From NCBI GenBank assembly GCA_039621445.1, contig CP154954.1:930001-994000 (forward strand): a stretch of DNA of 64,000 nucleotides, written 5' to 3'. Numbering within the stretch: the first letter of the stretch is position 1; each line of letters begins with the position of its first letter. This DNA comes from Euglena gracilis. Lineage: Eukaryota. This document shows, piece by piece, positions 1 through 64,000 of this stretch. The position numbers and the translations under genes were made by a program. The notes under the pieces were generated by a model. It was not told the DNA's origin. It did not search any database and saw only the letters and a list, made by a program, of their open reading frames with translations.

Positions 1-107
<107 letters not shown>

Positions 108-124
108 CTACACAAAATTAAAAA

Positions 125-197
125 TGAGTTGGCTGGGATTCGAACCCAGGACCGATCGGTTAAAAGCCGAGTGCTCTACCAACTGAGCTACCAACTC
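125..197 (-). tRNA. trnK: tRNA-Lys(UUU)
   Basis: Cloverleaf GAGTTGGTAGCTCAG...CTTTTAA...GTTCGAATCC...CCAACTCA. Confidence 0.96.
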
Positions 198-244
198 ACT
201 TAAAGTTAAATAAATTATAAATGTAATTAGAACTTAAGTTTTAT

Positions 245-730
245 TTAATAAAAAGAATTACCACTTCGCATATATTGTAAATACGCCGTAAAAAACAAAC
301 CACAAATAGTTATTGGAATTAATCCTAAAATAATACCTGACAATTAAAGTAGATACATTATATCCAAGTCAAATGAAAAAATAATTTTTATCTCTCTAAA
401 AACTAGGGAGGCCAAAATAAACAAACACCCAGCTTAAAAACTATTTCAAATATAAACTTTTTAAGTCATAAAAAATTTTTCATTAAATATTAAAATTATT
501 AATATAAAAATGTATTTTAAAGAATAAATAATAAAAATCTGTGAACGTTTTCGCAAAAACATTAACGCACAATACAAAAAATGAACATAATAATTTTCAA
601 AGTTTTAATTATAGTTAAAGCTAAACATTATTTTTAATAATAATACTTAAAAAATATAAATACTCTTTAAATAAAACAATAAGCAAATAAAACTTTGCGA
701 TAAATAGAACCACACAAGAGTTTCAACCAT
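245..730 (-). CDS. petG: Cytochrome b6f subunit V, two exons (~716-730, 245-~343) split by a ~370-nt group II intron
   Basis: Exon 1 MVETL followed by GTGTG; exon 2 [32 protein letters not shown]. Confidence 0.9.
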
Positions 731-799
731 GGATAACTATAAAAATTTTATTTTATCATCCAAAAAACTAAATATTTAAAAAACTTATAAAAAAGGGAA

Positions 800-872
800 C
801 GGGACTGACGGGACTCGAACCCGCAACTTCCGCCGTGACAGGGCGGTGCTCTAACCATTAAACTACAATCCC
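800..872 (-). tRNA. trnD: tRNA-Asp(GUC)
   Basis: GGGATTGTAGTTTAATGG...CTGTCAC...GTTCGAGTCCCGTCAGTCCCG. Confidence 0.96.
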
Positions 873-946
873 TAAAAATATTATATGATTATCAAATAAT
901 CATACAACAAGATTATTATTTATAATAATAAAAATTAAATATTAAA

Positions 947-1108
947 TTATAAAGGTCCTTTATAAGGATCTTTATAAAAGACTTCCCTCATTAACTCGCC
1001 TGTATCATCATATGGGTTACGACCAGGATCGTTAGACAAAAGTCCAAAAACAAATAATGAAACAAAAATTAAAATCAAAGCGTATACAAATACTTTTAAT
1101 ATCAACAT
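947..1108 (-). CDS. psbI: Photosystem II protein I (53 aa, C-terminally extended)
   Basis: [32 protein letters not shown] signature inside ORF 947..1297; start taken at ATG 1108. Confidence 0.9.
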
Positions 1109-1377
1109 AAGAATAATAATAACATAATATATAAATAGTGACAAAAAAACAGACTTCATTATAATAAAAATGTGAATTTTTATTAAAAAAAACATTACGC
1201 AAGTTTGTAGAAAGCTAACCATCATTATTATTATTCTGAAAAAAATTTTGTTAGTGCAAAAAAAAGTACAAAAATAAAATAATCTAAAGTAAAACATACA
1301 ATAAAAGAGGTAAAAAATTCAAAAGGAATTATGTTTAAAATTTAATTTCTAGGAATACTTTAATCAACAAAATACAT

Positions 1378-1752
1378 ATGACACGAATCAAAAATAATGG
1401 TATAAGTAAAAAAAAGCGAAAAAAAAAAATATCAAAAATGAAAGGATGGGTTGGAGGACATTCGAAACTTTTTCGAACAGGAAATCAACAGTTAATGAAA
1501 GCTAGACACTATGCTTTTTATGACCGAAAAAAAAAAAAAAATCTAAATAAAACATTGTGGATAACAAGAATAAATGGTGGACTAAAATACTATCTAACCA
1601 TAAATGAAAAATATAATATTTTCGTATCTTTTCTTAGAAAAACGAAAACCTATGTAAACAAAAAACTACCTTCTGAAATAAACGTTAGAGATTCTAAATC
1701 ATTCAGTCATTTATCAAAACCTATTATGAAATCAACAGGAATTAACTTATGA
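1378..1752 (+). CDS. rpl20: 50S ribosomal protein L20
   Basis: MTRIK..., AFYDRKKKK, LWITRIN motifs. Confidence 0.93.
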   Translation: MTRIKNNGISKKKRKKKISKMKGWVGGHSKLFRTGNQQLMKARHYAFYDRKKKKNLNKTLWITRINGGLKYYLTINEKYNIFVSFLRKTKTYVNKKLPSEINVRDSKSFSHLSKPIMKSTGINL

Positions 1753-2528
1753 AATCCAAAAAAAGGAAAAATTCTTACTATCGAACGAATGGGTAATATG
1801 GTAATAAAAAAAACTACTTCCGGAAATAATATGATAAAAAATTATTTTGTTGGTTTTTAAAACAAGTAAAAGGAAAATCTGCATTAAAAATATTGAAATA
1901 AGATTATGACCAAGAAATAGCTAACCTAAGAAATTTCAAAATTACTGCAATAAAAGAAGACAAAAAAAAGTAAATTATTAAAAATTATAAAAAAGAAATT
2001 CATATTAGGCTTTTTCATATCCTGATTTTTTAGAATTAATATTGGGAAAAAAAAAGAAATAATATATCAAAAATTTTAAATAGCGAAGAAAATTACTTAC
2101 GATTAAAACGTAAAAATAAAGAATATATTTTAATATTCTATTTATCATACAAAAAACGAGTAGGAAAAAATATACGTGCATAGATAAAATATGTATAATA
2201 ATGTATCATACAAAACTATAAAAATAAAAATAATAAATACGTATTAGTAAAACATTTTAATGCATTGGGAAATTTGAAAAAATAAAGAAATTAAAACTAA
2301 TAACTAAATCAAACATAACCTATGTAATAGTAAAAATTTATGATGAAAAAAAGAATTCTTTTTAGAATATAAATATAAATATAAAAAAGTAAATTTATAA
2401 ATTGTTATTTCGAAAGAAAACCTACGCACATAACAAAAAGATGATTAAAAAAAAAAACGCAAGAAAAAATAGATAAAAATATTTTAAAGCAAAATAAATA
2501 TTACCCTAAAATAGAATAAAAAACTAAA

Positions 2529-2906
2529 ATGCCTACAATAGAACAATTAACACGCTCACCGAGAAAAAAAATAAAACGAAAAACTAAATCACCAGCATTA
2601 AAAGGATGCCCGCAAAAACGCGCAATATGCATGCGGGTTTACACAACAACACCAAAAAAACCAAATTCCGCCTTGCGCAAAGTAACAAGGGTAAGACTTT
2701 CTTCAGGGTTAGAAGTTACAGCTTATATACCAGGAATAGGGCATAATTTACAAGAACATTCAGTAGTCCTTATCAGAGGTGGAAGAGTTAAAGATTTACC
2801 AGGAGTAAAGTACCACGTAATACGTGGATGTTTAGACGCAGCAAGTGTAAAAAATCGCAAAAATGCAAGATCTAAATACGGTGTAAAAAAACCAAAACCC
2901 AAATAA
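2529..2906 (+). CDS. rps12: 30S ribosomal protein S12
   Basis: [10 protein letters not shown] and [12 protein letters not shown] motifs. Confidence 0.99.
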
Positions 2907-2983
2907 AACCAACCCAAATTAACTAAAATAAAACACTAAAGTTGAAAAAGAAATTTAGAAAAATAGAAATTTAACTTATATAT

Positions 2984-3454
2984 ATGTCTCGAAGAAGAAG
3001 AGCAAAAAAAAGAATAATATCACAAGATCCTATCTATAACAGTACTTTAGCAAGTAAAGTAATTAATAAAATATTATTGAATGGAAAAAAAACTCTAGCT
3101 CAGTATATTTTTTATGAAACAATGAAAAATATACAGGAAATTTATAAAAAAGACCCCTTAGACATTCTAAGAAAAGCGATAAAAAACGCATCTCCACAAA
3201 TGGAAACAAGAAAGCGTCGTATCGGAAGAACAATATATCAAGTTCCTGTAGAAGTAAAAGAAGATCGTGGAACTAGCTTAGCATTAAAATTCATAATAGA
3301 AAAAGCTAGAGAAAGAAAAGGAAGAGGAATATCCACAAAACTAAAAAATGAAATAATTGATGCATCGAATAACACAGGTGAAGCTGTAAAAAAAAAAGAG
3401 GAGATACATAAAACAGCTGAAGCAAATAAAGCATTCTCAAATATGAAATTTTAA
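2984..3454 (+). CDS. rps7: 30S ribosomal protein S7
   Basis: MSRRRRAKKR...YQVPVEV...AEANKAF; follows rps12. Confidence 0.98.
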   Translation: MSRRRRAKKRIISQDPIYNSTLASKVINKILLNGKKTLAQYIFYETMKNIQEIYKKDPLDILRKAIKNASPQMETRKRRIGRTIYQVPVEVKEDRGTSLALKFIIEKARERKGRGISTKLKNEIIDASNNTGEAVKKKEEIHKTAEANKAFSNMKF

Positions 3455-3521
3455 TATATATAAATTTTTTAAGCGTTAAAAAAAATAAAAAATAAAATTT
3501 GACCAAAATCTTTCTAATAAA

Positions 3522-3617
3522 ATGAGTTAATTAAATATTTTAAATAAAATAAAAATTTTATTAATTTTAAGATAATAAAATTTTTTCAAAAAAAAAGTTT
3601 CATAAAAGAAAACAAAA
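3522..3617 (+). other. Possible intercistronic group III intron in the rps7-tufA spacer (boundaries uncertain)
   Basis: AT-rich ~100-nt stretch starting at an NTNNG (ATGAG); such an intron is recalled for E. gracilis but ends cannot be fixed from sequence. Confidence 0.35.
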
Positions 3618-3624
3618 AATAAAA

Positions 3625-5067
3625 ATGGCTCGTCAGAAATTTGAAAGAACTAAGCCACATATTAACATAGGCACAATTGGACATGTTGACCATGGAAAAA
3701 CTACTTTAACAGCGGCAATAACTATGGCTCTAGCTGCAACAGGAAATTCAAAAGCCAAAAGATATGAAGATATTGATTCAGCTCCAGAAGAAAAAGCCCG
3801 AGGAATAACTATAAATACAGCACATGTAGAATATGAAACAAAAAATCGACATTATGCACATGTAGATTGCCCAGGGCATGCGGATTATGTAAAAAATATG
3901 ATAACAGGAGCTGCTCAAATGGATGGAGCGATACTAGTCGTTTCGGCGGCGGATGGACCAATGCCACAAACTAAAGAACATATTCTTTTAGCAAAACAAG
4001 TAGGAGTACCTAACATCGTTGTTTTTTTAAATAAAGAAGACCAAGTAGAATAAGCTTAAAAATTAAAAACCTTCACTAAAAGAGAAACTTAAAAAACATA
4101 TAAAAAATAAAATTAATTTTAAAATTAAATGAAGAAAATATTCCATCAAAAACGATAGTGAACTATTAGAATTAGTTGAATTAGAAATTCGAGAAACTCT
4201 AAGTAATTACGAGTTTCCAGGAGACGATATTCCTGTTATACCTGGATCAGCCCTATTATCTGTTGAAGCATTAACAAAAAATCCTAAAATTACTAAAGGA
4301 GAAAACAAGTGGGTGGATAAAATATTAAACTTAATGGATCAAGTAGATTCTTATATACCTACACCTACAAGAGATACAGAAAAAGATTTCCTTATGGCTA
4401 TTGAAGACGTTTTATCAATTACAGGAAGAGGAACTGTAGCAACAGGACGTGTGGAACGTGGAACAATAAAAGTAGGTGAGACAGTAGAACTTGTAGGATT
4501 AAAAGACACACGTTCCACAACAATAACAGGACTAGAAATGTTTCAAAAAAGTTTAGATGAAGCTCTTGCAGGAGACAACGTTGGAGTTTTATTAAGAGGT
4601 ATACAAAAAAATGATGTTGAACGAGGAATGGTATTAGCAAAACCAAGAACAATAAATCCACATACAAAATTTGATTCCCAAGTATACATTCTTACTAAAG
4701 AAGAGGGGGGAAGACATACACCTTTTTTTGAAGGATATAGACCACAGTTTTATGTACGTACAACAGATGTAACTGGAAAAATCGAATCATTTAGATCAGA
4801 CAATGATAATCCTGCGCAAATGGTAATGCCTGGGGATAGAATAAAAATGAAAGTAGAATTAATACAACCCATTGCAATAGAAGTGTCGTTTAATAAAATA
4901 AAATAAAATAAAATAAAATAAAATAAAATAAAATAAAATAAAATAAAATAAAAACTTTCGTTTAAATTATATCAAATAAAACATATTGGAAAAAAGGTAT
5001 GAGATTTGCAATTAGAGAAGGTGGTAGAACTGTGGGTGCCGGCGTTGTTTTATCAATAATACAATAA
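3625..5067 (+). CDS. tufA: Elongation factor Tu; exons 3625-4049, 4153-4882, 4993-5067; group III introns of 103 and 110 nt
   Basis: [21 protein letters not shown]; splicing restores DQVD/DSELLE and [21 protein letters not shown]. Confidence 0.98.
4893..4953 (+). repeat. (TAAAA)n pentamer array, about 12 units, inside the last tufA group III intron
   Basis: Directly visible aaataaaata run. Confidence 0.9.
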
Positions 5068-5074
5068 TTAATTT

Positions 5075-5993
5075 ATGAATCTAAGAGATATAAATAATAT
5101 GACACTTTCAAAAAATGAAAATATAAAAGCAAAACAAAAACAAATAAACCTCCCAAAAATATTGCGTCAAGAAATAAAAGAAAATAATAAAATAATAAAA
5201 TGGTTTTATAATATTGTAATGTTATTAGGAGGAATCGGATTTTTAATAGTAGGAATATCAAGTTATATAGGAAATAATCTAATATATTTTTTAGACGCAA
5301 GCGAAATAATATTTTTTCCTCAAGGAATAACAATGTGTTTTTATGGTACTTGCGGAATTTTATTTAGTATAAATCAAATAAGTATAATTTTAAACGGAGT
5401 TGGCGAAGGTTATAACGAATTCAACAAAGAGTTAAATTTAATGACAATTTACCGAAAGGGTAAACAAGGAAAAAATTCTGATATAAATATAACGTATTCA
5501 CTTAAAGACATAGTAAAAGAATGAGATAACTGCAATTAATATACGTCTCAATAAAATATATAAGTAATTAACTAAAAAAATATAATTATAAATATAAACC
5601 AAGAATCAAAAGTATTACAAACATTTTAATATGTCAAAAAAAAAATAAAAAATAAATCATTAAAATATAAAATTTAATAAAAAATAAAAATATTATTGCA
5701 TAATCATTAAACTTAAAAATTCGAAAAGAAAATTTAAAAAGAGTCAAAAAAACGAGCTGTCTGCAAAAAGCACATACAGTTCAAAAAAAAGTTTAAAAAA
5801 TTATTTTAATGAAGGAATTAGAATTGAAATAAAAAATGAGTACTTTAATGTAAAACAAAATGTTTTTTTGCGTATTAAAGATAAAAATGATCTTCCAATA
5901 ATACAATTATCAAATCCAATAAAAATAAGTGATTTAGAAAAACAAGCAAGTGAAATAGCATCATTTTTAAATGTGCCAATAAAAGGGTATTAA
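5075..5993 (+). CDS. ycf4: Photosystem I assembly protein Ycf4; exons 5075-~5512 and 5811-5993; ~300-nt group II intron
   Basis: GISSY, FFPQGITMCFYG, VGEGYNEF; domain V-like GAGCTGTCTGC...CATACAGTTC at 5754-5782; exon 2 ends ASEIASFLNVPIKGY*. Confidence 0.93.
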
Positions 5994-5995
5994 AA

Positions 5996-6028
5996 AGTTG
6001 AAAACTAAAAATTCGATAGTTTTCAACT
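5996..6028 (+). terminator. 3' stem-loop after ycf4
   Basis: 12-bp inverted repeat AGTTGAAAACTA/TAGTTTTCAACT directly after the stop codon. Confidence 0.6.
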
Positions 6029-6056
6029 AAAATTCTTTATACATAAATACAAAGTT

Positions 6057-6128
6057 TGAGGCGTAGCCAAGTGGTAAGGCAACGGGTTTTGGCCCTGTCA
6101 TTCGGAGGTTCGAATCCTCCCGCCTCAG
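6057..6128 (+). tRNA. trnQ: tRNA-Gln(UUG)
   Basis: TGAGGCGTAGCCAAGTGG...TTTTGGC...GTTCGAATCC. Confidence 0.96.
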
Positions 6129-6142
6129 GAAAATAAAATATT

Positions 6143-6228
6143 GGAGAAGTGTCTGAGTGGTCGAAAGAGCTCGATTGCTAATCGAGTGTGTCTAATAAAC
6201 ACCGAGGGTTCAAATCCCTTCTTCTCCT
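6143..6228 (+). tRNA. trnS: tRNA-Ser(GCU)
   Basis: GGAGAAG acceptor, TTGCTAA loop, long variable arm. Confidence 0.96.
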
Positions 6229-6403
6229 TTTTTATTAAGAACTCTTTGAATCTATAAATATATCTGCAAAATGAAATATTTTACACAATGATTTTAATTT
6301 TAAATATGAACAAACAGTAAATTAATAAAATACTAAGAAAGTATTATATTAAAAATAAAGAAATTTATAAAATTTATTTATTTGAAATATGCAAAAATTG
6401 ATG

Positions 6404-6477
6404 TAGCGGAGAAAGGATTTGAACCTCTGACTTCAGGATTATGAGCCCTGCGAGCTACCTGACTGCTCTACTCCGCC
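6404..6477 (-). tRNA. trnfM: tRNA-fMet(CAU)
   Basis: GGCGGAGTAGAGCAG...GGGCTCATAATCC anticodon arm of initiator type. Confidence 0.9.
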
Positions 6478-6489
6478 CTAAAATCTATA

Positions 6490-6561
6490 AGCAGATAATG
6501 GGACTCGAACCCATGGCATCAACCTTGGCAAGGTTGCGCTCTACCACTGAGCTACATCTGC
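6490..6561 (-). tRNA. trnG: tRNA-Gly(GCC)
   Basis: GCAGATGTAGCTCAG...TTGCCAA loop. Confidence 0.95.
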
Positions 6562-6566
6562 ACACA

Positions 6567-6638
6567 AGCCTTTTGTCGGATTCGAACCGACGACCACCGC
6601 ATTACAAATACAATGCTCTACCACTGAGCTAAAAAGGC
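6567..6638 (-). tRNA. trnT: tRNA-Thr(UGU)
   Basis: GCCTTTTTAGCTCAG...TTTGTAA loop. Confidence 0.95.
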
Positions 6639-6733
6639 ATCATTATTAATATAATAATGATAGGAACTTAATTTTACTCATTATAATTATTTTGTCAAAA
6701 CAACAAACTCAAAAATAAATATGGGAAAATAAA

Positions 6734-7207
6734 ATGTCTTTTATAACTTTAAACAATTTTTTTAACTTGCGATTAAAAAGAACTAACATAAGAACTCTAA
6801 AAACAAAAAAATTAAAAAAAAAAATAATAATAATTTTGCTTTAAAATTCAGGAAAAACATTAAATCCGACCACTAACACTTTTTTTGGCTTATTACCAGA
6901 ACAATATGCTCCATTCGACCCACTAATTGATGTTGAGATTAGAAAAAAATAAAAAATAAAAGTAAAAATGAAAAAAAAGTAAGAATAAAATAAAAAATAT
7001 TACAGTAAAAATATAAATGTCTAAAAAAATAAACTCTAAAATAAACGAATTAATACAATCTAAAGTAAAAAAATTTTTTTATTTTATTTCCAAATATAAA
7101 AATTTATCTTGATTAAGAAAAAGTTCCTATTTGTAATCCTTCCTATTATACCTGTTTTATTCTTTCTACTAGCATTTGTATGGCAGGCTTCAGTAAAATT
7201 TAGATAA
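6734..7207 (+). CDS. psbK: Photosystem II protein K; exons ~6734-6766, 6872-6932, 7137-7207; intron 1 ~105 nt (group III), intron 2 204 nt (group III twintron size)
   Basis: [36 protein letters not shown]; introns begin TTGCG and TTGAG (NUNNG). Confidence 0.92.
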
Positions 7208-7254
7208 TTAAAAAGAAAATTAAGTGAAAAATATAAATTATTAAAAATAAAAAC

Positions 7255-7463
7255 ATGAATTCAGATGAGAAAAATATCGTAGAAAATACTGTAATAGTTT
7301 AGGACAATACTTTAAAATACATAAATATTTAAAATAATATTATTAATATAAGATTAATGATAAATCTAAAAAACTTTTGATACAATTAGGATCGTTAACT
7401 TTAATAACTTTAACTGGACCACTAATTATAGGAATAATTTTCATTCGTAAAGGAAATTTATAA
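7255..7463 (+). CDS. ycf12: Ycf12/Psb30; exons 7255-7264 and 7372-7463; 107-nt group III intron
   Basis: Spliced MNSELLIQLGSLTLITLTGPLIIGIIFIRKGNL*. Confidence 0.92.
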
Positions 7464-7492
7464 TTTTATCTAATAGCACCTAAAAATTTTAA

Positions 7493-7621
<129 letters not shown>

Positions 7622-7676
7622 AAAGTATAAATTTATTATTAGTAATAAATTTATCTAAAAAACTAAAATATATATA

Positions 7677-7748
7677 GTCACAGTCGCCTAATGGACGGGC
7701 ATCAACCTTCTAAGTTGTTTTGTGTAGGTTCGAATCCTATCTGTGACA
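7677..7748 (+). tRNA. trnR: tRNA-Arg(UCU)
   Basis: GTCACAG/CTGTGAC acceptor stem, CTTCTAA loop, GTTCGAATC. Confidence 0.93.
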
Positions 7749-8269
7749 ATCCGAAAAAAAAATAAGATAATATTTAGATCAAGTAGTTCCTTAAAATTCT
7801 GGAATAATTTACATTTATGAAACTTCTACAAAAAAAATAAATGACCTTAAAATATAAAACAAGAGAGTAAGAAAAAAGCTAATTAAAAAATAATTTACAT
7901 TTAGAAACATTTAGAAAATCTTCCCTAACGTATCTTCTTTTTCTTTAAACAAACATAAAAACTAAAACAAAATTTTTAGCTGAACACATAATAATTTCAT
8001 TATTAAAAGTAAATTTTAATAAAAATCTTTATTTACCTCAAATAATGGAATGATTTCAACTTTAACAAAATTTGTAGTTTTGTAGTAAATTATTTACGCG
8101 TTAAACATTCTTTAAAAGGGAATATACAAAAAAAATGATATCGGTTTTATATGTTTTCTAATTTACATACTATAAAAATTTTAATGTAACGTTTTGTTAA
8201 ATGTTATATTTTATTGTAATAAATTTGGGAAAATTAATTAACTTTTTAGACACCCTAAGATAATAACAT

Positions 8270-9108
8270 ATGTTCAAAAAATTCTATTTCGTTTGTTCTT
8301 TCGTAAAAAAAACTTCTAATTCTTCTAATTATGGTACTTCGTATTTCAATAAATCCTCTCTTATTTGCCATTTATCTCTTGATTTTTCCGAAAATTTAGA
8401 AAAATATTGATTGCCATAGGATGAATTCTTTTTTGGACACTTCTCTACGTTATTGTTATTCCAAATTCTAAGATCAGGGTTTTAACAGAATTAATTTCAC
8501 GTAATTCAAGTTTAAATCAAAAGCCACTGGATGAACTACAGAAAATTAACTAGGATCTTCCAGAAATTCAAGAAAAGTATGTATACCAAGCTCCTATTGG
8601 TAAAAAAGGCAAGCATTAAAAAAAGTTATTAATATCGCTACAAACGTAAATCCAGAAGCATTAAGTGAAATCATAAAAAAGAATACTTGGAAAAATTATC
8701 TAAAGTAGTTTCCTTCAATATTAAAATACCGATCCAAGAATTGTAATTTTTACATTTAGTTTCATAGTAAGTTGTGTTATTTGTTGGAGTTCATGGACAT
8801 TCGCTGTACTAGGACTGAGTATTAGAGTTTTAATAAGTTTTTAATGGAAGTACAACATGCATAAATTTTATTTGTTACAAAACTAAAAGATGTTAAAAAA
8901 TATAGATGCTCTTACGAATACTGCATTTTATATTCTTTTAAACTTCAATTTTAATAACTATCAAATTGCTCAAAAAATAAATGAGATTATTTAGATTGTG
9001 AGATATGAATCTATTAAATTCAATCAAATACTTGAATTGTGTAACAACACACTACAAACATTAGTTAAGTCAGTTGAATAGATTAGAGTTCGTCCATTAA
9101 ACTTCTAA
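8270..9108 (+). pseudogene. Possible decayed ORF of unknown family
   Basis: Long protein-like stretches broken by isolated stops and frameshifts; no recognised motif. Confidence 0.3.
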
Positions 9109-9684
9109 TTTTAAGAGTTTTTATTAAATATTTTATTTTAAAAATCTACTTAAAAACTAATTGACAAAATATTTTTTGAAATCTAAAAAAATTACTAAAT
9201 TTAAGATCAATAATAAAATAACTTAAATTAATTAAGTTAATTGTTAAATATTTATTTGTATAATAAGAATTTTTATCAAAGAAATTCTTCTGACTACTGT
9301 TTTTTATGAATTTTATTTCATATATGTTTTATATCAACAAAGTAAATAAAAATAAACCATAACAATTTTTGAGGGTAATTTCTAATATCATCAATCTTGA
9401 TACGAATTCATTTTAAAAGAAATTAAAAAAACTGAAGTAGTAAAAAATATAAAATAAGAAAAAAATTATGTACTTCAATTGGTTAAATATTTTTAAAATC
9501 GAAAGAAATTTAATATAATTTTCAAAAAAAGAAAAACAATCTAAAAAAAAGCTTTTTACCAAATAATTCGATTTTTATTATTAAAAACGTTACATTATTT
9601 AATTAAAAATCTACTTACTAAAAAATAATTAACAAAACAAAAAATATACTTGTTAGTAAAAAAGATAAAAACAAGCATATAAAA

Positions 9685-13200
<3,516 letters not shown>

Positions 13201-13326
13201 TTTTTTTTTAGCTAAAAAAACTATAAAACTATCTTTATATTTCTTTAAAAAGTGAATAAATATTAATTAAATTATCTCCCATCGCAAACTGTTGATAAAA
13301 ATAACATAAAAATTAATATTTTAATA

Positions 13327-13408
13327 TACCTTCGACCGGAGTTGAACCGGTACGCTTTATAAGCACATGATTTTAAGTCATGAGTGTCTACCATTTCACC
13401 ACGAAGGC
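13327..13408 (-). tRNA. trnL: tRNA-Leu(UAA)
   Basis: GCCTTCGTGGTGAAATGG...CTTAAAA loop, long variable arm, no intron. Confidence 0.95.
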
Positions 13409-13466
13409 ATTTAAAACACACAAATTAAATATAAATTATTTTTAACTTATATTTAAATTACAAAAT

Positions 13467-34352
<20,886 letters not shown>

Positions 34353-34490
34353 AAATAATATTTTGTAATATAAAATAAGTAATCTCTAATATTAACTAAA
34401 GAGCTAATTTTAGGTATTAAGATCCCCTATTTATATACTAAAAAAGGGAACACAAGCAAAAAATATTGCATAACAATCTATCAATTTACT

Positions 34491-35869
34491 ATGAATAAAA
34501 AAACTAACGAAAGGCCTGTATTTCCTTTTACTTCTATTGTTGGACAAAAAGAGATGTGTGGCTAAACACATTGCACATTCAAATAAAAAACTTAATAAAA
34601 TAATATTATAAATTTAAAAAATAATAATTATTATTATTAAAAATAATTACTACCCTCTAAACTACAATTAATAAATAAAAAATAAAACAAATTGGCAAAT
34701 AAAATACTGAATTTTCAACACAACTAAAAAAATTTTGTAAATTATTAAAATTTATTGTAGCTAATTGGAAGCAGTTTGGAAAACTATAGAAAATCCAAAA
34801 GAACATAAAATAACAATTTATAAATAAAAAACAAAGCTAAAAGGATAAACCACGTATAGTTTGAAAACAAATAAAATTTAGTTTTATGAAATTATCATTA
34901 ATCTTAAATGTAATAGATCCAAAAATAGGAGGTGTTATGATAATGGGTGATAGAGGAACAGGAAAGTCAACAATAGTTAGAGCGCTTGTTGACTTACTAC
35001 CACCTATTGATGTAATAGAAAACGACCCATATAATTCTGATCCATATGATACAGAATTAATGTCAGATGACGTTCTAGAAAAAATAAAAAAAAACGAAAA
35101 AGTATCGATAATTCAAGTTAAAACACCTATGGTTGATTTACCATTAGGTGCAACTGAAGATCGTGTTTGTGGAACAATAGATATAGAAAAAGCAATATCC
35201 GAAGGAAAAAAAGCATTCGAACCTGGTCTACTAGCACAAGCAAATAGAGGAATATTGTACGTTGATGAAGTTAACTTATTAGATGACCATTTAGTTGACG
35301 TTTTATTAGATTCCGCTGCTTCAGGATGGAACACGGTAGAAAGAGAAGGAGTTTCGATTTGCCATCCTGCAAGATTTATACTAGTAGGATCAGGAAATCC
35401 TGAAGAAGGAGAACTTAGACCACAATTACTAGATAGATTCGGAATGCATGCACAAATTAAAACACTAAAGGAACCAGCGCTTCGTGTAAAAATAGTACAA
35501 CAACGAGAACTATTTGAAAAAAGCCCTAAAGAGTTCAAAGAAAAATATAAGGAAGAACAAAATAAACTAATGGAAAAAATTATAAATGCAAGAAAAAAAT
35601 TAAAAAACATAATAATAAAATACGAACTTTTAGAAAAAATATCACAAATCTGTTCTGAACTAAATGTTGATGGACTAAGAGGAGATATGGTAACAAGTCG
35701 TGCAGCAAAAGCATTAGTAGCATTTGAAGATCGCACAGAAGTAACACCTAAAGACATTTTCACTGTAATTACGCTTTGTTTACGACATCGATTACGTAAA
35801 GACCCTTTAGAATCAATAGATTCGGGATATAAAGTGCAAGAAACCTTTAAAAAAGTGTTCAATTACTAA
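34491..35869 (+). CDS. chlI: Magnesium chelatase subunit I; exons 34491-34555 and 34888-35869; 332-nt group II intron
   Basis: [12 protein letters not shown], Walker [35 protein letters not shown]. Confidence 0.98.
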
Positions 35870-35950
35870 AAAATAGCTAAAACAAGAAAACTAATTTACA
35901 TTTTCTGAGAAGTATTTCAGAAAATACATTAAAAATGTTAAAAATATTCT

Positions 35951-36029
35951 TCCTTCGTGGTGAAATGGTAAACACGTGTGATTCAAAATCACATGCATAA
36001 GCTTGCCGGTTCGAGTCCGGTCGAAGGTA
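35951..36029 (+). tRNA. trnL: tRNA-Leu(CAA)
   Basis: TCCTTCGTGGTGAAATGG...TTCAAAA loop...GTTCGAGTCCGGTCGAAGGTA. Confidence 0.92.
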
Positions 36030-37579
36030 AAACTCTCGAAATAAAAAACGTTAATAAAAAAGTTGCAATATATATCTAGATTAAAATCAACGTCTTTTAT
36101 TTTGAAAAATGTTAAATTTATAACAAAATTTGAATAATGGAAAGTACCCAAAACGTGATGTCGTAGATTGAAATCTTACAAAACAATAGTTGATATTGAT
36201 TTTTTGTTTTTTACATAATTATGTAAAAATTTTATTATTAGTTAAAATAATAATATAGACTTTGAAAAATTATGAAACTAAAAAGAAAAAGTAAAATGTG
36301 AACTAGATTTACTTCTTAAAGACAAACTTATAGGTTTAAGCAAAAAACATTAGAAAAGCTAATTTTGAATTTTAAATTACTATTTATGGATAAAAGGAAA
36401 TTAAATTAATTCAAAATTTTGATTTTTAAAATGAATCTAATTTCAAATCATAAATTCTCTTGCAAAGTAATAATTTTAATGACTTGGATTACTTTTGAAA
36501 CGAACATGATTCACATTGTTTTCAAAATTTTTATTGTTTACTATATTGATGAGTATTGATGAGTTAACAAGATAAAACTATCTGGGTGTATAAAAAATAT
36601 CATAGAATAATAATTGAATAAAAATAAAATATTCTAAAACATATAATTTTCTGGAATTTACAAACTTTATTACAAAAAAGTGTACAACAGAATTATATAT
36701 ATACAAAAATTTATTTTTAAAAATATATAAATTATAACACTTTTAAAATTTTAATAGCTTCTTGAAAAATTTTAGTGACAGTAAAAAATAATAAAAACGC
36801 GTTTAATACATAATAACTACTATAAAGTATTTATATAGATTATTTTAAATCTTAAATAATCTATTATTATTACCTATTTTTGAAATAATATTAGTATAAA
36901 TATACATATTTAGTAATAAACTATTATCACAAATAGTGTAATCATTGTCATTTTCGTAAAATTTTAATTTCCAGCAACAAGCAAAATTTTGTTTAACAAA
37001 GCTTTTTGCCGATTAAACTAATACAAATAATTTACCCACATTTTTGATATAAAGAAGTATTACAAGAAGTACAGATGAATAAATCAAAAGTAGTTACAAA
37101 ATATTATTAATATTTAATACCTTACAATTAATTTTTAGTATTGTATTTATTCATAAAAAATGAGATCGAACTTTTAGAGTACAATCATTTAGTCTACCAT
37201 AATTATATATTAAGTAACTTGAATATGACGTTTCAGAAGAATAATAGCATAAGTGATTACAGGAATAATAATAATAAGTAAGATAATCTATCATCACGAA
37301 TAATAATCTAACATTGAATAAGAACAAGAATAATAGAAATTGAGAAAAACTCTATATATATATCTAGACATTTCTGTTTGTTTCTAAGTAAAATCCTACG
37401 AAACATACAATTTTATATTACATTAAATATGTAACTCATGTAAAAATATTGTTAGCTCTAAACATCTTCTATTTTTTCATTATATCATTTTTCTGAAAAA
37501 CCTATCTCTGATAATGAACTGTAATAATTAACTAACACTTATAAACTTTGTTTATCTTGAAATCTTAAACCTTAAAATA

Positions 37580-37850
37580 TTATCTTGGAAAGTAAACATC
37601 TTTTATCTGGCAGAAATAACCAACCAGTTCTTCCATCCGGACTTGACGTATGGATGGATTATGGATGGATACAACCTGATTGAGCAATAGAATCGAATCT
37701 AAGCATTTCCTCGGCAATGGGTTCACTTCCTTTTTACCCTTTAAGAAATTACGTATGCATTAGCCACACACATAGCTAAATAGAAAGCAGTTTGTGTGGT
37801 TCTTTGGATTACAATAAACGTTACGGAATTTAACCATAAAGTACTTAATA
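37580..37850 (-). pseudogene. Frameshifted paralog of the C-terminal part of ORF380
   Basis: LSTLWLNSVTFIVIQRTTQTAFYLAMCVANAYVIS* aligns with ORF380 LSTLWLTPRTFIVKRIVQTGFYLSMCVANAYAIA. Confidence 0.85.
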
Positions 37851-37886
37851 ATTAATAAATCAGGGTTAATAATCAATAAAAAACCA

Positions 37887-37989
37887 TAAGGCGTAGGTCT
37901 CCAAAACCTGATGTAGTAGGTTCGAATCCTACAAAGCGCGCTTTTAGTGTACACATTATAGTAAATGTGCCCCTTGCTTGGTCACCAAG
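37887..37989 (+). pseudogene. Orphan copy of the rRNA operon leader including a pseudo-tRNA-Trp 3' portion
   Basis: Matches 45031-45133 (TAAGGCGTAGGTCTCCAAAACC...GGTCACCAAG) but no 16S follows. Confidence 0.9.
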
Positions 37990-38025
37990 GGGACTGATGT
38001 AGAAAATATTCAGTAAAGACCATTT

Positions 38026-39097
38026 AAGTACATTGGTATATATAGTATATATAATATATATAAGTACATTAATATATAAGTACAGGTATATATAGTATAT
38101 ATACTATATATAAATACATTAATATATATAAGTACATTGGTATATATAGTATATATATATATAAGTACATTAATATATATACATTGGTATATATAGTATA
38201 TATAATATATATAAGTACATTAATATATAAGTACATTGGTATATATAGTATATATATATATATAAGTACATTAATATATATAAGTACATTGGTATATATA
38301 GTAATATATATAAGTACATTAGTATATATAAGTACATTGGTATATATAGTATATATAATATATAGAAGTACATTAATATAAATAAGTACATTGGTATATA
38401 TAGTCTCTATAATATATATAAGTACATTAATATATAAGTACATTGGTATATCGTATATAATATAATAGTACATTAATATATAAGTACATTGGTATATAGT
38501 ATATATAATATATATAAGTACATTAATATATATAAGTACATTGGTATATAGTATATATAATATATATAAGTACATTAATATATATAAGTACATTGGTATA
38601 TAGTATATATAATATATATAAGTACATTATATATATAAGTACATTGGTATATATAGTATATATAATATATATAAGTACATTAATATATATACATTGGTCT
38701 ATAGTATATATAATATATATAAGTACATTATATATATAAGTACATTGGTATATATAGTATATATATATATAAGTACATTAATATATAAGTACATTGGTAT
38801 ATATAGTATATAATAATATAAGTACATTAATATATATAAGTACATTGGTATATAGTATAATATATATATAAGTACATTAATATATTATATTGGTATATAT
38901 ATATATATATATATAAGTACATTTATATATAAGTACATTGGTATATAGTATATATAATATATAAGTACATTAATATATAAGTACATTGGTATATATGTCT
39001 CTTATATAGTCCCTTATCTCTCTAGTACATTGGTATCTCTCTAGTATAGTACATTGGTTATATAGTATATAAGTACATTGTTATATATAAGTACATA
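38026..39097. repeat. VNTR of ~54-bp AT-rich units (AGTACATTGGTATATA...AGTACATTAATATATA); likely replication-origin region
   Basis: Alternating AGTACATTGG / AGTACATTAA cores separated by (TA)n; strand skew flips across it. Confidence 0.95.
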
Positions 39098-39321
39098 CCT
39101 CTTTATTCTTGGGTTTTTTGCAAAATTACTTCGGGAATTTTTTGCATTTAACCTACAATGCAATTAAAATATAGTTATTGATATATATTCAATGATCTAT
39201 TTTTTTTTTGTATTTTTTTTAGTTTGATTAAGAATTATTATTTTTTTATTTTTTATGACACATTCATAGAAATAGGTAAAGAAAATTAAAAGCAAAAAAA
39301 ACGATTTCTTATATTCATTTT

Positions 39322-40464
39322 ATGATTTTTACGATGTATTTCTTTAGAAATTTTGTTTTTTTACACTCTTTTATGAACTATATAATTAAAGTAAAATCTA
39401 TTTTAATTAATCGATATTCGTTGGCTACCTGCAATGCAATTTTATTGTATTTTTTTCAAACAAATTATTATAAAATTTATTTGTTAGTTAATACTAGTTT
39501 ATCTTTTTACAATTTAATTTTTTTCCTTAGGAATTTTCTAAGGATAGTAAAAAAAAAAAACGATCCAAAAGTTTTTCTTTTGGCTTTATTGATAATTTCG
39601 AAAAATTATATCCAATATGCGCTTTACTGTAATTTTTTGTTTCAAGTTGGTAACAGAACATTAAAAGTAATCAAGTCCGTTGAAATTTCTAAAAATGAAA
39701 TTTTGAAAAACGACCCTTCGTTGAAGGCTTTGGAGTTTTGGAAAAAAATTAAAATATTTTATAGTAAGAATTTTATTTCCAAAATTGCCGTAATTATGGT
39801 AATTAGTTTTTCTGGTTATTGCGCATTTAATTTTGCATTTAAATTTTTTGGTGTACTTAAAGAATCTTCAAAAATCTTGGCTTCTTTTTTCTCTTTTAAT
39901 CATGATCAAAAAAATGATAATTCTGAAGACAATCGTTCCGAAGATGATTTAAAGTCAAGTCAAGACCCAGTAAATATTCCTTCTATCGAACAAAGTTTCA
40001 AAGTTGAAGATTTTTCAATTTTCAATCCTGATTTTTGGTCAACTGATTTTGATAAAATTTTATTGGAAGAGGGTTATGACCTAGAGGGTTCATTAAGCAC
40101 TTTATGGTTAACTCCAAGAACATTTATTGTGAAAAGGATCGTGCAAACTGGTTTCTATTTAAGTATGTGTGTAGCTAATGCATATGCAATTGCTGAAACC
40201 GTAAAAAGAGGTCAGCCGGTTAGCAATGATATGTTACAATTTAATCCGACTTTGCAAACAGGATTTGTCTACCCATACGGGCAGTCAATGTCAGCACCCG
40301 GTCAAATACCTGGGGGGAATTTGGGCCGAACGTTTGTTCCTGAAGAAAAAATGTTTACTTCACAAGATCTAGCAGTTTCATCCAACTGTAATGTGGGGGA
40401 TGGATTTGTTGAGGTTATAGAAATCCCATTTAATTATTATAAGGATGCATTACCCCCCGAGTAA
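39322..40464 (+). CDS. Hypothetical protein ORF380 (hydrophobic N-half, acidic linker, C-terminal domain shared with the pseudogene at 37.6-37.85 kb)
   Basis: 1.14-kb open frame; paralog conserved at protein level supports coding status; start uncertain. Confidence 0.7.
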   Translation: MIFTMYFFRNFVFLHSFMNYIIKVKSILINRYSLATCNAILLYFFQTNYYKIYLLVNTSLSFYNLIFFLRNFLRIVKKKNDPKVFLLALLIISKNYIQYALYCNFLFQVGNRTLKVIKSVEISKNEILKNDPSLKALEFWKKIKIFYSKNFISKIAVIMVISFSGYCAFNFAFKFFGVLKESSKILASFFSFNHDQKNDNSEDNRSEDDLKSSQDPVNIPSIEQSFKVEDFSIFNPDFWSTDFDKILLEEGYDLEGSLSTLWLTPRTFIVKRIVQTGFYLSMCVANAYAIAETVKRGQPVSNDMLQFNPTLQTGFVYPYGQSMSAPGQIPGGNLGRTFVPEEKMFTSQDLAVSSNCNVGDGFVEVIEIPFNYYKDALPPE

Positions 40465-40473
40465 TATTCCTTT

Positions 40474-41388
40474 CTATTTTCGATTTCAAAGAAAAATATC
40501 AATATATTAAATTTTTTATGTATTAAATAACTTGATACATAATTATTAGTAGTCACTACGTTTTTTATACGTAATATTATTTCTTTAACACATGGTTTTT
40601 TATATAAAAATAGGTCAATTTTTTTTATTATTTTTTTTAGAAAAAAAAAAATGCTTTGTAGACTATGTGGTAACTACATTTCAGTATCGTAATTAGTACG
40701 ACAGCTCGAATTTGGGTTTTGCAATTTTTTTTTTTCATTTTTTTTTTTTTTTTTTGCAAATAGGGGGGGTTGTTCTAAAATTCGGTGATTTTATTTATGG
40801 GAGATTTTTATGCATTCAATAGTGCCGGGTAAAAATTGGCATGTTTTGATTAAGACAGGATTCGGTAGTTTTGAGGATTTTAACTTATTATTCATCAAAA
40901 AAATCAATTTCTTACATTTTATTTATTATTTTTATTATTTATTTATTCATAAAATTTATTTTTTTCTTTAAGCAAAACTGTGTTATTTTTTTTGCTTATA
41001 TATTTTTCCTTGATTCCAGAGTTCTTGCAATTTACTTCGGGATTTTTTAAAATTTAACCTACAACGAAATTGTAGTTAAGATATATTTTAATGATCTATT
41101 TTTTTATATTTTTTAAAAAGTTGTTATTTGTTATTATTTTTTTTTTCAATTAAGATTTTTATATTTTTCACACTCATTTTTTTTAAAAAAAATTATTATT
41201 ATAGAAAAAAAAATCCTTAATTGGTAACGTTGTGATTATGTTACTTCATCGTAGTGGGTCGCAAGTTCGAATTGAAGGTTTGCAATTTTTTTTTTCATTT
41301 TTTTTTTTTTTTTTTTTTATGGAGATATGGGAGTTTGAGGTTTTTAAAAAATGATTTATTTTTTTATTTATGGGAGATTTTATTATGT
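40474..41388 (+). repeat. ~915-bp direct repeat, copy 1
   Basis: Near-identical to 41745-42658. Confidence 0.92.
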
Positions 41389-41717
41389 TTTATTTTATGT
41401 GCTCAATGGTTCCCGAAAGGGATTATCAAAAATTAATGGAAGATAAAAAGGAATTAGAAAGAAATGATTATCCTATTTTTTTTTTTTTTTAACCTAATGA
41501 TCAACTTTTTAGTTGGGAAGATGTTGTTCTGAGAAACGAAATTGCTGAAAAACGTCGCAGAAAACAGTATGGCGAATCATATGAATATGATTCTAAGCAA
41601 AGAGAAAAGCAATTTTATGAGTTTATTGAAAAATTTCTTGAGGAAAAAGGAGTTGAGTTACCGCGTAACTTATACACAGATAATACTATTATAGAAATGC
41701 AAAAAACGGAGGAGTAA
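41370..41717 (+). pseudogene. Internally deleted, frameshifted paralog of ORF351
   Basis: MGDFIM..SMVP start joined to EDKKELERND...NDQLF (cf. ORF351 EEKKELEIND...NDQFL), then a different tail. Confidence 0.7.
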
Positions 41718-41744
41718 AAAAATTACCTCTGATGTCAATACATA

Positions 41745-42658
41745 CTATTTTCGATTTCAAAGAAAAATATCAATATATTAAATTTTTTATGTATTAAATA
41801 ACTTGATACATAATTATTAGTAGTCACTACGTTTTTTATACGTAATATTATTTCCTTAACACATGGTTTTTTATATAAAAATAGGTCAATTTTTTTTATT
41901 ATTTTTTTAGAAAAAAAAAAATGCTTTGTAGACTATGTGGTAACTACATTTCAGTATCGTAATTAGTACGACAGCTCGAATTTGGGTTTTGCAATTTTTT
42001 TTTTCATTTTTTTTTTTTTTTTTGCAAATAGGGGGGGGTTGTTCTAAAATTCGGTGATTTTATTTATGGGAGATTTTTATGCATTCAATAGTGCCGGGTA
42101 AAAATTGGCATGTTTTTATTAAGACAGGATTCGGTAGTTTTGAGGATTTTAACTTATTATTCATCAAAAAAAGCAATTTCTTACATTTTATTTATGATTT
42201 TTAGGATGTATTTATTCAGAAAATTTATTTTTTTCTTTAAGCAAAACTGTGTTATTTTTTTTGCTTATATATTTTTCCTTGATTCCAGAGTTCTTGCAAT
42301 TTACTTCGGGATTTTTTAAAATTTAACCTACAACGAAATTGTAGTTAAGATATATTTTAATGATCTATTTTTTTATATTTTTTAAAAAGTTGTTATTTGT
42401 TATTATTTTTTTTTTCAATTAAGATTTTTATATTTTTCACACTCATTTTTTTTTAAAAAAATTATTATTATAGAAAAAAAATCCTTAATTGGTAACGTTG
42501 TGATTATGTTACTTCATCGTAGTGGGTCGCAAGTTCGAATTGAAGGTTTGCAAATTTTTTTTTTCATTTTTTTTTTTTTTTTTGCATAATGGAGATATGG
42601 AAGTTTGAGGTTTTCAAAAAATGATTTATTTTTTTATTTATGGGAGATTTTATTATGT
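41745..42658 (+). repeat. ~915-bp direct repeat, copy 2 (ends in the ORF351 start)
   Basis: Near-identical to 40474-41388. Confidence 0.92.
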
Positions 42659-43695
42659 ATTCAATGGTTCCAGGAAAAAACTGGCATGTTTTTATTAAAA
42701 CAGGGTTCGGTAGTTTTGAGGATTTTAACTTATTATTCATCAAAAAGTGGAAAGAGTTAATTAATTATAACTCTATTTCTTTTATTATTTATGGTTTTGA
42801 TTTGTCTGAAAATAATTTAAACAACTTTTGTGAAGTGACTATAGAGGTCTATATAGAATTTAATAAAAATTACCGAAGGCATGGTCTTAAAAAATTATTT
42901 TCTTTTGAAAAAAATTCTGTTATTGTAGAAAAGGGATCGAGTAGTAAAACTTCACTTGATAATTTTTTTTCTAAAACAGGGAATAAAAACATTGAAGTTT
43001 GTTGGTCAGGTGTTCCAAGGTTTGAAAATGGTTTAAAAAATTCTTTAAGTTTTGATTTTGTTATTAAAAATAATTTATTAAGTCGTGCGCGAAAAGATCA
43101 TTGTTTTCCTTCGTTTTTTTCTAAATTGATTTCCAATTCCTCAGAAAATTATTTAAAAGTGAAAGAAAAAATAACAGAAGAGAAAAAGGAATTAGAAATA
43201 AATGATTCTAATAATTTTTTACACGATCATTTTAATGTTTTGAAAGCTAATGATCAATTTTTAAACATCATTGAAAAATATATAATAGAGTACAAAAATT
43301 TGTTTTTTTTAACGAGTAAAAACGATGCAATAAAACTTCGTTCTATGTTGTTGAAGTATATATCTGAAGTCGCAGTATTAGAAAATAGTATCTCAAATTC
43401 TAATATTTCTAATATTTTTTTATTTAAGCAAGCTTCTAAGTTTTATAAACATAATTCTTTAAAAAACGATAATTATAAAAACTGGGATTTTAACTGGATT
43501 TTTGTGGAAATGCTTCTTATTTTTTTTCTAGAAAAAGCAAAAAATAAAAAAATTGATAAATTTGAATTATATACTTTAGTGAACAAAGAAATTTATGGTG
43601 AAGAACAGTTAGATATAATGGTTAAAAACTTTAGAAAAAGAGCTTGTGAAAATGTCGATTTACGGCAGATTCGGTCTTCATTGCCTTGTTTTTGA
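42640..43695 (+). CDS. ORF351; N-terminal ~125 aa resemble a degenerate circovirus/nanovirus-type Rep HUH domain; likely start ATG 42655
   Basis: Open frame; KNWHVFI, FIIYGFD, TIEVYIEFNKNYRRHGLKKLF, IVEKGSSS...NFFSKTG...WSGVP spaced like Rep motifs I-III (by eye). Confidence 0.65.
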   Translation: MGDFIMYSMVPGKNWHVFIKTGFGSFEDFNLLFIKKWKELINYNSISFIIYGFDLSENNLNNFCEVTIEVYIEFNKNYRRHGLKKLFSFEKNSVIVEKGSSSKTSLDNFFSKTGNKNIEVCWSGVPRFENGLKNSLSFDFVIKNNLLSRARKDHCFPSFFSKLISNSSENYLKVKEKITEEKKELEINDSNNFLHDHFNVLKANDQFLNIIEKYIIEYKNLFFLTSKNDAIKLRSMLLKYISEVAVLENSISNSNISNIFLFKQASKFYKHNSLKNDNYKNWDFNWIFVEMLLIFFLEKAKNKKIDKFELYTLVNKEIYGEEQLDIMVKNFRKRACENVDLRQIRSSLPCF

Positions 43696-43716
43696 TTTTT
43701 ATATAGGGAGAAAAGT

Positions 43717-43914
43717 ATGACAAAAAAAGAAGAAAAAAATTTAAATAATACAAAAATCAATTTAACAGTAAAAAAAATTTATAAAAAATATTGTTCTTAT
43801 AAAGCACAATATGATGAAAAAACCTGGACCAAAAATTTAGTTGAAAGCTTTTTTTTTTTTATCATTGAAAATGGGCATATTTTAAACGTAGTAGAAGTAG
43901 AATATTTTTCTTAA
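43717..43914 (+). CDS. Small hypothetical ORF (65 aa), possibly truncated
   Basis: GGGAG upstream of ATG, 21 nt after the ORF351 stop. Confidence 0.3.
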   Translation: MTKKEEKNLNNTKINLTVKKIYKKYCSYKAQYDEKTWTKNLVESFFFFIIENGHILNVVEVEYFS

Positions 43915-44087
43915 AGCGTGTCAAAAAAATCGATTAATTAAAATATAGTGTCATGGAAAATGTGATTATTCTATCACTTATTTAAATATGCTTTTTTATC
44001 AATGTCAATTTGTAGAATAATTGGCGTTTTTTTTGATGGAGTATAGTGAGTTTGCCTACTTTTTACCTTATTAAATTAATAAATTTA

Positions 44088-44998
44088 AAATTGACTTATT
44101 AAAAACTTATAGGGAGTAAATATTAAGGAAGTACCTTATCAGGATTTTGATAAGTATTCTCACTATTGAGGTTAAATATGGATTAGTTGATTATGCGTTA
44201 GTACGAGAATTTCATAGAACAGGTGGACCCTCATGTGCATTCGTATTTTATTAAAGAAGTCGATACTAAATTGGCAAATTTTTTCGATATATCTATTGAT
44301 TCTAAAATTTATAGGCCAGAGTTAACAATGAGAAAGATTTGCTCGACTATTTAATAAAACAAATATTTAACTTTGTGGATGCTTCAGAAAATTTCATGGC
44401 TTCGGAATCAATTCTTAAAAAATATGGTAAATATTTTCAATATCTTCCTTTGGAAGAAAGGATGATTGAATTAGTGAAAAAAGGGGACATAGAAAATGCT
44501 ATGTTACTGTTTGAAAAAGAAAAACCTTCAGAATTTGTATATAAGGGCGACGCTATTGAACGTCAATTAAGAAACATATATTTAAGTACGAGATTAGGTG
44601 TGAAATAAAAAATTAATTTTAATGAATACATAATACCCAAAGACTTAAGGTGGATGTTGGATATTTATGAATCCCATCTAAATATGGGTAAAAATAAGGT
44701 ATTTTTAATTTTAGGCAGTGAACATAGATATTTAATCGATTTTTTCGAATCTTATTTGCAATTTAAAGGCTTTTATCCTTTAGTAGTTAAGAAATCCAAG
44801 GATTTACTGAAATTAAACAATACTTATCATTATGATGCGATAATTTTTGTCAACTCAAATATCCTTGAATATCAAAATGTAAATGAGATAAAAAACATGT
44901 TCAACTCTTTAGAAACGACGTTAACTGCTTATTATGGAATATCTTTGATAAAGGTAGGGTCGTGGATTAAAGCCTTTCGTTCAACTTGCATGTGTTAA
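44088..44998 (+). pseudogene. Disrupted geminivirus-like rolling-circle Rep (HUH endonuclease, linker, degenerate SF3-like region)
   Basis: VREFHRTG/DPHVHSY, ANFFDI...YRP, DYLIK, AMLLFEKEKPSEFV, F..Y.IP..L.W, YDAIIF in the expected order across two frameshifts and one stop. Confidence 0.75.
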
Positions 44999-45084
44999 GC
45001 ATAGCTAAATATTGCTTTTCGTTAAAATTGTAAGGCGTAGGTCTCCAAAACCTGATGTAGTAGGTTCGAATCCTACAAAGCGCG
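44936..45084 (+). pseudogene. rRNA leader 1 with pseudo-tRNA-Ile and pseudo-tRNA-Trp fragments
   Basis: CTTTGATAAAGGTAGGGTCG resembles trnI anticodon arm; CTCCAAA loop and T-arm of trnW at 45031-45084. Confidence 0.8.
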
Positions 45085-45165
45085 CTTTTAGTGTACACAT
45101 TATAGTAAATGTGCCCCTTGCTTGGTCACCAAGAGGGTGAAAGGATTTGACCAACTTTGATGTTT

Positions 45166-45909
45166 TGGAAATGACGAGTTTGATCCTTGCTCAGGGTGAA
45201 CGCTGGCGGTATGCTTAACACATGCAAGTTGAACGAAATTACTAGCAATAGTAATTTAGTGGCGGACGGGTGAGTAATATGTAAGAATCTGCGCTTGGGT
45301 GAGGAATAACAGATGGAAACGTTTGCTAATGCCTCATAATTTACTAGATCTATGTGAGTAGCTAGTTAAAGAGAATTTCGCCTAGGCATGAGCTTGCATC
45401 TGATTAGCTTGTTGGTGAGGTAAAGGCTTACCAAGGCGACGATCAGTAGCTGATTTGAGAGGATGATCAGCCACACTGGGATTGAGAACGGAACAGACTT
45501 TTACGGAAGGCAGCAGTGAGGAATTTTCCGCAATGGGCGCAAGCCTGACGGAGCAATACCGCGTGAAGGAAGAAGGCCTTTGGGTTGTAAACTTCTTTTC
45601 TCAAAGAAGAAGAAATGACGGTATTTGAGGAATAAGCATCGGCTAATTCCGTGCCAGCAGCCGCGGTAATACGGGAGATGCGAGCGTTATCCGGAATTAT
45701 TGGGCGTAAAGAGTTTGTAGGCGGTCAAGTGTGTTTAATGTTAAAAGTCAAAGCTTAACTTTGGAAGGGCATTAAAAACTGCTAGACTTGAGTATGGTAG
45801 GGGTGAAGGGAATTTCCAGTGTAGCGGTGAAATGCGTAGAGATTGGAAAGAACACCAATGGCGAAGGCACTTTTCTAGGCCAATACTGACGCTGAGAAAC
45901 GAAAGCTGA

Positions 45910-45941
<32 letters not shown>

Positions 45942-46034
45942 TTGGCCGTAAACTATGGATACTAAGTGGTGCTGAAAGTGCACTGCTGTAGTTAACACGT
46001 TAAGTATCCCGCCTGGGGAGTACGCTTGCACAAG

Positions 46035-46115
<81 letters not shown>

Positions 46116-46183
46116 AGGATTTGACAGGATCTAGGAGGAAGTTTGAAAGAACGCAGTACCTTCGGGTATCTAGACACAGGTGG

Positions 46184-46235
<52 letters not shown>

Positions 46236-46495
46236 CCTTTTTTTTAATTAACGCTTGTCATTTAGAAATACTGCTGGTTATTACCAGAGGAAGGTGAGGA
46301 CGACGTCAAGTCATCATGCCCCTTATATCCTGGGCTACACACGTGCTACAATGGTTAAGACAATAAGTTGCAATTTTGTGAAAATGAGCTAATCTTAAAA
46401 CTTAGCCTAAGTTCGGATTGTAGGCTGAAACTCGCCTACATGAAGCCGGAATCGCTAGTAATCGCCGGTCAGCTATACGGCGGTGAATACGTTCT

Positions 46496-46532
<37 letters not shown>

Positions 46533-46651
46533 TGGCTGTGCCCGAAGTTATTATCTTGCCTGAAAAGAGGGAAATACCTAAGGCCTGGCTGGTGACTGGG
46601 GTGAAGTCGTAACAAGGTAGCCGTACTGGAAGGTGTGGCTGGAACAACTCC
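45166..46651 (+). rRNA. rrs: 16S rRNA, operon 1 (variant copy with 9-nt deletion)
   Basis: GAGTTTGATCC, GTGCCAGCAGCCGCGGTAA, GAAGTCGTAACAAGG. Confidence 0.97.
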
Positions 46652-46738
46652 CTTTAGTTTTTTAACTAAAAAAATGTATAGATTGAAAACAATGAAAAAT
46701 AAAAAAAATAAGTAGGGAAACCTCTTATTTTTCCAAGA

Positions 46739-46812
46739 GGGCTATTAGCTCAGTTGGTTAGAGCATACCCTTGATAAGGGTAAGGTCGCTAGTTCAAGTC
46801 TAGCATGGCCCT
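46739..46812 (+). tRNA. trnI: tRNA-Ile(GAU), operon 1
   Basis: GGGCTATTAGCTCAG...TTGATAA loop. Confidence 0.96.
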
Positions 46813-46821
46813 CTTGGTTTT

Positions 46822-46894
46822 GGGGGTATAGCTCAGTTGGTAGAGCGCTGCCTTTGCAAGGCAGATGTCAGCGGTTCGAGTCCGCTTATCTCCA
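46822..46894 (+). tRNA. trnA: tRNA-Ala(UGC), operon 1
   Basis: GGGGGTATAGCTCAG...TTTGCAA loop. Confidence 0.96.
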
Positions 46895-46911
46895 AAAAGG
46901 TTTTGATGTAG

Positions 46912-48832
46912 GTTCAAATGAACAAGGGCTTATGCGGGATTGCTTGGCATTTAGAGTCGAAGAAGGGCGTAGAAATTAACGATATGCTTTAGGGAGCTAA
47001 AGACGAGCTTTAATCTAAAGATTCCCGAATGGGGCAACCTATTACTTTAACATTACAATGAAATGGTATACAAATAATGTAGAGAACTTGGTGAACTGAA
47101 ACATCTTAGTAGCCGAAGGAAAAGAAAGCAAAAGCGATTTTCTTATTAGTGGCGAGCTAACGGAAATCAGCCTAAACCTTTATGGGTGTTGTGGGTATAT
47201 TATAATTACTGAAAAAGATAGAGAATTTGTTGAAAACAAAATCAAAGAGGGTTTTAAATCCCGTATTTGTTTTTAAAAAGTAATTTTTGATTTTCCCGAG
47301 TAGCATAGAGCACGTGGAATTCTGTGTGAATCAGCGAGGACCATCTCGTAAGGCTAAATACTCCTAAATGACCGATAGTGTACGAGTACCGTGAGGGAAA
47401 GCTGAAATAGAACACTGAGAAGTGAGTGAAATAGAATATGAAAGCATAAGTTTACAAGCAGTAGGAGATCTATTTAAAGATTGACTGTGTGCCTGTTGAA
47501 GAATGAGCCGGCGACTTATAGGTGATGGCAAGGTTAAGGTTTTTCCGGAGCCATAGTGAAATCGAGCTTAAATAAAGCGAAAAACTTTCTTCTTGAAAGT
47601 TTATGTCATTGCTTATAGACCCGAACCCAGGTGATCTAATCATGGTCAGGTTGAAGTTTTGGTAAAACAGAATGGAGGACCGAACCCACCAATGTTGAAA
47701 AATTGGGGGATGAACTGTGATTAGGGGAGAAATTCCAATCGAACTTGGAGCTAGCTGGATCTCTTCGAAATGCGTTGAGGCGCAGCGTTTAATTATGGTA
47801 AACATTAGGGGTAAAGCACTGTTTCGATGCGGGCTATGAAAATGGTACCAAGTTGTGGCAAACTCTGAATACTAAGTTATATTTCAATTAATCAGTGAGA
47901 CAGTGGGGGATAAGCTTCATTGTCAAGAGGGAAACAGCCCAGATCACTACTTAAGGCCCCTAAATAATTACTAAGTGGTAAAGGATGTACTATTACATAG
48001 ACAACCAGGAGGTTGGCTTAGAAGCAGCCATTCCTTTAAAAAGTGCGTAATAGCTTACTGGTCAAGTGATAGTGCGCCGAAAATGAACGGGACTAAGTAA
48101 TTTGCCGAAGGTGTGAGAGAAATCGGTAGAAGAGCGTTCTGTGTTGAAGAGAAGGAATAGTGAAAATAGTTCTGGATTAAACAGAAGTGAGAATGTCGGC
48201 TTAAGTAACGAAAACATTGGTGAAAATCCTATGCTCCGAAAACCTAAGGTTTCCTTAGCCAGGTTCGTCCTCTAAGGGTTAGTCAGGTCCTAAAATAAGG
48301 TTTAACAACGTAAATTGATGGATGACAGGTTAATATTCCTGTACCGAATGCTCACTTGTAAGGAGTGACGAAAAAGGCTAGATCGGCCACGTGATGGTTT
48401 GTGGTTTAAGGGTTCAAGAGGTATCAAATATTAAAAAAAATATTTTGTCTTAAGGCCTGAATAGTATAAATACTACGGTATTGAAAGTGATTGATGTCAT
48501 GTTTCCAAGAAAAACTTTTGTTTATGTATAGTGAGCTCGCCTGTACCGTAAACTGACACAGGTAGGTTAGTAGAATATACTAAGGAGCGCGAGATAACTC
48601 TTTCTAAGGAACTCGGCAAAATGACTTCGTAACTTCGGAAGAAGAAGTACCTCTAATGAGGTGGCAGAAAAGAGGTCCAAGCGACTGCTTACCAAAAGCA
48701 CAGGTCTCCGCGAAGTTGAAAAACCATGTATGGGGGCCGAGGCCTGCTCAGTGCAGGAAGGTTAAAGAAATTGGTTAGCGTAAGCAAAGCTAGTGACTGA
48801 AGCCCCTGTGAACAGCGGCAATAACTATAATT

Positions 48833-48885
<53 letters not shown>

Positions 48886-49373
48886 TTAACGATTTGGACA
48901 CTGTCTCAGAAAGAGACTCGGTGAAATAGAATTGACTGTGAAGATGCGGTCTACTTGCACTTGGACAGAAAGACCCTATGAAGCTTTACTGTATCCTGAA
49001 ATTGGTTTCGGGCTTTTTTTGCGCAGAATAGGTGGGAGGCTATGATCTTGTCTTTTGGGATACGGGGAGCCGAAAAATGAGATACCACTCTGAGAAAGCT
49101 AGAAATCTAATCTTAATCTTATGTACAATCATGATAATTGACAGTTTCAGGCGGGCAGTTTTACTGGGGCGGTAGCCTCCTAAAAAGTAACGGAGGCGTA
49201 CAAAGGTTTTCTCAGGCTAGACGGAAATTAGTTGTGGAGTGTAAAGGCATAAGAAAGCTTGACTGTGAGACTTATAAGTCAAACAGAGACTAAAGTCGGT
49301 CTTAGTGACCCGACGGTGCTGTATGGAAAGGCCGTCGTAAACAGATAAAAGTTACTCTAGGGATAACAGGCTG

Positions 49374-49433
<60 letters not shown>

Positions 49434-49450
49434 ACCTGGGGCGGTAGTAC

Positions 49451-49485
<35 letters not shown>

Positions 49486-49800
49486 TACGTGAGCTGGGTT
49501 CAGAACGTCGAGAGACAGTTCGGTCCATATCCGGTGTGAGCGTTAGAGTATTGAAAGGCGCTTTCCTTAGTACGAGAGGACCGGGAAGGACGCACCACTG
49601 ATGTACCAGTTTTTGTGCCAACAGAATACGCTGGGTAGTCAAGTGCGGAGTGGATAACTGCTGAAAGCATATAAGTAGGAAGCCCACCTTAAGATAAGTA
49701 CTCTTCATAGGTCACGGTAAGACGAACCGTTTGATAGGTATTAGGTGTACAATTGGTAACAATTTTAGCCGAGATATACTAACCGACCGAAAATTTTTTC
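46912..49800 (+). rRNA. rrl: 23S rRNA, operon 1 (ends approximate)
   Basis: GAACTGAAACATCTTAGTA, GGATAACAGGCTGATC, CACCTCGATGTCGGCTC, AGTACGAGAGGAC. Confidence 0.97.
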
Positions 49801-49876
49801 CTATATGAAAACAAAACATTTATTTTTACTTGTCACTTTTTTAAGATTTAAAAGTTTCTTGAATGAACTTTTATTT

Positions 49877-49992
49877 TAGGGTGCTCTTGTCTTTATGGAT
49901 CCACTTAAAACATTTCGAACTTGCAAGTTAAACATAAAGGGTAAATAGATACTTGAAAGGTTACTTTCCGGGAAAAGATTTTAGTGCCCTTA
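49877..49992 (+). rRNA. rrf: 5S rRNA, operon 1
   Basis: AGGGTGCT/AGTGCCCT terminal stem, CGAAC motif, position after 23S. Confidence 0.88.
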
Positions 49993-50867
49993 TGGGAAGT
50001 TTAATTTATTTAATTGTCTCTTAGTGAGTTTATTTATTAATATTAACTCGATTTTCGAGTAATTTTTATGACTGCCGTTACGTTAGTGTTTTATTGCATG
50101 GATAAATGTATTGTGGTATAATTAAACCAAGGAATTTGTCAAACCACGTTTCCTTTAAGTTTGAATTTTTTTTGGCCAAAACATGATGCTTCCGAAAAAA
50201 TAAGACAATCTGTTTATAGAAATCAGTGAATTTCGTAATATTTTTCTTTTAAAATTTTAAACGATATGAATAATATCCTCGAGTGTTTGGAAAATGACTA
50301 TGTTTCTTCGCTAATATAAAAGATTAATCACAAAATTCAACAAGATAGGTTGAATCATAGTGAGAATATTAGGTAATCTTCTGATAAGAGTTTTATTTTG
50401 TTGTACATTATAGTTATTGCTACTTTGTATTTGGTTCTTTGTGTTATGTGTGTGCTTTTTAGTTGTAAATTTTTTGCTAGTAAGAAGCGTGTCGTTCATT
50501 GTCGATTTGGACGAATATTTATAAAATGCTACAAGAGACCAAAATGTCTTTATACTTCTTATATTGCTGCTGAGTACCCTATATTTTGTGATATTGAAAA
50601 ATATTAAGGTAAGGTTCCTAGACTTTCATACGTAAATGCTCATGCGCACAGTTTAGGTGTTATGCTTTTATCCCTGATCTTGTGAATTCTTTTCATTCAC
50701 AAGAAATAACTTAGCTTAATTCCTAGTGTAAATTTTTCCGTACTTTAACGTGTGGCTGGGACAATTTTTTTATTTTTAATTAAAATACCGTATAAATTTT
50801 AAAAAATAAAAAAATCAAAAGGAAAATTTTTTATTTTTCAAAGATCACTATTATCTTTTATTATTAT

Positions 50868-50995
50868 AGAATACCTTTGATAAGGGTAGGGTCGTGGATT
50901 GAATCCTTGTATTAGCCAAATATTTCTTTTCTTTAAAATCCTAAGGCGTAGGTCTCCAAAACCTGATGTAGTAGGTTCGAATCCTACAAAGCGCG
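50868..50995 (+). pseudogene. rRNA leader 2 with pseudo-trnI and pseudo-trnW fragments
   Basis: ATACCTTTGATAAGGGTAGGGTCG; trnW 3' part at 50942-50995. Confidence 0.8.
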
Positions 50996-51076
50996 CTTTT
51001 AGTGGGCACATTATAGTAAATGTGCCCCTTGCTTGGTCACCAAGAGGGTGAGAGGATTTGACCAACTTTGATGTTT

Positions 51077-51820
51077 TGGAAATGACGAGTTTGATCCTTG
51101 CTCAGGGTGAACGCTGGCGGTATGCTTAACACATGCAAGTTGAACGAAATTACTAGCAATAGTAATTTAGTGGCGGACGGGTGAGTAATATGTAAGAATC
51201 TGCGCTTGGGTGAGGAATAACAGATGGAAACGTTTGCTAATGCCTCATAATTTACTAGATCTATGTGAGTAGCTAGTTAAAGAGAATTTCGCCTAGGCAT
51301 GAGCTTGCATCTGATTAGCTTGTTGGTGAGGTAAAGGCTTACCAAGGCGACGATCAGTAGCTGATTTGAGAGGATGATCAGCCACACTGGGATTGAGAAC
51401 GGAACAGACTTCTACGGAAGGCAGCAGTGAGGAATTTTCCGCAATGGGCGCAAGCCTGACGGAGCAATACCGCGTGAAGGAAGACGGCCTTTGGGTTGTA
51501 AACTTCTTTTCTCAAAGAAGAAGAAATGACGGTATTTGAGGAATAAGCATCGGCTAATTCCGTGCCAGCAGCCGCGGTAATACGGGAGATGCGAGCGTTA
51601 TCCGGAATTATTGGGCGTAAAGAGTTTGTAGGCGGTCAAGTGTGTTTAATGTTAAAAGTCAAAGCTTAACTTTGGAAGGGCATTAAAAACTGCTAGACTT
51701 GAGTATGGTAGGGGTGAAGGGAATTTCCAGTGTAGCGGTGAAATGCGTAGAGATTGGAAAGAACACCAATGGCGAAGGCACTTTTCTAGGCCAATACTGA
51801 CGCTGAGAAACGAAAGCTGA

Positions 51821-51852
<32 letters not shown>

Positions 51853-51945
51853 TTGGCCGTAAACTATGGATACTAAGTGGTGCTGAAAGTGCACTGCTGT
51901 AGTTAACACGTTAAGTATCCCGCCTGGGGAGTACGCTTGCACAAG

Positions 51946-52026
<81 letters not shown>

Positions 52027-52094
52027 AGGATTTGACAGGATCTAGGAGGAAGTTTGAAAGAACGCAGTACCTTCGGGTATCTAGACACAGGTGG

Positions 52095-52159
<65 letters not shown>

Positions 52160-52415
52160 TTTTTTAATTAACGCTTGTCATTTAGAAATACTGCTGGTTA
52201 TTACCGGAGGAAGGTGAGGACGACGTCAAGTCATCATGCCCCTTATATCCTGGGCTACACACGTGCTACAATGGTTAAGACAATAAGTTGCAATTTTGTG
52301 AAAATGAGCTAATCTTAAAACTTAGCCTAAGTTCGGATTGTAGGCTGAAACTCGCCTACATGAAGCCGGAATCGCTAGTAATCGCCGGTCAGCTATACGG
52401 CGGTGAATACGTTCT

Positions 52416-52453
<38 letters not shown>

Positions 52454-52571
52454 GGCTGTGCCCGAAGTTATTATCTTGCCTGAAAAGAGGGAAATACCTA
52501 AGGCCTGGCTGGTGACTGGGGTGAAGTCGTAACAAGGTAGCCGTACTGGAAGGTGTGGCTGGAACAACTCC
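51077..52571 (+). rRNA. rrs: 16S rRNA, operon 2
   Basis: Full copy with intact CGCAACGAGCGCAACCC. Confidence 0.98.
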
Positions 52572-52658
52572 CTTTAGTTTTTTAACTAAAAAAATGTATA
52601 GATTGGAAACAATGAAAAATAAAAAAAATAAGTAGGGAAACCTCTTATTTTTCCAAGA

Positions 52659-52732
52659 GGGCTATTAGCTCAGTTGGTTAGAGCATACCCTTGATAAGGG
52701 TAAGGTCGCTAGTTCAAGTCTAGCATGGCCCT
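52659..52732 (+). tRNA. trnI: tRNA-Ile(GAU), operon 2
   Basis: Same as operon 1 copy. Confidence 0.96.
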
Positions 52733-52741
52733 CTTGGTTTT

Positions 52742-52814
52742 GGGGGTATAGCTCAGTTGGTAGAGCGCTGCCTTTGCAAGGCAGATGTCAGCGGTTCGAG
52801 TCCGCTTATCTCCA
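52742..52814 (+). tRNA. trnA: tRNA-Ala(UGC), operon 2
   Basis: Same as operon 1 copy. Confidence 0.96.
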
Positions 52815-52831
52815 AAAAGGTTTTGATGTAG

Positions 52832-54752
52832 GTTCAAATGAACAAGGGCTTATGCGGGATTGCTTGGCATTTAGAGTCGAAGAAGGGCGTAGAAATTAAC
52901 GATATGCTTTAGGGAGCTAAAGACGAGCTTTAATCTAAAGATTCCCGAATGGGGCAACCTATTACTTTAACATTACAATGAAATGGTATACAAATAATGT
53001 AGAGAACTTGGTGAACTGAAACATCTTAGTAGCCGAAGGAAAAGAAAGCAAAAGCGATTTTCTTATTAGTGGCGAGCTAACGGAAATCAGCCTAAACCTT
53101 TATGGGTGTTGTGGGTATATTATAATTACTGAAAAAGATAGAGAATTTGTTGAAAACAAAATCAAAGAGGGTTTTAAATCCCGTATTTGTTTTTAAAAAG
53201 TAATTTTTGATTTTCCCGAGTAGCATAGAGCACGTGGAATTCTGTGTGAATCAGCGAGGACCATCTCGTAAGGCTAAATACTCCTAAATGACCGATAGTG
53301 TACGAGTACCGTGAGGGAAAGCTGAAATAGAACACTGAGAAGTGAGTGAAATAGAATATGAAAGCATAAGTTTACAAGCAGTAGGAGATCTATTTAAAGA
53401 TTGACTGTGTGCCTGTTGAAGAATGAGCCGGCGACTTATAGGTGATGGCAAGGTTAAGGTTTTTCCGGAGCCATAGTGAAATCGAGCTTAAATAAAGCGA
53501 AAAACTTTCTTCTTGAAAGTTTATGTCATTGCTTATAGACCCGAACCCAGGTGATCTAATCATGGTCAGGTTGAAGTTTTGGTAAAACAGAATGGAGGAC
53601 CGAACCCACCAATGTTGAAAAATTGGGGGATGAACTGTGATTAGGGGAGAAATTCCAATCGAACTTGGAGCTAGCTGGATCTCTTCGAAATGCGTTGAGG
53701 CGCAGCGTTTAATTATGGTAAACATTAGGGGTAAAGCACTGTTTCGATGCGGGCTATGAAAATGGTACCAAGTTGTGGCAAACTCTGAATACTAAGTTAT
53801 ATTTCAATTAATCAGTGAGACAGTGGGGGATAAGCTTCATTGTCAAGAGGGAAGCAGCCCAGATCACTACTTAAGGCCCCTAAATAATTACTAAGTGGTA
53901 AAGGATGTACTATTACATAGACAACCAGGAGGTTGGCTTAGAAGCAGCCATTCCTTTAAAAAGTGCGTAATAGCTTACTGGTCAAGTGATAGTGCGCCGA
54001 AAATGAACGGGACTAAGTAATTTGCCGAAGGTGTGAGAGAAATCGGTAGAAGAGCGTTCTGTGTTGAAGAGAAGGAATAGTGAAAATAGTTCTGGATTAA
54101 ACAGAAGTGAGAATGTCGGCTTAAGTAACGAAAACATTGGTGAAAATCCTATGCTCCGAAAACCTAAGGTTTCCTTAGCCAGGTTCGTCCTCTAAGGGTT
54201 AGTCAGGTCCTAAAATAAGGTTTAACAACGTAAATTGATGGATGACAGGTTAATATTCCTGTACCGAATGCTCACTTGTAAGGAGTGACGAAAAAGGCTA
54301 GATCGGCCACGTGATGGTTTGTGGTTTAAGGGTTCAAGAGGTATCAAATATTAAAAAAAATATTTTGTCTTAAGGCCTGAATAGTATAAATACTACGGTA
54401 TTGAAAGTGATTGATGTCATGTTTCCAAGAAAAACTTTTGTTTATGTATAGTGAGCTCGCCTGTACCGTAAACTGACACAGGTAGGTTAGTAGAATATAC
54501 TAAGGAGCGCGAGATAACTCTTTCTAAGGAACTCGGCAAAATGACTTCGTAACTTCGGAAGAAGAAGTACCTCTAATGAGGTGGCAGAAAAGAGGTCCAA
54601 GCGACTGCTTACCAAAAGCACAGGTCTCCGCGAAGTTGAAAAACGATGTATGGGGGCCGAGGCCTGCTCAGTGCAGGAAGGTTAAAGAAATTGGTTAGCG
54701 TAAGCAAAGCTAGTGACTGAAGCCCCTGTGAACAGCGGCAATAACTATAATT

Positions 54753-54805
<53 letters not shown>

Positions 54806-55293
54806 TTAACGATTTGGACACTGTCTCAGAAAGAGACTCGGTGAAATAGAATTGACTGTGAAGATGCGGTCTACTTGCACTTGGACAGAAAGACCCTATG
54901 AAGCTTTACTGTATCCTGAAATTGGTTTCGGGCTTTTTTTGCGCAGAATAGGTGGGAGGCTATGATCTTGTCTTTTGGGATACGGGGAGCCGAAAAATGA
55001 GATACCACTCTGAGAAAGCTAGAAATCTAATCTTAATCTTATGTACAATCATGATAATTGACAGTTTCAGGTGGGCAGTTTTACTGGGGCGGTAGCCTCC
55101 TAAAAAGTAACGGAGGCGTACAAAGGTTTTCTCAGGCTAGACGGAAATTAGTTGTGGAGTGTAAAGGCATAAGAAAGCTTGACTGTGAGACTTATAAGTC
55201 AAACAGAGACTAAAGTCGGTCTTAGTGACCCGACGGTGCTGTATGGAAAGGCCGTCGTAAACAGATAAAAGTTACTCTAGGGATAACAGGCTG

Positions 55294-55353
<60 letters not shown>

Positions 55354-55370
55354 ACCTGGGGCGGTAGTAC

Positions 55371-55405
<35 letters not shown>

Positions 55406-55720
55406 TACGTGAGCTGGGTTCAGAACGTCGAGAGACAGTTCGGTCCATATCCGGTGTGAGCGTTAGAGTATTGAAAGGCGCTTTCCTTAGTACGAGAGGA
55501 CCGGGAAGGACGCACCACTGATGTACCAGTTTTTGTGCCAACAGAATACGCTGGGTAGTCAAGTGCGGAGTGGATAACTGCTGAAAGCATATAAGTAGGA
55601 AGCCCACCTTAAGATAAGTACTCTTCATAGGTCACGGTAAGACGAACCGTTTGATAGGTATTAGGTGTACAATTGGTAACAATTTTAGCCGAGATATACT
55701 AACCGACCGAAAATTTTTTC
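52832..55720 (+). rRNA. rrl: 23S rRNA, operon 2 (ends approximate)
   Basis: Offset 5920 from operon 1 copy. Confidence 0.97.
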
Positions 55721-55796
55721 CTATATGAAAACAAAACATTTATTTTTACTTGTCACTTTTTTAAGATTTAAAAGTTTCTTGAATGAACTTTTATTT

Positions 55797-55912
55797 TAGG
55801 GTGCTCTTGTCTTTATGGATCCACTTAAAACATTTCGAACTTGCAAGTTAAACATAAAGGGTAAATAGATACTTGAAAGGTTACTTTCCGGGAAAAGATT
55901 TTAGTGCCCTTA
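55797..55912 (+). rRNA. rrf: 5S rRNA, operon 2
   Basis: Same as operon 1 copy. Confidence 0.88.
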
Positions 55913-56787
55913 TGGGAAGTTTAATTTATTTAATTGTCTCTTAGTGAGTTTATTTATTAATATTAACTCGATTTTCGAGTAATTTTTATGACTGCCGTTA
56001 CGTTAGTGTTTTATTGCATGGATAAATGTATTGTGGTATAATTAAACCAAGGAATTTGTCAAACCACGTTTCCTTTAAGTTTGAATTTTTTTTGGCCAAA
56101 ACATGATGCTTCGGAAAAAATAAGACAATCTGTTTATAGAAATCAGTGAATTTCGTAATATTTTTCTTTTAAAATTTTAAACGATATGAATAATATCCTC
56201 GAGTGTTTGGAAAATGACTATGTTTCTTCGCTAATATAAAAGATTAATCACAAAATTCAACAAGATAGGTTGAATCATAGTGAGAATATTAGGTAATCTT
56301 CTGATAAGAGTTTTATTTTGTTGTACATTATAGTTATTGCTACTTTGTATTTGGTTCTTTGTGTTATGTGTGTGCTTTTTAGTTGTAAATCTTTTGCTAG
56401 TAAGAAGCGTGTCGTTCATTGTCGATTTGGACGAATATTTATAAAATGCTACAAGAGACCAAAATGTCTTTATACTTCTTATATTGCTGCTGAGTACCCT
56501 ATATTTTGTGATATTGAAAAATATTAAGGTAAGGTTCCTAGACTTTCATACGTAAATGCTCATGCGCACAGTTTAGGTGTTATGCTTTTACCCCTGATCT
56601 TGTGAATTCTTTTCATTCACAAGAAATAACTTAGCTTAATTCCTAGTGTAAATTTTTCCGTACTTTAACGTGTGGCTGGGACAATTTTTTTATTTTTAAT
56701 TAAAATACCGTATAAATTTTAAAAAATAAAAAAATCAAAAGGAAAATTTTTTATTTTTCAAAGATCACTATTATCTTTTATTATTAT

Positions 56788-56915
56788 AGAATACCTTTGA
56801 TAAGGGTAGGGTCGTGGATTGAATCCTTGTATTAGCCAAATATTTCTTTTCTTTAAAATCCTAAGGCGTAGGTCTCCAAAACCTGATGTAGTAGGTTCGA
56901 ATCCTACAAAGCGCG
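56788..56915 (+). pseudogene. rRNA leader 3 with pseudo-trnI and pseudo-trnW fragments
   Basis: Same as leader 2. Confidence 0.8.
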
Positions 56916-56996
56916 CTTTTAGTGTACACATTATAGTAAATGTGCCCCTTGCTTGGTCACCAAGAGGGTGAGAGGATTTGACCAACTTTGATGTTT

Positions 56997-57745
56997 TGGA
57001 AATGACGAGTTTGATCCTTGCTCAGGGTGAACGCTGGCGGTATGCTTAACACATGCAAGTTGAACGAAATTACTAGCAATAGTAATTTAGTGGCGGACGG
57101 GTGAGTAATATGTAAGAATCTGCGCTTGGGCGAGGAATAACAGATGGAAACGTTTGCTAATGCCTCATAATTTACTAGATCTATGTGAGTAGCTAGTTAA
57201 AGAGAATTTCGCCTAGGCATGAGCTTGCATCTGATTAGCTTGTTGGTGAGGTAAAGGCTTACCAAGGCGACGATCAGTAGCTGATTTGAGAGGATGATCA
57301 GCCACACTGGGATTGAGAACGGAACAGACTTCTACGGAAGGCAGCAGTGAGGAATTTTCCGCAATGGGCGCAAGCCTGACGGAGCAATACCGCGTGAAGG
57401 AAGACGGCCTTTGGGTTGTAAACTTCTTTTCTCAAAGAAGAAGAAATGACGGTATTTGAGGAATAAGCATCGGCTAATTCCGTGCCAGCAGCCGCGGTAA
57501 TACGGGAGATGCGAGCGTTATCCGGAATTATTGGGCGTAAAGAGTTTGTAGGCGGTCAAGTGTGTTTAATGTTAAAAGTCAAAGCTTAACTTTGGAAGGG
57601 CATTAAAAACTGCTAGACTTGAGTATGGTAGGGGTGAAGGGAATTTCCAGTGTAGCGGTGAAATGAAATGCGTAGAGATTGGAAAGAACACCAATGGCGA
57701 AGGCACTTTTCTAGGCCAATACTGACGCTGAGAAACGAAAGCTGA

Positions 57746-57777
<32 letters not shown>

Positions 57778-57870
57778 TTGGCCGTAAACTATGGATACTA
57801 AGTGGTGCTGAAAGTGCACTGCTGTAGTTAACACGTTAAGTATCCCGCCTGGGGAGTACGCTTGCACAAG

Positions 57871-57951
<81 letters not shown>

Positions 57952-58019
57952 AGGATTTGACAGGATCTAGGAGGAAGTTTGAAAGAACGCAGTACCTTCG
58001 GGTATCTAGACACAGGTGG

Positions 58020-58084
<65 letters not shown>

Positions 58085-58340
58085 TTTTTTAATTAACGCT
58101 TGTCATTTAGAAATACTGCTGGTTATTACCGGAGGAAGGTGAGGACGACGTCAAGTCATCATGCCCCTTATATCCTGGGCTACACACGTGCTACAATGGT
58201 TAAGACAATAAGTTGCAATTTTGTGAAAATGAGCTAATCTTAAAACTTAGCCTAAGTTCGGATTGTAGGCTGAAACTCGCCTACATGAAGCCGGAATCGC
58301 TAGTAATCGCCGGTCAGCTATACGGCGGTGAATACGTTCT

Positions 58341-58378
<38 letters not shown>

Positions 58379-58496
58379 GGCTGTGCCCGAAGTTATTATC
58401 TTGCCTGAAAAGAGGGAAATACCTAAGGCCTGGCTGGTGACTGGGGTGAAGTCGTAACAAGGTAGCCGTACTGGAAGGTGTGGCTGGAACAACTCC
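56997..58496 (+). rRNA. rrs: 16S rRNA, operon 3 (5-nt AAATG duplication at ~57661-57670)
   Basis: Conserved 16S motifs. Confidence 0.97.
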
Positions 58497-58583
58497 CTTT
58501 AGTTTTTTAACTAAAAAAATGTATAGATTGGAAACAATGAAAAATAAAAAAAATAAGTAGGGAAACCTCTTATTTTTCCAAGA

Positions 58584-58657
58584 GGGCTATTAGCTCAGTT
58601 GGTTAGAGCATACCCTTGATAAGGGTAAGGTCGCTAGTTCAAGTCTAGCATGGCCCT
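58584..58657 (+). tRNA. trnI: tRNA-Ile(GAU), operon 3
   Basis: Same as other copies. Confidence 0.96.
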
Positions 58658-58666
58658 CTTGGTTTT

Positions 58667-58739
58667 GGGGGTATAGCTCAGTTGGTAGAGCGCTGCCTTT
58701 GCAAGGCAGATGTCAGCGGTTCGAGTCCGCTTATCTCCA
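58667..58739 (+). tRNA. trnA: tRNA-Ala(UGC), operon 3
   Basis: Same as other copies. Confidence 0.96.
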
Positions 58740-58756
58740 AAAAGGTTTTGATGTAG

Positions 58757-60677
58757 GTTCAAATGAACAAGGGCTTATGCGGGATTGCTTGGCATTTAGA
58801 GTCGAAGAAGGGCGTAGAAATTAACGATATGCTTTAGGGAGCTAAAGACGAGCTTTAATCTAAAGATTCCCGAATGGGGCAACCTATTACTTTAACATTA
58901 CAATGAAATGGTATACAAATAATGTAGAGAACTTGGTGAACTGAAACATCTTAGTAGCCGAAGGAAAAGAAAGCAAAAGCGATTTTCTTATTAGTGGCGA
59001 GCTAACGGAAATCAGCCTAAACCTTTATGGGTGTTGTGGGTATATTATAATTACTGAAAAAGATAGAGAATTTGTTGAAAACAAAATCAAAGAGGGTTTT
59101 AAATCCCGTATTTGTTTTTAAAAAGTAATTTTTGATTTTCCCGAGTAGCATAGAGCACGTGGAATTCTGTGTGAATCAGCGAGGACCATCTCGTAAGGCT
59201 AAATACTCCTAAATGACCGATAGTGTACGAGTACCGTGAGGGAAAGCTGAAATAGAACACTGAGAAGTGAGTGAAATAGAATATGAAAGCATAAGTTTAC
59301 AAGCAGTAGGAGATCTATTTAAAGATTGACTGTGTGCCTGTTGAAGAATGAGCCGGCGACTTATAGGTGATGGCAAGGTTAAGGTTTTTCCGGAGCCATA
59401 GTGAAATCGAGCTTAAATAAAGCGAAAAACTTTCTTCTTGAAAGTTTATGTCATTGCTTATAGACCCGAACCCAGGTGATCTAATCATGGTCAGGTTGAA
59501 GTTTTGGTAAAACAGAATGGAGGACCGAACCCACCAATGTTGAAAAATTGGGGGATGAACTGTGATTAGGGGAGAAATTCCAATCGAACTTGGAGCTAGC
59601 TGGATCTCTTCGAAATGCGTTGAGGCGCAGCGTTTAATTATGGTAAACATTAGGGGTAAAGCACTGTTTCGATGCGGGCTATGAAAATGGTACCAAGTTG
59701 TGGCAAACTCTGAATACTAAGTTATATTTCAATTAATCAGTGAGACAGTGGGGGATAAGCTTCATTGTCAAGAGGGAAACAGCCCAGATCACTACTTAAG
59801 GCCCCTAAATAATTACTAAGTGGTAAAGGATGTACTATTACATAGACAACCAGGAGGTTGGCTTAGAAGCAGCCATTCCTTTAAAAAGTGCGTAATAGCT
59901 TACTGGTCAAGTGATAGTGCGCCGAAAATGAACGGGACTAAGTAATTTGCCGAAGGTGTGAGAGAAATCGGTAGAAGAGCGTTCTGTGTTGAAGAGAAGG
60001 AATAGTGAAAATAGTTCTGGATTAAACAGAAGTGAGAATGTCGGCTTAAGTAACGAAAACATTGGTGAAAATCCTATGCTCCGAAAACCTAAGGTTTCCT
60101 TAGCCAGGTTCGTCCTCTAAGGGTTAGTCAGGTCCTAAAATAAGGTTTAACAACGTAAATTGATGGATGACAGGTTAATATTCCTGTACCGAATGCTCAC
60201 TTGTAAGGAGTGACGAAAAAGGCTAGATCGGCCACGTGATGGTTTGTGGTTTAAGGGTTCAAGAGGTATCAAATATTAAAAAAAATATTTTGTCTTAAGG
60301 CCTGAATAGTATAAATACTACGGTATTGAAAGTGATTGATGTCATGTTTCCAAGAAAAACTTTTGTTTATGTATAGTGAGCTCGCCTGTACCGTAAACTG
60401 ACACAGGTAGGTTAGTAGAATATACTAAGGAGCGCGAGATAACTCTTTCTAAGGAACTCGGCAAAATGACTTCGTAACTTCGGAAGAAGAAGTACCTCTA
60501 ATGAGGTGGCAGAAAAGAGGTCCAAGCGACTGCTTACCAAAAGCACAGGTCTCCGCGAAGTTGAAAAACGATGTATGGGGGCCGAGGCCTGCTCAGTGCA
60601 GGAAGGTTAAAGAAATTGGTTAGCGTAAGCAAAGCTAGTGACTGAAGCCCCTGTGAACAGCGGCAATAACTATAATT

Positions 60678-60730
<53 letters not shown>

Positions 60731-61217
60731 TTAACGATTTGGACACTGTCTCAGAAAGAGACTCGGTGAAATAGAATTGACTGTGAAGATGCGGTCTACT
60801 TGCACTTGGACAGAAAGACCCTATGAAGCTTTACTGTATCCTGAAATTGGTTTCGGGCTTTTTTGCGCAGAATAGGTGGGAGGCTATGATCTTGTCTTTT
60901 GGGATACGGGGAGCCGAAAAATGAGATACCACTCTGAGAAAGCTAGAAATCTAATCTTAATCTTATGTACAATCATGATAATTGACAGTTTCAGGTGGGC
61001 AGTTTTACTGGGGCGGTAGCCTCCTAAAAAGTAACGGAGGCGTACAAAGGTTTTCTCAGGCTAGACGGAAATTAGTTGTGGAGTGTAAAGGCATAAGAAA
61101 GCTTGACTGTGAGACTTATAAGTCAAACAGAGACTAAAGTCGGTCTTAGTGACCCGACGGTGCTGTATGGAAAGGCCGTCGTAAACAGATAAAAGTTACT
61201 CTAGGGATAACAGGCTG

Positions 61218-61277
<60 letters not shown>

Positions 61278-61294
61278 ACCTGGGGCGGTAGTAC

Positions 61295-61329
<35 letters not shown>

Positions 61330-61462
61330 TACGTGAGCTGGGTTCAGAACGTCGAGAGACAGTTCGGTCCATATCCGGTGTGAGCGTTAGAGTATTGAAA
61401 GGCGCTTTCCTTAGTACGAGAGGACCGGGAAGGACGCACCACTGAGGTACCAGTTTTTGTGC
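58757..61462 (+). rRNA. rrl: 23S rRNA, operon 3, truncated ~180 nt before its 3' end
   Basis: Matches other copies up to CAGTTTTTGTGC, then switches to the inverted copy. Confidence 0.93.
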
Positions 61463-61567
61463 GTCCTTCCCGGTCCTCTCGTACTAAGGAAAGCGCCTTT
61501 CAATACTCTAACGCTCACACCGATATGGACCGAACTGTCTCTCGACGTTCTGAACCCAGCTCACGTA

Positions 61568-61602
<35 letters not shown>

Positions 61603-61619
61603 GTACTACCGCCCCAGGT

Positions 61620-61679
<60 letters not shown>

Positions 61680-62167
61680 CAGCCTGTTATCCCTAGAGTA
61701 ACTTTTATCTGTTTACGACGGCCTTTCCATACAGCACCGTCGGGTCACTAAGACCGACTTTAGTCTCTGTTTGACTTATAAGTCTCACAGTCAAGCTTTC
61801 TTATGCCTTTACACTCCACAACTAATTTCCGTCTAGCCTGAGAAAACCTTTGTACGCCTCCGTTACTTTTTAGGAGGCTACCGCCCCAGTAAAACTGCCC
61901 ACCTGAAACTGTCAATTATCATGATTGTACATAAGATTAAGATTAGATTTCTAGCTTTCTCAGAGTGGTATCTCATTTTTCGGCTCCCCGTATCCCAAAA
62001 GACAAGATCATAGCCTCCCACCTATTCTGCGCAAAAAAAGCCCGAAACCAATTTCAGGATACAGTAAAGCTTCATAGGGTCTTTCTGTCCAAGTGCAAGT
62101 AGACCGCATCTTCACAGTCAATTCTATTTCACCGAGTCTCTTTCTGAGACAGTGTCCAAATCGTTAA

Positions 62168-62220
<53 letters not shown>

Positions 62221-64000
62221 AATTATAGTTATTGCCGCTGTTCACAGGGGCTTCAGTCACTAGCTTTGCTTACGCTAACCAATTTCTTTAACCTTCCTGC
62301 ACTGAGCAGGCCTCGGCCCCCATACATCGTTTTTCAACTTCGCGGAGACCTGTGCTTTTGGTAAGCAGTCGCTTGGACCTCTTTTCTGCCACCTCATTAG
62401 AGGTACTTCTTCTTCCGAAGTTACGAAGTCATTTTGCCGAGTTCCTTAGAAAGAGTTATCTCGCGCTCCTTAGTATATTCTACTAACCTACCTGTGTCAG
62501 TTTACGGTACAGGCGAGCTCACTATACATAAACAAAAGTTTTTCTTGGAAACATGACATCAATCACTTTCAATACCGTAGTATTTATACTATTCAGGCCT
62601 TAAGACAAAATATTTTTTTTAATATTTGATACCTCTTGAACCCTTAAACCACAAACCATCACGTGGCCGATCTAGCCTTTTTCGTCACTCCTTACAAGTG
62701 AGCATTCGGTACAGGAATATTAACCTGTCATCCATCAATTTACGTTGTTAAACCTTATTTTAGGACCTGACTAACCCTTAGAGGACGAACCTGGCTAAGG
62801 AAACCTTAGGTTTTCGGAGCATAGGATTTTCACCAATGTTTTCGTTACTTAAGCCGACATTCTCACTTCTGTTTAATCCAGAACTATTTTCACTATTCCT
62901 TCTCTTCAACACAGAACGCTCTTCTACCGATTTCTCTCACACCTTCGGCAAATTACTTAGTCCCGTTCATTTTCGGCGCACTATCACTTGACCAGTAAGC
63001 TATTACGCACTTTTTAAAGGAATGGCTGCTTCTAAGCCAACCTCCTGGTTGTCTATGTAATAGTACATCCTTTACCACTTAGTAATTATTTAGGGGCCTT
63101 AAGTAGTGATCTGGGCTGTTTCCCTCTTGACAATGAAGCTTATCCCCCACTGTCTCACTGATTAATTGAAATATAACTTAGTATTCAGAGTTTGCCACAA
63201 CTTGGTACCATTTTCATAGCCCGCATCGAAACAGTGCTTTACCCCTAATGTTTACCATAATTAAACGCTGCGCCTCAACGCATTTCGAAGAGATCCAGCT
63301 AGCTCCAAGTTCGATTGGAATTTCTCCCCTAATCACAGTTCATCCCCCAATTTTTCAACATTGGTGGGTTCGGTCCTCCATTCTGTTTTACCAAAACTTC
63401 AACCTGACCATGATTAGATCACCTGGGTTCGGGTCTATAAGCAATGACATAAACTTTCAAGAAGAAAGTTTTTCGCTTTATTTAAGCTCGATTTCACTAT
63501 GGCTCCGGAAAAACCTTAACCTTGCCATCACCTATAAGTCGCCGGCTCATTCTTCAACAGGCACACAGTCAATCTTTAAATAGATCTCCTACTGCTTGTA
63601 AACTTATGCTTTCATATTCTATTTCACTCACTTCTCAGTGTTCTATTTCAGCTTTCCCTCACGGTACTCGTACACTATCGGTCATTTAGGAGTATTTAGC
63701 CTTACGAGATGGTCCTCGCTGATTCACACAGAATTCCACGTGCTCTATGCTACTCGGGAAAATCAAAAATTACTTTTTAAAAACAAATACGGGATTTAAA
63801 ACCCTCTTTGATTTTGTTTTCAACAAATTCTCTATCTTTTTCAGTAATTATAATATACCCACAACACCCATAAAGGTTTAGGCTGATTTCCGTTAGCTCG
63901 CCACTAATAAGAAAATCGCTTTTGCTTTCTTTTCCTTCGGCTACTAAGATGTTTCAGTTCACCAAGTTCTCTACATTATTTGTATACCATTTCATTGTAA
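61459..64000 (-). rRNA. rrl: Inverted (fold-back) partial 23S rRNA mirroring 58898-61439
   Basis: Reverse complement of the preceding 23S up to the window end. Confidence 0.93.

Follow-up and report, generated by a model that had tools for sequence, protein, structure and literature searches.

The stretch that separates the VNTR from the rRNA operons in the Euglena gracilis-type plastome, seen here in a 64-kb window, is best read as plastid chromosome rebuilt through local duplications: a chromosomal duplication hot-spot with Rep relics of virus or plasmid descent. It probably holds two rolling-circle Rep descendants, likely separate from one another, and neither is predicted to remain capable of initiating rolling-circle replication.

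The AT-rich VNTR covers the reported origin region (38025–39100, with 37 core units counted across it). It had been claimed in the initial annotation and is confirmed by TRF at 38025–38996 (period 16–18, 58 copies, score 761). Passages of a 2012 paper (PMC3308993) place the E. gracilis plastid origin within tandem repeats that precede a 16S gene by about 6 kb, and describe this plastid genome as lacking, up to then, any proposed replication model. The cumulative GC-skew minimum counts against the best explanation: it falls at 34724, some 3 kb to the left of the VNTR. A promoter scan of the window performs at chance level (60 sites observed, 65 expected), and the rRNA leader has no listed site.

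Downstream of the VNTR lies orf351 (42640–43695, + strand), an intact ORF in which residues ~9–130 are predicted to form a CRESS Rep endonuclease-type fold and the rest is partly predicted helical. Four public runs list no indel or substitution in 42717–43695, and none of the runs listed is recorded as RNA. The AF2 model was built from a nine-sequence alignment that contains no known Rep, and reaches a pLDDT of 79. Foldseek matches this model to CRESS Rep domains in the PDB (8/8 matches at E<=0.001) and yields 293 matches in BFVD at the same threshold; all the named ones among the 50 listed are Reps. By VIA, the best match is a nanovirus Rep (Z 9.6, rmsd 2.4, 94 residues aligned), followed by circovirus Reps (Z 9.5 and 9.1), with unrelated folds at 6.3 or below; indeed, the top 14 ranks contain only Reps and Rep-derived origin-binding domains. 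The top Atlas matches are Viral_Rep clusters (0.90–0.91).

Profile comparisons point the same way. The orf351 family profile scores above 5 bits on 11 of 53 natural circovirus-type domains and on 1 of 530 shuffles, and hhalign aligns the family to circovirus-type Reps over 101 columns (P 0.0018, with a low probability). Both scores are inflated, because the motif used for seed selection overlaps four residues seen in orf351; the hhalign probabilities in the Rep comparisons are low throughout (15% and 4%). Pfam Rep families match neither orf351 nor any relative or Rep-like piece, and PDB sequence and plasmid searches return no Rep. Taken together, fold model, Foldseek, VIA, Atlas, and profile tests bear out the earlier claim of a first Rep-like sequence, and the modelled structure gives good support to the view that orf351 descends from the Rep gene of a rolling-circle (CRESS/HUH) replicon.

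HUH and Walker A patterns are absent from all 13 proteins scanned (orf351 and P0001–P0012); the catalytic tyrosine motif (motif III) is absent from orf351 and its relatives; and the orf351 tail gives no SF3 helicase signal by any test applied. With the predicted fold kept and the metal-binding and tyrosine residues gone, the members of this family are most likely non-cutting, putative DNA-binding proteins, and orf351 has possibly been retained in that role.

The relatives themselves were recovered only through a full scan and profile search: used whole as a query, orf351 finds none among 2474 word-sharing candidates. They are diverse (27–37% identity), and several lie on short contigs of 0.9–9 kb. 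Such a pattern could also come from a still-mobile, undescribed family of organellar plasmids, with the dead Rep domain as an accessory and the plastome copy as a neutral recent insert; plasmid-derived ORFs are known from red-algal plastomes (PMC4814812). Single relatives nevertheless sit on contigs of 71,871 and 15,263 nt, and none was found in the viral, metagenome, or prokaryote contigs or the plasmids searched, at limited sensitivity. This alternative is decidedly unlikely.

The second Rep-like sequence is a broken, 3′-truncated gene with a resemblance to geminivirus-type Reps (about 44120–44923, + strand); it survives as open pieces at 44120–44251, 44202–44351, 44315–44605, and from 44609 onward. 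Its breaks are seen in four public runs and so are real. It retains HUH-like and YxxK-like motifs, and is 81% identical over 212 aa to P0012, an intact E. gracilis plastid ORF (ORF281-type) named for a different plastome locus, rbcL-atpE. As annotated, P0012 begins downstream of motif II.

With a profile seeded on the helicase motif alone, pieces of the broken gene take ranks 1, 3, and 4 among the 281 segments of the window and follow the order of the profile; chained, they score 8.4 bits, whereas no other place in the window exceeds 3.2. P0012 itself scores 7.3 bits, a value reached by 2 of 1000 shuffles, and hhalign aligns it to geminivirus-type Reps over 210 columns (P 0.01). Other tests are weaker: direct tblastn gives E 0.079 at best for the broken gene; with the seed motif masked, the score is equalled by 13 of 200 shuffles and the region falls outside the top 8 of 146 tiles; and the helicase-half profile does not score on this gene. 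A single-sequence model of 44609–44995 reaches a pLDDT of only 46, and its fold searches are uninformative. A frameshift-tolerant score of 29 bits, equalled by 0 of 450 shuffles, was set aside: a motif taken from the window itself had been used to pick the seeds, which makes the score circular.

The second Rep-like claim of the initial annotation thus stands on colinear profile matches and hhalign, and is tempered by tblastn, masking, and the lack of a Pfam match. On sequence comparison, descent of this gene from the Rep gene of a rolling-circle (CRESS/HUH) replicon has moderate support. Its family does not align with the orf351 family (P 0.41), nor does it match circovirus-type Reps (P 0.45).

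Could both resemblances be convergent, orf351 having a generic alpha/beta sandwich fold while the second gene is an ordinary orphan? Pfam is silent, the hhalign probabilities are low, and ribosomal S6-type folds reach Z 6.3 in VIA. Against this, every significant PDB Foldseek match and each of the 14 best VIA matches is a Rep or a Rep-derived origin-binding domain; the language-model and profile evidence for orf351 concurs, and the second gene has its colinear matches. Convergence is very improbable.

Around these two genes the region is visibly reworked. A 921-nt duplication is present as a first copy at 40474–41391 (+ strand), where upstream modules are joined by truncated orf351 starts (40797, 41370), and a second at 41745–42661 (+ strand) that continues into the start of orf351; the copies are 97.6% identical. 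The orf351 start occurs four times (40797, 41370, 42066, 42640). A broken orf351 paralog with an internal deletion spans 41370–41714 (+ strand): its start motif is at 41370, and 41428–41482 is 84% identical to 43166–43220. Some of the upstream modules also occur upstream of orf380 (39322–40464, + strand), an orphan ORF that was looked at as a possible CRESS capsid gene and has neither a Pfam nor an Atlas lead (best Atlas score 0.75, residues 225–380) and no family or fold assignment. A broken, inverted paralog of its C-terminal half lies beyond the left leader copy (37582–37849, − strand; 66% over 282 columns against 40092–40368, E 3e-29); at the protein level it is 64% identical over 36 aa and contains a stop. 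The shuffled modules and the inverted paralog of the orphan ORF were correctly seen in the initial annotation.

The same annotation took a repeated rRNA-leader/pseudo-trnW segment to bracket most of the interval, in the manner of an element integrated at a tRNA 3′ half. The repeat exists: 37887–37992 and 45031–45136 (both + strand) are in direct orientation and differ at one of 106 nt. The left copy is an orphan piece of rRNA leader, the 3′ part of pseudo-trnW plus about 50 nt, and points into the VNTR; the right one belongs to the first rRNA operon, with an Rfam tRNA match at 45012–45084 (37.4 bits). The segment is not specific to the interval, as further copies lie at 50942 and 56862, upstream of the other 16S genes. 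Farther to the right, at 61460, the plastome assembly contains a fold-back. The left copy differs from those at 45031, 50942, and 56862 by 1, 3, and 1 mismatches, respectively, and the truncation point at the copy start is identical in all four. ARAGORN calls no tRNA at either direct-repeat copy.

Nor do the copies mark the borders of the foreign-looking DNA. On the right, the broken gene meets the leader at 44924–44929, where rRNA-leader homology sets in within pseudo-trnI (44929–44963, + strand), and the repeat copy begins about 100 nt later; on the left, the inverted orf380 paralog lies outside. The idea of integration at a tRNA 3′ half accordingly lacks support: there is no intact tRNA; the repeat is a four-copy rRNA leader; it sits off the borders; no integrase matches; and P0012, the second gene's intact paralog, takes its name from another locus. 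The flanking repeat is simply part of the rRNA leader, and is unlikely to be the scar of an excisable element. This negative result matters: the attachment-site reading of the leader repeat should be dropped.

These observations bear directly on whether 37887–45030 is a single integrated element with attachment-like repeats that excises as a 7.1-kb replicon. Two direct repeats lie 7144 nt apart, the resulting circle would hold the VNTR and both Rep-like genes, and the broken gene keeps its HUH-like and YxxK-like motifs. Against this, besides the nature and placement of the repeat, the interval lacks several parts of an active replicon. An HUH endonuclease fold is present in orf351 as a prediction only; motif II (HUH) with the motif III tyrosine occurs in no intact gene here, the broken gene alone having an HUH-like motif, so there is no catalytically complete Rep. 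As for an SF3 helicase, the 13 proteins hold no Walker A pattern, and the helicase-half profile has no match. Core matches to the nonanucleotide number 28, with 23 expected, and none lies in a hairpin: no nick-site hairpin was found, and the two hairpins outside the VNTR lack the nonanucleotide. The interval's only two ORFs above 300 aa, and the smaller pieces scanned, match no integrase or recombinase family in Pfam. A single excising element is extremely doubtful. Of the proposed origin from a plasmid- or virus-like element, Rep descent largely survives; one element bounded by tRNA-site repeats has little support.

A milder version keeps the region chromosomal and lets homologous recombination between leader copies occasionally free an origin-bearing circle. 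This is geometrically possible: near-identical direct repeats flank the VNTR, and the dispersed duplications show that the region recombines. Yet 106 nt is short; contig depth does not rise above that expected for a single copy, which is weak evidence; and no contig among those listed bridges the junction, the listed contigs from public runs ending inside the leader repeat. (The depth of the Rep genes, about one-third to one-fifth of that at the 16S start in three runs, is not a copy number.) Such passive loop-out is unlikely.

The favored history, a chromosomal stretch rebuilt by duplication, would run as follows. Virus- or plasmid-like circles would have passed Rep genes to the plastid lineage by ordinary recombination without site specificity. 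Later copies of the ORF281-type gene, the orf351 5′ module, a leader piece, and the orf380 fragment would have arisen close to the rRNA array, through conversion and unequal crossing-over. The orf351 family would have retained its fold while losing metal-binding and tyrosine residues, becoming a non-cutting, putative DNA-binding protein for which the neighboring VNTR is the preferred candidate target.

A bolder proposal is that euglenid plastids turned a captured CRESS Rep into a non-cutting origin-recognition protein, the orf351 family beside the VNTR, partnered by the ORF281 family, itself a captured Rep of geminivirus type. We regard this as tentative and unlikely; if true, plastid replication initiation would rest on plastid-encoded, virus-derived proteins, in parallel with papillomavirus E1 and SV40 large T. 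In any case, two long-unexplained families of orphan ORFs gain a candidate ancestry among ssDNA-virus replication proteins, and the findings suggest the entry of ssDNA viruses or plasmids into a secondary plastid. Moreover, one Rep-derived candidate adjoins the mapped origin and has a predicted fold of the origin-binding type, so VNTR binding by ORF351 is directly testable.

Several known systems offer comparisons. Integrative elements that target tRNAs likewise carry direct repeats with a tRNA 3′ part (attL/attR); here there is no intact tRNA and no integrase, and the repeat is off the borders and common to every rRNA operon. Geminivirus-type Reps, a group that passages of PMC6668415 extend over geminivirus, genomovirus, CRESSV6, phytoplasma pCRESS9, and Porphyra pulchra plasmids, resemble the broken gene and P0012 in how motif II, the FFD stretch after it, motif III, and the oligomerisation region are ordered and spaced. 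The likeness stands at the level of this group as a whole; identity is about 13%, Walker A is absent, and the window copy is broken and truncated. Algal and oomycete organelles provide further parallels: red-algal plasmid replicases and Phytophthora sojae mitochondrial orf98 (PMC4814812, whose main text contains no occurrence of 'Euglen'). There too, virus-derived genes related to Rep lie within or next to organelle genomes and have been fragmented and duplicated; in the Euglena case, the setting is the secondary plastid of a euglenid, catalytic motifs are missing from an entire family, and the position adjoins a mapped origin.

For orf351, the CRESS Rep endonuclease (Viral_Rep PF02407; nanovirus 6H8O, circovirus 7KII/8H56) corresponds to residues ~9–130 in predicted fold and in the positions of motifs I–III; unlike it, orf351 lacks HUH, the catalytic tyrosine, and Walker A, and is encoded by the plastid chromosome. 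Papillomavirus E1 and SV40 large T offer a further comparison: their origin-binding domains derive from the HUH fold and bind origins without cutting. Both are fused to an SF3 helicase, and the predicted orf351 fold is nearer to circovirus and nanovirus Reps, with its DNA binding putative; nonetheless, the two domains belong to the fold family of orf351 (VIA Z 7.5 and 6.8).

The window carries chlI, trnL-CAA, a VNTR and three tandem rRNA operons; this gene content, together with the database names of a close paralog, identifies it as a Euglena gracilis-type plastome. PMC3308993 locates the replication origin within the tandem repeats that precede a 16S gene by about 6 kb. The VNTR (38025-39000) and the 16S gene at 45168 agree with that placement, as does the initial annotation, which has the origin near the VNTR. 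Cumulative G-C skew reaches its minimum at 34724, with a plateau until about 38000, and so backs the origin neighbourhood, not an exact point. A very AT-rich 1.3-kb stretch (36050-37400), between trnL(CAA) and an inverted paralog piece, holds no long ORF and no match to the Rep-like families described below.

Two distinct Rep-like sequences had been noted beside the VNTR. For the first, orf351 (42640-43695), neither Pfam nor PDB sequence searches gave a hit; fold searches, profiles and hhalign point to a CRESS Rep endonuclease-type domain. Eight relatives were found at E<=0.001 by a full phmmer scan, and two more by further searches. An AF2 model of residues 1-200, built from nine sequences of the family (pLDDT 79), returned CRESS Rep endonuclease domains as first matches in three fold searches (best match: Z 9.6, rmsd 2.4, 94 aligned). 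In the Atlas, residues 35-135 fell with Viral_Rep clusters at 0.90-0.91, where 0.9 is reached by 4-10% of shuffles and calibration does not extend to protein parts. Of 281 window segments, orf351 scored highest with a circovirus-type profile of 53 non-redundant domains, which came from 94 of 133 loci. The orf351 family profile scored above 5 bits on 11 of the 53 natural domains versus 1 of 530 shuffles, and hhalign aligned the family with 30 of the 53 over 101 columns (P 0.0018, probability 15%). The profile and hhalign tests are not fully independent, because the seed motif and orf351 overlap at four residues.

The catalytic residues appear to be gone. In the hhalign alignment, other residues stand where motif II would have its histidine and motif III its tyrosine, and HUH and Walker A patterns occur in none of the 13 proteins examined. 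The relatives contain a few YxxK strings, which may or may not fall at the catalytic position; one relative sits on a 71,871-nt contig. At 27-37% identity, the family has kept the fold without the catalytic motifs, and orf351 itself, surrounded by decayed copies, keeps all 351 codons open. This suggests selection for non-cutting DNA binding.

The second Rep-like gene is broken. Along its pieces (44120-44995), an RExH..G stretch is followed by an HUH-like motif, then by an FFD stretch, a YxxK-like motif and finally a region resembling the geminivirus oligomerisation domain; the motif names follow, in part, PMC6668415. Four public sequencing runs from four studies span the pieces with no indel listed, so the breaks are real. 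Used as query, one open piece matched P31919, an intact 281-aa E. gracilis paralog ('rbcL-atpE intergenic region'), as well as a 333-aa member in var. bacillaris. Over 212 aa, the window copy and the intact paralog are 81% identical. Identity ends at about 44923 and leader homology begins at 44929, within a pseudo-trnI; thus, leader has taken the place of about 105 codons.

Statistics on the Rep ancestry of this second gene are mixed. The best tblastn match with 117 Reps from 124 loci had E 0.079; neither Pfam nor a helicase profile (30 of 86 sequences) matched; and masked scores with a profile from 29 of the 117 Reps were equalled by 13/200 and 13-14/300 shuffles. Against this, an N-terminal profile (39 of 66 sequences, seeded on the helicase motif only) placed three pieces first, third and fourth among 281 segments and in the correct order, and the intact paralog's score was matched by just 2 of 1000 shuffles. 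With hhalign, the intact paralog was colinear with 12 Reps across 210 columns (P 0.01, probability 4%). From these sequence comparisons we consider Rep homology of the second gene quite probable; the two families are distinct, as initially noted.

The VNTR, a 106-nt repeat, duplicated modules, and an inverted paralog (37582-37849) of the orphan orf380 (39322-40464), all reported earlier, are present in the window. The best reading of the shuffled modules is that the orf351 5' region has been copied repeatedly. The orf351 start motif occurs four times; two copies carry the first 34 codons (82-85% identity), and one copy is an orf351 version with an internal deletion. Single-base homopolymer differences at 43816 and 43849 are present in all four runs, so a 65-aa ORF (43717-43914) probably does not exist as the window shows it.

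The initial annotation also proposed integration at a tRNA 3' half, with the 106-nt repeat as its trace. A target-site repeat is expected to abut its insert. The repeat has four copies, one ahead of the VNTR (37887-37992) and one ahead of each 16S gene (45031-45136, and at 50942 and 56862), and the left copy is equally near those of the third and first operons. None of the four contains an intact tRNA. The right copy begins about 100 nt beyond the gene/leader junction, the orf380 paralog sits past the left copy, and neither an integrase nor a nick-site hairpin was found. On these grounds the target-site reading is poorly supported. The run contigs listed end inside the repeat, and so reach across neither a junction of the proposed ~7.1-kb circle nor an empty site. 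In run X1, contigs covered the Rep genes at a depth of 18 and the 16S start at 53; X8 and X15 gave ratios that were similar or higher, and in X2, other organisms' rRNA predominates. Depth weakly fits one copy of the Rep genes per genome.

The leader may contain the rRNA promoter; a promoter scan was at chance level. If it does, the orphan copy at 37887-37992 would drive transcription into the VNTR, which might serve to prime replication. All four leader copies have a short hairpin just 3' of pseudo-trnW (45085-45120 in that of the first operon); in the copy at 50942 alone it is perfect over 9 bp. An X1 contig matches pseudo-trnW through its 3' end (45084) and then diverges; it likely comes from beyond the window, from the genuine trnW locus. 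Leaders at 50738-50894 and 56658-56814 include trnI together with the 16S-trnI spacer, as a copy of 71% identity. Pseudo-tRNAs in these two leaders, and a pseudo-trnW adjoining the VNTR, are reported in papers of the 1980s. Only the first leader has a 29-nt exact inverted copy (44975-45003) of 16S positions 45210-45238; in the precursor, this copy might pair with the 5' region of the 16S. Near 46230, the first 16S lacks 9 nt of the second copy and has four substitutions, either a real variant or an assembly error; several runs read two of the substitutions differently. The perfect fold-back at 58898-64000 (99.7%; tip near 61460, within the third 23S gene) most likely arose as an artefact of the assembly or of the reads, making the apparent inverted rRNA suspect.

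Together, these results partly confirm what was first observed and partly support its interpretation as a replicon remnant. Most probably, two Rep genes passed from virus- or plasmid-like circles into the lineage; the captured genes would then have lost catalysis, and in part been recopied within the recombination-prone spacer adjoining the rRNA array. We favour this course of events, with some reserve. A link between Euglena plastid ORFs and Rep proteins was not found in the literature searched, whose coverage excludes most older and subscription papers. Rep-related genes are known, according to PMC4814812, from algal plasmids, as the initial annotation held, and from an oomycete mitochondrion.

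What the first reader, a model, noticed from the sequence alone, without database searches (positions are those of the whole stretch)
44088..44998. Fossil geminivirus-like rolling-circle Rep gene in the plastid origin region
Seen: joining + strand frames gives KLTY (44088-44099; an alternative YFLPY lies at 44057), YALVREFHRTG, a +1 shift at ~44225, DPHVHSY (HVH at 44232-44240), TKLANFFDISIDSKIYRP, a shift at ~44320, DLLDYLIK (Y at 44348), AMLLFEKEKPSEFVYKGDAIERQLRNIY, an in-frame TAA at 44606, then FNEYIIPKDLRW, KVFLILGSE, YDAIIFVN and EIKNMF. The two listed ORFs (44339, 44654) are one frame split by that stop. Established: geminivirus/genomovirus Reps carry motif I FLTY, RExHxDGxPHLH (motif II), the GRS (RFFD...HPN), motif III YxxK, an oligomerisation linker (A..I.E..P..F) and an SF3 helicase in this order. 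Inference: this is a captured viral or plasmid Rep with HUH and catalytic Tyr retained but decayed Walker A/B, cut off at its 3' end by the rRNA leader. I do not know of this being described for a Euglena plastid.
Basis: partly seen in the sequence, partly recalled or inferred. Interest (0 to 1): 0.92.

Follow-up and report, generated by a model that had tools for sequence, protein, structure and literature searches.

The report
Dead Rep gene in Euglena plastid
A broken remnant of the replication-starter gene of a small circular DNA plasmid or virus lies just in front of the ribosomal RNA genes of a Euglena chloroplast genome, and it explains a chloroplast reading frame (ORF281) that had no known relatives.

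Summary
Every quoted peptide is at the stated place. Two + frames alternate (breaks near 44225 and 44320), and a TAA at 44606 splits one frame into the two listed ORFs. Residues encoded by 44396-44923 are 83% identical (146 of 175) to Euglena gracilis chloroplast ORF281, an uncharacterised protein. A full HMMER scan with ORF281 gave 65 hits. Of the 20 long ones tested, 19 carry an N-terminal Pfam Gemini_AL1 (geminivirus Rep nuclease) domain followed by a P-loop. ORF281 aligns to their central and helicase parts. A profile made only from those relatives' N-termini finds the window's upstream pieces: they are the best 2 of 17 hits in all six frames of the 64 kb. The pieces joined with X at each break score 46 bits (E 2e-16), and 0 of 2000 shuffles reach that. 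The HxH motif and the YxxK tyrosine are kept. Walker A and B are lost, and Walker A is also lost in ORF281. The copy ends where the rRNA repeat unit begins (44929). Motif I is not demonstrated. Contigs of four runs reproduce the breaks exactly. The nearest relatives are uncharacterised environmental Reps, one on a ~2.5-kb Rep-only circle, and they are not true geminiviruses. My searches found no paper describing this.

The parts
44088..44099 (+). KLTY, candidate for Rep motif I (frame of 44040), followed at once by TAA 44100-02. The alternative YFLPY lies at 44057 in the other frame. Not demonstrated.
   Evidence: MAFFT places it under the family's FLTYP with fitting spacing, but including either candidate does not raise the profile score: 45.8 and 45.9 against 47.2 bits without it, and likewise.
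44153..44224 (+). HUH nuclease domain, first recognisable piece (..KYGLVDYALVREFHRTG), frame of 44042. It keeps the family's E.H before motif II.
   Evidence: Profile alignments. tblastn hits of relatives P0011, P0013 and P0052 at 44132-44230, and long hits of P0004, P0012, P0019 and P0049 starting at 44129-44189.
44225..44225 (+). First frame break: the reading moves from the frame of 44042 to the frame of 44040.
   Evidence: Identical in contigs of 4 runs.
44226..44321 (+). HUH nuclease domain, second piece, frame of 44040. It holds motif II HVH (44232-44240) and the FFD...YRP stretch that corresponds to the geminivirus GRS region.
   Evidence: Best of 17 domain hits in all six frames of the window with the N-terminal profile. 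17 of 62 relatives give a separate tblastn hit here (44205-44351), collinear with their hit to the ORF281 part.
44315..44325 (+). Second frame break: back to the frame of 44042.
   Evidence: (many tblastn alignments start at 44315-44321). Identical in contigs of 4 runs.
44321..44395 (+). End of the nuclease domain with motif III YLIK (Y 44348-50, K 44357-59).
   Evidence: Aligned with the family's near-invariant Y..K. Coordinates checked.
44396..44605 (+). Central (oligomerisation-type) helical domain. It corresponds to ORF281 residues 1-70 and is the best-kept part.
   Evidence: 79.2 bits against the family profile for the 96-residue central piece. 82 of 95 residues identical to ORF281. It aligns to positions 131-185 of my geminivirus-type profile.
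44606..44608 (+). In-frame TAA that splits the frame into the ORFs 44339-44608 and 44654-44998. ORF281 reads a sense codon here.
   Evidence: The same split occurs in P0002/P0003, which come from another contig and differ by one residue each. Identical in contigs of 4 runs.
44609..44923 (+). Rest of the central domain plus a degenerate SF3-helicase-type domain. The Walker A place is 44714-44737 (GSEHRYLI) and the Walker B place is 44837-44854 (AIIFVN).
   Evidence: Alignment with 25 relatives. Only 11.4 bits for this part. Coordinates checked. The fold is inferred from the ORF281 model.
44929..45167 (+). Start of the rRNA repeat unit (16S leader), which replaces the last ~105 residues' worth of the gene.
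   Evidence: 44929-45300 is 91% identical to 50861-51211 and 56781-57130. Likeness to ORF281 ends at ..SLETTL, 44923. No match to ORF281 residues 188-281 anywhere in the window.
42640..43695 (+). orf351, an intact neighbouring ORF. It may be a second, far more diverged Rep-derived gene. This is a lead only.
   Evidence: ESM Atlas: the nearest clusters are all Gemini_AL1 Reps (0.92, 198 shared features), but recognition is 2027, below the 2300 mark. Family profile: 5.0 bits, reached by 5 of 1000 shuffles. Nothing from hhalign, Pfam, PHROGs, PDB or the word-index search.

Best explanation
Window 44153-44923 (+ strand) is the decayed remnant of a Rep gene. Rep is the rolling-circle replication initiator, made of an HUH nuclease domain, a central oligomerisation domain and an SF3 helicase domain. 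This copy belongs to the geminivirus-like branch of CRESS-DNA replicons. Inferred history: a small circular Rep-encoding replicon entered the plastid genome of an ancestor of Euglena gracilis. Its nearest relatives today are uncharacterised environmental elements, and at least one of them is a ~2.5-kb circle that carries Rep alone. The ATPase motifs were lost before this copy and E. gracilis ORF281 diverged, because both lack the GK[ST] of Walker A in the same way. In this genome the gene then took two frame breaks and at least one in-frame stop, and it lost its 3' end where the rRNA repeat unit now begins. It cannot make a working Rep, so it is a fossil. Shown here: the homology, the domain order, the state of each motif, the breaks, and that the breaks are really in the DNA. 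Inferred: the donor's nature (plasmid or virus), the order of events, and that nothing useful is still expressed.
For: ORF281 (P0001) matches 44396-44956 by tblastn, and 146 of 175 homologous residues are identical. phmmer of ORF281 against 1.84 billion representatives gave 65 hits at E<=1e-3 and 17 at E<=1e-10. The long hits (330-570 aa) align ORF281 to their C-terminal two thirds. 19 of 20 long hits carry Pfam PF00799 Gemini_AL1 N-terminally (E 8e-8 to 2e-22), and most have P-loop matches further on. tblastn of 62 relatives against 43701-45100: 49 hit, many from 44315-44321 onward, and 17 add a collinear hit in the other + frame at 44205-44351. With the N-terminal-only profile, the two best of 17 six-frame hits in the 64 kb are 44226-44330 and 44162-44386. 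The joined-with-X N-terminus scores 46.0 bits, E 2.4e-16, and 0 of 2000 shuffles reach it. The whole reading scores 147.8 bits. A profile of the family hits solved geminivirus Rep nuclease domains (6q1m, 6we0, 1l2m) at E 1e-23 to 1e-27. The AlphaFold model of ORF281 with 45 aligned sequences has pLDDT 87.8, and its best PDB matches are SF3 helicases: papillomavirus E1 at E 3e-6, then AAV Rep40/68. In the tree the two Euglena rows pair (100) inside the environmental clade (96), apart from 29 geminivirus-type Reps (98). The breaks are reproduced without a difference in contigs of 4 runs.
Against: Pfam, PHROGs and PDB phmmer find nothing in the single fragments, in the read-through 227-aa frame or in ORF281 itself. 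The family link therefore rests on intermediate sequences. Motif I is not recovered. Single-frame hits are weak on their own: 4.0 and 2.2 bits. The ORF281 structure model is driven by an alignment of relatives with intact helicases. No origin-type stem-loop lies near the relic. Whether ORF281 is the same locus in another strain or a second copy in the same genome is unresolved: rps7 is 99% identical to a Euglena g... entry, ORF281 only 83%, and its source name places it between rbcL and atpE.
Confidence: 0.93

Rival explanations
1. The remnant is still partly in use. A helicase-dead, Rep-derived protein (ORF281 in E. gracilis, the 89-aa or 114-aa ORFs here, or the neighbouring intact orf351) was domesticated, for example as a DNA-binding or oligomerising factor acting at the plastid origin or the rRNA tandem array.
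For: ORF281 is an open 281-codon frame despite lost ATPase motifs. The central domain is the best-kept part: 79-83 bits in 96 residues, against 11-23 bits for the helicase part. HxH and YxxK survive in the window despite the frame breaks. orf351 next door is intact and looks Rep-like to a language model. The model of ORF281 folds confidently.
Against: Identity between the two copies is no higher in the central part (82 of 95) than in the helicase part (64 of 80), Fisher p 0.31. That gives no sign of selective constraint. In this genome the frame is broken three times and truncated. The nuclease motifs and the central domain lie in different frames. The orf351 link fails hhalign and is marginal by HMMER. 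No expression data were obtained.
Confidence: 0.1
2. The gene is intact and the breaks are errors of sequencing or assembly, or they are bypassed by programmed frameshifting and read-through.
For: The catalytic motifs of the nuclease domain are kept. The breaks are few.
Against: Contigs of 4 runs from 4 studies show the same letters, with no indel, over 43950-45003. 20 of 24 listed runs from 13 studies hold at least 78% of the stretch's sampled words. A second haplotype (P0002/P0003) has the same TAA split. Walker A and B are gone and the 3' end is replaced by the rRNA leader, so even a read-through product would not be a Rep.
Confidence: 0.02
3. The motifs are a chance pattern in AT-rich spacer DNA picked out by frame-hopping, and ORF281 is an unrelated lineage-specific ORF.
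For: Pfam, PHROGs and PDB searches of the fragments are blank. Short motifs such as HxH and YxxK are common. Nonanucleotide-like words occur at the chance rate: 28 found, 23 expected.
Against: argue against it, as set out under the best explanation. The N-terminal profile was built without any window sequence, yet its two best six-frame hits fall exactly upstream of the ORF281-like stretch. The X-joined score (46 bits) is beyond all 2000 shuffles.
Confidence: 0.02
4. The stretch is contamination or a chimeric join of a free Rep-encoding circle with plastid DNA, not part of the plastid genome.
For: The relatives live on very small contigs of 1.1-2.9 kb. The right end of the window shows a suspicious fold-back in the third 23S gene.
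Against: Single contigs of two runs (2344 and 2288 nt) run from before 43950 through the relic into the rRNA leader. GC content is 28% here, like the flanks at 22-26%. The copy is decayed and truncated by the rRNA repeat unit. An 83% identical ORF is annotated in the E. gracilis chloroplast.
Confidence: 0.02

Closest known systems
Euglena gracilis chloroplast ORF281 ('Uncharacterized 33.1 kDa protein in rbcL-atpE intergenic region', P0001)
   Same: 146 of 175 residues are identical over the shared part. It has the same central domain and the same loss of the Walker A GK[ST]. The two pair with full support in the tree.
   Different: ORF281 is an open 281-codon frame that runs through the whole helicase-type domain plus a tail. 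It starts after the nuclease domain. The window copy has the nuclease remnants upstream, an in-frame stop, and no 3' end. Same locus or second copy: not resolved.
Uncharacterised environmental Rep family (P0004-P0065), e.g. the ~2.5-kb Rep-only circle L099
   Same: True homologues over nuclease, central and helicase parts (E down to 2e-23). Low GC, about 30%.
   Different: They are intact, with G.PG.GK[ST], hhhhDD and RR motifs. In L099 the Rep gene starts at 38 and again at 2541, so it is a ~2.5-kb circle or tandem with no second large ORF. It has a GC-rich stem-loop whose loop holds TAACATTAC, and 14-nt iterons. No such origin is seen beside the plastid relic. Their hosts are unknown.
Geminiviridae Rep (Pfam Gemini_AL1 / Gemini_AL1_M; solved nuclease domains 6q1m, 6we0, 1l2m)
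   Same: Same domain order and motif layout. The family profile hits these structures at E 1e-23 to 1e-27. The window's central part aligns to the central region of my geminivirus-type profile.
   Different: The Euglena pair and its relatives form a clade (96) apart from the 29 geminivirus-type Reps (98). Only 1 of 20 relatives shows even a sub-threshold Gemini_AL1_M match. There is no capsid gene and no TAATATTAC hairpin here. It is not a geminivirus.
Plasmids with CRESS-type Reps in red algae (Pyropia pulchra) and phytoplasmas
   Same: These are Rep-bearing plasmids derived from CRESS-DNA viruses, per passages of Kazlauskas et al. 2019 (PMC6668415, seen). They are the nearest published precedent for a plasmid-like, capsid-less relative in an alga.
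   Different: I made no sequence comparison with them. They are free plasmids, not integrated in a plastid genome.
Endogenous geminivirus-like and other CRESS Rep sequences in eukaryotic nuclear genomes
   Same: These are Rep genes captured and decaying in a host genome (PMC7758297, listing and abstract only; PMC3198968, term search only).
   Different: Those are nuclear. This one lies in a plastid genome. PMC3198968 does not contain the words Euglena, chloroplast, plastid or organelle.

Membership tests
HUH-nuclease Rep of the geminivirus-like CRESS type (Pfam PF00799 Gemini_AL1) | Significant profile match to the nuclease domain | tested here: met
   Met indirectly. Pfam on the single fragments finds nothing. 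The relatives found through ORF281 carry PF00799 in 19 of 20 cases, and a profile of their N-termini matches the X-joined window pieces at 46.0 bits, E 2.4e-16.
HUH-nuclease Rep of the geminivirus-like CRESS type (Pfam PF00799 Gemini_AL1) | Motif I (uuTu, FLTYP in the relatives) | tested here: inconclusive
   KLTY (44088) has fitting spacing in MAFFT, but neither it nor YFLPY (44057) raises the profile score. A stop follows KLTY directly.
HUH-nuclease Rep of the geminivirus-like CRESS type (Pfam PF00799 Gemini_AL1) | Motif II HUH (two His around a hydrophobic residue) | tested here: met
   HVH at 44232-44240 aligns with the family's near-invariant H.H.
HUH-nuclease Rep of the geminivirus-like CRESS type (Pfam PF00799 Gemini_AL1) | Motif III YxxK with the catalytic Tyr | tested here: met
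   YLIK at 44348-44359 aligns with the family's near-invariant Y..K.
HUH-nuclease Rep of the geminivirus-like CRESS type (Pfam PF00799 Gemini_AL1) | One uninterrupted reading frame that encodes the whole protein | tested here: not met
   There are two frame breaks (~44225, ~44320), a TAA at 44606 and a truncation at 44929, all confirmed in contigs of 4 runs. It is a remnant of a member, not a working member.
SF3 helicase domain of CRESS Reps | Walker A GxxxxGK[ST] | tested here: not met
   The window has GSEHRYLI and ORF281 has GGELRYLI where the relatives have G.PG.GK[ST].
SF3 helicase domain of CRESS Reps | Walker B hhhhDD, motif C Asn, arginine finger | tested here: not met
   Window: IIFVN, and the rest is truncated away. 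ORF281: IIFSD, no motif C Asn, and ME where the relatives have RR.
SF3 helicase domain of CRESS Reps | SF3 / AAA+-like fold preceded by a helical oligomerisation domain | tested here: met
   Met for ORF281, not for the window copy. The AlphaFold model has pLDDT 87.8, and the best Foldseek PDB matches are papillomavirus E1 (E 3e-6, TM 0.36) and AAV2 Rep40/68, with RuvB also high. The model leans on an alignment of intact relatives.
Geminiviridae (the virus family itself) | Rep groups with geminivirus Reps; capsid gene; TAATATTAC origin hairpin | tested here: not met
   The tree separates them (96 and 98). No capsid-like ORF or hairpin lies nearby.

The most novel reading that the evidence does not exclude
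A rolling-circle replicon once lived inside euglenid plastids, and its Rep was domesticated after integration. On this reading a helicase-dead nuclease/oligomerisation protein worked for a time at the plastid origin or drove amplification of the rRNA tandem array. The Rep remnant sits exactly at the left edge of that array. ORF281 and the intact neighbour orf351 would then be surviving or recently retired products of that domestication.
Probability: 0.1. Interest if true: 0.85.

Novelty: new variant of a known kind. Interest (0 to 1): 0.62.

Why it matters
Captured Rep genes of CRESS-DNA viruses are well known in nuclear genomes. I found no report of one in a plastid genome. The finding gives an identity to ORF281, an orphan reading frame of the Euglena gracilis chloroplast genome that Pfam still leaves blank. 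It implies that a small rolling-circle replicon, a plasmid or a virus, once had access to the plastid compartment of a euglenid. It ties a large, uncharacterised environmental clade of geminivirus-like, apparently capsid-less Rep circles to a possible host setting. The relic lies at the exact left border of the tandem rRNA array and about 5 kb from the VNTR. That makes it a useful marker for reconstructing how this unusual region of the euglenid plastome was built.

Tried and rejected
Searches of the fragments and ORF281 in curated libraries:
- Pfam, PHROGs and PDB phmmer on the single fragments, on the read-through 227-aa frame and on ORF281 gave no Rep match.
- tblastn of the 43-aa motif II piece against PLSDB plasmids gave no match.

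Searches for related loci:
- The search for related loci with ORF281 in metagenome and viral contigs found no relative.

Other checks that led nowhere:
- The single-sequence AlphaFold model of ORF281 was too poor to use, pLDDT 49.8.
- No whole genome is held for the window.
- Earlier findings of the scan: nothing by place, sequence or words.
- tblastn of orf351, orf380 and orf174 against 43700-45200 gave only noise, best E 0.13.
- No origin hairpin was found near the relic. NANTATTAC-type words occur at the chance rate (28 found, 23 expected, none between 41850 and 47988), there are only AT-rich short inverted repeats, and there is one ATTAC site and no stem in 42000-44400.

A claim I withdrew: one search suggested the central domain is better conserved between the two copies than the helicase part. 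That figure included the non-homologous tail. Corrected, it is 82/95 against 64/80, p 0.31. The tree's end-branch lengths for the two Euglena rows have the same flaw and are not used.

orf351 as a second Rep: hhalign against A1 gave probability 0.1, PDB gave nothing, and the word-index homologue search gave nothing. orf380 had no usable Atlas hit.

Expression: no RNA holder is listed among the runs, so nothing can be said.

Literature: and term searches inside PMC9728796, PMC5572947, PMC3198968 and PMC6668415, found no paper linking a Euglena plastid ORF to Rep. Subscription journals and supplementary files were not visible and may bear on this.

Full report
SETTING. The window is euglenid plastid DNA. 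It holds rps7, tufA, photosystem genes, a group II intron maturase and chlI. Three tandem rRNA operons follow from 45168 onward. Its rps7 is 99% identical to a UniRef entry of 'Euglena g...', and the next best hit is 70%. The organism is therefore Euglena gracilis or a very close strain. The finding lies in the last kilobase before the first 16S gene.

OBSERVATION. Two + frames alternate. The frame of 44042 carries ..KYGLVDYALVREFHRTG up to 44224. The frame of 44040 carries DPHVHSYF...FFD...YRPE (44226-44321). The frame of 44042 then resumes with ..DLLDYLIKQ.. and runs to 44998, interrupted by TAA at 44606. That stop is why two ORFs (44339-44608 and 44654-44998) are listed.

FIRST ROUND OF TESTS: BLANK. 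Pfam, PHROGs and a PDB sequence search found no Rep in any single fragment or in the 227-residue read-through.

THE LINK TO ORF281. The read-through frame has one close relative among 5.8 billion proteins. It is E. gracilis chloroplast ORF281, 'Uncharacterized 33.1 kDa protein in rbcL-atpE intergenic region'. It aligns without gaps to 44396-44956, and 146 of 175 truly homologous residues are identical. ORF281 itself has no Pfam or PDB match.

RELATIVES OF ORF281. A full HMMER scan of ORF281 against 1.84 billion representative proteins gave 65 hits at E<=1e-3 and 17 at E<=1e-10. Two of them, P0002 and P0003, are near-copies of the window's own two ORFs. The long hits (330-570 aa) align ORF281 to their C-terminal two thirds, which leaves 110-300 unmatched residues at their N-termini. 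I ran Pfam on 20 of these long hits. Nineteen have an N-terminal Gemini_AL1 domain (PF00799, the geminivirus Rep catalytic domain; E 8e-8 to 2e-22), and most show P-loop NTPase matches further on. One, P0017, has neither. ORF281 is therefore the central plus helicase part of a geminivirus-like Rep.

IS THE NUCLEASE DOMAIN UPSTREAM IN THE WINDOW?
- tblastn of the 62 relatives against 43701-45100: 49 hit. Many alignments begin at 44315-44321, well upstream of the ORF281 start and across the YLIK motif. Seventeen relatives give a second, collinear hit in the other + frame at 44205-44351. Three more give a hit in the ORF281 frame at 44132-44230. Three stray hits elsewhere have E 0.5-0.7.
- A profile built only from the relatives' N-terminal 150 residues, searched against all six frames of the 64 kb, puts its two best hits (of 17) at 44226-44330 and 44162-44386. 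These are weak singly, at 4.0 and 2.2 bits.
- The pieces joined by coordinate with X at each break score 46.0 bits, E 2.4e-16. None of 2000 shuffles exceeds 10.2 bits.
- Against a full-length family profile the whole X-joined reading scores 147.8 bits. By part: nuclease 42.3, central 79.2, helicase 11.4.
- An independent profile made from 38 geminivirus-type Reps fetched from IMG/VR also aligns the joined reading from the nuclease domain through the central domain: 17.4 bits, E 1.2e-7, and 0 of 1000 shuffles reach it.

STATE OF THE MOTIFS.
- HVH (44232-40) and YLIK (44348-59) sit under the family's near-invariant H.H and Y..K.
- The E.H before motif II is also kept.
- Motif I is not demonstrated. 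KLTY aligns under FLTYP with plausible spacing, but neither it nor YFLPY improves the score, and a stop follows it directly.
- Where the relatives have G.PG.GK[ST], the window has GSEHRYLI and ORF281 has GGELRYLI. This shared loss predates their divergence.
- Walker B (hhhhDD) reads IIFVN in the window and IIFSD in ORF281.
- In ORF281 the motif C Asn and the RR finger are gone too.
- With the family alignment, AlphaFold models ORF281 confidently (pLDDT 87.8). Its best solved look-alikes are SF3 helicases: papillomavirus E1 and AAV Rep40/68. This model leans on intact relatives.

THE 3' END. Likeness to ORF281 stops at ..SLETTL (44923). From 44929 the sequence is 91% identical to the spacers ahead of the second and third 16S genes. 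ORF281 residues 188-281 have no counterpart anywhere in the window.

ARE THE BREAKS REAL? Twenty of 24 listed public runs, from 13 studies, hold at least 78% of the stretch's sampled words. Contigs of four runs from four studies cover 43950-45003 with no differing letter and no indel. Two of them do so in a single contig that runs on into the leader. One run may be the window's own source. P0002 and P0003, from another contig, differ by one residue each and show the same TAA split.

WHAT THE DONOR WAS LIKE. The relatives come from contigs of 1.1-2.9 kb. In L099 (2941 nt) the 542-codon Rep gene starts at 38 and again at 2541. It is therefore a ~2.5-kb circle or tandem with no second sizeable ORF. 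Its GC content is ~30%. It has a GC-rich stem-loop (z -4.7) whose loop holds TAACATTAC, and runs of 14-nt iterons. L100 is a second, similar element. In a tree of 80 Reps the two Euglena rows pair (100) on a long stem inside the environmental clade (96), apart from 29 geminivirus-type Reps (98). The family profile hits solved geminivirus Rep nuclease domains at E 1e-23 to 1e-27. The relic is therefore geminivirus-like but not a geminivirus. The only relative whose whole replicon I could read is capsid-less and plasmid-like.

MOST LIKELY HISTORY (inferred). A small rolling-circle replicon integrated into the plastid genome of an ancestor of E. gracilis. The helicase lost its ATPase motifs. This copy was later broken and truncated when, or after, the rRNA unit came to abut it. 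It now does nothing as a Rep.

WHAT IS UNRESOLVED. I could not decide whether ORF281 is this same locus in a divergent strain or a second copy elsewhere in the same genome. rps7 is 99% identical but ORF281 only 83%. The source name places ORF281 between rbcL and atpE. No contig-derived protein clusters with P0001.

NEIGHBOURHOOD.
- A VNTR of 58 copies of a ~17-nt unit lies at 38025-38996, 5.1 kb upstream. That the origin maps near it in E. gracilis is recalled, not tested.
- The intact orf351 (42640-43695), just upstream, has only Gemini_AL1 Rep clusters as its nearest neighbours in the ESM Atlas (0.92). Recognition is below the trust mark.
- hhalign finds nothing for orf351, and the family profile gives 5.0 bits, which 5 of 1000 shuffles reach. 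It remains a lead.

NOVELTY. Nine literature searches, and term searches inside four papers, found nothing that links a Euglena plastid ORF to Rep. Supplements and subscription journals were not visible. Endogenous Rep relics are a known kind. One in a plastid genome, which also explains an old orphan ORF, is a new variant of that kind.

Noticed in passing
window 42640-43695 (+): orf351 is an intact 351-codon ORF with no detectable homologue. Its nearest ESM Atlas clusters are all Gemini_AL1 Rep families (0.92, 0.91, 0.90). The family profile gives a marginal 5.0 bits at residues 130-228, and 5 of 1000 shuffles reach that. It may be a second, much more diverged Rep-derived gene.
   Followed up: partly
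window 38025-38996: A VNTR of about 58 copies of a ~17-nt AT-rich unit. The listed 174-aa ORF on the - strand (38069-38593) is just a translation of this array.
   Followed up: partly
window 37887-37992 and 45031-45136: A 106-nt piece of the 16S leader is repeated at 99% identity just before the VNTR, 7 kb upstream of the rRNA array. It overlaps the tRNA-like element at 45012-45084, which Rfam scores at 37 bits and ARAGORN does not call.
   Followed up: no
window 44975-45003 and 45210-45238 (also 51121-51149, 57041-57069): A perfect 29-nt inverted repeat between the 16S leader and the 5' part of the 16S gene. It could pair in the precursor RNA.
   Followed up: no
window 58757-64000: The third 23S gene (+, to 61668) overlaps an inverted 23S copy (-, 61229-64000). 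Both score lower than the other copies. This is a fold-back junction that may be an assembly artefact or a real palindromic end.
   Followed up: no
L099 1-2941 (metagenome contig): A ~2.5-kb Rep-only circular or tandem element. It has a 542-aa Rep, a GC-rich stem-loop at 1943-1982 whose loop holds TAACATTAC, 14-nt iterons at 2003-2164 and 13-nt repeats at 1750-1800. It represents an uncharacterised clade of capsid-less geminivirus-like replicons.
   Followed up: partly
P0002 / P0003 (a 1379-nt contig of another source): A second haplotype of the relic with the same TAA split and one residue changed in each ORF. In it motif III reads YLTK, as in most relatives.
   Followed up: no
window 15600-15669 (+): An Rfam IsrR match at 53.8 bits, just above its threshold of 52. 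It is probably only the likeness of psbC-type coding sequence to isiA, not a real antisense RNA.
   Followed up: no
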